NCBI GenBank assembly: GCA_038496445.1
Contig: JALMLS010000356.1
Coordinates: forward strand, 62,001 to 126,000
Length of the DNA: 64,000 nt
Direction: 5' to 3'
Source: Trichosphaerium sp. ATCC 40318
Lineage: Eukaryota; Protista; Tubulinea
The position numbers and the translations under genes are program-made. Positions within the stretch are counted from its first letter, which is position 1. Every line of letters starts with the position of its first letter. This document shows, piece by piece, positions 1-64,000 of this stretch. The notes below the pieces were generated by a model, which was given only the letters and a program-made list of their open reading frames with translations, made no database searches and was not told the DNA's origin.

Positions 1-423
1 CAATGTCGTGTTTTAGTTCAAGCTAGCGTTTTTACTTAACCAGATCAGTACAATGGTGAAAGTGTTTTTTTGATATCGTTTTTTTTTTTGCCTTCGGCTA
101 ATAGGTTGATGCGTGGTTTTGTATAAAAATACATGATTCAGTGCCATACTTTACGCAAAGTTTATGGTAATGCAACTTTGACGAATTTTGTTTTTTTTTT
201 TTATCATAAACAGTCTGTTCACTGAAAAAATTGAAGGAAAGACTTTCTGTGATTTTCTAAAACTCCGAAGTATAGATAGTACAATATCTGTTACCAAAAT
301 CCATCTAACGTTGTCAGCATCCTGAGAAAAAGTCCAAAAATTTTTACACCAGAAAATGTGTACCGTTAGTCAGTTAAAGTCAGTTTTTAATAGAAGATTT
401 TTGATCATTAAAAACAAACTAAG

Positions 424-3400
424 ATGAGTGAAAACACATCTCCTCAAGGAGTAACCAATAACAATGCGTGTATTGTACGTATAGTAAAAGCAAAAGGCTT
501 AGATGCCAAGAAAAAGTATGCCGTAAAAGTAGAATGTGGGTCATCTTCTACTTCATCAAAGTTCAGTACAGGCGTACGTCCAACAGTCCTTCAACCTTTC
601 AGTCTTTTTTTCAAACCTGATTGTCCTTGTGAGTATCTGATTAACTTCGTTTTTAGCCAGACCCATTATGGGGTGAGACATATTGTTTTCAAGGCACACC
701 TAAAATTGTAAAAGTTACCGTAAAAGTACGTGGAAAAAAAAAATAAGCGAAAAAAAGAATCACAATTTGCTTTCTGCTAAACTTCTTGTAGTCCAAGAAG
801 ACTATCAGCTCATCTAAGTATTCCGAGACAAAGATAGATTTATCAAAGATAACACCCAATGTTGTTGAGCGTAAATGGTACGTGACACAACATTTTTTTG
901 ACTTGCTCAAAACCCGCTTTCTTTTTTTTTCACGTGCTTGACCACGTGGTTTTTAACGTAATTTCTTGGTTACTTTGAGAAATAACGAACTGTGTTAGGT
1001 ACGATATTGGGAAAGGAGCACAAATGCTTGTATCAGTGCGCCATGTTGATCCTAGCTCAAATAAAGCGAGCGTACGTTTCATACACGTGTATCTTTATTA
1101 ATCTTGTTTTTAGGCTGATTCGTTGCCTTCTTTATTGTACATGCTCGTCAATAACGCGTCTTTTACATCGCCTACAGATAAAAGTACGTAGAAAGTTGTA
1201 TTTGATTTTTCCAAAAAACTGCACGTGCGCAAAACAGAAAAGCCACAAAATTTTTTGTTTGTAGCCATCTTTTCTTTATACTTACACGTTTCCCTAGAAT
1301 ACTATGCAAAATGGCATTTATCCACAGATCACAAAAACACTATCATGAAAACAACTAATGAATCAGGAGCCCAGTACGTTTGATTACAACAAAAAAACCA
1401 ACTAAAAGAACATCAACGGGTCTTGGCGGTAATAAGTTTTTCCGATACTTATTTTTTCTTCCTACAGAGCCAAAGGAAGCACAAGCTATGTATGGAACGA
1501 TCAATCTTCAGCATTAGTAAAAAATACAGCATGTTCTGCTGTTGTGGAGGTATATACAAAGAGGACACTACAAGGAGATCAAAAAGTAGGCGAAATCGAA
1601 ATACCCGTAGATCAAATAAAAGGTAAGTCTTTTTTCTTTTTAGTTCTTTCGACTTTTCAACTTACACTCTACTTTAGTTGATGTAGCTACGCCATATGTA
1701 ATTGATATGGATTCCAGACCTAAGATTTCGGGTAAAGTAGACTGCTTGGTTCAATTAGTACCATCTCCACCGCCACCAGTTGCCAGTGATCTCAAGGCAT
1801 GTTTTAGTTTTCTTATGATTCTTGATTTTTAACTCGATACATAGAAGACAGCAGTAGCTGTTTCAGAAACGTTCACTAAGGTATTAAACCAATTCATAAA
1901 AACTAAGAGAGTACCTTGGCATGCTCTTAATAATCATTCTGATATTCCTGGACCAGGTACGCATAAACAAAAATCACTTTGAATGTCAAAGTTAACTTAC
2001 AGTTTAGGCATGAACGCAAAGTACAACAACCTTGTTCAAAACAGTTGCTTTGGAGTACCAAGCGTAAAAACACTCATATCAGGATCAGCTAGCATTGCAA
2101 GCGATATTAGTGTTGTTGTCGAAGAGCAACAAGCTCTTCATGTAAACTACGCCGGAGGAAACGGAAAATCCGGATCTGCAGGAAAAAAAGGTTTGTTTAC
2201 TACCCTGATGCTCTTTGTTTTGCTAAAATAATGATCAGGTGATGATGGTATGCCTGGTAAAGATGGTGCAGCTGGTAAGCCACCTACTTTATATTCTCAG
2301 CCAGGAACAAGTGGAGGTAAGGCAAACCGTGTTAAATCTTACGCTTGTGTAAAGCAAAATTATTTATTTCTTTTTTAAGGTCACGGACTCGCAGGCTGTA
2401 ATGGTCATGATGGTGGTAGAGGCCAAAATGGAGTTTCAGGGAAAAACGGCACAATTTTAAAAATTGATTTGTCAGCGACTGTAAGTTGTTTATATGCTTA
2501 TACACGTGATCAAAGAGCTTATTCTTATTTTTTTAGCATGTTTCCGAAAACGGAAGTGTTGGCATGAATATTGGCGGAAACTACACCGCCTCTCTTGAAG
2601 TACCTGCATGCGATAAAGTAGATTCCGTTATTTTACTTGATACACATGGCGGTAACGGCGGAAATGGGGTACTGTATAAAACAAAGTAGTGATGTTTCTA
2701 ACTATTTGTTAACAGGGCACTGGAGGCCAAGGTGGCAAAGGTGGCGCTGGTGGTAAAGGCGGAAGAGGTGGTGAAGGTGGTGAAGGGAATGGTAAAAAAA
2801 ATCCTGACGGAGGTAGAGGTGGCCCAGGCGGAAAGTAAGTTGTTATTTGTTGATGGATAAAAAAACAAACGTTTGCTAATGTTAAATAGTGGAGGCCAAG
2901 GAGCCAATGGTGGTAATGGTGGAGACGGTGGAAACGCTGGTAATGGGGGAAGTGCAGGATCGATTTCAGTTTCTGCAGTTGATGCCCGTTTGTTGATGTT
3001 ATTGAGAACAAATACAGCTGCCGGTACAGCAGGTTCACCTGGTTCACGTGGTCTTTTTGGCCACATGGGAATAGGAGGGTAAGTCACGCTTGTGATAGGG
3101 CTTACTGGTCTAACTTTATCTTTGTAGTTCAGGAGGTTATGGCGGACCTGGTGGTAAACCAGGGACATGGGACGAATGTAAGTATTGAGAAGTTTCACTG
3201 TAAACGTAACCCTCTAACTCGTTGAATAGACAGAGAAGGATTTACCCAACCTTTTAAAGTGAGCGGAAGAGCAGGAGACACAGGCGAAAGTGGTAGTAAT
3301 GGAAAATCTGGGACAATGGGTAAAGCAGGAAACAAGTACGTCCAGTATCCTTTTGGGAGTTAAGAAACAACAATAAATTAACCTCCTTTTTTAGTGGATC

Positions 3401-6393
3401 AAAAGGAAGAAATGGACAAAACGCAACCACCACATTTGCTGTTCTTAGTCCAAACGTACGTTACAATACACTTAATAAATCACTGTTCTAAGACTTGATT
3501 TAGGGTAGAGTATTGGAACAAAGTCAGACTTTGTATCGTCCTCAATTTGACAGCATGGAAATAATTGATGCTTTTGGTGATGGAATTTTTGAACCAAAAC
3601 GAGAAGTTATTATTAAAAATATCACTTTATTGAATGTTGGCGGATTGACACTTCCTGATGGTGTTAAGGTATTTGCTACAAATATAAAGGGTATACAAAC
3701 AACCAAAGATGTTGTCACTTTCCCTTCTATAAAGGCTGGTGGTCAAGCGAAGCGCTTCGACCAAGTTTTGAAAGTAAGAATCGCAGATCATGCTTCACCT
3801 TCAAAACCAGGTCCTTTGGTTGAGAAGGCTCAATTGCTTCTTAACCCAGAGCTTATCAGAAGATCATTCGAGGTACCTTAGATATACTATTATTAGTTGT
3901 ACTTACGTAATCCTTGCAGGGAGCTTCAAGAGTAGTCAACTTTGTGGTTCAATATCCAATACGTATTGGAAACTTCAAGGTATTTTTTATCTCAGTGGCT
4001 GTTTCCTGGTTTTGTATTGACTCTTTGTTATTAGGCAACGAGGAGTTTGTTCCGTGGTGATAGTGGATCTGTATCGTTGGATGTTAAAAACATTTCATTG
4101 AAGCCATACGGAACAGGAGATGCGACTATTGTAGTAACTTTGAGATTCACTTCGGTATGAACTTTTTTTCTGTTTAAGTTTACAACAACTTAACAAATCT
4201 GTTTAGGACGTCATAGTTGACCACAAAGACGTTGTTCAAGATTCATCAACAAATACTCAAACTCTCACTTTCACTATTCCTCAAATCAACGCTGGAAAAT
4301 CAGTTTCTATCCCAGACACAAAGTTTACAATGAAGAAGGATGTCCTTCACTTCAAACAGTACGCCTTCTTTGTTTTAGCTCAATTTGAATTGAAATTAAC
4401 GCTATCATTTTAGGACACCTGTCAGAGCAGAGTTACACTTCCGAAAGAGGTCAATAGAGTACCAAGATAGACCATGCAGATGTGCACCAAGATGGGAAGA
4501 GTATCCGCAAGTCAAAGACTTTGATGCTATAATCTTATCAGACAAGGACTTCGTTGATACTACTTATGTAGCATGGCTCAAGATCCTCACAGGTATTGCC
4601 TTCACCGCCTTTAATGATTATTAAACATTGTACTTATTACTATGCTATCATAGGTATGGGATTGAATACACGTGTATGGGATGTAGATATGTATAACGGA
4701 GCAACATATGATAGACAAACTCAAGCACCTTTCAAAACAAAACCACCTCATTGGACTACTTTGGAAAAAGAAAGTATTCGACCTTTAGTCATTTACGCAT
4801 GTCGTGATTATGTTGACTCAAAGGGAAAAGCTGTCTCTGGATTTACTTGGGAGTACGTGATTAATCATCATTGTATCGAGCTAATTGTTTGTAAAGTGAC
4901 TTTGTACGTCATTTCCATCATGAGAAAAAATCAGAAAGTCCATTTTTGGATATCGCTATGAGTTCTGTGAACGATTCTGGATTTGTCATGTGTAATACCA
5001 TGCAAAACAGACTCATCCAGGGATTTACTAGTGCTAAAGCATCCATTGAGGAAGATTTCACGGTATGTCTACAACAACAAAGAGTCTTGGGGTCTGTTTT
5101 GTTTTCTTATTTTTTTATTTAGAAGCAGTACTTTTCAGAGAAGAGTTTGTTCAAAGGAAAGAGAACAGAAAAGACTGCTACAAAGAAAGCCAAAGGATTT
5201 TTGAAGAAAAAGCTCAAGGAATCTCCACCAATTGTATATGGTATATCTTCTATGAACATAGATATTGAGAAAGTTAAAGGCGGAAGGTACAAGATATTTC
5301 TATTTTTTTCGTATTTTATTCTTATTATTTTTTGTAGTGAGTATGGCGAACTCAAACTCGCAAAATTACCTTTTACTTCATTTGTGCCTATGCTTGTAAC
5401 TCCACATACAAACAATCTCAATCCAGGATCACACAGTACGCCATAGTTATTAAAAGAATTGTACTTATATTTTTTAGATGCCAATTTAGCATCAGGCCTT
5501 GCATCCAAGGAAATTTATGCAGACTCTAACTTTGTCAAAATGTTCTTTACAGCGTTTGCTGCGTTATCTATGAAACAGAAACTCTTGACTATGGTCTACT
5601 ACGATCAAAAAGCCTTAGAATCAAGCGACTGGGTACACAAACAAAAAACTGACTGTTTTCTTACCTTTTTTCCTCAAGGTCATTGATTTTGGAGAATACA
5701 AAGGCTCAATGGTCGATCTCTTTGCATTGAGTATGTACTGTGATATAAGCATTGGTAAACAACACTATGCTGGAATAGAAGATCCTTTGATACGCATGAA
5801 AGCGATCATCATGACAAACTTGGGATGGTTCAAAACAAAATCAGTTACACTTGCCGTGTTTTACGCATTGAAAAAGTACGTGATTACACGTGACCTTACC
5901 AACTTATCACATGATACTAACTTTTTATTTAAGGTTATCTAGCAGTAAGAGTGTAGCCGCTAAAACCAAGAAATCGCTCTACGCAGCATTAGCTGGAACA
6001 CCTCAAGAAAAAAAGGCAGTTCAAAGCGAAGTTGAACGTCTTATCAGTAGTCACGGCAAAAAACGATCTAAGGATGCTGTGAAAAAACTTGTAAAGCTTG
6101 TTTATGGTAGCTGGTGGTGTCATGAGCTCTTTGAGCTTGAGAATGATGTGACAGAGGTAGCACAAGAAGCTGGTGCTGAGAGGAAAGCCACCGGGTTTTT
6201 AAAGAAATCACACAGCGACACTGAGCTAGATGCTTTGAGCACAGGTCCAGGTTTGAACGATGAAAAGGACGCCAAAAAGAGAAGAAGGGTTTCTATATCT
6301 GCTGGTAAAACAAGGTTATCAAAGCTAGGTTCCAAAGTTCCAAAAAAGATGCCAAAGAAGCTTCCAAAAAAGTTTAGTAAAAAATTCTTCTAA
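424..6393 (+). CDS. Large multi-exon protein: two C2-like domains, Gly-rich (GGxGGxGG) region, then a conserved 'GIFEP...NVGGLTLP' domain and a basic C-terminal tail
   Basis: Exon 1 'CIVRIVKAKGL' and the exon near 1470-1622 'YVWNDQ...VEVYTKRTLQGDQKVGEIEIPV' are C2-like. Gly-rich exons lie at about 2150-3420. More than 20 GT-AG introns; stop TAA at 6391-6393. Internal exon boundaries are approximate. Confidence 0.7.
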
Positions 6394-6985
6394 AATGAAA
6401 AAACCTAAGCACGTGTAAATAAAATAAAAACCCTGATTCATTAAAATTAACTTCAGTTCATCTCATCTCATCACCATATAATACAGCATCTTTAAACAAA
6501 GGATGCGTAACTAATGGTAGTCGGTGATAATCGTGAATTCTAGAAACAAAAGGACATAATGCAGTCAGTTACTTCTCTTTTCAAATAACTCATAACATTA
6601 GAAAACGATAGTCCAGTTTTACAAATCCTTTACCTACGAATACGTACTTATCACTCCCTCAATCTTCTAATACAAGGTGGTCGCTTTATAAGTTCAAGAA
6701 CCTAGAGGCGTAACAACGGCTAGAGCCTATTACGTAATGACTTAACAATGTACTCGGAACAGTTTTTGGTTTTTAGGTTGTTTTTATTGTCTGTGACTTT
6801 GAATAAAACAAGGGTCTCAGGCTTCGTGACCAAGCGGTCAAGCCAAGAGATAGGTTCCTCCATTCAAGTGTGTTGTTGTTTGTAGGAGCCATTGACGATA
6901 GGGATCTAACTTAATGACTAAGATGTACTATATTCTCAAAATTAGCTTTATTTTGTAGCTCACTAGCGGCTAATATACATTGCTG

Positions 6986-8010
6986 CTAAGTGCCAGGATT
7001 TTTATTTTTTTTGGCAAGGTAAAACGCACTGCCATCAAACCTTGCCCTTAATGCAGTTTCTTTCTGGTACTCACACTTTTCTTCACCATCGTATGTGGAT
7101 AGAAGTAAAGACGATATTTGAAAAAAAGCTTCATCTACTAAATAAAAACGTTCAAGTTAGTACCTAATGATTATATTGGTAAAAATATCGAACCATTTGT
7201 TGGGGTTTTTGATGATGTCTCTAGGTACTGTAAGTTGTTTTTGTCACAGAATTCCTACATGACAGGTTTAGTGTATATCTATAGTATGTATATATGCCTT
7301 ACCTTGACTGTTTCAGAGTCTACTTTGCAATCACTTACAAGATCACTTTTGGCTCCAACTAGAATTTTTTGAATATCAAGCATTTCAATTGTCCATAGCC
7401 AGTGACTCACGTTTTCAAAGCTGTTTTTGTTTGTAGTGTCATATATAATTATAACACCGTTTTTACCTCGATAAGGATTCTTACGCCTGTTTCTCATTCT
7501 ATCTTGGGGTACATTAAACTAAAGAAACACTTTTGTTCCGAAAAAAAGCTCCTTACAGTAATCCCAAACTCGCAGCTGAATAAGTACCCCATCAACTTTG
7601 ACAACTCTTGAACCCACCTTAAAAAAGAGCATATAAATCACGTGCCAAACTCAAATGATAAAGAGAATTTACATATTCAGGGTAAACATTATTTGATGCC
7701 GCTTCAGAAAACGTGTCATCAACAAATCTATTTATAAACTTTGATTTTCCAACGCCAGGGTCTCCAACAACACAAATGCTGAAATAATAATTCCTATTGA
7801 CGTTATAGGTTTGATAAATACAACATTGCCGTTTACGCTCTGTAATTGATACTACATGTCGATATTTGAGGAGTTGAAGCGTCTACAAAGAGTTTAGCTT
7901 TATTTACATAAAGTCGTTACCTCTGGTTGTTTCATGTGTACTGCAGCAGCATCCCATTGCTTTTTTCTATCTCTACAATAATGCTTCAGGCCTGCTAAGG
8001 ATCCTTGATT
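6986..8010 (-). CDS. Rab-like small GTPase, divergent, with N-terminal extension; start codon not resolved
   Basis: Spliced exons give 'SICVVGDPGVGKSKFINRFVDDTF' (P-loop), 'GVIIIYDTTNKNSFENVSHWL', 'LVGAKSDL' (degenerate G4) and 'YLETSSK' (G5). Ends KNPGT-TAG with no CAAX. Confidence 0.75.
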
Positions 8011-8084
8011 GATAGAAATAAGAAGTTAAGGAAAAGTCAACACAATTAAAAATTCCAAGTAAAAACTGCGAAGGAACACTTAAC

Positions 8085-9150
8085 ATGTCCATAGTTACAT
8101 CCAAACGCACTGTACATTTGTTTTTTTAAATGAATGTTTGAATAAACTCTAACAAACACCTTGTAGATAACAGCCACAACATGCATAAATTATCATCTAG
8201 TACACCTTCCAGTTGAGCTACAGCTTGATATAATCGACATGGACTTTGAAGCGTATTTAAAATGGCCTCTACTATCGAAACAGGCTGCTTTGAACACGAG
8301 ATTTGATGCAGACCTGAATAAACATGGTAAATGGGTAAAAAAGAAAAGAACCAAAGATGTCCACAATAGACTTCATCAAACAATAACTAAAAAGAAAGGG
8401 TATTGGATAAATGGTACACGTGATGGTGAGTATAAATGTTGGCATGATAATGGGAATCTAGAAAAGCAGTGTTACTATATAAATGGTAATCTAGATGGAG
8501 AATACAAACGTTGGCATGATACTGGTCAGTTGTGGGAGAAGTGCCAATATGTTAATGGTAAACAAGAAGGAGAATACAGTCTTTGGTATACGTCCGGTAA
8601 GATGTTTAAACATGGCGTGTATGCCAACGATAAGCTGAACGGAGATGCTAAGTATTGGTATTCATCCGGCCAATTGAAAAAACACTTTTGTTTTGTCAAT
8701 GGTAAGCTTGACGGAGAGCAAAAGGAGTGGTATAGAAACGGTCAATGCAAGACTGCTCGTTTTTATGTAAATGATATACAGCATGGGGAGCATAAAGAAT
8801 GGTATGAACATGTTGGCTCAATGTTATGTCATGGTTATTATACCAATGGTGAACCTAATGGTGAGTTCAAATGGTGGTATGATAATGGTGTATTGGGAAC
8901 ACATAGTCAATATGTTAATGGTAAACTTGAAGGAGTTAGAAAGATCTATCACTATAGTGGTCAACTAAAAGCCAATTGTCAGTATGTAAATGATAACCGA
9001 GAAGGTACTTACAAAGAATGGTATAGTAATGGGAAATTGAGGACAAGGTGTAATTATCTTGGAGGAAAACTTGATGGAGAATTATTGACATGGCATATAA
9101 ATGGTGAGTTGGAGAGCTACTTGATATATGAAAACGGTTTCAAAGTCTAA
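8085..9150 (+). CDS. F-box-like + MORN-variant (YwqK-like) repeat protein
   Basis: Exon 1 MSIVTSKRT (8085-8111), intron 8112-8166 (GTACAT...CTAAC...TTGTAG), then in frame 'LVHLPVELQLDII' F-box-like motif and about 11 repeats of type 'GEYKxWYxNGQL....YVNGKL'. Confidence 0.8.
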
Positions 9151-9344
9151 CATGCCTGCACCTTTCACAGACAACACGCTTTTGAAAGAATTTAAAATGT
9201 TGGCACATGACACGTTTTGAATGTAATACGAAAGTTTTGCACTTTTGTGACTTGAAGACTTACCAAGCAAATGCACAACCTTGTAAACGCTTAAATAAAA
9301 TCACGTGGACAAAAATAACTATCTGCAACGCTTCTTAGTTTATT

Positions 9345-10618
9345 TTAAGAAGTACAACCGCAATCTCCGTTGTTTGGGATCGTAACAACATCAGTAGAGC
9401 CATCACCATCAATTGTGGCTTCACCATCATAGCAAAACTGAAAAGTGTTGTAAACATAAAACTTTGTAAATGTCCATGCGTCATTACTGAAATTCTTAAC
9501 TTCAAGACCATACAGAGTTCTCAATGGGTCCTTCATAGGACCTTTCATAAAAAAGTGATCAACAGCACCCCTTTTGAAGTCGTCAATAAGCTTGTTGTCA
9601 ATGTTGCTGCTCCAAGCTGATCTTGTGCCATCCGTATAAACATATCTATATCCGATATGTCCGTTTGTTCCAGAATGGGTCCCTGTCTTTGTTGTAGTCA
9701 TAATAAATGTATCAACAGTATCCGTGTTAGGTGGGATAAAGACTCCTAAAGACATACTTAGGAAAATATGGTACATTGAAAAAGTAAGAAAAAAACAGGT
9801 TTGTGAATTTTTGAGTGTACTTTTTGTGTCGGGTTTTTCTTTTTTCTTTGGAGTCGTAGTTGCTGTTTGAGGGTTCTCATTTTCGTTGATTGTAGAGCCG
9901 TGTGTTTTTTTAATTGCATCAAGTTCTTTTGTAAGATGGTCTACTTGGTACTGCAGCTGCATCACCTTATCCGATAGTTTACTTGACTTCAATGCTTTCA
10001 AAGTCACACGAAAGAAAGCCCTCTTACAGAAAACTTCAATTTGGTCTGTCCGCTTCACCTTTACTTCAAACGTGTTTAGGATCTCAGACATAACATCTAT
10101 TTGATCTCTTTCAACCTTAAGCAGCACGTGTTGTGAATATTTGTAAGTCTGTTTTTAGTAGGGTACCTTTTTGTGTCCAACGTATTTTGCTTTTCTTTCA
10201 ATGTTAGTTACCATGAAGTAAACTTTTGTTGTGTCATCACGAACACCTACTTTTAATCCCCACTTTCCGCAACTAGAAACGTGCGTTTGGGTGTACGATG
10301 CCGTTTCAATTAGATCACTATTAAGAGTGTTAGAATCAGAATGACATAACTGATACGAAAATATTGACACGTCGTGCCAAAAGCTTTCAACAATAAAACA
10401 ATACGCCACAAAAACACGTGCTGAGAAACGTTTTGGCAACAAGAAAATACTTTTTTACTAAGACGTTTACTAAAAAATATCGTTATAACGTACGGTATGT
10501 ACTTAAGGGCCGAAAGGTCTTTGCTGTCCCCAAAATTAAAAGTTATAAAGCCTCTACAAAATAAAACAGCAAGAACCCCAACTGCCAGAGATAAAACACA
10601 ATCTTTAATCAACGGCAT
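9345..10618 (-). CDS. Signal/TM-anchored coiled-coil protein with C-terminal PLAT/LH2-like domain
   Basis: N-terminal hydrophobic 'VLSLAVGVLAVLF'; coiled coil 'LSDKVMQLQYQVDHLTKEL'; probable stop-free intron about 9748-9820; PLAT-like 'TKTGTHSGT...DDFKRGAVDHF...DAW'. Confidence 0.55.
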
Positions 10619-12206
10619 GGAACTAATTTAACAGCCTCTTCGTTTGGGCGCTAGTTTTGTTAAACGGAAAACGTGGAGAGTGTCACTTAACAAAGGTCAT
10701 GTGACTTAGTGTTGTGAAATACTATGGATAGCCCACAAGTGTTTCAGGCGTAAAACTTGATTGAAAGTATATCACGTGACACAAATACGTGACTTACGAA
10801 ATTTCAAGTTTCGTTTCACAATATTTTGTAACAAAGAGGTTACCTTACCTGTGATTTTGATCTACAATTGTCCTGTTCCAAGGAACGGTTTTATTTGGTG
10901 CCAATTACTCTCTTGGCTATTGCCGTAAAGCAGGGTGTCAGGTATGCAGTCATTATTGTACGTTGAATTCGTTGATAATTCTTGTTGTACTTGAAGTTAC
11001 ATTCAAAGCTTTAGTAGCTTCTGTAGCTTCATGAAGTTGGCTATAATACAATTATATGACAACCTAATGAAGATATGTGTGGGAAAGTGAGTGAGAAGAA
11101 TCCAATGGTTTCTACTAGGTCATAATCTACACCTAACAAGTTGTATACTTGAAGGAGGTTGTCCATGTGCCAGCAATAAGGAATAAATGAAGTTAACTGT
11201 ATCGCACATCTTTAAATGCTTGAAGAAGTAACAGGCATTTTTATACTCTCCTTGTTGCTCACCAGCAACATAATGAACAGCGTTGTCAAACCAAGTATCA
11301 TACCATGATAGTCATTAATATTCCAGCGCTAGTGTTCGCTTATTGCATCGTCTACCACAGTTTTTCTTGCCTGATATGTGGTCATACTATACTTTGAAGT
11401 GAGTCAACAGTTGAAACTCATAGGCCATATCTCGTGTAGTCCTAGTGTACCCCTCGTGTAGTTTCGCGTTTCGTGGTTATGTGAAATCGGGATTACATTG
11501 GACAAACTCTTGAAAAACTCACCTACACCTTTTCACTCAAAAAATTATTGTCACTTTACAATGAACAACTTTTCTACGCTAAACCACAAGTATCCCGCTA
11601 TAGATGTAATTAAGCGAGTGTATCTAAATAGTAACCACATCCATGTTGTGACTTGGTTTCTCAGTGCTAGTGTTAAGCAAACTATAAATAAATTGATTGC
11701 TTGTTTGGCATTTTCTTTTTTGTTGTTTTAGAGCCTATCAACCCATTGAGCCACAAGTGATGCAGTGATAAAACGATTAAGCAAGTGAATGACACGTGTA
11801 AATGCAGATACGTATGTTATCGCAATTATTTGCAGCCTTTGTACTAAATATTGTCTGTATCATTCAAGTTTGCAAACCGTCATGTCTGGCAATCTTGACT
11901 TTTTCAGGTATGTTGATGATCAAAATCTCTTGTCATATTAGTTCCATCAGGAGTACCAGCAACGAAGCTATTAACTAATAATAGGGATATGACTACCTTG
12001 CAGATATGGTACCAGTGGTTGGAGATCACGTACTTTAAGCGGTCGACTTTATGCAAATATCACAGCTCTACTACAACGGAACGTAATGCCGACTTTGTGG
12101 TATTTCATCTATGAAGTTTTGTGATGGATATTGTTTACCAGGTATAGCGAAGCGTTGTCAAAGATAACTTAACTGGACTTAAGTATCAAGGCAATAACCC
12201 GACATT

Positions 12207-15200
12207 ATGGCGTCTCTTCACGTTGTTGGGTTTCTAGTTCTTTTAGCGTCGGTATGTACATGTCTAAATATACATAAGCAGACCAAAATTGGTATTCAAA
12301 CAGTATCACATGACCTAGCGGCAAAACATCTTCAAAAGTGCGTGACTAGCTAAAATAACACGATTTCTGATACGTTAACCAAGTTATTTGTATTTGGCAA
12401 CTGGAAGTTTACCAACGATTGTAAAAGAAGCTGATATTGCTAAGTACGATGTCTTATTTGTCATTGGAACAAAAGATGAGTACGGAACAAACTTCAAGCC
12501 AAAATAAATCCAAAAACGGTTTTTTTTAGTGGTGAAGTGAAACATGTGCCTTTGACGAAACCTGATGATCACGTTGTGTACTTATCATCAAATAACAATC
12601 ATAAGACGCTATCCCTTATTGGTTCAAATGATGTAAGCGCACGATACGCTGTTTATAGCTTTGCTGAACTCCTTGGCGTTCGATTCTATATTCATGGTAA
12701 GATGTTAGGTACATTTCGTTGTCTGTTAACTCAAAACGTTTCAAGGGGACGTCATACCTTCGCATTGGCCAGCAACCATACAAATAGATGAAAGTACGAT
12801 AGCAGTGTTTTTTTCATTTCGTCACATGGGTAGCTCAAATCCGTATTAGGACTGAATCGTGTATTTTCTCCTTCATTTTCTGTTCGCGGCATTCAACCAT
12901 TTCATGACTTTGCAGAAGGCCCAGGTACTTTTCACGATACTCAAGATGTTCGGTAGATATAATAGTTTGATATCCCTTTAGATTGGTGGTCAGCAGATGA
13001 CTACAAGCAAATCCTGACGCAGGTTGACAAGATGAAAATGAATTTCATTGGACTTCATACTTACCCACTTCGTGAACCAACAGTTTGGGTTGGTACAAAG
13101 GTATGGTATTTGAGTGTTCCCATTGACACTCATATTTGTAACCTCAGGACGATTTTAACTCTGATGGCACTGTAAAGAAGAGTTACCCAACAAGTTATCA
13201 GAACAGTCTAAGAGGAGACTGGTAACTTATTACAATTTTTTCTCTTTTTAGGTAATTTGTTTTCATTTAGGGGATACCAGCCTGAGGTTACGTCTGATTA
13301 TTCTCTTGGTAATACTCAAATATTCAGGTTAGAAGCTTTATATGACGTATTATACTCTTATTTCTGTAGTTATGATTGCTATGGTGGTACTGTAGTGATG
13401 GAAGGACAACAAGTAAATGTTTTTTTAGCCGCACATTACATTTAACTTTTTGAACTAGTGTCCAACACCAAAGACTCCTGAGCTTCAAAATAAAGTATTT
13501 GATCTTACTGGAAAGCTTCTAAACGATGCATTTACTTATGCTAAATCACGTGCGTCTAGAATTACAAAAACGAAGTATAAACAAAATGCTAAAAGAATTT
13601 GCTTTTTAGTTGGGATAAAGACTTGTGTTGGAACAGAGACACCTCTTACAAAACCTGACCCATCTATCGATACACAAACTTACTACGAGGGTATATTCTC
13701 ACGTATAATGGCAACCTATCCTATAGACTACTACTGGATGTAAGAAACATAAATTTATGAAACCTTTTTTGAAAAAACTTATTATTAGATGGACTCCAGA
13801 ACAATGGGAATGGACAAAAGTTAACATGTACGTATGTTCACAAATGGGAGTCGTATTTCTTTAGTGCAATTGATTAATACATACACATGATCACTTGACA
13901 AGAGCTCTACAAAACCTAATTATATTGCTTAGGTCGAATCCTATTGTTGCTGATGCTGTTGCTGATCTTAACGCAGCTCATGCAGCTAGAGAAGCTGTTA
14001 AAGGTACATAAACACTTCATTGTATATTAGCTGATTGTAGTATAGCACCATTCCAATTGGCGACCTCAGGATGGGTTCTTGGACCGCTTGGAAACAGACC
14101 TTATTTAGACTCTGTTCGTTTCTTGTATTTACGTTTGTAGTGCTAAATATACTTTAGATTCTTCCTTCAGATTGGACAATGTCTTCCCTTGATATGGACA
14201 CAGGTCATACGCCAGTTGACCCTAATTATGGTGCGTTTACTGTTATTTTCTTGTGCTAACGGTTTCAAAAAAAGCTAAAATCATACATCACTCAAAATGG
14301 GCTATTCCATGGCTAGAAGATGATCCAGGGCTAACTGTTGCACAATTATGGGTTAACAGAACATTAATACATAGTAACTCTGCAAAGAGATACGGATGCG
14401 AAGGCGTTCTGGGTATTCATTGGCGCACTAAAGGTAAGATCAAGATAAAAAGTGTGGCTACTAAACAACCACATAAGAGGTTTCACCTCAAATGGCAGCA
14501 ATGGCTCAATATAACTGGAACCCAGATATTACATCTCAGAGTTTCTGGTACGTATTGTACTATTTTACCAGCGAAAGAAGCTAACTCACTCCATAGGAAC
14601 GACTGGTATGTGCTACAAAACCATCACAGTTTACGAACTTTTCAATTTTTTTTTAATTTTCACGTGCTTTTGCACTTATATACGTTATCTCTTTCTGGAA
14701 TTATTTTATGCTGGATTGGATTTAATCACTATACTTTTTAACCATCATACAGGGCGGTTAATCAATTTGGAGAGAATGTAGCAACAGCAATTGCTACAAT
14801 TTTTGACACAATAGATAGTTTCCTTCTTCCACGACCTGTACATTCTTTATAATTACACCATGTCTTTCAAACTGACGAATTAAGGTCGAGTGGGAAAATG
14901 GGCCAGGTGGTATGCATCCAATTGATGCACCATGGAGTCAATTATCCTCTCAATACTCGTTTGTTGGTATGTATTTTTTTTGTGTGAAGCAACTTTTTGT
15001 TCCTTGCTTAGTCCATGGATTCATATCAATTTTATTCTTTTAGATAAACTGGAATCAATACAAAGTAGTATTGTTAATAAAGGAGATACCATACGCTTTG
15101 AAAATTGGTTGAACGGGTTCAGATATATGAAACAATTAGCAAGAACAGAGACAGTTTGGGGTACATTCAATACAATGTACGATGAAACTCTTAAAATAAC

Positions 15201-16502
15201 AGATCCCAACATGCGTAAAATGTACGTTAAACAACAAAGCAGCTCTTGACGGAACACACTAAAATTGGTTAAACTAGCAAGGTAGCAGGGTTGGTACAGC
15301 AATTTGACTACCTGTCAGCTAACTGGACGAGTATGATGACATTGTTTCAACAAACTGTACACGTGGAATAAGGATACCTTCGCAACCTTTTATATTTACT
15401 TAGGTAACTACAACTGGTGATATGGGTACAATTATGAACCTAGAGCAACACAGTTTTAACAAAGTAAGCACGTTTTTCGGAGAGCTAGGAACTCGTTTAA
15501 TTAATTCATTAAAAAAACAGGTTTTCGATAAGTCCGTACTAGCTGAGATAAACGCTATATCAAACTATATTGGTTGCTATAAAGATACTCCACAAAGAGG
15601 TATTAATCTCAATATTAATGCCAAAACACTCACATTCAGAAAGATCTCAACGGGACTTCAACAAAATCAGGAAAAATGACACCAGGCCAGTGTTTATTTT
15701 ATTGTAAAGAAAGTACGTTTGCTATACTCTATTTTTCTCTTAGCATTCGCTATCACGTTTCAATAATTATACTCAATAAATTTCATAATTTGTATGTGAT
15801 ATCTTTGACATCGTATTAACTTTTTGTCTTTCTAGATGACTACGAGTATGCTGGATTACAAGATGAATCATACTGCTTTTGTGGTGATAGCTATGGTCGC
15901 TACGGAAAGCTGCAACAAGATTCTTGTGATACTCCGTGCAGTGGTAACAGCGAGCTTCAATGCGGTGGAGTTTGGGCAAACACAATCTTCCAAACAAAGG
16001 TACTAGTTTTTAGTAGCTTTTCCCTTGTTCTCTGTTAACTCTATCTCTACTTTATAGAACGTTCTTCCGAACATGATGAAGGTTAGTAAGACTTATCAAG
16101 GAGAGAATCCGATTCTTATTGTACCTACAGTCCGTACCCATCTGAAAAAAGGTAAAGAGTTCCCAACTAAAAAAGTTCATTTTTTTTCTTTAGGTGAATC
16201 ATTGACTCTAAATGCAATGGTATACGCCAAAAGTACTCCAAGCGCACCTATGCTACATATAACTAAAATTGGAGAATCTAACTATGTTACCATACCTTTC
16301 GAAGCTGTGTCATCAGGTAATAATTTGAGACAAAAAGGTTTTGTTCTGAACTTTTGTTAAAGGCCGTTTTGTATACACTGTTAGCACTGATGATTTCTCT
16401 GATGGATCATTCATGTACTATGTATCTTGCCAAGTGGATGGTGGCGCTGTATACTTTCCTGGTGATGCACCTGAAGCACAACAAACCGTTGTTGTTGAAT
16501 AG
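12207..16502 (+). CDS. Secreted glycoside-hydrolase-like TIM-barrel protein with WSC domain
   Basis: Signal peptide MASLHVVGFLVLLASVCTC; 'YAVYSFAELLGVRFY', 'RGIQPFHDFAEGPDWW', 'KMNFIGLHTYP', 'WAIPWLEDD', 'GIHWRT'. WSC motif 'YIGCYKD...YAGLQDESYCFCG...CSGN..LQCGG' at about 15560-15990. Confidence 0.7.
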
Positions 16503-16742
16503 TACATAAATAAACAATTTGAAACGTCCTACATTATATTTCGCTGTTCCTTGGTCATACCACGTGATACAGCCAAGAAAGACTACGTAGTGTTTGTGGG
16601 TTTATCTCACAAATTGAATCGTATTGTTATCGCGTAGATCAGAGCTTGGAAGGTGTTTTTATTTGTGAGAGTGCTGAATAGGTTGTTCATTGTAGCTCAC
16701 ATTTAGATTGTTTTGGACAGCTTAAAACAAACCTAGCCAACC

Positions 16743-17394
16743 ATGATTCAAGCTACAACTGCTCTAATTGCTCTTTTATTTGTTGCCAGTGCGCTTTGCG
16801 CGAATGTTAACGCCACTATATCAAAAGTAAACAGTATTGGTCCATGCAGCACTTACGAGCGTGAAAAATTAAACGAGGGCTACTTCACGTGTATGTACAA
16901 AGATCCTGTTGGTATCCCTACCATTGGTGTCGGTTTTAACCTACAAAAATCTGGAGCACGTGCCCAAATACAAGGAGTAGGCGCTGACTACGATAAAGTA
17001 CTTGTTGGTACGCGCTAAGAAAATTTCGACAACTTTTTTTATATCACGTGAAATTTGTCCCTGACTTTAGTTCCTTTTTTGTGTAGGTACCGAATGCTTG
17101 AACGACGGGCAAATAAGAACTTTGTTTAACCAAGATATTGCCACAGCATTAAGCTGCGCAAAGTCTTATGTAGGCTCAAACTTCAGCAGGCTTACAAGCT
17201 CTCAAGGATCCGCTATTGTTGATATGGCGTTTAACTTGGGTTGTCCAAGACTTGGTGGTTTTAAAAACTTGCAAGCAGCTCTTCAGTCATCACCTCCAAA
17301 TATCGCAAACGCTATTGCTGAAATGAAGGATTCCGCTTGGTGTGTACAAGTTAAGACTAGATGTACTCGCGACGTTGCTTGTATGAACAGTTAA
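16743..17394 (+). CDS. Secreted phage-type (GH24/T4-like) lysozyme
   Basis: Signal peptide; 'NEGYFTCMYKDPVGIPTIGVGFNL' (E...D..G..T catalytic motif); 'AIVDMAFNLG', 'MKDSAW..QV..R'. One intron at 17008-17086. Confidence 0.9.
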
Positions 17395-17749
17395 TACGCA
17401 AATAAAATAAATGCTTATTATGTTGGTTTTGTTTTCCGGAGTATCCTCATCAGTCATTGGTATTGAGGACAAAGGCGTTGTAAATGTCGTATAAGGTTCC
17501 ACCATACTCCAGAGTGAGTGTGTTAATACGTTTTGAATAGCGTAGTGGTTAGTACGCGACATAAACAATAGTGTACCAGTCATTTACAAACAAAAAAAGC
17601 CTGAACAAAGTAAGGTACACTCTTCGAAAGTAAGAGACACCACAGTCTTGCCTCTACCTGTTAATTACAACATATGCGATAGCACAACGTGTTGGATACT
17701 TTTCAGCGCTCGAATGCCTTCAAGGTTTATGTGGTAGTTTGGTATTTGC

Positions 17750-17759
17750 AAAAAAAAAA
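17750..17759 (-). terminator. Oligo-T Pol III terminator of the tRNA-like RNA
   Basis: Ten T on the minus strand directly after the 3' strand (CACCAC) of the terminal stem; no run of 4 or more T inside the unit. Confidence 0.7.
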
Positions 17760-17997
17760 GTGGTGATCGCATCACGTGACTTTAAATTTTATTAGTCCAG
17801 CCAGGGTTTATCTTAAACCACCAGCCGGACTGATGAAACGATGTAATTATAAACTCTTACTAGGAGTACGCTCTACCACTGAGCTACCAGGCTAACCGCC
17901 CCTTGCAGATATCACTGCAAGAGGCGTAATCGGCGCCTGAATCGGATTCGAACCAATGACCTTAAACGATGAAAGACACGTTGACTATCTGCACCAC
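17750..17997 (-). ncRNA. Candidate Pol III RNA with circularly permuted tRNA-like domain (YrlA/Y-RNA-like, or permuted pre-tRNA-Thr(AGT))
   Basis: Minus-strand order: GTGGTG...ACGTGTCTTT, AGGTC, T arm ATTGG-TTCGAAT-CCGAT, TCAGGC, 12-bp hairpin, GCCTGG, TA, D arm GCTC-AGTGGTA-GAGC, ACTC-CTAGTAA-GAGT, second hairpin, AAAGTCACGT...CACCAC, T10. Confidence 0.8.
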
Positions 17998-18019
17998 ATT
18001 AGTAGATCTGGGAGATAAC

Positions 18020-18028
18020 TTATTTAAC
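18020..18028 (-). promoter_or_regulatory. TATA-like element upstream of the tRNA-like RNA
   Basis: TTAAATAA about 23-31 nt upstream of the predicted +1 G (17997). The background is AT-rich, so this is weak on its own. Confidence 0.35.
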
Positions 18029-18639
18029 TACGAACAAATAAAAAAGAAAAAAATTGTGGTAATAACTTTCAGCTACGACTGTATTTGTAGTGAGAATAGG
18101 GTGATACCTACTGATTTTGTTAAGAAATTTTGTTTTTACACTACTGTCTGGGTGACAACTCATTCTAATATATTTCTCTGATAGCCACACAGTACGACAG
18201 ATTCAAAGAGCAAGTGACCAGTAAAATAGTTTCCTTTCTCGAACTTGTTACTATTTTGGTCTGAGCGTATAAAAATACTGTGTTGTTCAGAGAAATTTAG
18301 TTTTTTTCCATTCTATGTCAAGTCAATTCGAATATTTGGGTGTACACAGTATTCAAAAATGTCATCATGGCCACAAGACTACCAGTTCACTACTCAGGCG
18401 TCTATAGCGAGTAGCACAAAGTAGTACAAATTCTGCTGTTTCCAGAAAATAGCAAAGGTTTAGCACATGTTGTTTGCTGCCCATCTTTCGCACGTGATAA
18501 GAACAAACACATACCTTGACACTCGTATGTTTGTATCAGCACTTCCTGTATCTCAGACAAGACCGGCTTATTTAATAATCCCGAAGTTGGTTGTCAAAAC
18601 TTTATTTTATTGCCCGATGGACTCACAAACGCATCAATA

Positions 18640-19394
18640 ATGTCTACAAGTGGCATCACGTACTTGACACTTACTGAAGAAGATGCAGATGAGGCTATAG
18701 CCTTAGCTGATAGAGTTATGAGCACAAAAGAGCCAGTAATGATGGCACTTGGTCTAGCTCAGCTTCCAGAAGCTGGTCGCTCTCTTTTTGGGCACCAACG
18801 TCAAGTTTGCATTGGAAAGTCTACAATTGCCAAAGACTCAGCTACAGGGAAGGTACAATGCGTCAAAATTTGATAAAGTAGTGAGACAAGCAAACTAAAG
18901 GCGTTTTTGATCAGGTTGTTGGCGTTCGTTTCGCTGCAGATTGGGTTGACACCTCAAGTATACCTATGTTCCCTCCAGAAGCTGTAGCGTACGCAAACTT
19001 GTGGCAAAGGCATTTTGACGAGTTTTCGAATGCTCATAGCGGTATTAAGAAGCGTGGTATCTGGGCGCATTGGGTCGGCCTAACAGTTGATGTACGCTTG
19101 TTTTTATCCCTTTTTCTGACATTTAACTTACTTTTTGACTTTTAGCCTGCCTATGGGCGTAAAGGGATAGGCACTAATCTATACGCGGCGAATGCAAAGC
19201 TTTTAAAATCTCTGGGCTTCCAAAACGTTGTATGTGAAAATTCTAGTGCGTTCTCTGCAAGAGCAGCTGAAAGGGCTGGTACAGAGTTGTTTTCAAAGAC
19301 TGATTACGCTTCGTACACGTTTAATGGCGAACAACCTCTAGCTTGCGTAAAGCCACCTCATGTGTGCTTTCAAATGAGAACACTTAAGTTGTAA
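18640..19394 (+). CDS. GNAT N-acetyltransferase (arylalkylamine NAT-like)
   Basis: 'EPVMMALG', 'GLTVD|PAYGRKGIGTNL' (acetyl-CoA motif A), 'SSAFSARAAERAG'; two introns. Confidence 0.85.
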
Positions 19395-19852
19395 CAGATA
19401 ATACACTTTGTGACAAATAAACGGTTGATTACAAGTGACCAGTAAAATTGTGGTTAGGCTCTTCAAGTCAAGTCGTTAACACCACTTCTACTTGCTTATT
19501 TTGCCTGGTGATAACGAACGATCATTGTGGAACAAACAAAATTGTATTTGCTATGTGCACCCACTTGAAAGTTTAAGCTTTCCGCGAGTTTCCTGTCATT
19601 GTAGCTGTACTACACCGAAAATTGTGCGAGTTTTCTTTGTATTAACAGAATAAACTATTTTCGTACAGAGGTGGTCGCTAAACGTCTATAGCCGGGTTGT
19701 GGCGTTTAAGTTTTTGGGCCGGCTACCTATTGAAAGTTATTTTTAGGACTTCTAACTTAAGGGGGAGCAGTCCCTTAAAGTTTCATTAACTAAATTGCAG
19801 GCATTGTCATTTAAAATAATGAATTGACCACTAAGCTATCGTCTTTGAACTC

Positions 19853-20514
19853 TCATCGTCTTATATACCTTCCTTGAACACGTAGCATACCACTATCCCA
19901 CCATCTTTTAAAGTCACCTTGTAGCTTACCATTTACATAAGTACCGTGCTCATGTAGTTGCCCATTATTAAACCACACCTTATACTCTCCTTCTTTCTTA
20001 TCATTTACATAATTCTCATGTACTTTCAACAGTCCATTATCACGGTACACCTTACGCTCTCCTTCCCTTTTACCATTGATACAACACCAATGTTCATACA
20101 ATCGACCATTAGCATGCCATGTCTTATGCTCTCCTTCTTGGATACCATTCAAGTAAGTATACTCCTCTTTTACTTGACCATTAGTGTACCACCACTTGTA
20201 CTCACCATGTCGCTTACCATTCAACCAACTCTCTTGTCTTATCACATAGCCTTGTGAGTGTTCGTAGTTCTTTAACACTTTTAACCATTTCCCGTGTTTG
20301 TTAAGGTTGTAATCAAACCTTGTTGATGTTGCCGCTTGTTTTGATAGTGTAGGCCATTTTAAATACATATCAAGATCCAAATCAATTATATCAAGCTGTA
20401 GCTCTACTGGCAAGTCCAAAAGACTGTAGTAATGCGTATTAGCTGTTGTTAACTGTGAGGCATTAGGATAAAACATTTCTTTTTTGAACATACTTTGCGT
20501 TTTCTTTCTTCCAT
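19853..20514 (-). CDS. F-box-like + MORN-variant repeat protein (paralogue of 8085-9150)
   Basis: Exon 1 MEERKRK (20514-20494), intron 20493-20453, then 'LLDLPVELQLDIIDLDLDMYLKWPTLSKQAA' and about 5-6 MORN-variant repeats. Confidence 0.85.
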
Positions 20515-21130
20515 TTTTCCGGCCCCTATAAGATGCTCCTCTGGTGTTGAGTACTTTTTTTGACCAAATGGATTTTCTATGGCCCTCACATAAACCCATC
20601 GGAAAGTGCACGTGTATTTTTGTAATTCCTGCTGTGATAGCGGACAATAAGTCACCATAAACGTGTGAATATGTGATGTATGCTTTGTAAATCACTCACA
20701 AGGAAAGCTCAACAGAATAACAAAAATACTCATAGAAGCTGGCAAACTAAAATTAAAAAGTTAGATGAACCTCTTGGTTGGAACCAATAGTATAAAGCAA
20801 CGAGACTGGTTTGGAGGAAGACTTAACGTCTCGGTGGCTCAAACGTTAAGGTTTTTATATCTTGTACACGTGTTTAATGCAAAAATGGATCCTCAAATTC
20901 AGTTTTCAATAAATGCAAGTTTTTTAGGATCAGAAAAAGCCCCTTTTTCGTAAGGCGTTAGTTTTGATTGAATTTGGTTAGGGGGTTTGTGGGTGTTCGT
21001 TGCCATCGTATTATCTGTGCTTGCCACTTTGTGGAGAATATGAGAATATGATTGACGGCAATTGGTCAGCTAGATTCTTCAAACGCCTGGAATTCGAGAG
21101 AATATACAGACATTAGCTTCATTACATAAG

Positions 21131-22477
21131 TTATTGCTTTACAGTTACATGGGAGGTTCTGAGTAAGTTAATACAATCATTTGTCACATTTGAGCAACTC
21201 TTGACACCAATAGTTTGAACGCCTTTTAGTGCTTTGATCCCCTCATCTGAAACAGACGTTCCATACAGGTAAATGGTATGAACACCTCTGAGTGCTTTAA
21301 TACCTTCATCTGTAACAGATGTATGAGACAGGTCAATTGCATGAACACCTTTTAGTGCTTTAATACCTCTGTCTGTAATTGCTGTGCCATACAGGTAAAT
21401 GGTATGAACACCTTTGAGTGCTTTTATACCTCTGTCTGTAACTGCTGTGCCATACAAGTCAATGGTATGGACACCTTTAAGCGCTTTTATACCTTTATCT
21501 GTTACTGATGTGCCACAAAGATTGATGGTATGAACACCCTTGAGCGCTTTAATACCTTCATCTGTAACTGACGTTCCATGAAGATAAATTGTATGAACAC
21601 CTTTGAGCGCTTTTATGCCTTCATCTGTAACAGCAGTCCCATACAGGTCAATGGTGTGAACACCTTTCAGTGCTTTTACGCCCTTATCTGTAATTGATGT
21701 ACCAGAAAGGTTAATGGTGTGAACACCTTTGAGCGCTTTTATGCCTTTATCTGCAATGGATGTACCAGAAAGATTGATGGTATGAACACCTTTGAGTGCT
21801 TTAATGCCTTTATCTGTCATACGCTTACACCCAGAAAGGTCAATAGTATGAACACACATCAATTGTTTCAGATCGTTGTCACAAACGTCGTTGTCATTTG
21901 CTTGGATATTACGGCATCCACCTAACAATGAAAATACTGTGTCTTGACATTTTATTCGAATCGATGTGTTGTTCATGACACCTTTGTATTGCCTGATCTT
22001 TAAAATGTCTAGTACAGAATGGAGATGAACCTTCTTATATCCTACAATATCATGTATAATATCAGCCATGACATGACATGATTGAGCAATAGAGAATCTA
22101 TCACGAGCGCCAGTATGATAAATAATAGTTGAAATGATTTCTGGAGGAAAATCGATAATATTAAGCTCATTACCACGTGTTTCTTGCGTACTTGTTGTGC
22201 ATTAGATAAACGAAACCACAAAACACGTGTTATTTTGAACGTACTCTAATTTAAATTCATTGGATGGCTTCAAACCTTTATTCTCTATGTTATCTGCGTG
22301 CTGTAAAAGAAGTTTGTCGAGACGGTTTACAAGGCTTAAATTAGCTTGCTTCACTAAACTTTCGAGGTCTTTTAAGAACGTTGTCTTGTGTTCTTTCTCA
22401 ATTGTGTTGAATGTATCTGTGTGGTTTATATTGTAGTACGCGAGTGCTTTTTCTAATTTAAAGCCAGAGAAGCTCAT
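21131..22477 (-). CDS. F-box + leucine-rich repeat protein (21-aa repeats)
   Basis: Exon 22477-22245 joins via intron 22244-22191 in frame to 'NIIDFPPEIISTIIYH' (F-box), followed by about 11 near-identical repeats VHTIxLxGTxVTDxGIKALKG. Confidence 0.85.
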
Positions 22478-23119
22478 GATGTAATTGTTAAACTTTTAGA
22501 AGGACCGTAGAAAATGACTTAATTACTCACGTGACTTAATTACTCACGATTAGTCTCAGCTGAGCCGAAGCGTCATCACCAACATTGTCGCGGGCTGTTT
22601 TCGACCAGCAGCTGGAATTGGTTGGAAAATGATTGTCCAAAAATAGTTTTTAAGGTTGTAAGTATGGAACTCTTCGGTAATAAATAGTTCAGATATTTTG
22701 CCTCTCGCTCACAACACCCTAAAACGTCTAAAATAGCCACACTTACTCTTATACGCAAGTATAAAAAGGGCAAGCAAAGGCGGAAACTTTTAGGTGGAGT
22801 GGATTGTAAGCTTTGTGATGGTGAACTCTTGGAATTGTCCCTTGTTTACAAAATAGATAGAAAGGAATGATGATATACCCATTACTCATAACCTAAACCA
22901 TTTCCATGCCTCATATGTTGATTAACAGGTGCTAGCATGTAAATAAAGTATACGTTTATTCTGTTCAACTCAGTCAAAAAGCAAGGCTATGCCCTTCTCA
23001 AACAGGTGTTTTTTTTATGTTTTGCTCGTTCTTTTGTTCGTTCATACACCAATCCTTATATCAGCTTTATCTCATGATAAAATCTGTTACAATACACGTT
23101 AAGTTACTAGTTAACTCAG

Positions 23120-24769
23120 TTATAACCAAGTTAACCCAAGCATCAGTAGCAGTATCAGTTGAGCACCAATAAAGCTAACACATGCATACGCATATGCATA
23201 GAATGTTTTAAGATTATGTAGCTCTTTAACAAATGTAGAAACTGTAGTTAATCCACCCGCAAAACCTATAGATATAGCACCTTCAATAGCAAAGTATGCA
23301 GCCCTAATAGATGTTAGGAAGAAAATATTATTCAAACAAAAGCACAAATAAGAAAAAACTGAGAAAAAAATTAACGAAGCTGTGGTTAAATCTCACGTGC
23401 TGGATAATGGAAATAAATACGTACGGTGAAGGTGATGTTTTAAGCAGGTATATTACAACACCTGCACTAATTGCTGTGCCTATAATATTCACAGCGAATG
23501 TAAAAACGGGAAACTTTGGAAACTTCTTATTGAACTTCCCTGTTGCATAGCGTATCAGAGCTCCTATTAAACTTGTGTCAACAAAAGCACGTGTATTTAC
23601 AAAAACTAAACTGACAACGGAAAAAATACATACCATAAGGTCCTAGAAGCGCGGCATAGAAAAGAGTTTGTACTGGCAAGTTATTGTCAATAAGTACAAT
23701 AAGTATAATCAGTCCAGCATTTAGACATAAAAAAATAGCAATGACAGCGATGTCATGTATAGATGAACAAACACCTGTGTGTTTATGATGTTCAATAACA
23801 CCATGTACATGTTCTAACATTATAAATAAACTGAAAAACTAATAGATAACGTACCAACCCTTCCATTTGCTAATACAGCAGTTGTCTCATTGAAACGATT
23901 AGTGTAGGAAGTACAACACAAAAAGTGCTCTATGAAATAAACCAATGCTCTCTTTGTATGGTCACCAAGAAAGTAGGCACCGTGAACCCACGCAATACCC
24001 ACAAATAATGTTAACAGACCAGATGTAATCTTCATATTATTGTTAGCACGAATTGACGAACACAGAGAAAAAAAATAGTAAGAAAAAAATAAGATTCTGT
24101 TTGAGTGTCAACATACACTTCTATCCTTATAAAAGTTTGTAGAAACAGCTACCATCCAAGAAGAAAACGATGTAACGCTTCCTAGGTAACCAGTACCAAA
24201 CCCAGAGAAATACTCTGGGTTATTCGTGAAAAAGGAACTAGTCTTTAAACTTGCGAAAAAACCCATCACAAAAGCGCCAAAACCGTTAGAAAGGAACTCT
24301 CTAGATCAAAAATTAGTAACTCACAATATTACATGTTATAATAGGCAGTAATGAAAGCTCTAAAACGACGATGTGCGAACGGATAATTGATTTCAAACGT
24401 TTTTGTTTCATTTGCTCTGTAATAGGTCGGTATAGCGTTTTTAAATGTAACTGAGGCGTACGGATACAATGCATCAACTGGGAAAGTCTCATTAACAGTT
24501 GGCCATGTTCCTGCTTTCCAAACTACTTCAACTTGTAGTTTTATCAACGCAAAACGCGTTATTTCACCCAAAGAAGCGAAAATCAGTATCAGAAATACTT
24601 CCCGAAGCTAAATACCCTGAGTTAGGCGTTTTAATCTATTGTGTTGCTTATTTGCGCGTAATAGGCTAATATAAGCTCAAGCATTTAACGAAGTTTGTTA
24701 AAAACGCTTGACAACCACGACGTGCGTACCGGATACAACTTACACATCTCTACATACGTTTGTACTCAT
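23120..24769 (-). CDS. FEX: FEX-type fluoride exporter (two Fluc/CrcB domains); 5' end approximate
   Basis: Two CrcB signatures, 'GFGTGYLGSVTSFSSW' and 'GFAGGLTTVSTF', plus 'LGEITRF', 'GALIRY' and 'TFAVNIIG'. Confidence 0.85.
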
Positions 24770-24828
24770 TTAGAAACGCTGATTGCAATGTGGCTTAAGT
24801 TGCCTATAATTTTAGTATCACAGCAACA

Positions 24829-27278
24829 ATGAGTGAGCGGAGGTTGTCAAGGCGTGTGGATTCATCCTCAATAGCAGCTGTAAAGAAAAACAGGCGCCGT
24901 AGCGTTATGTTTCGTACAAGCGGTAGAACGTTTAGAGAAAGAGACCAAGAGCAATCTAGAAAGCTAGTCGAAGATCAACGCAAGTTTGAAGACCAGTTGC
25001 GCAAAGATGAAAAAGAATACGCAAAGATACGTGAAGGCTGGAATAAAGCCGATAGAGAGCGTAAACGTAAAGAGAACGACGAAAAACGCCGAGAAGAGAG
25101 TTTTAAAAAACAACTCCTTAAAAAGAAGGAACAAGCTGAAAAAGAAGCTAGAGCGCTTTATGAAGCTCATAAGAGGAAGAATAAAATAAAAACAGAGCGG
25201 TACGACTATTGTACTTTAATATTGTTTTGTTGTTGCTGAAAACGACCTCTTTTGTACTCATTTCGGCATAGGTACAAAGCCGAAATAGAACGAGAGATTA
25301 ATAGTCTCAAACGTCGCAAGCTAGAGATCGATATTCGCAAAAACGAGCGTATAAAGCGCTGGAAGCTCAAAACCAACGATAAAAACGAAAGGTAAACAAA
25401 CATACTTAAACGGTCACTAACAACCCATTAAAGACATGAACAACTCCAACAAACATGGGTTGAGCGACTATCTGAGCGTATGAAGGAAAGACAGGAGTAC
25501 AGACGTATTCAGCTTCGAGAGAGCGTGGAAGCACGAACAGAGTACGATCTCGATCACCATCTTGATTCTAGTGGTTAATATAGACTTTAGACGTAACTCT
25601 GTGATGCTTTACAGCTACCATAATACGTGGGACGAACGACGTATTAAGGCAAAGCAAGAATGGAATGCTAAGCATCCTTGGCAACCACCTAAGAAACTTG
25701 TTGTCAAAAAGATTGCGTTTGTACCCAAAAAAAGTAAGTTTTAATTTCTTCTGTTTTCTTGAGCTTGGCCTTCGAATAAGTGGTTCTAAGCATGTACAAT
25801 AGGGGTTAAGAAACCAAAGAAGAAGGATGAAGGTGATTTGGATGACCTTGGGCTATCTGATTCGGAAGATGACAGCGATGATGAAGTTGGTGATTTGAGG
25901 TTAGGATATTGCGTTCGCCTGATTTCTAATACTTTGTTAGCGATTTAAAGAACGATTTGGACGCTGAGGATGATTTCTTCTCATCACGTGAAGATGAGGA
26001 AGTAAAACCTGTAAATGGGTCTGAAAGTGCAGGTATAGATGATGCACAATCAGAAGATAGCGTTGATAGCAACGCTGATAAAGAAGATATTGACAAAAAA
26101 CAAAAGGATGAAACTGAGAATCCTGAAGATAAAACAGATACTGTTAGCCCTGAAGAAGATTCTTTTGCTGATGTCGATGGGTTAAGTGATGAAGAAGGTC
26201 TTGACGGATTAGATAGTCCACGTAGTGGAAAAGAAGATATTAAAATCGGTTCGAAGCCCGAAACAGATGAGCACAAAGCAAGTGATGAAGAAGATTCGTT
26301 TAACGATGCTGACAGAAAAAGTACCGGCGGCATCAAGTTAGATGAACATGAAGATATCATAGCAGGTGATATACACCTTGATATTGATTTCTGTGGAGGA
26401 GATGATAGTTCTGAAGATTTAAGCGATGATGAAGACTTAGATGGCTTAAAAGAGAAAGTAAATCATTCAGGAAATGAAGTCGATATTGACTTCTCTGATG
26501 ATGATACAGCATCAAATAATAGTGTCACAGCAGGTGATATTCATCTAGATTTTGATAATGTGGATGATGATATTGAATTGAGTGATGAGGATGAGTTTGA
26601 TGATGAAAAACTTGAGAAAGACTTAGACGGTTTAAGTGATTTTGGTGATGATTCTGCTGGAGATACTAAAGTACAAGATGACGATAAATATGATAGTTTA
26701 AGTGATGAAGATGTAAAGCTAGGCGATAAAGATGATGAAGACTCGTTTAATGATGTAGATGGTTTAGATAGCTTAAGTGACGATGACGTAAAGTTAAGTG
26801 ATGAAGATGTTAAGTTAAGCGATGCAGATGAAGAGGACTCGTTTAATGATGTGGGCGGTTTGAGTGATGAAGATGTAAAGTTAAGTGACGAAGATGAAGA
26901 AGACTCTTTTAATGACGTAGATGGTTTGAGTGATGACGATTTGAGTAAGTGCTTCTTTTTTCAATTTTCCAATTTTTTCTTCTTTGCAATTTGCGTTGTA
27001 CACGTGTTTTGTTGCTAGAGTAAGTTTACTTTTTTTTGTTTTGCTTACTTTATGTTTAGAATTATCAGATGACGATGTTTTGAGTACAGAGGTACGTATT
27101 GTTTTTAGTAGAAATTGCTTCAAAAAATGTTATTTCGTGATAGTACTTTTACCAGCTTTGGTTTGTTGTTGTACCTTTTCTTAACTCTTTAACCACCTAT
27201 TAGGATGAACCTAAAAAGAACGGCGATGATGTAATGGATGAAGATAATTTTGATGACCTAGATGATGACGAGTGGTAG
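24829..27278 (+). CDS. Charged coiled-coil protein with long Asp/Glu-rich repetitive C-terminus
   Basis: K/R/E-rich N-terminal exons; acidic exon about 25940-26944 with repeats 'DEEDSFNDVDGLSD' and 'DVKLSD'; ends DDDEW-TAG. Confidence 0.65.
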
Positions 27279-27485
27279 TAGAAACAAAAGTTTTTGATCA
27301 CTAAGTCAGTGTTGACTTTGTATTGTAATTTGTAGTAAACGTTTATTACTCAACTATGTAGCTTTTTCCTTTCCTTTAAACACCAAAAAGGCGCCAAAAC
27401 GCTCTATTTTCTTCGAAATACAACGGGACTCCCGTCACAAGTCAGCTGTAGTCTTAAACAGCGCAAATCGCCTTCATCTGTCTTA

Positions 27486-27774
27486 GGACTGCACTTTTTC
27501 TTTTATTATTTTTCACGCGGATTTTTGCATTTTTTTACCGCAGTTTGACTTTTTGATTACAAATGCCAATTGGTCACTTTTTCGCAGAAATATAGTACTT
27601 GAAAAAAATACCCCTTCCAAACACCCTCATATTTCAATATGAAGGTGGTGAATGCAATACAAAACAGCCGTTCATTAGGTGTCACAAGCTCGTGATATTT
27701 CGTAGAAATTTGCAAAACATGCGGTAAAAAATTGTCAAAATCCGCGTGAAAAATAAAAGAAAAAGTGCAAGTCC
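27486..27774. mobile_element. MITE, PIF/Harbinger (Tourist)-like
   Basis: About 60-bp imperfect TIRs (GGACTGCACTTTTTCTTTT...CACGCGGATTTT...TTTTACCGCA at left; reverse complement ending GTGCAAGTCC at right), flanked by TTA on both sides (27483-85, 27775-77); non-coding interior. Confidence 0.8.
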
Positions 27775-27908
27775 TTAGTTATCAGCTACAAGGTTGATTT
27801 CTTACTGCTATTGAGCTATTCTGTTAAAAACTGTACAAAAAGCTCAGATAGGCTCTATCAGGAAAAGACTGACTTGAAGCATTACTTGGAGAAGTCTCCA
27901 CGCTAAAA

Positions 27909-29591
27909 ATGCAGAAATTAGAACAAAAACGGAAGCCAAATTACAGTACTCGGGTTTGCTCTGTTCTACAACTTCCAAATGAACTTCAGACGTACATATC
28001 TACGTTTGATCGGGAAACGTTCTCAAAGTTCCACGTGCTATCAAAAAGAGCTGCTACGAACACACATTATGATCAAAATCTGAATAAAAAAGGTGTTTGG
28101 ATTTTTTGGTATGATGATGGCTCTCGAAGGAAAACAAAAACGATGTTCAAAGGTAAGCGACATGGAGAGATGAAGAAATGGTATAAGAACGGACAGTTAT
28201 TGCTCCAGGCTTGGTACAGCGATGATGAGATGCATGGTTTGTATAACAGTTGGCATGAAGATGGACAATGTCATGAAGAATGTACTTTTGCTAGTGGCCA
28301 GGAGAATGGAGACGTAAGGCGGTGGTATGAGAACGGACAAATAATGGTACATAGTAAGTTTGTTCACGGAAAAAGGAATGGTGAGAGCAAGGTGTGGCAT
28401 GACAATGGACAACTCGAATGGGAAACCTTCTTTGTTGATGGCAAAGAAAATGGTGAATACAAAGAATGGTATGATAATGGACAGATGCATATTGTTACTG
28501 TGTATGTTGACGGCTTAAGGCAAGGCGATTTCAAAACGTGGTATAAGCACGGTCAAATAAAATCAACAAAAAAGTATGTTGACAACAAGAAGCATGGCGA
28601 AGTCAAAGAATGGTATTATGAAGGACAACTTGCACTGAATACTACATTTATTAATGGCGACCAAAATGGTGAGCGTGTGGAGTGGTATGAACATGGTCAA
28701 GTTAAAGAACAAAGTACATGGGTTGATGGGAAAAAAAATGGTTTTCACAAGCAATGGTATGAACATGGTCAAGTTAAAGAACAAAGTACATGGGTTGATG
28801 GGAAAAAAAATGGTTTTCAAAAGCAATGGTGTGAGGATGGACAACTTGATTGGCAAAGTACATGGGTTGATGGAAAACCAAATGGTTATTGCAAACAATG
28901 GCATGAGAATGGACAACTTGCTTATCAAACAATGTATGTTGATGGCAGGGAGAATGGTGAGAGCAAACAATGGTGTAAGGATGGACAACTTGTGATACAA
29001 ACTACGTATGTTGATGGCAAGCGCAATGGCGAATACAAACAATGGCATGAGAATGGACAACTTGCGATACAAACTACGTATGTTGATGGCAAGCGCAATG
29101 GCGAATACAAACAATGGCGTTGGGGTGGACAACTTGCACTACATACTACATTTATTGATGGCAACCAGAATGGTGAGCGTATGGAGTGGTATGATAATGG
29201 TCAACTTAACACACAAAGTATGTGGGTTGATGGAAAACCAAATGGTTATCACAAACAATGGGAAAAGAATGGACAACTTGTGATACAAACTACGTATGTT
29301 GATGGCAAGCGCAATGGCGAATACAAACAATGGGAAAAGAATGGACAACTTGCGATACAAACTACGTATGTTGATGGCAAGCGCAATGGCGAATACAAAG
29401 AATGGCGTTGGGGTGGACAACTTGCTTGGCAAAGTACATGGGTTGATGGAAAACCAAATGGTTATCTCAAACAATGGCATGAGAATGGACAACTTGCTTA
29501 TCAAACAATGTATGTTGATGGCAGGGAGATTGGTGAGAGCAAACAATGGTATAAGGATGGACAACCCAGAGAACCAACACTAGACTTTTGA
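27909..29591 (+). CDS. Intronless F-box-like + about 21 MORN-variant repeats
   Basis: 'VLQLPNELQTYI...LSKRAATNTHYD' is homologous to the two paralogues; 23-aa repeats; single 560-aa ORF. Confidence 0.9.
   Translation: MQKLEQKRKPNYSTRVCSVLQLPNELQTYISTFDRETFSKFHVLSKRAATNTHYDQNLNKKGVWIFWYDDGSRRKTKTMFKGKRHGEMKKWYKNGQLLLQAWYSDDEMHGLYNSWHEDGQCHEECTFASGQENGDVRRWYENGQIMVHSKFVHGKRNGESKVWHDNGQLEWETFFVDGKENGEYKEWYDNGQMHIVTVYVDGLRQGDFKTWYKHGQIKSTKKYVDNKKHGEVKEWYYEGQLALNTTFINGDQNGERVEWYEHGQVKEQSTWVDGKKNGFHKQWYEHGQVKEQSTWVDGKKNGFQKQWCEDGQLDWQSTWVDGKPNGYCKQWHENGQLAYQTMYVDGRENGESKQWCKDGQLVIQTTYVDGKRNGEYKQWHENGQLAIQTTYVDGKRNGEYKQWRWGGQLALHTTFIDGNQNGERMEWYDNGQLNTQSMWVDGKPNGYHKQWEKNGQLVIQTTYVDGKRNGEYKQWEKNGQLAIQTTYVDGKRNGEYKEWRWGGQLAWQSTWVDGKPNGYLKQWHENGQLAYQTMYVDGREIGESKQWYKDGQPREPTLDF
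28600..29565 (+). repeat. 69-bp coding tandem repeat array with near-identical units
   Basis: Units such as ACAAACTACGTATGTTGATGGCAAGCGCAATGGCGAATACAAA occur four times exactly. Confidence 0.85.
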
Positions 29592-29696
29592 GAATGATCT
29601 TAAAGAACAAACAACAACGAACATGCCTTAAGTAGTAGACAGTTTACATCGACTAAGCAACTTCCGTTTGTTCACTAAGTACATAAAGAAGTTGCG

Positions 29697-31955
29697 ATGC
29701 TTTACACAATACTGATAGCAACATTATTTCACCTTGTGGTTTCCCGTAAGTGTTTTGGCAAGTGTAGTTTTTGGCGGTGAGCCAACTTTTGTTTAAAGAC
29801 CCAAGTAACAATCTTTCACTACAAACTGTACCTAATCAACTCCAGAAACAACCGCAACGTGGTCTGTAGATACAAGAGAAGTTTTTTTTACACAACAACA
29901 AGGCGCTGCAGGCGCTACTGTACGTTGACGAACGTTATTTAAGCATAACACGTTGTTTTTAAGCTAGACTGGTGGAGACTAACCGATCAACCTTATGGAC
30001 CCACGTGGGGTAATAATAGCATTCTCACAATAAACTTTGATGACCCTAGAATAATATTAGCCGCTAAGGTATTTATTGGGCATTTTTAACCAAATCACGT
30101 GCTCAGAGAAAACTGAGACTACTTTTCTTTTTTTTTTTTTCCTTCAAATTAAGAGCTTCGTTTTAGGGCCTTAGTGGAGGTTTCTTACGCGTAGGAGGGT
30201 ATCAAGCTGATTATGTGACGTACGATATTGATGGCGAATGTACAATTGTAGAACCAAAATTCGCCTGCTTCTCGATGGATAGATGGGAAGCTGTAAACAA
30301 ATTTGCGACAAACGTTGGTACATCTTACTTTCTCATTCACTGTTGACCTACTTTTGCTTCTTTCTTACGATACAGACCTCTAATATGCAGAGTATTACAA
30401 TGACATTTACAGTTTTGCTTAGGACTGAAGCTCATATTTGGTCTAAACGGAAACTTTGACAGAAAATCATCAACATCAATGATGAGTTTTAAAAACATTG
30501 AACAACTGTTTCAAGTAACTACTCAAGAAGGGTACTCTTTTAATTAATCCAATCACCTCTTTTATGAAAAAATCATTGAAGTCTTAATTATATTAGATTC
30601 CCCTCAAAGAATCTTTGGGGATTCGAATTGGGTAATGAATTGTACTACCGTATTAAATCTTCTCTATCTGCTGAAGAATATCTGAAACTACCACCTCTTC
30701 TTGAAAAGTATTGGCCTTCCACGGACACCAGACCAAAGTTCTTAGGTACGTGTTGATGTGGTATTAACATCATTGTGAGTTCATCGAATTCTATAGAGCC
30801 TCTCAGTGTACTTGTACTTGCTGATATATTGTTCTTAAGGTCCTGACTACAACTTTCAACAAGGCGTAAACCAGTTTTTACAAGCTCCTGCTGATCCAGG
30901 AAAAGTTATGGATGTCGTCACATATCATAATTATATTGAATGCGAAATGGACAATCCGTCAGAATACGTCCTAGACCCAAAGTGCCTCGATAAGTGCGTA
31001 ATCAAAAGTCCAACAAACTAAAACACTTCTTCTTTACTTTGCATTAACCCAAACTACAACTGTTATTCGATTGCCTGATGTGTTTAAATCGAACAACTTT
31101 TCTAAAATCTATTGTAGGTCTCAAGATGCAGCAAACGTGATCAACCCTGTTAAAGATAAACTAGCCCCACAAGCTGAATTGTGGTTTGGAGAAGGAGCTG
31201 ATCACTCTTCTGGTGGTATAAATAACTTAACAAATGTGTTTATAAGCAGCTTCTGGTATGCAGATGTTCTTGGCGTTCTAGGTAATTGACCAATTGTATT
31301 AACCTGTTCACTTTACAAACTTCTTGTATAGGTACCAAACGAGTATCAGCAATGTTAAGACAAACATTTGCAGGTGGTAACTATGGGTTACTTGATGCTT
31401 TTTCTTTGAAACCAAATCCGGATTATTGGATAGGTACAACAAGTTGTAATTTTTTTTTCCGATTTTTCTTTCTTCTTCTAAGCCTCTTTTCTCTTCCAGC
31501 GTACACTTGGCATAGACTTCTAAATAATAAAGTATTAACAACATCTCCAATAACATCAACGAATCCCTCTTTACGATTGTATGCTCACTGTGGAAAGAAT
31601 CCAAAGGAAGTAACAGTCATCGCTATAAATCTTTCAACAAATCAAGATTTCTCAGTTGATATCAATCTAATCGGACTTTCAGACCTTGATCCACAACGAA
31701 AAGAGTACGTATATTTCTACTTGGTAGTCTATCCATACAACGAACTATATTGATGATATGAGTAGGTATCATTTTACTCCACAAGGAGATGTTCATTCAA
31801 AAACAGTTCTTGTAAATGGCAAACTTTTGAGCCTTGACAGTGGCACTTTACCTGACCTTGTTCCTACTTCTGTTTCTTCAAACTTACCTTTGAGTATTAA
31901 AAGGGCATCAATAGTATTCATTGTGTACTCGGGTGAGTCTACAGCTTGTAGTTAG
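29697..31955 (+). CDS. Heparanase-like GH79 beta-glucuronidase
   Basis: Signal peptide; 'LDWW', 'LRVGG..AD', 'LIFGLN', 'WGFELGNE' (acid/base), 'LWFGEG' (nucleophile), 'RQTFAGGNYGLL...PNPDYW', 'LRLYAHC'. Confidence 0.9.
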
Positions 31956-33343
31956 CACCAATAAAGCAAGTCCCATTAAGTTTAAAGTGTTCAAGTTAAC
32001 TCAACCAGCTTCATGCACATACTGCCATTGGTACAACTAACGTAAGGAGCAATCAAACTCTCAAAGAACTAATCGAAATCACCTATGGCATTGCAGCGAA
32101 AGCACTACTGAGCACTACTGTCTGATTGTTTGTAGCTAATACTATGACAAGGAGCAATAGGAAAGTCTGTGTATCTGATCGTGACAGCTAAGGAAGACGA
32201 GGTTCTATTGTCACCTTGTGGCTGATACTAGAGTAATGGTATGAGGATTAACAGTATCATTAAACATCCTTTCAGGACAACATTTCATTACTTTAAAAGG
32301 TGGGTGTAATGTTCCAGACCTGCTGCCGGATCACGTACGTCACTGCTTAGTTTTTTTTCTCTACCTTTTTTGGTTTTCTTCTTTCTGTTCTAATTCTAAC
32401 TTCATTTAGTCGTGTTGATCACTGCTACTTCGCTTTTATTAGTGACATACAAAATCAAACAACTCCCAATAAAACTGATTTACAGCCCTATATCGTGTCT
32501 AATTAAAACAAAACAAATGTTGCAGTGTTTGTTCCATAAACTAACACAACCGGAATCGTGGTGCTCTCCATTACATGCTACTCAAACTCCGAGTTTTGAG
32601 AGGCCCCCGTGTGCCTCTTGGCTACTTTGGGTATGTGTTCCTGTGTATTCAGGCTGTCTACCATATCATTGCTCTGTAATGCCTAAACTAGGTTTTCTTT
32701 TTTGACGTTTTTGTTTAGGGAAAAAACTGATTTGTTAGCCATCTTAGGTTTGGCCATAGATACATGTTCTCGCTAGGGCACGGAGCACGTAGGAAAGACA
32801 CCAGACATCACACTCAGCGGGAGATTTTTTTGTACGTGAGAAAGCATGTCGAGAAATGATGCTGTTTGGTAATGTGTTATTGTTGTGTTAAACTAAGGAG
32901 CAAGGAAAGACGGGTCGTAAGCGTCGCTTTGTTTAAGGTTTGTGGAGAGTTAGGATGTAATTTTCTCCATGCACCTTGAATGCCCAAATTTAATTAGTTG
33001 TAACAGCTCTTTGTAATTTATCACGTGGACGTACTAATTAAGCGACTTGGTACCTTTATCTCTACCAATCACGTAAAAACACGTAAGCAGAACGAAAATG
33101 TAAGTTGATAGTGGAGAGCAACGTCCGAGAGTCCATAGTTGTGGCAAAAGTCACCAAAAAAATGCGGCTTCGTTGAAAGCGAACAAAGTTTCCAAATACC
33201 GCTTCTCAATTTATTTTTTACACGGCGTTTCAACAAACATCCACGCGCACTCGTTAGCCTAATTTAGTAGTTGACCGAAGCGTTGACTTATTGGACAAGC
33301 GGATTTTTTGTAAACAAGCAGTAACATCTAAGAACCAACAGAA

Positions 33344-34898
33344 ATGGGCCTTTTCTTTGGTAAGAAGAAAAAGAAAAAGGGAAAGAGTGATGGTTTGGTT
33401 AAAGACAAGGATGCTGATGATACAAAAGCGGGCGATTATGACTACTTCTTCAGGTTAATACTTCTTGGGAACTCCGGTGGTGGTAAGAGCTCTATATTAA
33501 GGCGTTTTACAGATGAAATATTCGAAGACAATTATTCAACTGTTGGAGTTGATTTCGTACGTTGTCTATTTTTCTTCTTCTCTTCTTTGCGCTTTTGGTA
33601 GCTTTCCGATGTTTTTGAAGGTTGGCCCACTTGTCTCCGTACTTTTCATTATAACGTGTATCATGTTTTTAGTCACGTGGGGCGTAGTACTAATGCTCAA
33701 AAAAGCAATCTATTTTAAAATGAAAAAAGTGAAATAATTATTAAAAATTTGGAAAATGGCTTTGTTCCACCTTTTCTCATCACGTGATGCCCTACATGTT
33801 TTTACGACATCAATTTTTAATATTGCCGCCTTCTTGAAAAAACCAAAACACCTTTTTTGCGCGTGAACCCGCCTAACAAGACAGCGTTTTAAAATACAAA
33901 TATGTATACTTCAAAGCTAATAATTTGTCCGTAGAAGCAAAAAATCGTTAAAAGCAATGATACGCCTATAAAACTACAAATATGGGTATGTCTATAAAGC
34001 CTTTTATCTAGTCTATTTAATATTACGCCTAAACAACGTCGGGTTTTTATGCAAAAGCAAGAAAATAGAATTTTTTATTGTATTATTATTTTTTTTGTAT
34101 TAGTTTTGAATCTACTCTTCGTTCCCGAATCCACGTGGTCTTTACTAATGATCACGTGATTTTTGAGGAAAAAAAAACATTGTTTTTTCTCTTTGTCTTA
34201 AATTATTAATTCTGTTGGTTCGTTGACACGTGAAAGGACACAGCAGGCCAGGAAAAATTCCGAACAATCACAAATTCGTACTACAACAAAGCTGAAGGCG
34301 TAGTTTTGGTATTCGATGTTTGCAGTCAAGAAAGTTTTGATGGGCTTGGTGAATGGCTCGTTGAAGTAGAAAAATACGCTGCTGCTGATATACCTATTCT
34401 TTTACTTGGTAATAAGAACGACAAAGAAGGGCGCGTGATAACAGAGTCAGTAGCGCAGGTACAATCGTAAATCTATCTTTTCAAAGAATTTTTACAAAAA
34501 CTTACGCTTCAGATCGTTCAATATAACTCCTTTCTACTTTCTCTACTCCAAACAAATACCAGTGAGACCTCCTAATTATTAGAAAATATTTTTCGGGTTG
34601 AGGAGTCGGTGAAAGTGAACAAACGAAAGTTTGAATGATTTTTCTCAGTTAAAATCAAGAAAAGTCGTAAACCATACCTTTTTTCTTTTCATCTCTAGTA
34701 CCTATCTCATCACGCTTTAGGAATGGGCAAGCGAAAAGGGCTTAGAATACTTTGACGTATCCGCAAAGGAAAACGTTAACAGTACGTCCAGTACTGCATA
34801 AACTAAAAAAAAAACTAACATGATTTTTAAAAATAGTCACAGACGCTTTCCAAGCTTTAAGCGCAACACTGGTAGAGAGCAAACAATCAGCAATATGA
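33344..34898 (+). CDS. Rab-family GTPase (Rab1/8-like) with N-terminal Gly2/polybasic anchor and no C-terminal Cys
   Basis: '[19 protein letters not shown]', 'STVGVDF', 'KLQIW|[16 protein letters not shown]', 'GNKND', 'DVSAK'; ends [11 protein letters not shown]. Confidence 0.9.
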
Positions 34899-35265
34899 TA
34901 ATTGAATTTAAATACCCAAAAACGCAATCATTATTGAAATTACATGTAATATAAACGCAGCAAAATGACAACACTATCCCTTCTGTAAGAAAGTATACTT
35001 TTTGTATCCAAAAAAATTAATTGTTACTTTCTCCTACAGCTTTACAATGAAGTAATATTGTATCTCACAAGCACACACGTTTCTAAGTTGAGTGAGGTTC
35101 TTCATTGAACATTGACAGCACCTTACTTCCTCTCAGTATTGCTTAGAAAACTCGCACCTTTTTTGGAGTCGGGCGACCTTTATTTAAAGTAGCTCCGAAC
35201 TTCATCGCAGTACTTAGCCGCATCTGACTTCTGTTGAAACAAAGAATTGTTGCAAACGCGTTACA

Positions 35266-36747
35266 ATGGCAGATAATACAAGTGACATTAGTCTCCTGGA
35301 CTTTCCTGCAGAGGTACAAACTGAAAACAGCGTTTAAGGTGTTTTAAACAATATTGTAGCTATTGGTTCATATTATCGCGTTTTTGGATAATAAAAGGGA
35401 TATATACGTGTGTATGATGGTTAACAAGGAGTTAAACAGATGTAGCAGTGATAATATGGTACAACAGAGTTAAATACGCTCTCTAAACGGTAGTTAAAAG
35501 GTATGGGCCATGCAACTCAAGTCTTTGATTGGTAAAGTACCTGACAACGCTCACAACAACAGAATACGTTACCGCGACATTATTCGACATTCAACAACAT
35601 CAAAGGTGCGGGTTGTCTTCAAAAACGACAACATTCACTTTCCACCTTTGATACCACTCTTATTTTCAAAATTGTCACTTTCATCAGCCTGTCTACGTCC
35701 GTTCAAGTTGATGTTTTATCCACGTGTTAAATACAATTTAAGTCTTTTGACAACACGTGTCAACTAAAATGCCAGTATGTTGCACGTAAATTTTTTGTTC
35801 ACTCTTTGCTTCAAAAAAAGTATTTTTTCATGCTCGCAGTAGCCATGTTTTGAATAAAATATCGTACATTGAGGTACCTAGAATCGAATGAAGGAACTTT
35901 ATCAATAACGTTCTTCGAAAAGATAAAGATTGAGTAGAAGTATTTCAATTCGTCATCAATTGCGTTTAGCTAATTTATTTTACTCTCTTAGGCTCTTTTT
36001 GCAAAGGGAAAGTATGATCTATCGAAGAGCGATATTCATTGTGATTACAACATTGAAGATCATATTATTGGGTATTGTTACAGAGGAGAGTTAGAAAAAC
36101 TGTCAAAAAATGCTGATAAAATTGAAGTTAACAAAGTATCTCTTTACCGATCTTATGTATATTATGGCAACTTCTCATACCCATTCATGGTAAAGAGATA
36201 ATCGTAAAGCAACGTCATCACACTGACATATTATTACCAGGGCAAGATTATTATCAAAGACGGTATGACAACAAAAGCCAAATCAAAACCAGTTTGTTCA
36301 GCTCAAGTTTTCTTGAATAGGTTTGTACGTTCCACACATTGTAGAAAAAAATGGACGCGAAAGAAATACACCAGCACTAGTTCTCGCTAATACAGAAGCG
36401 GCAGGTTAGTGAATATATTTTATGTTCTAAACTAGAGAAAGGAAACAATTTAATTTTGATGTCTATTTTAGGAACTCCTTTGCATTGGGCTTGTATTTGT
36501 GGTCACGAAAAAGTTGTTAGATATTTATTAGATACCTTTTCAGATGAAATAGATGTTGACATAAAGATAAAAAAACACAATGCTACTGCTCTAAAAGGTA
36601 TCCAAAAAATCATGTGTTCAACGAGTTCGTACAACTGTACCTGTTGAATAATGTGTTGTAGTTGCTCAATCAAATGGTCATCTAGAAATAGCAAGATTAC
36701 TGAGACAATTCAAAAGAATGAAACGTAGGAAAAACCGCCGTGACTAA
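35266..36747 (+). CDS. F-box + ankyrin repeat protein
   Basis: 'SLLDFPAE|LLVHIIAFLD...CMMVNKEL' F-box; 'GTPLHWACICGHEKVVRYLL' and 'ATALK|VAQSNGHLEIARLL' ankyrin repeats. Confidence 0.8.
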
Positions 36748-37547
36748 ATAGTTATTGCATTCTTGTAGAGTAAGACATCTCGCCTTACAACTTTTGTAGG
36801 ATAAAAACCACTTTGTTATCTTCCTTACTCAATAATTTGGATAATAAAACATATTATACAACGCCATGTACCATTTGCAATATTAGCAGATATCACCAAG
36901 GTTCCAGAAACAGTGTTTTGGGTTCCTGAGGCTGAAACCTGTTATTGCGGAAGTTCGAGGCAACTTTTGGGTTCAGGAACACTTCGCTGAATGTGAATGC
37001 TTCCTCTTCGGTTTGGAAGATCCTGTCAGGGTCAACACCTTGCGTACGTGCTGCATCGTTTGTATTGGTATACAACCGTCAAGTTGGCTGCGCCGCTATT
37101 CGATGAACAAATAAAAACTTCCGCTTCGATTTGACTCTTATTTTAAACAAGTACTTCCCTTGCTTCTACAATGACGATGTTTACAAGATATAAAGGTAAA
37201 AACCATATTTTGAGATGGAAGTTCATTTTCACGTGCGTTGCAAAATGTTTGATGAAGCGACTTACGTCGAACTTCTTGCGTTTTATATTATTTTATGTAA
37301 AAGAGGCCCAAACGCCTTATTTTCAACATGTAAACGTGCTGTGGGCCGTTATCTTCTTGATGAAGGATCGGTGTCTTTGCGATCACCGTCTCTTCATTTA
37401 ACGATTGTGCGTCAATCGCCATTTTTGTGGAAGCAATACACTTGCGACAACTCTTCATTTACTAGACGGCATCAGGACACGTTAGTGAATTCCAACAGCT
37501 CCAATATATATACTTTATCGCCAACTAAATCCTTTGTAGTTTACAAC

Positions 37548-40500
37548 ATGTCTTTACATATCGCAGGTACATATTTAAAAATGTTTGTGGCTCACTTTTG
37601 TAAGCCTTTTACGGAGATGATGATAAGGTCAAATTGTTATTAAAATCAGGAGCTGCCATTGAAGGTGAAGAAGGTGCAAAAGACACACCATTGATTACAG
37701 CAGGTATTGTTCATGACACCCTCTACACTGTACTAACCGCTATTAGCATTTTACGGACATGTTAATGTGGTTAAAACGTTACTGAAGGCAGGAGCCAATG
37801 TTAATGCTACAAACAAAAAAGGGAAAACATCTTTACATGGCGCAGGTACTTATCATCTTCTTTAAAGCAACTACCCACATTCACAATCTAGTTTACCGTG
37901 GTCACCATGATGTGTTCCGAATATTATTGGAATCAGGTGCCTATGTGAATGTTTTCAGTACATCTTTCCATGAAACACCTTTACATTGTGCAGGTAATCA
38001 TCAATTCAATAAAACTGGGTACTAATAATTACTAGCGGCACAAGGGTATGATTTAATGGTCGAAACCTTGTTGAAATCAGGTGCTGACATTAATGCCCGA
38101 GATAAACATCAACGTGTACCTTTACATATTGCTGGTAATACCTCAAGTCACTAAAATATATCTTACTGTATTATTAGCCATAGAAGGGAAAGAATCTATT
38201 GCTGCATTATTGTTAAAAGCAGGCGCAAACATTGATGATAAGTGCAAAAGTCTGCAAACACCATTACATAAAGCAGGTGAGGAATTTGTCTAACAAGACA
38301 CTTTTAGTTACTCTATTTAGCTGATGAGGGACATAACAAAGTAGTTAAGCTACTGTTAAAACTTGGTGCCAGTATAGATGCTATCGATACCCTAACACAA
38401 ACGCCTTTATATGTAGCAGGTACTAAACTGGCTGTTTTTAAAGCAGCGCTATTAGATAACTAAGTATATTTAGCATTCAGAGGACATGAAGCTGTTGTTA
38501 AAACACTATTGATGTCAGGGGCCAATGTTAATATTGCAGAGATGGATGATGATCATTTAGATGCTGCAGGTAGAGTGAGTTTTAATAAGCCAGGTTTACT
38601 AAATCAGTTAAGTTTCAAGTAAACGTCCTTCCATTATAACGCTACTATTAAAAGCGGGAGCAAAGATAGACACCTCCACTGATTATTGGGATTCTTGGAA
38701 AAGACAAACAGTTATCGACTATATCATTAAAGGAGTTGTAGAGAACAATGCCAATTTTGCAGATGCATTCAGATACATGATGTGTCAATTGCCAAACAAC
38801 AAACTTGAATGTCAATCATTTTGGTTAAAAGAATTAAACACAAATGCATATTGGAGATGTATACTTGCTAACTGGCTACGCTATTTGGTATGTTGGATCG
38901 TTAAACTTATAGTACACACTCAATACTAATTCTGATATCTACAAATAGCCATCACAGCCTTACTTTGAGCTTGCAATTGAAAAAGGGATTTGTAGTTTGA
39001 TTTGTACTTACCATCCAATCCTCGTTCTTTCTCAGGTTTGAAACTTCTTAAAATGGGCAGTAATTGACACGTTTATTTTAGAGTTTTTGGCATTCAAACC
39101 AGGAATGTATGATGGGCATCTTACTGGACTTGCCAAAGGACATGTGGAACAATACACGTGATGCCATTGAACTGGTAAAAAATGATTCCTTGAGGGCAGT
39201 TGTACATGCCCATTGTGTTTCAAAAGGATGGTGTCCTCAATACTTCTTGGGTGAACAAGATGATTTGCGTGAGTGCTTTATCAACTAACAAGGTTCAATA
39301 CTTACTTATTGTAGAGCGTTGTGACGATAAAAGGGTTGTGTGCATCCATTGTGCTAAACTACATCACCGAGAATATTCCTACTTATGTATTACAATTAAA
39401 GAGAAAAAAGACTGGCCCAATTTTGACCCTACTTGCATTCACAAACAAGACATTCCAATCTCAAAGATACTTGTTGACCAAGTTAACAGTACGTCACATG
39501 TCATCAGAGGTGAACACAAGTTAGAGCATGTATCTGATAACATTTGGGGAATGAATGAACGACTGAGATACGCACAAAGCTGGGATACTACAAACAATGG
39601 GTGAGTCATAAAAATAACAACTAATGATTATTGACATTATACAACAAAAAGGGATTATGTCAAGAAGGCAACACATTACAAGACTTTGAACCTTCTCGAT
39701 TCAAATGACATTGTCGCCAAAAGAGAGTATCTCAACTTACTTGATCACATGTCTAAAATGAAAGGGTTTGAGTTATTCGAGATAACTGAAGCAGTTCTTG
39801 TGAACAATACTGTTTTGAGTGATAAATTCAGTGCTTACAACTCTATACTTGCTCATAGACACAAGTACGTTTACCACTTTCTATCTTTGTTTGAATTTCA
39901 CAAAGTTAGGACGTTACCAAAGTTATTCTGTAAACGTGACTGGGAGAAGAGTCATGCCAAGGATATGGTGCTTCAAAAGTTCAACGATCTTTGTTCAGTC
40001 TATTCGCAAAGCTCTAATGAAACGGATGAAAAAGTAACAACACCTACAAACTAGTAGCTTGTGACTCCCTTTGCTAGGTACCAGTGATTTTGATGGCTCA
40101 TGGTACTTCAAAACAAGCCGCTTGGAGTATTGTACAAGGTGGTTTTGGGACAGTAAGCTCATTGGACGCTGGATTCTATGGACAAGGCATATACTTTACA
40201 GTAAGTCTTCAAAGGCAACATAAAAGTACATGCTAAACTTGAAAAATAGAGCAATGTGAGGTATGCTTGTATGTACGATACATCAGGACCAGAGAAAACA
40301 TTGATATTGAGCTTTGTTACGCCAGGAAACACCTACCCTGTACGCCTTTGACTTGATAATAGTAGGTCTAACTATGATAATAGGCAACAGAAGATCCGAA
40401 TGGTCCTGGTAATCTACATGGAGCACCAATAAAATCGGGATATCAAAGTCATTACGCATGTGTAAACAGAAAGGGTAAACCATTTAAGATGTCAGAACGT

Positions 40501-41064
40501 GAAAATACAAAGTCAAAAGCTGTTGAATACGATGAACTTGTTGTAGCACAAGGTACTTTTCAATAAGAATACAGTGTCTATTTCTGATCTTTACAAGATG
40601 ATCAAGCAATTGCACGTTATATAGTCACACTTGTGAAGAAGAAGCGTAGAGGCAAAAATCGTTCTGTTGAAAACAAAGAAGGAAATATCAAAGAACCACA
40701 AACAACGAAATCAGACTGTTCTGATGATGAGTTTTCTGATGATGAAGGAGACAATGAATTCATACAAAAACGGTACTTAACGCTATTACTGTATTCAACG
40801 CTAACAAGTACAAGTAATCTATGGGGAGCGAATGAAGTCAGTGAAGAACAAACAATATCTCCAAATACACAAACAGATATTGTCAAGAAGACTCACGAAA
40901 CACAAGCTCCTATAGCTTCTGTAAAGGTATTGCCGGATGTTGTGGAACCTCAATTCTTGAACTTGCAGGAAGAGGTTAACTTTTTGAGGCAGAAAATTGA
41001 ACTACTGCAGCGCGAGATCAGCACATTGAAGCAAGAGAACAGCTTAAAACTAAACCAACAATAA
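37548..41064 (+). CDS. Ankyrin-repeat protein with PARP-like (ARTD) ADP-ribosyltransferase domain and C-terminal coiled coil; 5' end uncertain
   Basis: At least 7 ankyrin repeats at 37550-38680; 'MAHGT...IVQGGF...GFYGQGIYFT|SNVRYA' and 'EYDELVV' give an H-Y-E triad. Confidence 0.8.
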
Positions 41065-42105
41065 AGTTGATGAATCAATCCACTACACTATCACCCAGGC
41101 ACAAACCTATCTTCCTAAGTGTAAACACATAAAAGAACAGTTATTTTATACATCTGGATGTTGTTGCTCTTTTACCAGTGGTCATGTAAAAGCGCTAGCT
41201 CCAATGAAAACATAACATTGAGTCAAATTATAACACCTGACAGCCAGCAACATTTGAAGAAAAAAAAATTTCGTAGTAAAACCTTTCCAAAGTTTTTTCA
41301 CACCGTTGCTTGTTCTTTTAAAATGATACCTTTGTTTTAATACCAAAAATTCACTTGTAACTCGACCACAAAATCAAAATTTATGGTTCGTTCTCAGTCC
41401 ACAGCGTTGGAAGGTAGTTATTTTCAAGAATAAGCCTTGGATTTCTATCGTCAAGCATACACACTTGCTTTCTCTCTTCAGGAGGTATGCATTCCTTGGA
41501 GCTCGTATCATCCTTCTGCAGCTTACATGTTAGCCTTAGTAGAAGCCTTGCTGCTATTGCTGCGAGACTAGAAGTACAAAGTTAAAGAAAGAACTGTTGA
41601 TGCATGCAAGCATTGTACTTATTTCGAAAGGTTTAGTAGCAGAGTGGTATCCTTGCAGCCACGTATGTCAAATGGAACTCTTTGTCATTCCAAAACAAAG
41701 AAACCAAAGAAATGACAGACTATAATGTTTGTTAGTTTACTTGTGCAACAAGAGTACACGAAATTACCAACGAGGCAGATCTCTCCACTGAAAATTATGA
41801 CATAGTACCAATGACTCAAACGTGCACAAGCATGTCTAGCTAACACTTGCCAAAGGCAATCAACAAAACAAGTAAACACCAAAAGATTAACGTGCCGACC
41901 AAGTCATCTCACCTACATGCATTATCGACACAGTAACCTTATCAATAATAAAGACTATATCATCTTATATTTGAACTACCGGCAAAAAATTAGAACGTCC
42001 GTTAAAACACTAAAACCCGAAAAGTTGGTAAATTTCTGACGCATTCCCGATTCTCCGTTTCGGTAAATAGAAACTCCTCCACATCATCCTAAAAGTATTG
42101 TAATC

Positions 42106-42964
42106 ATGTTAAGAACACTAGTAAACGCAGCACAACGTCAAATGGGATCCACCTTCGGTATTATAAAGGAAGAAACGCCAGATCATACAGTATTGGCTAA
42201 TAAAGGGTCCTATGAGATTAGAAAGTATCCTTCGCTACTTATAGCAGAGACAACGTACAATGGTACGTGAAAATCGTTACTTTTCTTAAAACGCATAACG
42301 TTATGCTCAAACGCGTTAATAAATCACTTAGGTAACGATTCTATTGGTTTTAGGTCACTAGCAGGGTTTATATTTGGAAAAAACACTGTTGGCGATACAA
42401 AGTACGTACACAAGCGCTGTGACAGTATTAAAGTATTTTTAACGCTTTTTTACAGTACAAGTGCCAATGTCGCGATGACAGCTCCTGTTGAAATTAAAAA
42501 GCTTGACAATAAGAGAATCATGCGTTTTATTATGCCATCAAAGGTAAACCAAGCATTTTAAAACTCTCTACTGTTGTCGGGTTTTTTTGCTAATATTTCT
42601 TTTGTCACTTAACTAACTGCCTTCTAAGTACACTATTGATACTCTACCAAAGCCTAAAGATGCATCAGTTGCAATAAAACAAACTGAAGGTCTCATAGTT
42701 GCTGTTAGAAAGTTCTCTGGATACACAGGAGATGATAAACTAAAGACACAACGTGAAGCACTATTGTCAGATTTAAACAAAGACAAAGTCACATTAAACC
42801 CAGATGAGGACTGGTACTACAACCAGTATAACCCACCATTGTACGTATTATATTACCACTATTTTCTTGTTTTGTAGTTGTGAGATTTTCTCACGTGATA
42901 CCTTAGCACATTGCCATCAATGCGTACAAACGAAATTTGTATTCCAGTGAAATTCGAAAGTTGA
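42106..42964 (+). CDS. SOUL/HBP heme-binding protein
   Basis: 'YEIRKYP', 'GFRSLAGFIFGKN', 'VAMTAPV', 'MRFIMPSKY', 'VAVRKFSG', 'YNPPFTLPSMRTNEI'. Confidence 0.92.
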
Positions 42965-43984
42965 GTTTTAGTTTGGACCGATCATCATACTCCCCTTGTA
43001 TATTAATTAACAACCTTTCTTTTAATCTCGTTATATGAATTATCAGTTGCCCTATTTAAGCCTGCCTGTTTTTGTCAATACAGTTGTTTCACATCTCGAG
43101 TAAACAAGAAAACCCAACTCCGAATGTACTTTTTCTGTTGTTCGTTACTGCCTTTACTGTGAGTTTCTGTAATATCACGTACATACATCGCAATGAGCCA
43201 TACAACTGGGAATTGATGCTTAATTAAGTGTAAACTGTTATTCCGCAGCAATTACATTTAACGGACCTTGAGTAAATAATGACAACATTAAATTGCGTCT
43301 GTGACATCACACTAATAGTGTGCTTAAGATCACATCAGCTCCCAACTGAAAAGCTGTAAAATAAAATAGGGTTCTCGTATCGTTCAGTAAACAAGAATCT
43401 GTTTCGGAACGTCACGTGATTTTATGTGGACGATATACTATGCAACGATTATTGGGTTTAGTAAACTATCTATGTAGTACTCAAAAAAGGTTATTGAAAC
43501 CCACATCAGGATTCCTTTGGTATCTAAACTCGTCTCAAGAGCTCCTGCTATCTAGTGTACGGTTGCAGTTTTTGGAGTTGCCCGAATGTAGTTTTGTGTT
43601 CAGGAACTTCTCCTGTAAGGTAAGAAAACCATAGAAGCACCCAACCATTTTGCACGTTACCCATTACTTACATCCTCACTGCATTGGTAGTTGTACGGTA
43701 GTACACTATAAACTCCAAAGGCGCTAATTGGATCCATGGAAAAACTAGTAACTCCGTGTTGCCTTACATAACTATAACGAGCATGTATGTAAGCAGTGGC
43801 AACAAAAGCAAAGTTCCTTATTTGTTCGTAACAATGTTTCTTACAGCGCACAATTTTTTTCTGAAGAGTCAACGCTAGTTATCCCTCGCTATTTTTTTGC
43901 GTTTCTCGTCCACGGAGCTAGCAACAACGGTAGCCCATTCTATACAATCTTGTTAGACTTATAAGTATACAACAAGCCCTACAA

Positions 43985-44985
43985 ATGCCTTCTCTATTCA
44001 ACCTACAATTTAAAACTGAAGGCGTACCATCAACTGAAGTAGTACAGATAAGCATTACAGTCAATGGTACGTAGCGATTGGGTAAATACCCAAGTTAAGG
44101 GTAAAAAACAAAAAATCCGTTCCAATCAACTTTCTAAACTTTTAACAAAACACGTGATCCAAACGACGTCAAAATTTTTTTTCGCTTCCGTGCAGTTTTT
44201 TTTTTTTGGTTTGTGAAAACTTTTGTTGTCTTTCTTTACTCTTCATGTCTAATGTTTTACTAGATGTCAAGTACGTTGCTGTACAAGATGATAAGGTTAA
44301 AAATAAACACAAAGTACGACAAGTCCTATGGCCAAGGAAAACACTCGCTTTGGTTAGAATACAATCACTGGTACGTACACATGCCGACTAGCGTCGCAAG
44401 TTATTCTGAAGTAAAATAGTTTTTTGTTTCTGAAATTTTTTTTGTTGATAAAAAATTGATCACGTGATCTCTTATAACGAACAGACACTTCGTTTAGCGT
44501 CATCTAAAGACATTACAATTTTCAGATATTCTTCGCCGATTGTACAAACGAAATTTACTCAACTGAGACAAGTCGCGAAAACACAGCGACTTCCTCTTGT
44601 TTGGTAGATTGAAATTTCGTACTCACGTGTTTCGGTTTTTTTCCTTTGTTTTTTTTTCGAACACAAACGCTCTTGATACAGTTTTCAATTGAAATTTGAA
44701 CGACTGGTTCTACCCCTTAAATATACACCTACCTATAGCGCTATAGATTTTTATTTCTTTTTGGTTTTTAACCCACCACGTTGTGCGTTGAACTTACTTT
44801 TTTTCTTTTAGAATGATGCACGTTTTTACACAACATACTCTATCGTCCTACCAGATAAATTGAATGGTCTCTTTACTAAGCATTCACAACCTATAAAAGT
44901 ACCTGGAACAGAGAGATTTGGTAGCTGTACTGTATACATGAAGTGGAGGAAGATCCGATCACGAACAAGGTCCAGCACAGTCTAA
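43985..44985 (+). CDS. Small multi-exon hypothetical protein
   Basis: ATG exon MPSLFNLQFK..., canonical splice sites, final exon ending RSSTV-TAA; no family recognised. Confidence 0.45.
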
Positions 44986-45923
44986 AAAAAAAAAAACTTA
45001 AAAAACCGCCATCCGATGACAAAAAATAACTTTTGGTTTAGTAAGAAGAAGCAAGCTAAGAAAGCAGCGCATAGACTTCGTACATCTAATCTTGGCAAGT
45101 ATATTGGAGGTTAAATGGGTCAAATAAAACCTATACATGGCGTCTGGTGGCTAAAACCCAAAAAAGAAAGAACAGAAAAAAAAAGAAAAGAAAAAAAGTA
45201 TTGTAAAAATAACCAACTTGTAAAACAGATAAAGTAAAATTGTATTATTAATTAAACAAAAGACAATAAGATAAAAGAGTCCGGTAACTTATTTTAATAA
45301 TTCATAAAAAACTACACAAGCTAGAGCACATTTTTTGGTTGATTTTATTTTTTGCTTACCCTTTTTTTCGATCCATTCTTATTGACAATAAAGTGCTACG
45401 TGGAGTGACTGGTTAAGAATAAGAATGTATTAATTGATTGCGTCATCATACAAATAAAAAGGCAAAGGTAAGACGTTCACAATAAACCTAGTGGAGTAAT
45501 AATTGAAACTTCGAGAGTACATGTATCTTACAACACGTGATTATTAACAAACCCAGACGCCTGTTCAAAAGAACGCAGGTGCGCTTTTAATTATTTCCAC
45601 TCAGCCAAATTTCATCAGGTCTGGTTATCTTGTATCCAAGATATTGGTAGGTTTTATGAAGGCGCCAGACGAAAGGATTTTTTCAAAAAACAACTATGTC
45701 GCAAAGCCCTTATGATTTTTGAAAAGTTTTATTTTTTTGATTATCTTTCTCGTAATCATATATTTCCCAACCAACCAACCACGTTAATATTTTAAGTTAT
45801 TAACTATTACCTTCCAACCTCCAATGAATAGAGGAAAGAAGTTAATTTCTAAAAGTACAAATATTACCATCGGAGTCTTGCGTCACCTAAAAAAAGAACA
45901 TCAGAAAAAAAAAGATGTAATTC

Positions 45924-47832
45924 TCATTCGGATCTTGCTAAGTGACTTGCCTTGGTAGGGTTTGGATTGACTTTGGCTACAAGTTTTAGTTTACCAGTAA
46001 CAGGTGTCTTCCAGTCATTTTCTAGGAGACCACCAGTATCGCCAGAATCAGGGTTGAGACACCAAAAAAAGTTGTCTGTGTTTTCGGTTTCCACTAACCA
46101 CGTAGTGTATGCATCAAGCCATTGCTTCAAAACAATTAAATAAACAAGTATGTCAAAAGAACGTACTCCATCTGATCCAGTTAGTTGACCACCCCATTCT
46201 CCAATGACAATAGCGTTGCCTAAGGAACGTCAACAAAGCACGTGCAAAAAATCTTTCGTTTTACATACCTGTAACATTCGGCACAAAACCATAGTGAGTG
46301 TCCCATATCTCTGGCATATTTGCTGGGAAATTAGGGGCAGCGAAGTATGATTGATAAGCTACAGAAGGACCATAGCAATGAGGAGAGTATACAAGTTTAT
46401 CTTTTTGAGTTAACTCTACAGGTGCTTCATGAACGCCGAGAAGATTTTCTCCCCTAAAAAACTATTTTTAGATCGCTCGCAACACACTGAATATTGTCGT
46501 ACCAGAAACATGCGTTAGTACATGGTGGACTCTTGTTTGTTCCTTCGACAAAGATGAGGTACCTGCATACTAAAGTAAGCAAATAAAGAGCTTTGAGAAA
46601 AAAAGTGTTGGTAGAAAAAAATCGTACTTTGATCCAGCTGGAGTTGAATGGATATGGTTACCAATTCGTGCTGCAGCTTTATCCCAGTCAGTCTTTAGAT
46701 CTCCTGTATTCCATGTAGTTGCGAAAGGTTCATTCTTTAGATCAAGGGCAACAACATTCCAGGTGTTAGCGTATCGTGCGATAAGAGTATCCTTTGTAAA
46801 AAATTAGATCCATGTTTCCAACAAAACCTAAGTTTCTCGCTTACCCAGCCTTTGATGACCATGGATTCTGGATGAGTTGCGTCATACCATAAACCGTCTT
46901 GCATAAACGTGCCTAAGATATAGTGCGTTACAAATGGTAGTCATGGTAAGGAAATGAAGTACGGAAAAACAAGTTAATCTTACCTCCTAAGAAGGAATGG
47001 AGATCTAACATTATGAGAATACCGTTCTGTCCTGCGTAATCTATAATTTTATCTAGTACTTGCATTGAAGTCAAACTAGTCATTTCAAGTAAGTAAAAGA
47101 ATGAGACTTGTCGTAAAAGGGAACAGACACCAAAAAAAAAATCTCAAGAAACAAGATTGTTACGAAATCTTGGCGTACTTTTTGAGGTCTTCGTTCATGT
47201 TGTAATAGTTTATAGAATCAGGCATAGTGGTATTATTGAGTACCAATTCTAGGAGAGGAAGAAAATTAGAGTAGGATTGATCGAGGCTTTTCGTGGATGG
47301 TTTCTTTTGTTTTGTTTTGTCTTTCAATCTTATTTTTTTATTGTACCTAAGTAAAAAGGAAGTCTCATGGCGTTGAACCCATTCGTCTTTATAAAGTCCA
47401 ATAATGTTTTATAGTCTGAATTTATTTAGTATACTAGTTACTGGAGCAGTAAAAAAAAAATATGAAAATGTCACGTGACAGTACAAAAAGCAAGTAAAAG
47501 TCGGAAGAAAATTGTTAGGATAGTTTCTTCCTTTTTGTGATGTTAAAACTGTTTAAATATTGGCCTACCTTGTGCCCATAACCCATGACAGACATTATTA
47601 GTCGTTTCAAAACCGAACCAACTCAATCCTTTTAGATAAAATCGTTCGCCGTTCGCGTGCAGGTGACCGCCAGAAGACGTTAATTCAAACGCCTCTGGGG
47701 CACTACAACCAGCCCAGGCATAGATCTAAAGGGTTTTTGTTAATACACAACAGCACTGTGGATAGAGGACGATAATCTAAATAAGCCTACCGTGAAGGAA
47801 GATAAGACTATAAGAAATAGACACCAGTTCAT
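45924..47832 (-). CDS. Secreted GH5 endoglucanase (cellulase, subfamily 1-like)
   Basis: 'LKGLSWFGFET...HGLW', 'GFNAMRLPF', 'MLDLHS', 'LDLKNEP', 'YSPHCYGPSV', 'VIGEWG', 'FFWCLNPDSGDTGGLL'. Confidence 0.92.
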
Positions 47833-48232
47833 GCTTTCAGTTTACTTTGAGTGAAAACAAAAGGGAGGATTTTGGAAAACTTTGACCAAAAAACGATCTA
47901 GTTTTCGGCGTGTTTTGGTTCAGAGAACACTGTCGAGTCAGCGTCAGTGCCGATAGTTTCTTTAGAGTTGCACAGATAAATAACTTGCTGAGGAGACTGT
48001 TATAGAAAGCTCAATAAAAATAAAAAAGGCTTGGCGAAATAAATCTAGCTTCCCTTTTAACAGCTTTAGCCTTGTTGCAATAACAATATCATCACTATAC
48101 TGAACGAGGAGACTACAAGCAATGGTGTTCATAAAGGTTCGTTGCTATGTTAGTGGTAGTATACTGGCTACAGAATACGTAGCCCGTTCATCTCAAAAAA
48201 AAAAAGAGATAAACAATTATTATACAATATCT

Positions 48233-49191
48233 TTATTTAACAAGTTCATTGATAGCTTCAGAAAAGTACTCTGGCGTGCATGTCTTACTAAGCCTGTGAT
48301 CATCATCAACGACTTTTAGAATAATATGAGGACTTTTAGATTTCAATTCTTGACTATCTGCAAGAGGGATAACCTTCAGGAGAAAAAAATGTCAAAAAAC
48401 GTCATTAAAAAGCTCAAAAATGCTCTAAAAATGAGCTGAAACTTACTGTATCGCCTGTTCCATGTATCACAAATGCAGGCACATGAGAGGGAATGACGAT
48501 ATCATCGTTTGAGATGTAGTTGGCGTAGAAGTTAACTTGTTTGGCTGCTTGAGCGCAAAGTAATGTAGGACCACTCCATACGCGTTTGGTGATACAATAG
48601 AGTGCAATAGCGCCTCCAAAAGACGAACCTACCAATAGTCAGCCAAAAGCGGTTGAAATCAAAGAAAGTACGCGTTTCCTTACCTACTACAACGTCTGGT
48701 TGATATTCTTGTATTGCTTTAGCTTGAAGAGCTACGCATGCTTCAAGCATTTGACTGACTCGTCGCTGAGCCATCCTTATACCGCCATAAACTACGCCTA
48801 CAACGCTCATACACATTCCGACGCGAAAATAGGTGTTTGTTATTGCAAAAAGCAGACAAGCTACTCTGGCATGGTTTTAATACGTATTGCGACCTGTTTG
48901 AGCGTACCCTGATAGTGCTACGATAGATAGAGCGCCCATAGTTATTAACGGCTTCTTACGGGTATATTTCAGTACTGATTGTATCTCCGAACGCATTGAT
49001 ATGGCGTGAACGTCATGGTGCTTTTCTTGAGATGTTAAAATGAAACCAATCATATTCTCAGTTTAACGCACTCAAATTATTTACTTTACGCCCTCTAGGG
49101 CCAGATTCTAGCCCGTGCATGTATAGAACTATTTTTATAAACAAAATGCACAATTTCTTTGTTGAGGGGTACCTTTTATTTGTCTAGACAT
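48233..49191 (-). CDS. Alpha/beta hydrolase (YqiA/UPF0227-like)
   Basis: 'VLYMHGLESGP', nucleophile elbow 'VVVGSSFGG', 'IHGTGDTVIP', 'DDDHRL'. Confidence 0.85.
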
Positions 49192-49312
49192 TAAATATTA
49201 ATATGTGCTGTTGTTGAAGGTAATGTAGATTAGTCTGTGAACGGTATGTAGCGAATAGTATTGACTCAATACAAAATTCGTCTTCAATAGTGTCTTCTTT
49301 GCTATAATACGT

Positions 49313-52278
49313 ATGGCTACTAAACCAGATGGAGTACGTTTATTTTCATCGTTTTGTACTGACAATAACTAGAAAGACTGAAGAAGAGCGCCTGTCATTT
49401 GCTACATATGTTTGCGCACGTCTGGGTATATCTAAGTGTTCTCCAGTAGAAGGTCCGCGTTTCTTTTTCGAAAGTTAGTAGTTTGACACTTCGTCGCTCG
49501 TCTGATGGCAACTTTAAGCCGTTACAAAAGCGGTCCGCTATTAATCAGTCAAAATGATGCTATAACGTTATAAAATTCTCTAAACAGCTTTGATAGGTTC
49601 CAAAGGCTCAGCGGACTCACAGTGCTTAATATCTAGCTTGCACGAACGAATGACGGCAACAAGCAACAACTTTGTTATACACAATTTAGATCGCACTGAG
49701 CAGCATTTAAAATCACTTTGGGAAGATATTCGCTCCAAAGCAGACAACGAAAAACAACAAAACACGAGTACTTGTTCTTTGAAGGACTTTGTTAGTGATA
49801 TGTTTGATCTTTTAACTCAACTGTTTGACGAGTATTTCAATCAAAGTACGTCTACTTAGGATCACGTGTTTCGTGTTCAAATGATGACTTACTTTTTTTT
49901 TAGGTTGGGAAAATATTGAAGGACTTGTGGATGCAAACAAAGCGGTGAGGGAATTGTAAGTATTTTTTAATACAAAGACAACAAGATGCTGACACCAAAT
50001 TTAGAGCTAATCTCAATACTAAAGAGGCTGAGCACAAGCAAAAGTCTATAGATAAAAAGTAAGCAAAATGCAGTCCTGCTGGTAGTGGCATTAAAATCAC
50101 GTGATTTTATAAAAAAAGTCTCGTGTAATTTTTTTTCTAACATTCAAAAAAGGCAAGTACCAACTGCAGAGATAAATGAAATGATACAGAATGCCCAAGA
50201 CAAAGACGATGATGATGATTCAAAGGTCAAACATATAGTCACAAGTGAAGACTTTAAAATCGTTGATAAAGGCAGAACATTGTTGTTAATTCATGCTTCT
50301 TACTGCGAAGCTTGTAAACGATTAATACCAAATTTTAAAGCAGCAGCGAAGGTATATAAACAATTGTTAACCTATGAGTTATCGTATTCTTATAACTATA
50401 CAGTTAATCGCAGATATGCCAGAGATTAAAGTCAGATTCGCCATGCTAGAAGGTTTGTTTTTGTACAACTTGAAAAACGCTGTTTTTTCTGTTTTTTCTG
50501 TTTGTAAGTTTTCTGTTATAGGTAGTCTGCCAATGACTCGAAATTGGGCTCTACCAGCACTACATTATGAAGAGTATCCTACATTATGGATGTACAAGTA
50601 CGTAATTATAAGTGATGTCAAAGACATGACTAAAACAAAAAAACCAGGGATGGTAAATTGGAAGATAAGTTTTCAGGAACTGATCGTTCTATTGAAGCCA
50701 TCGTTAATTTTGCAAAGCGGTATGTATCAAATTAAAAGACCTGTTTAATTACTATATAACTAACTATTACATAAGGAAATCACGTGATAGAGAAAAAGCT
50801 AAACGACATTGGGAGATTTTACGGCAAAAACTTGTCGTTGATAAATATGCAAAAAGATCTGATGATGTTTTAAAGACACAGAAGCAACTCACTAAAGTCT
50901 TCGAGATTAGCAAGGTATGTCTCCAAAACCAATTAACCTTGTTTGTTTTAATACCTTGAGTGTTAATTTAATCCACTTTCTGTAGGCTTTAGGTTGTACT
51001 AAACAAAACAAGTGTGTAGTCTCTCCAAAAAGAGATTTGACTGTACAGAAACCAAGATTGTATTTAATGGGTGGTGGCATGGCTTCAGGTAAAAGCTCTG
51101 TTGTCCGTAAACTACATAAAACGGACGAATTCTGGATGAAGTATGGTAAAGATATCGTAATAGTAGAGGCAGATAGATTTAAAATGAAAGATCCTGTGTT
51201 TAAGGTATGTATGCACTATTTCAGAACATTGGACACTTGTTAGATGTGAGATCTAAAACAAATTAGGAGCTTGAAACAATAAAAGATCCTCTAGCTAGCT
51301 ATCACGTTCATGAATACTCAACACAAGCAGCAGTAAGTACATGGAGTGCACTCAATATTTATTTTTTTGTATTCTGACTTATCTGTTTCATAGTCAGAGC
51401 TGTTCTTGGTTTCTTTACACCATAATAGAGATATTGTACTTGATGGAACTATGATGTGGGAACCATTTGTGAAACAAACAATAGAAATGGTTCGTGATAA
51501 TAAGAACAACTATTGTAGAGGTCCTGGATATAAAAAAGGAGGTAACCATCTTACGTCAAAAAGTCAATGAGTTACGAAATGAAATATTAACTTAACTGAC
51601 AGAGGAAGAAGTGTATTGGAAAGTGGAGCGACCTGCAGAGAATCCATGCCTAGAGTATGAAATTATTATTATCGGTGTTACAGCACCTGCAGAGACTGCT
51701 GTAGCAAGGTATGAAGTGCTTTGAAGAAAGCGTTTTCATTAACAAAAACAACTTAGAGGTATTGTGAGGAAAATTGTTACAACAAGAGGAGTTCCTGTTT
51801 ATTCGCAGTTGGAGAGTCACAGACAGTTTTCAGTGAATTTTGAAGGTTATGTAAAATCGGTTGACCAAGGTATGCTTGTTGACACATGTCACAAATCAAG
51901 GATAACTGCGCTTTTTTTTTCTCCAATTTTGAGTATAAGAACATTGTTTTCTTTGTTTAGACAGTCATATCTTATTGATTCATTCTAGCAATGTTATTTT
52001 ATAATGGAGAGAAAGATCCAATACTCATTGCCCATAAAGAAGGAAAAGGTAAAGAACTTGAAGTGCTAGATAAGAAGAGATACAAACACTTCATCAGGTA
52101 AAAAAATAGATTGTTTTTGTTGTTTGTTTCTAACACGTGTTTTCTTACCTACAGTAAAAAAGATATAAATTCAAAAGCAAAGAGTGCTGCTGAGTTGTTT
52201 CCTCAAAAAGACCTTGAATCAAATATTAAAGCGTGTTGTCCAAATCTATTAAAAAAAGTAAAAGCATACTTTAAATAA
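49313..52278 (+). CDS. Zeta-toxin-fold P-loop kinase resembling plant CaM/Ca2+-dependent NAD kinase (NADKc), with inserted thioredoxin/PDI-like domain
   Basis: 'LMGGGMASGKSS', 'VEADRFK', 'VHEYSTQAA', 'RDIVLDGTMMWEPFVKQTI', 'AVARGIVRKI...RGVPV..QLESHRQF'; TRX-like 'HASYCEACKRLIPNFKAAAK...YPTL'. Confidence 0.85.
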
Positions 52279-53165
52279 ACAATGATAGTGAAGAACCTTG
52301 TGCTTCACTATCAGCTAAGTAGATTTTGAGAATCTGTTTGCAATTCATAAAATATGTTTTACATAATTATGTCTGTATGTTTGTGCTTGTTAAAATAACT
52401 GTTGTGCCAGCTAATATGCTATTGTTTGGGAGGAAAGCCAATGTCTTAGTGGCTATCAATAGCACACTGATATTGTGTATATTTGTACATAAAACGCACA
52501 TACAACACTACAGTGCACTTGTGCGAATTACATTTAGTCAGTGCCTATTTTTTCCAGGATATTAAGTTCCAAACATGAGTGAGAGATTCCATATTAAAAT
52601 ATAAGGAATACATGGTATTATGCACGCTTTTGAGATACTCAGATATGCTGTTACTTGTTGGCGTACACGCATTTCTCAATATTTTTACCTCTGATATTGT
52701 GAAACACTTTTGTGAAACTAGAGCATGCTTCCATCTCTCAGTACTTACACACCATCTACTAGACATCTGTTCCTTGTAGTATGTCTCATAAGAAACATGC
52801 GAGTCATGTTTGGAGTTTACAGAGTGCTGATTTGGTGGGTTTTTTACAATGTTTCTGATTTTGCTTTCCATGAAATTTTTTTTTTTTGGACAGAGAATGA
52901 AGTTTTCACGCGTTGGGTTTATGGTGTTGTTGATATTAACCATAGTTTAATCGTGTTAATATGTCTGTTGAGTTCAGAGTTGAGCTTCGGTCTCACAAAT
53001 TCAAACACCGAAATGGTTGACATATTCACCCGTTAAACATAATTACATCCCTGTGATGACTATGTTATTTCATAAAATACATGCTATAAGATATGTACAA
53101 GCTAAAGTAGGCCTCCTCAAGTCCTTTTTATTAGATGTATCTGTATGATTCTACATGATTTGGTT

Positions 53166-54544
53166 TTAACGTCTCAACAGTAGTTTACGGGCTTCAGAGT
53201 CAATAACTTCACCACCACAAGAGACAGTAAATGTTGTTGGTTGGGCAATATCACATGGGTCCCTTATTACAAACCATTAATATGTTGATGCTAAAAACAA
53301 AAAGTAGTACAGAGGTGCTTTTCCTGAGAAACTGATTCCAGATTGAATAGGTACAGGTCCTGAGGATTCTATTTGAGCACTTAAATCGGAAGTACTTGGA
53401 CCTAGGGGCTTTATAAGTTCATCAGTAATGGTATCGCTGAGTCATACCTGTAGCAATAAAATCAAAACTGCATTGTCCAGTAGCAAGATCTGAAACTACA
53501 AAACCGTTCCTGGAGTCTGTTGTTTCTATTATTCCTGCTCCTACCGCACAAGTTTTTGACTCTGGTATTATTGTTCCTATTTCGGATGGGATGATAAATG
53601 CTATATCTGAGAATCCAGAAAATGGCACACAATCCAGCTTTGCTGTAACAATGTCACCTGTAAAACAAATGTGTCAACAATAGTATGAATAAATTTTCGT
53701 TCTATTTTCATGGCTATAAAGCACTGCTATACTATAGGACATGGAAGATATTTTGAGTTGTAAAGCAAGTCTGCTTCCAAACAAAAAGTTGTTCACGTGG
53801 AAAGCTATTTGTTCAGACTCTGTTTTGATGTGAATGTTTGTTTCATACCTCTTTTTGCTGAAGTAACAGGCACACCATCAACTAAAAACTGGTGCTCGCA
53901 TACTGTAGCTGGTGTAAAACATAATTCATCAATAGTATATGTCACAGATGTCATTACACTATCCAGAGATTCAAAGGAAAGTGTGAATGTGCTTAATTCG
54001 TTAACTTGTGTTCCTATAGTTATACATTGTTCCCTTCTTTCGTCTCCTGTACTAAACTGTATGAACATATTGTCTGTTATACTAGTTCTTGCCACCAAGC
54101 CAGAGCGTATTGAAGATGCTACACCAACAGTAAAGCAATCTACAGAGTGTAAATACAAGAAAAAGAGCTCGTGTTTTTGTTTCAAGAAATTAACTTACGC
54201 CCACTCAGAGCCGAAACATCAACGGATGTTACCGATGTATACTCTATCTCACACCGACCTACAACGTCTGTACCAAACTGAATTGTTAGAAACCCGCCCA
54301 TTATCGAACAAATGACAGGGTTTGAAGCCATTGACGGGTTTTCGTCAACATGTGCTGTAATTCGTCTCATCCCTCCGAAAACGCCCGGAATATTAGTCTG
54401 GAGCATTGTAGAAGGCGTCCCAATAGTCGTTGCGGTTACTGTTACTGCAGCCGTTAGATCATCCACAACACGCGTTGTTATTAACGGTTGGCTCATTGAC
54501 ATTGCTATGAACGCCAATAAATACAGCACGGAACCTTTCCACAT
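53166..54544 (-). CDS. Secreted beta-rich hypothetical protein
   Basis: Signal peptide MWKGSVLYLLAFIAMSMSQ; several spliced Thr/Val/Cys-rich exons; no family recognised. Confidence 0.6.
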
Positions 54545-54945
54545 CACGTGTTATCAAAAGCTAGCTGTGATTCTCGGAGGTATTGTTTTATTTGCTGAGG
54601 TTAAGTTGTGGGGAATCTGACGCTTATAGCTCCGGAGCCCTATGAACCACTAATCATGTCTAATAGTAGATTAACCAGAAAAGTAGAAAAACTAGCAAAC
54701 GTGCTCTTGGCTTAGCAGCTTCACGAAACCTAAAAAGTTCTGCAGTACGTATCTAATAATTGCTGTTAAATCTATGAGCTTCCAGCAATTTGCATTTTAA
54801 GCTCAAGAAATGTTGTTGGGTTATTTTAAAATTCAGTTCTCAATCACGTGATCAGTTAAGTTGAGGTTGGTTACAAATCTTACTTTTAATTGTATTACGC
54901 CTTCATTGACACCTTACAAGAGCAAGGTTGATCGTTACAATCATA

Positions 54946-56548
54946 ATGGGTAATAAACAGCCAAAGGCGTGTAATACAACTGATTATACATCTACATTAC
55001 TGAGCATGCCTAACGAAGTGTTGGTGTGTATTTTAGTTCAATGTATGCCAAGTCAGCTAACAACAACCCGTATCATCAACAAACGCTTCCACGAGCTCAC
55101 ACAGGTGGCTGCAAGGCAAAACGCACGCCTCAGACTCAATGATAAATATGTTTACAACGCTGGGTAGGGATTTTCGCAGACTATTGACAGTACATTCTCC
55201 CAGCTTTATAGCTATAAATTAGTACGCACGTGCTTTTTTTGTAAAAGGAATCGACCGAGAGTTACAATAATGGTACTATGCCATAATCTCAATTTTCAGC
55301 TCCACGCTGAAAAATCACAACTCATTGATTTGAATAAGTTTTATTGGATTGTAGCTACTGCTGACCATTGATTGCGTTAACAACATTTAACTCTCGGTCG
55401 ATTTCTATGACATACCCACAATCCTAGTGGCATAAACAAAATTACCTAATGTCATGTTAGAAGCTACGACCGTATACTGCCAAGATGGCATCAATAAAAG
55501 TTTGTTTTTTAGGAAGTGAGGGTAAGCAGTTTTTTAATATGTAGCACTTAATCTTTATCACAGGGACCGGAAGCAAGTCAGCTTTCATAATACAATTTTG
55601 CCGTGATCAATTCGTATGCGGGATTGTATGATTCTTAACATTAACTTCTTTTAGAGGAAGGACTATTATCCACCAATGGAAAATGTACGTTGTATTGTTT
55701 GTGAGCTTATTTAAATCTCATACTTTCTTTAGACGTACCGGTGCGTGTAGTACTTCTTTTGAGTTTCCACTGACAAACATATTAAGAAAAACATGGAAAG
55801 TGGATGGGCTTACTGTTAATTACACTATTCTGGATACAAAAACATACGCATGTGGAGACAAGGTAAAAACTAGCTTCAAGTTTAAGAATTGTAATTGTTA
55901 ATATTACATTATGAGTAGCGTGATTTTTATCTTCCTTGTTCTCGAAGCTACTATGATTGTTTTGTTATTGGATACTCTATTACTTCACAAAAATCATTTC
56001 AGGATTGTATTAGTAACTACATTCCTTATATTCTTCCTTCTAAACATGGGAACAGTTTTCGCAAAGTACGTCACAATGCCAGGGCATTATGTGTAATTTT
56101 ATTTTATTTAGCTGCCAGTAGTGTTGATTGGAAACAAAAAAGATCTTAGCAGCCAACGTGAGGTAACGTATGCTGAAGGAAAAGGTACAAGTTGTATTCT
56201 CAAAAGTATATCTTTTTCTTCCCTTTATTTGTTATTCATTCCTTCCTTGACCTTTCTTTTACATTGTAAATTACTTGATTTAAATCATTACTGCCACTGT
56301 ACACACTCTTTTCCTTCCCATATGGGAGGAAACAGTCGCTAATGTGACGTGCTGGTGTGGCTTTTTTCTCTTTTTTTTCTGATTTTTTAACAGCTTTGGC
56401 CGACGAGTATGGTATTCCCTTTTTCGAAACATCAGCAAAAACAAGAGAAAATGTTGAAGAGGCTATGATATTATTAACAAGAGAGTATTGGAAAAAGATA
56501 TGCAAAAAGAAAAGGAAAAGGAAGAAAAAATGGAGAAGCAAAAAATAA
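54946..56548 (+). CDS. F-box + degenerate Ras/Rab-like GTPase domain
   Basis: MGNKQ start; 'LLSMPNEVLVCIL...INKRF' F-box; 'VCFLGSE|GTGSKSAFIIQF', 'TILDT', 'LIGNKKDL', 'FFETSAK'; polybasic tail with no CAAX. Confidence 0.8.
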
Positions 56549-58433
56549 AAACAACCAAAAAAGTTTGTTCAAAGTGCGTTCAATAAATATCAGACCAAAG
56601 CTTTATATTTCTTTCTCTATTACAATTTAAGGAATTTTCATTACCCATAGACCCCATGAAAATACTATACGGCTGTCAAACTTGTGCTTACCGTGTAGAT
56701 TCAAGTTATTATGTCATATTCGCCTAAAGCTATCAAAAGCATCGATACCATTGCCTACTACAAAAAAGTGACATATCCAAGAGTTAGGATGAAACGTTAT
56801 TGAAGTGAGCCAACTTTTCAAATTCTTGAATTATGGACTATAGTTTTTACTCCACTAATTCACGTGTATTTGCAATTCGACAAACTGATTTTTGACTTTT
56901 CAAAGAGTAAAGAGCTGTTATGTTACGTAGCCAAAAAGTATGATTTGGGTAAAAAGTAGTTGAAAGTATCAAATATTGTTCACAAATAGCAACCTCCGAA
57001 TGGTTCTAAATGGAAGCAACTCCCTTGGTACATAAACACGTGTGTTTTTCTTCAAAAAAGGAAAGTAGCGTGAAACGTGAAGCGTGAAAAGGCACGATAG
57101 TTGTAGAATTCTATACCAGTATCCAACAGCAAAGTAGCTCTTCATGAGAGTCCAAGTAGCACTTATTACCATAGTGAATCGCATTGGTTGTTGTTTATTT
57201 GCTAGTTTGCGTAGCTATCTTCAAGGTACATGCGTAGATTACAGAGTAATATCCAACTAACAGTTCCTAATGCCATAGTTCACAGGATTTACGTTGGACA
57301 TCAACTGTGTTAGATGACTTTCAAAACAGCCGGATTTACAGCTACGTAATAAGGTCTGAGAGTTGATTAAAAAGAAGAACTTGTTATGTAGAAAATACCT
57401 TTTGCGCACTACTAGCGACTCCTTACCTGACCTAGGTACAGCGCTGTGTAAGCGAGACAGATAGCTAAAAAAGTACTTGTACTTCTTTTCCACTCAGAAA
57501 AGCTCGGAAGTATTTTCAAAATTCAAAGCGTTATCTAAAGCTACTGCAACACATTATAATTACAAGTTTAGAAGTATTTTCAAGTCCCATGTCCTGTCAA
57601 AACGAGCTGCCACTGTTACACACTACCCTCAAACTTGAACAACATGTCTAGTAGTTGTGTGGTACAAAAGTGGAAACCTTGAGTAACAAAGCGTTATGGT
57701 TAATGGTAAACGAAATGGCGAAAGAGTGGTATAAAACTGGACCTCGTAAGATAAAACAGATTCTTAGTTGGTCAACTCCAACTTTTAACCATCTGTATCT
57801 CCTCTGTAATTTGTTAATACCTATTGCTTTGGACCTGTCCCATCATATCTCGAAAACCCTTTAGTGAACAAGTGTCTTTTATTTTTAAACTTAAGGGGTT
57901 ACTTGGAGAGTAAACCATCATTTATGAGTAACAACAGTCGAATTAAAAATGCAATGTGCTCTATATTTAGCTCGATCCTATATCAGTGTACCACAATTGT
58001 ACTTCAGACAAAATATATTATACCAGTACAGAATCTTCCTTGACACTCTACAAGAAAAACCTTAGTAAAGAAAAGAAATGCAAGCTGGCTTTCAGAGCAT
58101 ACATGGGATTCACTTGAGTTTCTTGTTACACTTCTTCATCACTGTTGACGCCTTATACAACAATTTTATATGGTCTGAATTTGTAGTTACGTGTGATGAT
58201 AGAGGAAACATATGATAGTGTCGACAGAGACTGATGAAATAGTTGGTAATGTACACAACAAAAATTGAATAAAACGAGTCAGTATGAAGCAGAAACTAAC
58301 AGTTGTATTTTCCTTCATGTCACGGGACTTATTGTAGTACAAGAAATACAAGGATAGTGAAAGCAAAAAGCACCAAATCCAGCGGAGGTAAAATGACTCC
58401 TTGGAGGAGGTTGCTAAGTCACTTTTTATATAT

Positions 58434-61298
58434 TCAGGTATTAATGGTGCTTTGTTTGTTAAAGTATGCTTGCACTTTTTTTAGTAGGTTTGGACTTCTT
58501 CTGTCATTTTCAGGACTTTTAGAGTAATACAGATCTGAAGCATTCTTTGCTTTTGAATTTATCTTCTTTTTTCTGTGAAGGCGTGTTAGCCCAAAACCGT
58601 TTCAACTTAAAAAGTTGTACCTGAGGAAGTTTTTGTATCTCTTCTCATCTACTACTTCAAGTTCTTGACCTTTTCCTTCTTTACAAGCAATGAGTATTGG
58701 ATCTTTCTCTCCATTATCAAATAACATAGCTATAACGAATCAATAAGATACGATGTACTGTCTAAACAATGTTCTTGTACGCAAAATAGAAGAAAAAAAA
58801 GAACAAGGTTATCTGAGGATATATTTCATTCAAGTCATTGTTGACAATGTGTGTCAACATGCACGTACCTTGGTCAACCAATTTTACATAACCTTCAAAA
58901 TTTACTGAAAACTGTCTGTGGCTCTCCAACTGCGAACAAACAGGAACTCCTCTTGTTGTAACTATTTTCCTCACAATACCTCTAATATGTTTTTGTTAAT
59001 GAAAACGCTTTCTTCAAAGCACTTCATACCTTGCTACAGCAGTCTCTGGAGGTGCTGTAACGCCGATTACAATGATTTCATATTCTGGACGTGGATTCTC
59101 TGCAGGTCGCTCCACTTTCCAATACACTTCTTTCTCTGTCAGTTAAGTTAATACTTACTTTCCTATCTCAACTAGTATTTACCTCCTTTTTTATATCCAG
59201 GACCTCTACAATAGTTGTTTTTATTATCACGAACCATTTCTATTGTTTGTTTCACAAATGGTTGCCACATCATAGTTCCATCAAGTACAATATCTCTATT
59301 ATGGTGTAAAGAAACCAAGAACAGCTCTGACTATGAAACAAATTAGCACCATATGGTTATCTAAACTTACAGCTGCTTGTGTTGACTCTTCATGAACGCG
59401 ATAGCTAGCAAGAGGATCTTTGATAAGCGTAAGCTCCTAATTTGTTTTAGACCTCACACATCTAACATGCGTCTAATATTCTAAAATAAGCTTTAAGTAG
59501 CATACATACCTTAAACACAGGATCTTTCATTTTAAATCTATCTGCCTCTACTATTACGATATCTTTACCATACTTCATCCAGAATTTGTCCGTTTTATGT
59601 AGTTTATGGACAACAGAGCTTTTACCTGAAGCCATGCCACCACCCATTAAATACAATCTTGGTTTCTGTACAGTCAAATCTCTTTTTGGAGCACCTGAAC
59701 CATCGCAATTTAACGCCTACACGAAATTGATTTTTAGAATGCTTAGGTGCTTTTTCTTGTACCTTGCTCATCTCAAACACTTTTTGGAATTTTTTCTTTG
59801 TCTTAAAAAACAGTTCAGACTTCTTGACATGACTTTCAACGACAAGTTTTTGCCTTAGCAGTTCCCAATGTCTCTTTGCTTTTCCACCATTACTTGATAT
59901 CCTAATGTTAAAGCTTAATTAAACAATACGTCTAGATGGTTTTGTGATCATACTGTTTGGCAAAATTAACTATGGCTTCAACAGAACGGTCAGTTCCAGA
60001 AAACTCACTTTCTTTTTTTCCATTCCTAGTTTGTTATATCAAAGAGTAGCATGTTGGTAATAATACGTACTTGTATAAACATATTTTAGGATGCTCTTCA
60101 TGATCTAGTTCTAGGAAGAGAAAATTAACAAAGAGATGTAAGCCGGATTGTCAGCATACCTTCAATCATTGCAAATCTGATTTTAACTCCAGGGTCTTCT
60201 GCAATTAGCTATGTCGGTGTAAGTATATATGAGGACATGTTAAAATAACACACTACCTTTGCCGCTGCTTTAAAATTTGGAATAAGTCGCTTAGGTAATT
60301 TACAATGACAAGGTTTGATTAGCAATACTGTAGTGCCAGTTTGAACTATATTATTGAAGTCTTCTTTTTTCTTAACATCAAAAACTTTTGAATAATCTGA
60401 GTCATCTTTGTATTGTGAGTCTATAAGTTCGTTCATCTCACCACGTCGTATTTTACTGTAACGATGGTTAACAAAGTTAAGAAAGAACTGAGAAAATTAT
60501 TATCAATCACGTGATTAGGCAGTACCAAGAAAGTATAAAAATGCTAAAGCTTCTATTGCTTACCTTTCTTTAAAATCACTACGAACACGTGTAGCTTGTG
60601 GGGTATTAATTTCAGCTCTAAACAAATGTCGGTTTGGTAGTAAAAGAACAATCGTACATTTTCTTTACACCTTTGTTTGCATCCACAAGTCCTTCAATGT
60701 TTTCCCAACCTTAAAAAAAAGTAAGTCATCCTTTGAATACGAAACACGTGATCCTAAGTAGACGTACTTTGATTGAAATACTCGTCAAACAGTTGAGTTA
60801 AAAGATCAAACATATCACTAACAAAGTCCTTCAAAGAACAAGAAGTCGTGTTTTGTTGTTTTTCGTTGTTGTCTGCTTTGGAGCGAATATCTTCCCAAAG
60901 TGTTTTTAAATACTCCTCAGTGCGAACCACGTTGTTTATAACAAAGAAATTACTTGTAACCGTCATTAGTTCGTGCAAGGTAGATTCTTTTTTTGATGAC
61001 TCTCCTTGACCTGTAGCGCCTATCACGACATTAGAGAAAATCAATCTTTTGCGTGATTGAAAGAGGAACCACTTGAAAAATGCCTCTAAGTTACCATAGG
61101 GACAATTATTTGACTGAGAATGCCAGAACTACATTATCTCAAAAAAAAGGCGTACTTTCTATTGGGGAACACTCAGATATGCCCAGACGCGCACAAACAT
61201 ATTTAGCAAACGACAGGCGCACTTTAGAGTCTCTTAACTAGCAATTCGTCAGTATAAAACAGTGAAATCAACAGTACTGTATTTCGTATATTAGCCAT
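58434..61298 (-). CDS. Second NADKc-like/thioredoxin kinase; inverted paralogue of 49313-52278
   Basis: Near-identical kinase exons (MGGGMASGKSS..., RGVPVCSQLESHRQF) and matching intron positions; divergent TRX-like segment. Confidence 0.85.
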
Positions 61299-61559
61299 GT
61301 AGCAAACAAGATGTTGTAGATGATGAATTGTGTAGTCAAGCATATTCGAGAAAAACCTGTTCATTGAGCAGTAAGCAAGCCTTGTTCGTTGACTAACTAC
61401 TGTTCACTGATTAATCAACGGCATAAACTAACGCTTAAGGGCACCTGTAAGGAAGTGTTCTTGTAATGAAGAGTCTTGAGCGTCGTTTTGCATAGCTCAT
61501 TACTTGCTTAATGTGCAATCAACATTTTTATGAAACTACTAACAATTCCTTTCATTAGT

Positions 61560-63090
61560 TATTGATAAAAGTTTAACTACATCTTCTAGCTCTAGCTTAT
61601 CACTTGCACTTGTTCTACGAAAATGTTTAAAGATTCGAAACAATCTAGTAGAAAGTATCTTATTCCTTGAAGGAGCTTTATCTGGTTGCCTATTTTACTT
61701 TTCAATATATCTATAGATAAAACCTTAGGTGCCTTACCAACACAAAATAATTGGTTTGTAAGTGACCACACCTTCCTTTAGTTCCTGTATTTTTTTACCT
61801 TTTATTACTGCAACACAGCAATAGTTTTGAAACTAAACAAATACTGAAAAAGGGTAGATTACTAAAAAAACAAGTGTACTTTTTGTAGTAGTGTATTTGT
61901 CAATAGCTCATACTTGTCTGTATCTTCATGAGCACTTTGTCCAGCATTCATATAGGTGTATATTTCAGAGGATGTTAGATATAATATAGCCCATTTGAGA
62001 TCACCAAGCAATACTTGATGAAACAAACTCAAAACATTCTTTTTCTCAATCAAAACACCCTCTTCCGGGACATCCTAAATATACTCCTCAAAAAAATGGA
62101 GTTTTTAGTGACGTACCCAAAAGCTGTAACTGAAGCACAAGTGTGATAACTTTAAATCAACCAAACGTCTCCACGTGCTTAGTGATTCAGGGCACGCGCC
62201 AAGCTTTAATTTTGTTAAATTCTTCAAACTTGATAATACATCCCACAGCAGACTCATAAACTCATCTTCATCGAAGTAAAGGGCTAAGATTATGTGGTTT
62301 TATTAATATTAACGAAAAAGATATGTCACGCACGTGTAAATCGAAGAGACTCAAGGTTTTTAAAACATTTAATAGTGCTAGCTATATATGTTGTAAAAGA
62401 GGGTGCAGAAACTGTTAATGACTTTATTTCTAGGTTGCTTATATCATGCCATTGCCAACAGACTCTCCTTTACAGGTGTATCAGTTATTTTGAAATGTTA
62501 TTTCATGAGGTGCACCTAAACGACCAAATAGATTTGGGGTTGCTTCGCCATTTAATTATATTGAACAGAATCTCTGGCGGTAGAGATGCGCTTGTCATCA
62601 TTACCTATCACACCAATGACTTAAACGATAATTAAAAGAATAGACAAAGTTACATTACGAGGTACTCGGCATAATCACGTGAGCAAATTCGCTCAATATA
62701 GATCACACAGTGAGTTTATTCTCGTTGAAAGCATGGCTGTCAGATACCTGTTTCTAAACCACGCCAGAACGTGTTATCATACTCGTTTTCAGGTTTAGGT
62801 GGAAGCTTATACAATATCTTTCTCTGGATTTTGAGATTTCTTGTTGCGGTAGCCAAGAAAGGCGAGAAAGTGGAAAAAAGACAAACGAGACTTAATCGCC
62901 TTTCTATTTTTACTTTTTCACGAAACAAGGCAGGAAGTTGTACGTAAGAGCCACTCAATTGTTAAATGGACCAACATCAAATATACTGGTTGACTTGTGC
63001 GTGTTTACGTAATTAATTTAATCTAACGCCGTTGTAGTTACGGAAGTACAATGGCCAAGCGCCAAGGGTGTGTTTCAGAACATATTACCA
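61560..63090 (-). CDS. Multi-exon hypothetical protein; boundaries uncertain
   Basis: Short open segments bounded by GT/AG, e.g. 'KLPPKPENEYDNTFWRGLETG' and 'VLIEKKNVLSLFHQVLLGDLKWAILYL'. Confidence 0.35.
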
Positions 63091-63400
63091 TTTTCGTTAG
63101 GCTAACTAAACAAAGGATCAAGCCAACCTGTCTTACAAGTCACTGTACTATCAAATAACACCTCTATAATGTTCCGCAAGTACAACATTCCTAACAAGTC
63201 ACAACCTCACCCATCGTTCTATCCATGCGATATCACGCTTGCTGTGTACGTTTAAAACCTCCTAAACACAAAAACCACAAAACAAATCGTGATTTCCGTT
63301 AAATCTGTCCTTTACCTTTAAATACGCTCCAACGCAATCAAAACCAACTAATAACGCCATTAGACCAGTAAACGATCATTTTAGCTATAAATTCGAGTTA

Positions 63401-64000
63401 ATGCGTAAGGGAGAGTCAAAAGGAAGGCAAACTATTCCAGGACAAGATCTTAAACGTATAGCGACATTACAAGTGCCTCATAGAATAATACTTAATGTCG
63501 ATAAGAATATTTCCATTTCTGCTCGTGCACTTCTGGGGTCAACAGTAAAACGTGAAAAAAGTATTGATAAACGTGAAGATGAAGTAAAACCAAAAACAGT
63601 AAGTTTCATTTATTGAATCTTTGAAAAACGTGAAGAGAGAGGTCACAAGAAGCCTCCATTTTAAATCGAAAACATTTTCAAAAATCACGTTTTTTATCTT
63701 CGGATTGCTCTTGAGGTGAAGTACACCAGACAATGATTTTTTTGATTGATTTTTAATGATTAATGATATCTATAGGTTAGCCTTAATTCATTGAGAGGTA
63801 CATTGGGTGTTACATCATCTGTAGACCACGCAGGACATGCACATCCTCTTTCTAGAGAAACGTCAAATAGTAAATGGCAATGTAACGGAAAGAAGTTCTA
63901 TGGACGTTGCTTGAGTGGTAAAGAACAAGCTAAAGGCACTCTAAAGTACGTTAAAGGTTACTTATGTAGTGGCATGAACGATTTTCAAAAGTATTTAAAG
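63401..64000 (+). CDS. 5' part of a gene with a C1/ZZ-like zinc-finger start (runs off window)
   Basis: Exon 1 at 63401-63598, then 'HAHPL.....WQCNG....GRCLSG' in exon 2. Confidence 0.5.

What the first reader, a model, noticed from the sequence alone, without database searches (positions are those of the whole stretch)
17750..17997. Eukaryotic Pol III-type RNA with a circularly permuted tRNA domain on a long terminal stem: a YrlA/Y-RNA-like molecule in a protist
Seen on the minus strand: the 5' GTGGTG (17997-17992) pairs with the 3' CACCAC (17765-17760), directly followed by T10. ACGTGTCTTT (17981-17972) pairs with AAAGTCACGT (17783-17774) at 9/10 positions, extended by GUC/GAU around a bulged A. 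Inside, the tRNA elements are in permuted order: variable-loop AGGTC, a canonical T arm (17957-17941), acceptor 3' strand TCAGGC (17940-17935), a 12-bp hairpin (17926-17897), acceptor 5' strand GCCTGG (17892-17887), U8-A9, and a canonical D arm (17884-17870). The G-U pairs in the arms and hairpins favour the minus strand. Established: bacterial YrlA Y RNAs have this layout (T arm, loop-closed acceptor stem, D arm, on a 5'/3' stem that binds Ro60/Rsr), whereas animal Y RNAs are Pol III transcripts without the tRNA module. Inference: this may be an unrecognised eukaryotic tRNA-mimic Y RNA linking the two. No Ro60 gene was seen in this window.
Basis: partly seen in the sequence, partly recalled or inferred. 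Interest (0 to 1): 0.95.

Follow-up and report, generated by a model that had tools for sequence, protein, structure and literature searches.

The report
Circularly permuted tRNA-Thr gene, transcribed
This 248-base unit is most likely a threonine tRNA gene whose two halves sit in swapped order. Such genes are so far reported only from a few algae and one archaeon, and this one is broken at a position not seen before, so it matters if the mature tRNA can be shown.

Summary
On the minus strand, 17997-17750 carries a T arm, a hairpin-closed acceptor stem, a D arm, an 18-bp end-to-end stem and T10. The fold has z = -5.4, and the terminal stem was matched by 16 of 5000 shuffles.

Joining 17893-17853 to 17963-17933 gives a 72-nt cloverleaf that ARAGORN calls tRNA-Thr(AGU). 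This makes it a circularly permuted tRNA gene broken at 41/42 or 42/43.

RNA contigs show it is transcribed. One carries a template-switch oligo joined at 17997, which marks the RNA 5' end. A TATA-like box lies at -30. At least three sequence variants in two organisms' runs keep the permuted order.

The Y-RNA reading fails its tests:
- YrlA scores 25.8 bits against a cut-off of 69.
- Y_RNA gives no hit.
- The anticodon arm is closed, not formed by the RNA ends.

Still open:
- No strict bulge-helix-bulge motif lies at the joint.
- Positions 1:72 are an A/G mismatch.
- No joined or circular RNA was seen.

The scan's first-stage notes list other permuted tRNA candidates on other DNA of this genome. 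These are unchecked.

The parts
18019..18027 (-). TATA-like element TTAAATAAG, at -30 to -22 from the RNA 5' end
   Evidence: Read from the sequence. The position fits the upstream TATA-like boxes described for permuted tRNA genes (PMC3978253). Function is inferred.
17964..17997 (-). 34-nt leader. Its first base, 17997, is the RNA 5' end. Bases 17997-17972 form the 5' strand of the terminal stem.
   Evidence: An X1 contig carries the 3' end of a SMART template-switch oligo (..ATCAACGCAGAGTAC+GGG) joined directly to 17997 on the minus strand. The genomic bases upstream are AAT, so this is not a strand-invasion artefact. Stem.
17933..17963 (-). tRNA 3' part: A43, variable loop AGGTC (44-48), T arm ATTGG-TTCGAAT-CCGAT, acceptor 3' strand TCAGGCG (66-72), discriminator C73
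17894..17932 (-). 39-nt intervening sequence between the acceptor 3' and 5' strands. It holds a 12-bp hairpin (17926-17897), U at -1 and no T4 run.
   Evidence: A paralogue has substitutions at 17898, 17901 and 17920, and two of them break pairs.
17853..17893 (-). tRNA 5' part: A1-GCCTGG (1-7), U8 A9, D arm GCTC-AGTGGTA-GAGC, G26, anticodon arm TACTC-CTAGTAA-GAGT (to U42). The anticodon AGT is at 17861-17859.
17840..17852 (-). 13-nt single-stranded linker after U42 (UUAUAAUUACAUC)
17786..17839 (-). Trailer hairpin: 23 pairs, irregular, G-U rich, loop AGA. It abuts the terminal stem with 2 nt between.
17760..17783 (-). 3' strand of the terminal stem (AAAGTCACGTGATGCGATCACCAC)
17750..17759 (-). 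T10 run, a Pol III-type terminator
17964..17974 (-). Direct repeat copy 1, TTTCATCGTTT, ending exactly at the A43 boundary
   Evidence: 10/11 identity to copy 2; 53/2000 shuffles score as well
17836..17846 (-). Direct repeat copy 2, TTACATCGTTT, starting 6 nt after U42

Best explanation
The unit is a transcribed, circularly permuted nuclear tRNA-Thr(AGU) gene.

Shown:
- The RNA is read from the minus strand with its 5' end at 17997. The order along the unit is a 34-nt leader, tRNA positions 43-73, a 39-nt spacer, tRNA positions 1-42, a 93-nt structured trailer, then T10.
- Contigs reach from 17997 only to 17786. The RNA 3' end was not seen.

Inferred:
- RNA polymerase III starts from the upstream TATA-like box, because the internal B box lies upstream of the A box.
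- The leader and trailer pair into an 18-bp clamp. The trailer hairpin can stack on it, holding U42 and A43 close together.
- Both flanks are cut off and U42 is ligated to A43 (or G41 to U42; the sequence cannot tell which), giving a circular intermediate.
- RNase P and tRNase Z then open the acceptor stem by removing the 39-nt spacer, and CCA is added.
- The product is a 72-nt tRNA with the eukaryotic Thr loop CUAGUAA. A34 would become inosine and A37 would become t6A (general tRNA knowledge).

The nuclease that cuts at the joint is unknown, because no strict bulge-helix-bulge (BHB) motif is there.
For: - Complete tRNA content in permuted order.
- The joined halves fold as a cloverleaf (-19.1 kcal/mol), and ARAGORN calls the product tRNA-Thr(agt).
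- These invariant or semi-invariant features are present, read from the sequence: U8, A14, G15:C48, G18G19, A21, G26/A44, U33, A37, G53:C61, T54-T55-C56-R57-A58. The leader base next to AGGTC restores the U27:A43 pair.
- The colinear Rfam tRNA model stays under its cut-off and ARAGORN finds nothing in the genomic order, as expected for a permuted gene.
- Transcription: a template-switch oligo is joined at 17997, contigs cover 17997-17786, and spliced mRNAs in the same runs show that these are RNA libraries.
- TATA-like box at -30, no T4 within 238 nt, then T10. This is the layout described for Cyanidioschyzon merolae permuted genes (PMC3978253).
- At least three sequence variants in runs of two organisms keep the permuted order. 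Their differences fall at the discriminator, in the D loop (AGTGGTA to AGTTGGTA) and in the spacer, not in tRNA stems or the anticodon loop.
- An 11-nt direct repeat flanks the joint. It looks like a relic of a duplicated intron-bearing gene, the origin proposed for permuted tRNA genes.
- Leads only, unchecked: first-stage notes list further permuted tRNA candidates (Lys, Leu, Tyr-like) on other pieces of this genome. They are broken near 41-47, some with structured trailers or closing stems.
Against: - No joined (42/43) or circular form was seen. Only assembled contigs could be laid, and these drop rare forms.
- No strict 3-4-3 BHB lies at the joint. The central helix has 3 of 4 pairs and the flanking helices have 0-1 pair.
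- The joint lies 8 nt from the terminal stem on the leader side and 69 nt on the trailer side.
- A1 faces G72, a mismatch unusual for a cytosolic elongator tRNA, and no variant differs there.
- This copy has C73 where the other variants have U73.
- The leader and trailer are much longer than in known permuted genes.
- Whether a colinear tRNA-Thr(AGU) gene exists elsewhere in the genome is unknown.
Confidence: 0.6

Rival explanations
1. A stable tRNA-mimic non-coding RNA, Y-RNA/YrlA-like or another RNP scaffold. The ~238-nt transcript would persist. The terminal stem or trailer hairpin would bind a protein such as Ro60 or La, and the loop-closed tRNA-like domain would recruit a tRNA-binding factor.
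For: - The long, significant terminal stem followed by oligo-U.
- The acceptor stem is closed by a hairpin.
- The weak YrlA match covers the T arm, acceptor and D arm.
- The precursor-order RNA is the only form seen in the contigs.
- The A1/G72 mismatch and the lack of a BHB are harmless for a mimic.
Against: - YrlA scores 25.8 bits against a gathering score of 69, and Y_RNA gives no match at E <= 10.
- A full anticodon arm with an exact Thr loop is kept, which a mimic does not need and YrlA lacks.
- The acceptor stem has full tRNA length, with U at -1.
- The closing hairpin tolerates pair-breaking changes.
- In X2 the 3' strand of the terminal stem has depth ~0.5 against ~50 for the leader.
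- No Ro60/TROVE gene is known here.
Confidence: 0.12
2. A transcribed relic with no function. A tandem duplication or rearrangement of an intron-bearing tRNA-Thr gene left a 3' part next to a 5' part behind a fortuitous promoter, and the RNA is simply degraded.
For: - The direct repeat at the joint points to a duplication origin.
- The A1/G72 mismatch, C73 in this copy, and the missing BHB.
- No mature product was seen.
Against: - A clean Pol III unit: TATA-like box at -30, a defined 5' end, no internal T4, and T10.
- All tRNA stems and invariant bases are intact.
- At least three variants keep the arrangement, with changes only at tolerant sites.
- An end-to-end stem found in about 0.1-0.3% of controls is not expected in a relic.
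- In X2 the word depth is comparable to that of neighbouring mRNAs. Such depth is only a rough measure of expression.
Confidence: 0.2
3. A two-piece tRNA. RNase P and tRNase Z open the acceptor stem, and the two resulting RNAs stay together through the acceptor stem and the 18-bp clamp without ligation. The clamp would project where a class II variable arm does.
For: - The clamp and trailer hairpin leave the body at the anticodon-stem/variable-loop boundary, the one place where tRNAs tolerate an extra arm.
- No BHB is needed.
Against: - About 127 extra nucleotides are far larger than any natural variable arm, and unlikely to fit the ribosome (established tRNA structure knowledge).
- No data support it.
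Confidence: 0.05

Closest known systems
Circularly permuted tRNA genes of Cyanidioschyzon merolae, Ostreococcus/Micromonas, the Bigelowiella natans nucleomorph and Thermofilum pendens (Soma 2007; Maruyama 2010; Chan 2011; review PMC3978253)
   Same: - The 3' part lies upstream of the 5' part on one strand.
- An intervening sequence sits at the acceptor ends; 39 nt is within the known 1-74 range.
- An upstream TATA-like box and a downstream T stretch, with A and B boxes in inverted order.
- CCA is not encoded.
- C. merolae even has a permuted Thr(AGT) gene.
   Different: - The junction is at 41/42-42/43, at the anticodon-stem/variable-loop boundary. Known types are 15/16, 20/21, 37/38, 50/51 and 59/60.
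- No strict BHB lies at the joint.
- The 34-nt leader and 93-nt trailer form an 18-bp clamp plus a 23-bp hairpin.
- A1/G72 mismatch.
- The host lineage is not established, but earlier notes call it amoeba-like rather than algal.
- The circular intermediate has not been shown.
Bacterial YrlA Y RNAs (Rfam RF02553; structure paper 10.1101/312249)
   Same: The order T arm, loop-closed acceptor stem, D arm, carried on a stem made by the RNA's 5' and 3' ends; an L-shape is possible.
   Different: - In YrlA the end-to-end stem replaces the anticodon stem and carries the Ro60/Rsr site, and there is no anticodon loop.
- Here a closed, canonical anticodon arm is present and the end stem leaves at 42/43.
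- The score is far below the family cut-off.
- This is a eukaryotic Pol III unit with no known Ro60 partner.
Split tRNAs of Nanoarchaeum equitans
   Same: Long complementary flanks bring a 5' part and a 3' part together for cutting and ligation.
   Different: - There the halves are separate transcripts.
- There the helix abuts a BHB at the joint.
- Here there is a single transcript, and the helix is 8 and 69 nt away from the joint.

Membership tests
Circularly permuted tRNA gene | The 3' part of a tRNA lies upstream of its 5' part on the same strand, separated by an intervening sequence at the acceptor ends | tested here: met
   43-73 at 17963-17933, spacer at 17932-17894, 1-42 at 17893-17853
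Circularly permuted tRNA gene | The joined parts give a canonical cloverleaf with eukaryotic consensus nucleotides | tested here: met
   72 nt, cloverleaf MFE, ARAGORN calls it tRNA-Thr(agt). The invariant bases are present. The exception is the A1/G72 mismatch.
Circularly permuted tRNA gene | One transcription unit: an upstream TATA-like element, a downstream T stretch, and no terminator inside | tested here: met
   TTAAATAAG at -30..-22, T10, and no T4 in 238 nt. The RNA 5' end is at 17997, and contigs run across 3' part, spacer and 5' part.
Circularly permuted tRNA gene | A bulge-helix-bulge motif (strict or relaxed) formed by leader and trailer at the junction | tested here: inconclusive
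   A strict 3-4-3 motif is absent at 41/42-42/43: central helix 3/4 or 2/4, flanking helices 0-1 pair. The best BHB-like site in the scan (cuts after 17849 and before 17977) is expected about 0.2 times by chance and would leave 18 extra nt. Relaxed forms cannot be excluded.
Circularly permuted tRNA gene | A circular intermediate and a mature colinear tRNA with CCA | not testable with these tools
Only assembled contigs were available.
Circularly permuted tRNA gene | A junction at one of the described positions (types I-V) | tested here: not met
   The junction is at 41/42 or 42/43. Known types are 20/21, 37/38, 50/51, 59/60 and 15/16. This sets the type, not membership.
YrlA / Y RNA | Reaches the Rfam gathering score of YrlA (69 bits) or matches Y_RNA | tested here: not met
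   YrlA 25.8 bits on model columns 27-81 only; no Y_RNA match at E <= 10
YrlA / Y RNA | The anticodon-equivalent stem is formed by the 5' and 3' ends and leads to the Ro60-binding helix | tested here: not met
   A closed anticodon hairpin lies at 17868-17853, and the end stem leaves between positions 42 and 43. YrlA layout taken.
YrlA / Y RNA | A Ro60/Rsr (TROVE) protein partner encoded nearby or in the genome | not tested
   Pfam scans of the 13 longest ORFs in the window and two lysozyme exons gave no TROVE domain. The rest of the genome was not available. No note in the scan mentions Ro60.
YrlA / Y RNA | A stable full-length RNA | tested here: inconclusive
   Contigs cover 17997-17786. In X2 the depth is ~50 over the leader and ~0.5 over 17712-17812. 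Contig depth is a poor measure.
Colinear tRNA gene (Rfam RF00005) | Reaches the gathering score in genomic order | tested here: not met
   26.8 bits against 29, using the 5' part plus a false T arm. ARAGORN finds 0 genes in the window.

The most novel reading that the evidence does not exclude
A heterotrophic, amoeba-like protist carries a family of Pol III genes for circularly permuted tRNAs. All would be broken at the anticodon-stem/variable-loop boundary. They would mature by an end-joining route that does not use a bulge-helix-bulge motif and instead relies on a long leader-trailer clamp and a structured trailer. This would be the first permuted tRNA system outside algae and archaea, and a new processing logic.
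Probability: 0.35. Interest if true: 0.8.

Novelty: new variant of a known kind. Interest (0 to 1): 0.6.

Why it matters
In the literature held here, up to a 2026 review, permuted tRNA genes are reported only from red and green algae, a green-algal nucleomorph and one archaeon. Their junctions carry bulge-helix-bulge motifs.

A transcribed permuted tRNA-Thr gene in what earlier notes call an amoeba-like genome would do three things:
- It would widen the distribution.
- It would add a junction type, 42/43, where the backbone break sits at the spot that tolerates an extra arm.
- It would pose a clear question: which nuclease and ligase join ends that are not presented in a bulge-helix-bulge?

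First-stage notes also report a recombinase element inserted inside a tRNA gene of the same genome. That would allow a test of the old idea that disrupted tRNA genes escape integrating elements.

Practically, tRNAscan-type annotation will miss such genes and under-count the tRNA set.

Tried and rejected
- ARAGORN and the Rfam gathering scan on the window found nothing, as expected for a permuted gene.
- An Rfam E-value scan of the whole window found no second tRNA-like or YrlA-like unit.
- Two exact-pattern scans of metagenome contigs gave 0 hits, so no orthologues for covariation. One pattern was T arm, acceptor, spacer, acceptor, D arm. The other was the anticodon arm.
- Exact-protein look-ups of neighbouring ORFs, meant to fetch a syntenic contig, found nothing on record.
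The lineage therefore stays undetermined.
- Leader against 5' part and trailer against 3' part show no residual homology, so the flanks are not recognisable decayed tRNA halves.
- The duplex of the leader against the whole trailer is not significant (168/1000 shuffles). Only the position-specific end-to-end test is.
- The absence of T4 within the unit is weak evidence: 10-13% of windows of that length lack it.
- Hammerhead or other ribozymes: no Rfam match.
- Spliceosomal back-splicing: the GU/AG positions would delete tRNA bases, so it was rejected from the sequence.
- An acceptor-like CCUGGCU in the trailer gives an A1:U72 pair and 6/7 pairs overall. About one such site is expected by chance, so it was dropped.
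- A 134-nt insert in X3/X4 (17980-17848) has adapters on both sides. It lies 1-3 nt from the best BHB-like site, but it comes from one sample at low depth, so I treat it as a possible PCR duplicate.
- The contig ends at 17963 are explained by the paralogue difference at 17933 (k-mer branch), not by a joint.

Full report
**1. The observation**

I read the minus strand from 17997 to 17750 and indexed it.
- GTGGTG (17997-17992) pairs with CACCAC (17765-17760), followed directly by T10 (17759-17750).
- ACGTGTCTTT pairs with AAAGTCACGT at 9 of 10 positions.
- AGGTC lies at 17962-17958.
- The T arm is 17957-17941 and contains the exact B box GGTTCGAATCC.
- TCAGGCG is 17940-17934.
- The 12-bp hairpin is 17926-17897.
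- AGCCTGG is 17893-17887, followed by U8-A9.
- The D arm is 17884-17870 and contains the exact A box.

Chance does not explain this.
- The 248-nt RNA folds at -86.7 kcal/mol against -62.1 +/- 4.6 for shuffles (z = -5.4).
- The plus strand folds 11 kcal/mol worse.
- The cloverleaf-constrained fold has 8 G-U pairs among 73 pairs.
- Each box occurs once in the 64-kb window.
- The end-to-end duplex, tested position-specifically, is reached by 16 of 5000 shuffles and 5 of 5000 genomic controls. A looser test against the whole trailer was not significant.

**2. What the main note left out**

Right after the D arm and G26 comes a complete anticodon arm, TACTC-CTAGTAA-GAGT (17868-17853). Its loop is C32-U33-A34-G35-U36-A37-A38, the standard loop of eukaryotic tRNA-Thr(AGU).

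The base in the leader next to AGGTC is an A (17963). It pairs with U27.

Joining 17893-17853 (positions 1-42) to 17963-17933 (positions 43-73) gives a 72-nt sequence. It folds as a cloverleaf, and ARAGORN calls it tRNA-Thr(agt). It carries U8, A14, G15:C48, G18G19, A21, G26/A44, U33, A37, G53:C61 and T54-T55-C56-G57-A58.

U42 and the last leader base are both U. The joint is therefore equally well written 41/42 or 42/43.

In genomic order ARAGORN and Rfam find no tRNA. The colinear tRNA model reaches only 26.8 bits, by borrowing a false T arm from the trailer. So this is a whole tRNA in circularly permuted order. It is not a T-acceptor-D module on a stem.

**3. The rest of the unit**

The spacer between C73 and A1 is 39 nt. 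It has U at -1, no T4 run, and the 12-bp hairpin.

After U42 come four parts:
- a 13-nt linker;
- a 23-pair irregular hairpin (17839-17786), G-U rich;
- two unpaired bases;
- the 3' strand of the terminal stem.

The trailer hairpin can stack on the 18-bp terminal stem. The tRNA body is then tied to a long rod by single-stranded linkers of 8 nt on the leader side and 13 nt on the trailer side.

An 11-nt direct repeat, TT(T/A)CATCGTTT, ends exactly at the A43 boundary in the leader. It recurs 6 nt after U42 in the trailer (53 of 2000 shuffles score as well). This is what a duplication of a gene with a ~17-nt insert at 42/43 would leave. Otherwise the leader and trailer show no homology to the tRNA halves.

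**4. Transcription**

Four public runs were laid on 16500-19500. They contain spliced mRNAs with GT..AG joints at 17006/17086 and 18850/18913, so they are RNA libraries.

- In X1 an 82-nt contig carries 18 letters that are the reverse complement of ...ATCAACGCAGAGTAC+GGG. From my own knowledge this is the 3' end of a SMART template-switch oligo. It is joined directly to 17997 on the minus strand. The genomic bases upstream are AAT, not GGG, so this marks an RNA 5' end and not strand invasion.
It lies 22-30 nt downstream of TTAAATAAG (18027-18019).
- Contigs run without a break through leader, 3' part, spacer, 5' part and trailer down to 17786.
- No T4 occurs in the 238 nt before T10. This is weak evidence, since 10-13% of windows of that length lack T4.
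- The B box lies 68 nt upstream of the A box. Initiation therefore probably depends on the upstream element, as proposed for C. merolae (PMC3978253).

**5. Variants**

The runs hold at least three versions.
- The window sequence.
- A version with U73 and D loop AGTTGGTA. It is otherwise identical over 17980-17848 and comes from organism B, whose other contigs differ from the window by about 0.3-2.4%.
- A version with those two changes plus substitutions at 17898, 17901 and 17920 in the spacer hairpin. It is seen in runs of both organisms.

All three keep the permuted order. No change falls in a tRNA stem or in the anticodon loop. Two of the three hairpin changes break pairs, so the hairpin that closes the acceptor stem is not structurally constrained. 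That fits a discarded spacer. The numbers are small and this is suggestive only.

**6. How it most likely works**

The pathway shown for algal permuted genes has three steps (PMC3978253):
- a splicing endonuclease cuts leader and trailer at a bulge-helix-bulge (BHB) motif, and a ligase joins the ends into a circle;
- RNase P and tRNase Z open the acceptor loop;
- CCA is added.

The second half is plausible here. The acceptor plus T arm has standard length, U is at -1, and the bases after C73 are not CCA.

The first half is the weak point. I scanned every pair of cut sites for a 3-4-3 BHB.
- At 42/43 the central helix has 3 of 4 pairs and the flanking helices have 0-1 pair.
- At 41/42 the central helix has 2 of 4 pairs.
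- The best BHB-like site would cut after 17849 and before 17977. About 0.2 such sites are expected by chance, and it would leave 18 extra nucleotides.

So the cutting enzyme is either very relaxed in its demands, as proposed for C. merolae, or different. I infer that the clamp and the stacked trailer hairpin serve to hold the two ends together.

A 134-nt insert flanked by adapters in X3/X4 spans 17980-17848. In X2, depth falls from ~50 over the leader to ~0.5 over the distal trailer. Both hint at 3'-shortened species. However, one sample and assembler word depths cannot carry that claim.

**7. What counts against a working tRNA**

- A1 faces G72, and no variant differs at either position.
- This copy has C73 where the others have U73.
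- No joined or circular form was seen. The X1 graph shows a single path into 17964-17934, so that small cDNA set holds no detectable joined form. A poly(A)-type cDNA library would not be expected to hold one.
- I could not check whether colinear Thr(AGU) genes exist elsewhere in the genome.

**8. The Y-RNA reading**

- YrlA scores 25.8 bits against a gathering score of 69, on model columns 27-81 only. Those columns are the parts any tRNA shares.
- Y_RNA gives no match at E <= 10.
- In YrlA the anticodon-equivalent stem is made by the RNA's ends and leads to the Ro60 site. Most YrlA acceptor stems are poor RNase P substrates (10.1101/312249). Here the anticodon arm is a closed hairpin with a perfect Thr loop, and the end stem leaves between positions 42 and 43.
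- No TROVE gene was seen among the ORFs I scanned. The genome as a whole could not be searched.

I keep this reading at about 0.12. The full-order RNA is the only form actually observed, and the terminal stem is real.

**9. Lineage and novelty**

I could not name the organism.
- The nearest homologues of a neighbouring LRR protein are MMETSP marine-protist transcripts at 52-62% identity.
- The MORN_2 proteins of the window resemble giant-virus clusters.
- First-stage notes call the genome amoeba-like.

The literature held here reports permuted tRNA genes only from red and green algae, the B. natans nucleomorph and Thermofilum. Junctions are at 15/16, 20/21, 37/38, 50/51 and 59/60.

The same first-stage scan lists further permuted candidates on other DNA of this genome. 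These are Lys(UUU) at 41/42, Lys in the variable loop, Leu(UAG) in the variable arm, and a Tyr-like gene with its own closing stem. It also notes structured trailers before Pol III terminators. I could not read those loci, so they are leads and not support. If they hold up, the break point near 41-47 and the clamp are features of a family.

**10. Verdict**

| Reading | Confidence |
|---|---|
| Transcribed, circularly permuted tRNA-Thr(AGU) gene; new junction type, unusually long structured flanks, maturation not yet shown | 0.6 |
| Transcribed relic | 0.2 |
| Stable tRNA-mimic RNA | 0.12 |
| Two-piece tRNA | 0.05 |

Its Pol III and permuted-tRNA-domain claims are supported. Its Y-RNA identity is not.

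Noticed in passing
window 17484-17563 (+): An 80-nt element with a tRNA-like D arm (TAGCGTAGTGGTTAGTACGC). It matches highly expressed contigs (X2 bin depth up to ~700) whose flanks differ from the window. One context continues into a T-arm motif (..GCTGTGGGTTCGATCCCC). It looks like a repeated tRNA-related module or another disrupted tRNA family. No Rfam match.
   Followed up: partly
window 17570-17621 (+): A hairpin with an 8-bp terminal stem (AGTGTACC/GGTACACT) and a CUGA box. It gives a weak SNORD72-like match of 27.4 bits against 43. There is no clear C box.
   Followed up: partly
window 16743-17417 (+): A gene for a secreted protein with a signal-peptide-like start and a weak Phage_lysozyme (GH24) match in exon 2. 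Its 79-nt GT..AG intron (17007-17085) is confirmed by spliced contigs, and an A-rich tail follows 17417. It ends about 330 bp from the tRNA unit, in convergent orientation.
   Followed up: partly
window 18639-19012 (+): A transcribed gene with a 62-nt GT..AG intron (18851-18912), seen in runs of organism B.
   Followed up: no
window 8239-9150, 19853-20695, 27909-29591: Three ORFs made of MORN_2 repeats. The 560-aa one is nearest to Atlas clusters of MORN_2/F-box proteins from Nucleocytoviricota.
   Followed up: partly
window 17848-17980 (-): In X3 and X4 (one sample), a 134-nt insert is flanked by Illumina adapters on both sides. It runs from C18 of the leader to 5 nt past U42. This is either a defined RNA species lacking the trailer or PCR duplicates of one fragment.
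   Followed up: partly
window 17800-17806 (-) within the trailer hairpin: CCUGGCU can pair with the acceptor 5' strand AGCCUGG at 6 of 7 positions, including an A1:U72 pair. This is why the colinear Rfam tRNA model scores 26.8 bits. About one such site is expected by chance.
   Followed up: yes

Follow-up and report, generated by a model that had tools for sequence, protein, structure and literature searches.

Thirty-four permuted tRNA genes are known from red and green algae, a nucleomorph, and one archaeon (PMC3978253). Their hosts are Cyanidioschyzon merolae, Ostreococcus and Micromonas, the Bigelowiella natans nucleomorph, and Thermofilum pendens (PMC3978253). The published junctions between the two tRNA parts lie at positions 20/21, 37/38, 50/51, or 59/60, and all of them have a bulge-helix-bulge (BHB) motif, at which the tRNA splicing endonuclease is thought to circularise the RNA (PMC3978253). 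The spacers between the parts are 1-74 nt long, and the genes have a TATA-like box and a T stretch (PMC3978253). Full-text literature searches returned no report of permuted tRNA genes in amoebae or other heterotrophic protists.

Two other kinds of RNA bear on such an arrangement. YrlA RNAs are tRNA-like Y RNAs of bacteria and phages (Rfam RF02553; 10.1101/312249). They have no anticodon loop; a terminal stem replaces the anticodon stem and carries the Ro60 site (10.1101/312249). The other kind is a synthetic permuted mimic of a nicked tRNA, which is man-made and has its nick in the anticodon loop (PMC10159003). RNA nicks are sealed by ligases such as NgrRnl and DraRnl, and the eukaryal members of this group have no known natural substrate (PMC4408790, PMC5397189).

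The locus described here belongs to Trichosphaerium sp. ATCC 40318, a host that, unlike those of the published permuted tRNA genes, is neither an alga nor an archaeon. It combines a permuted layout and an intact tRNA core with the lack of a BHB, and its leader, 3' half, spacer, and 5' half are transcribed in two slightly different copies. These points we regard as firmly established. What becomes of the transcript? A plausible reading, which we put forward tentatively, is that the RNA is processed by tRNA enzymes and then persists as an unjoined look-alike of a tRNA.

Layout of the permuted tRNA-Thr(AGT) unit

The unit lies on the minus strand of the window, that is, of the whole 64-kb stretch of DNA that was analysed. 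In transcript order it consists of a T-rich tract, a TATA-like box, a leader of 27 nt that starts at 17990, tRNA positions 43-73, a spacer, tRNA positions 1-42, a trailer, and a run of ten T residues (T10). An earlier note on this DNA had placed a circularly permuted tRNA-Thr(AGT) at 17853-17963, and sequence reading together with ARAGORN shows these coordinates to be exact. The 3' part of the tRNA occupies 17963..17933 (positions 43-73, with A43 at 17963 and C73 at 17933). By sequence reading, ARAGORN numbering, and Rfam, it contains the variable loop (AGGUC), a T arm (AUUGG/UUCGAAU/CCGAU) whose B box is perfect, and the 3' strand of the acceptor stem (UCAGGCG) together with C73. The 5' part occupies 17893..17853 (positions 1-42, with A1 at 17893 and U42 at 17853) and was delineated in the same way. 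It contains the 5' strand of the acceptor stem (AGCCUGG), a D arm (GCUC/AGUGGUA/GAGC) whose A box is perfect, and an anticodon arm that reads UACUC/CUAGUAA/GAGU. The anticodon called by ARAGORN is AGT at 17859..17861 (A34 = 17861) in the loop CU-AGU-AA. Between the two parts, a spacer of 39 nt (17894..17932) closes the acceptor stem; folding predicts a 12-bp hairpin inside it at 17897..17926, and the spacer is found in RNA contigs. Like the published permuted tRNA genes, the unit thus has its 3' part upstream of its 5' part on the same strand, and its spacer closes the acceptor stem and falls within their range of lengths.

When positions 1-42 are joined in silico to positions 43-72, the product is a 71-nt RNA that ARAGORN calls tRNA-Thr(agt), in keeping with the permuted layout that had been claimed. 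The anticodon stem of the joined form has 5 bp, as the earlier note had drawn it (TACTC/GAGTA around CT-AGT-AA), and the pair U27:A43 closes this stem across the joint. The joint itself falls where it had been placed, at 41/42 or 42/43 within the 3' strand of the anticodon stem. Its position is uncertain by a single base, since U is the last base both of the leader (17964) and of the 5' half (U42); in other words, the two cuts yield an identical product. By sequence reading with ARAGORN numbering, the bases that make tertiary contacts are all kept (U8, A14, G15:C48, G18, G19, U54, U55, C56, A58, G26.A44, C13:G22-G46, U33, and A37). The T stem contains one U.G pair.

A cloverleaf that is perfect in its decoding loop and in the pair across the joint argues for a true permuted tRNA-Thr(AGU) gene whose RNA would be matured by a route independent of a BHB, an explanation that is possible but doubtful. 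The complete cloverleaf with all of its tertiary-contact bases also argues for the unjoined look-alike. However, a mere look-alike would need neither a flawless Thr(AGU) anticodon stem-loop (U33, A34, A37, A38) nor a Watson-Crick pair U27:A43 across the break. The sole flaw of the joined tRNA-Thr(AGT) is at the end of the acceptor stem, for which either six pairs or an A1:G72 mismatch had been noted. The stem begins with the A1.G72 mismatch, continues with four Watson-Crick pairs and U5:A68, and then has G7.U66. Such a mismatch is unusual in an elongator tRNA, which counts against a true tRNA gene and favours a functionless rearrangement (discussed below).

The permuted arrangement is not due to chance. 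A canonical B box (GGTTCGAATCC) and a canonical A box/D arm (TAGCTCAGTGGTAGAGC) each occur exactly once in the 64-kb window, and the two lie on one strand in inverted order, separated by 57 nt. A brute-force scan of permutations by ARAGORN, for which recovery of the Thr gene served as the positive control, found no tRNA in the neighbouring 221 nt. Likewise, no collinear tRNA was found in the whole 64 kb (ARAGORN reported 0 genes, and Rfam none at the gathering score). The window yielded no further permuted or tRNA-like units elsewhere and no second copy of the Thr unit. In public metagenomes, neither an exact 35-mer nor a degenerate permuted Thr(AGT) pattern had a match.

The Rfam tRNA model does align collinearly with 17893..17798 by borrowing the trailer, at 26.8 bits against a gathering score of 29. 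This alignment would suit an ordinary collinear tRNA pseudogene, in which the trailer after the 5' half holds the decayed 3' half and the 3' fragment upstream is unrelated and there by chance. Furthermore, CCUGGCU in the trailer, taken as the acceptor 3' strand, would give a pair A1:U72. However, the score comes almost entirely from the perfect 5' half, and a 28-nt insert stands in place of the T arm. The trailer shows no similarity to the 3' half (882 of 2000 shuffles), and a 6/7 complement at some point in a trailer of 95 nt is, by a rough estimate, expected in about one case in eight. The upstream 3' part, for its part, matches the 5' part in both the acceptor and the anticodon stem and in every tertiary pair. 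The pseudogene reading is therefore disfavoured and, in our judgement, very improbable. A separate candidate, a relic of tandem duplication with decayed outer halves, was also rejected: the leader compared with the 5' half and the trailer compared with the 3' half gave no significant similarity.

Transcription signals and RNA contigs

Because the perfect A and B boxes stand in inverted order, normal internal-promoter action is impossible. The unit has signals of its own on either side. A TATA-like box (TAAATAA, 18020..18026), promoter-like by sequence, lies 30-36 nt upstream of the RNA 5' end. This end is an A at 17990, because a contig of run X2 spans 17921..17990 and is then directly followed by the Illumina adapter AGATCGGAAGAGC. 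Contigs of the same run give no coverage upstream of the RNA 5' end, at 17997-18500. On the downstream side, the T10 run at 17750..17759 resembles a Pol III terminator; it was recognised by sequence reading, and no RNA contig extends to it. A trailer of 93 nt lies between U42 and this run. The inverted A and B boxes, the TATA-like element upstream, and the T stretch downstream are all shared with the published permuted tRNA genes.

By these signals, the Thr(AGT) unit looks like an independent minus-strand gene of Pol III type that encodes a small RNA. The earlier note had treated the tRNA unit as a gene, and both the promoter-like and terminator-like signals and the RNA contigs that cover the unit agree with it. 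Possession of its own signals speaks for a true tRNA gene. The inverted boxes and a TATA-like box 30-36 nt upstream of the RNA end are counted in favour of the unjoined look-alike as well.

The RNA data are assembled contigs of four public runs, which show presence and not absence. Coverage in run X2 is patchy, as is usual for RNA. Two contigs of this run span 17862..17950, one of them like the reference and the other a variant. The variant carries two changes in the spacer and one extra U in the D loop, which brings that loop to the standard 8 nt. A second copy of the Thr unit is therefore expressed. The two expressed copies differ at 3 of 89 positions (~97% identity), and their tRNA stems are identical. 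In the spacer of the second copy, one change turns a U.G pair into U-A and the other breaks a pair. Two expressed copies with identical tRNA stems are what a true tRNA gene would lead one to expect. Against selection for an unjoined look-alike, so small a difference means that the intact features may reflect youth instead.

Together, the contigs cover the leader, the 3' half, the spacer, and the 5' half, and the trailer is covered by no contig. The RNA that is observed still carries leader and spacer. The joined 42|43 form (...CUAGUAAGAGU|AAGGUCAUUGG...) does not occur in the contigs of the four runs, although contigs cannot exclude the joint. The unit is known from its sequence and from these contigs, in which there is neither a circular intermediate nor a mature junction. 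Retention of leader and spacer without a joined form in the contigs is consistent with an RNA that stays unjoined, and the want of any junction-spanning sequence counts against a true tRNA gene. However, ordinary RNA-seq contigs seldom recover mature, modified tRNAs, so that the missing joints weigh little for the unjoined RNA.

The contigs of both expressed copies end at 17862, one base short of the wobble base A34 (17861). This is ~15 nt earlier than the variant sites alone predict for a 31-mer assembly. Why do they stop there? One possibility is partial A-to-I editing, with A/G heterogeneity from inosine at A34; another is fading of coverage at an RNA 3' end close to U42. Contigs that lack the trailer and end at this point are consistent with a trailer that is lost early or with A/G heterogeneity at A34, either of which would suit a true tRNA gene. 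As a specific sign of inosine the stop was set aside, since A34 partly read as G is indistinguishable here from plain coverage loss near the 3' end.

Fold of the transcript and possible fates of the RNA

The transcript is predicted to fold into a long imperfect hairpin, or rod. Within the leader (17964..17989), positions 17972..17989 form the 5' strand of a terminal stem of ~14 bp with small internal loops, whose 3' strand is 17765..17783. The upper part of the rod is a hairpin of the trailer at 17786..17839 (~23 bp including 4 G.U pairs), and the rod as a whole contains 34 Watson-Crick and 6 G.U pairs. Folding of the whole transcript gives z = -4.5. When the cloverleaf is enforced, the free energy is -77.6 kcal/mol compared with a free minimum of -77.8 kcal/mol. 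After removal of the tRNA unit, a 9-nt AT tail, and one copy of an 8-nt repeat, the flanks fold as a single continuous hairpin (z = -4.2). Because the flanks without the tRNA unit fold as one hairpin, the tRNA branches off sideways from the 5' strand of the rod. That cloverleaf and rod together lie essentially at the minimum free energy, with flanks that form one hairpin by themselves, argues for the unjoined look-alike. Folding does not tell the two strands apart (z = -3.7 and -3.8, equally good), and the strand call therefore rests on the tRNA itself and the adapter-marked RNA end. Pairing of leader with trailer is a further likeness to the published permuted tRNA genes. The two differ in that the published genes have a short BHB helix, whereas leader and trailer of the Thr unit form a rod of ~37 bp with an extra hairpin.

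The 8-nt direct repeat (CATCGTTT) occurs at 17964..17971, where it abuts A43, and again at 17836..17843, 9 nt after U42 (both by sequence reading on the minus strand). The GUUU of the second copy pairs with 17786..17789. The copy in the leader can pair there instead at a cost of 2 kcal/mol, and in this alternative the helix is carried right up to A43. The rod and the flanking repeats, which the earlier note had missed, open rival readings of the locus as a lasting tRNA look-alike or as the product of an insertion.

An insertion product would be a young, transcribed, functionless rearrangement. A tRNA-derived circle or tandem fragment (43-73, spacer, 1-42, AT-rich tail) would have entered a Pol III hairpin gene that already existed and duplicated an 8-bp target, and the tRNA features would be intact because the insertion was recent. 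A tRNA-derived SINE or retro-pseudogene would be a dispersed element in many copies, with target-site duplications and an A-rich tail; the Thr unit has the 8-nt flanking repeat, the 9-nt AT tail, and one near-identical copy in RNA, and no other copy in the 64-kb window. The repeats on either side of the unit and its tail, restoration of a continuous hairpin on deletion of the unit with one repeat, and the ~97% identity of the two expressed copies support an insertion. However, the repeat is not significant when leader and trailer are shuffled (469 of 2000), and it has a structural reading in which its two copies are rivals for a single pairing partner. Nor does either flank look like a decayed tRNA half. 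Taken as a whole, we find such a rearrangement rather unlikely.

How would the two halves be joined, if they are joined at all? A BHB could not be built by the earlier note, and a more formal search leads to the same result. Helix-bulge-helix structures with 2-4-nt bulges were sought by hand and by script for both cuts (41/42 and 42/43). The best was a 4-bp A/U helix with 2-nt bulges, which is at chance level, being equalled in 776 of 2000 flank shuffles. A joint at 41/42 or 42/43, in the anticodon stem and without a BHB, sets the Thr unit apart from the published permuted tRNA genes. No known ribozyme family, nor any other relevant Rfam family, was matched at 17300-18100 (E <= 10). The lack of a BHB above chance and of a known ribozyme family favours an RNA that is left unjoined. 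Spliceosomal back-splicing at GUAAGAGU / UUUAAG|G was considered by sequence reading and rejected, its product being no tRNA.

If the unit is a true tRNA gene, its halves would most plausibly be joined without a BHB, by trimming to the stem and subsequent nick sealing. Endo- or exonucleases would trim leader and trailer to the anticodon stem and leave a 3'-OH and a 5'-phosphate. The nick would fall within duplex RNA (28:42|27:43, stacked on the D stem), and a nick-sealing RNA ligase that uses ATP, of the Rnl2 or Rnl5 type, would close it. RNase P, tRNase Z, and the CCA-adding enzyme would open the acceptor loop. To our knowledge, no enzyme cuts at the 41/42 or 42/43 sites, which tells against this route. 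In its favour, the joint lies in a helix and not in a loop, as a nick-sealing ligase requires. Nick-sealing ligases for which no substrate is known are also present in amoeboid protists (PMC4408790, PMC5397189). A permuted tRNA with a closed acceptor stem has, like the nicked tRNAs of PMC10159003, the topology of a tRNA that is nicked once in its anticodon arm. Unlike the nick of the man-made mimic, that of the Thr unit would lie in duplex RNA, the substrate class of Rnl2/Rnl5 ligases.

In the reading that we put forward tentatively, the RNA would persist without such joining. In the predicted fold, a complete but permuted class-I tRNA-Thr(AGU) cloverleaf is inserted in the 5' strand of the rod; the 39-nt hairpin spacer closes its acceptor stem, and its chain is open within the anticodon stem, at 41/42 or 42/43. 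The tRNA-shaped domain may be recognised by RNase P, tRNase Z, and the CCA-adding enzyme, which would open the acceptor loop. The product would then be a two-piece or rod-borne look-alike of a tRNA, which either corresponds in eukaryotes to the Y RNAs of the YrlA type or mimics a nicked tRNA. It would not be a precursor circularised by the splicing endonuclease like the algal permuted pre-tRNAs.

Evidence for a likeness to YrlA comes from the Rfam YrlA model, which aligns the T arm, the loop-closed acceptor stem, and the D arm with E = 0.004 (801 bases searched). The score of 25.8 bits is far below the gathering score of 69, and the Thr RNA is not a YrlA member. The sub-threshold alignment nevertheless follows the YrlA layout, with T arm, loop-closed acceptor stem, and D arm in the same order. 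As in YrlA, the two ends of the RNA form a long stem with each other, and all tRNA tertiary contacts are kept. One YrlA is cut by RNase P and gains CCA (10.1101/312249), which also favours this reading. However, YrlA has no anticodon loop, whereas the Thr unit keeps a full anticodon stem-loop and has its rod branch off sideways at 41-43. The context of the Thr unit is also eukaryotic and Pol III-like, unlike that of YrlA. No match to Y_RNA was obtained at E <= 10, and no Ro60 gene was seen in the 64-kb window.

A transcribed permuted tRNA unit with an in-stem junction, no BHB, and a different kind of eukaryotic host would have one of two meanings. Either there is a second, BHB-free way of rebuilding a tRNA from a shuffled gene, or eukaryotes too make stable tRNA mimics of the YrlA type. 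Maturation by nick sealing would, if true, provide the first natural substrate for Rnl2/Rnl5-type ligases. It is probable that this amoeba-like heterotroph has a whole family of Pol III genes in which the back part of a tRNA precedes its front part, the tRNA branches from a long hairpin, and the break falls in the anticodon stem. The RNAs of this family would be either matured independently of a BHB, by trimming and an Rnl2/Rnl5-type ligase, or active in the unjoined state as the first eukaryotic YrlA-like mimics. Either meaning bears on the disruption of tRNA genes and on the role of orphan RNA ligases in amoeboid protists. It bears likewise on tRNA annotation, as standard finders miss such genes entirely.

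Neighbouring sequences and other genes of the window

An 80-nt piece on the plus strand at 17484-17563 has a 7-bp closing stem (AUGUCGU/GCGACAU) and a D-arm-like hairpin (GCGU-AGUGGUUAGU-ACGC). Its depth in run X2 is 1323, compared with 30-90 for the Thr unit, and it was found in run X1 as well. Differing sequences continue on both sides of the piece, one of them T-arm-like. ARAGORN found no tRNA in 17484-17563, collinear or permuted. The piece could represent a small RNA of high abundance or a dispersed repeat that is related to tRNAs. Next to it, 17570-17621 on the plus strand weakly matches a C/D-box snoRNA model, SNORD72, at 27.4 bits where the gathering score is 43; it has a CUGA box and a terminal stem of 8 bp. 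This match is probably due to chance.

On the plus strand at 17300-17417, contigs of three runs stop at 17400-17417, just past AATAAA motifs. An mRNA of the plus strand probably ends here, and the tRNA-like gene is therefore probably intergenic.

Further along the window, three paralogous genes at 8239-9150 (+), 19853-20695 (-), and 27909-29591 (+) encode bacterial-type MORN_2 repeats (PF07661, YwqK-like) and share the N-terminal motif LSKQAA..T.FD..LNKHGKW. In a word search, matches to the protein of 27909-29591 were 23-45% identical, and the few that named an organism were bacterial, including Parachlamydiales; the protein of the window itself is absent from the collection that was searched. 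Three look-ups of exact proteins and an Atlas search gave no match. Ten other ORFs of the window had no match in Pfam. On the minus strand at 21131-22069, an ORF of 312 aa contains about ten near-identical leucine-rich repeats of 24 residues each (GVHTI.L.GT.VTD.GIKALK).
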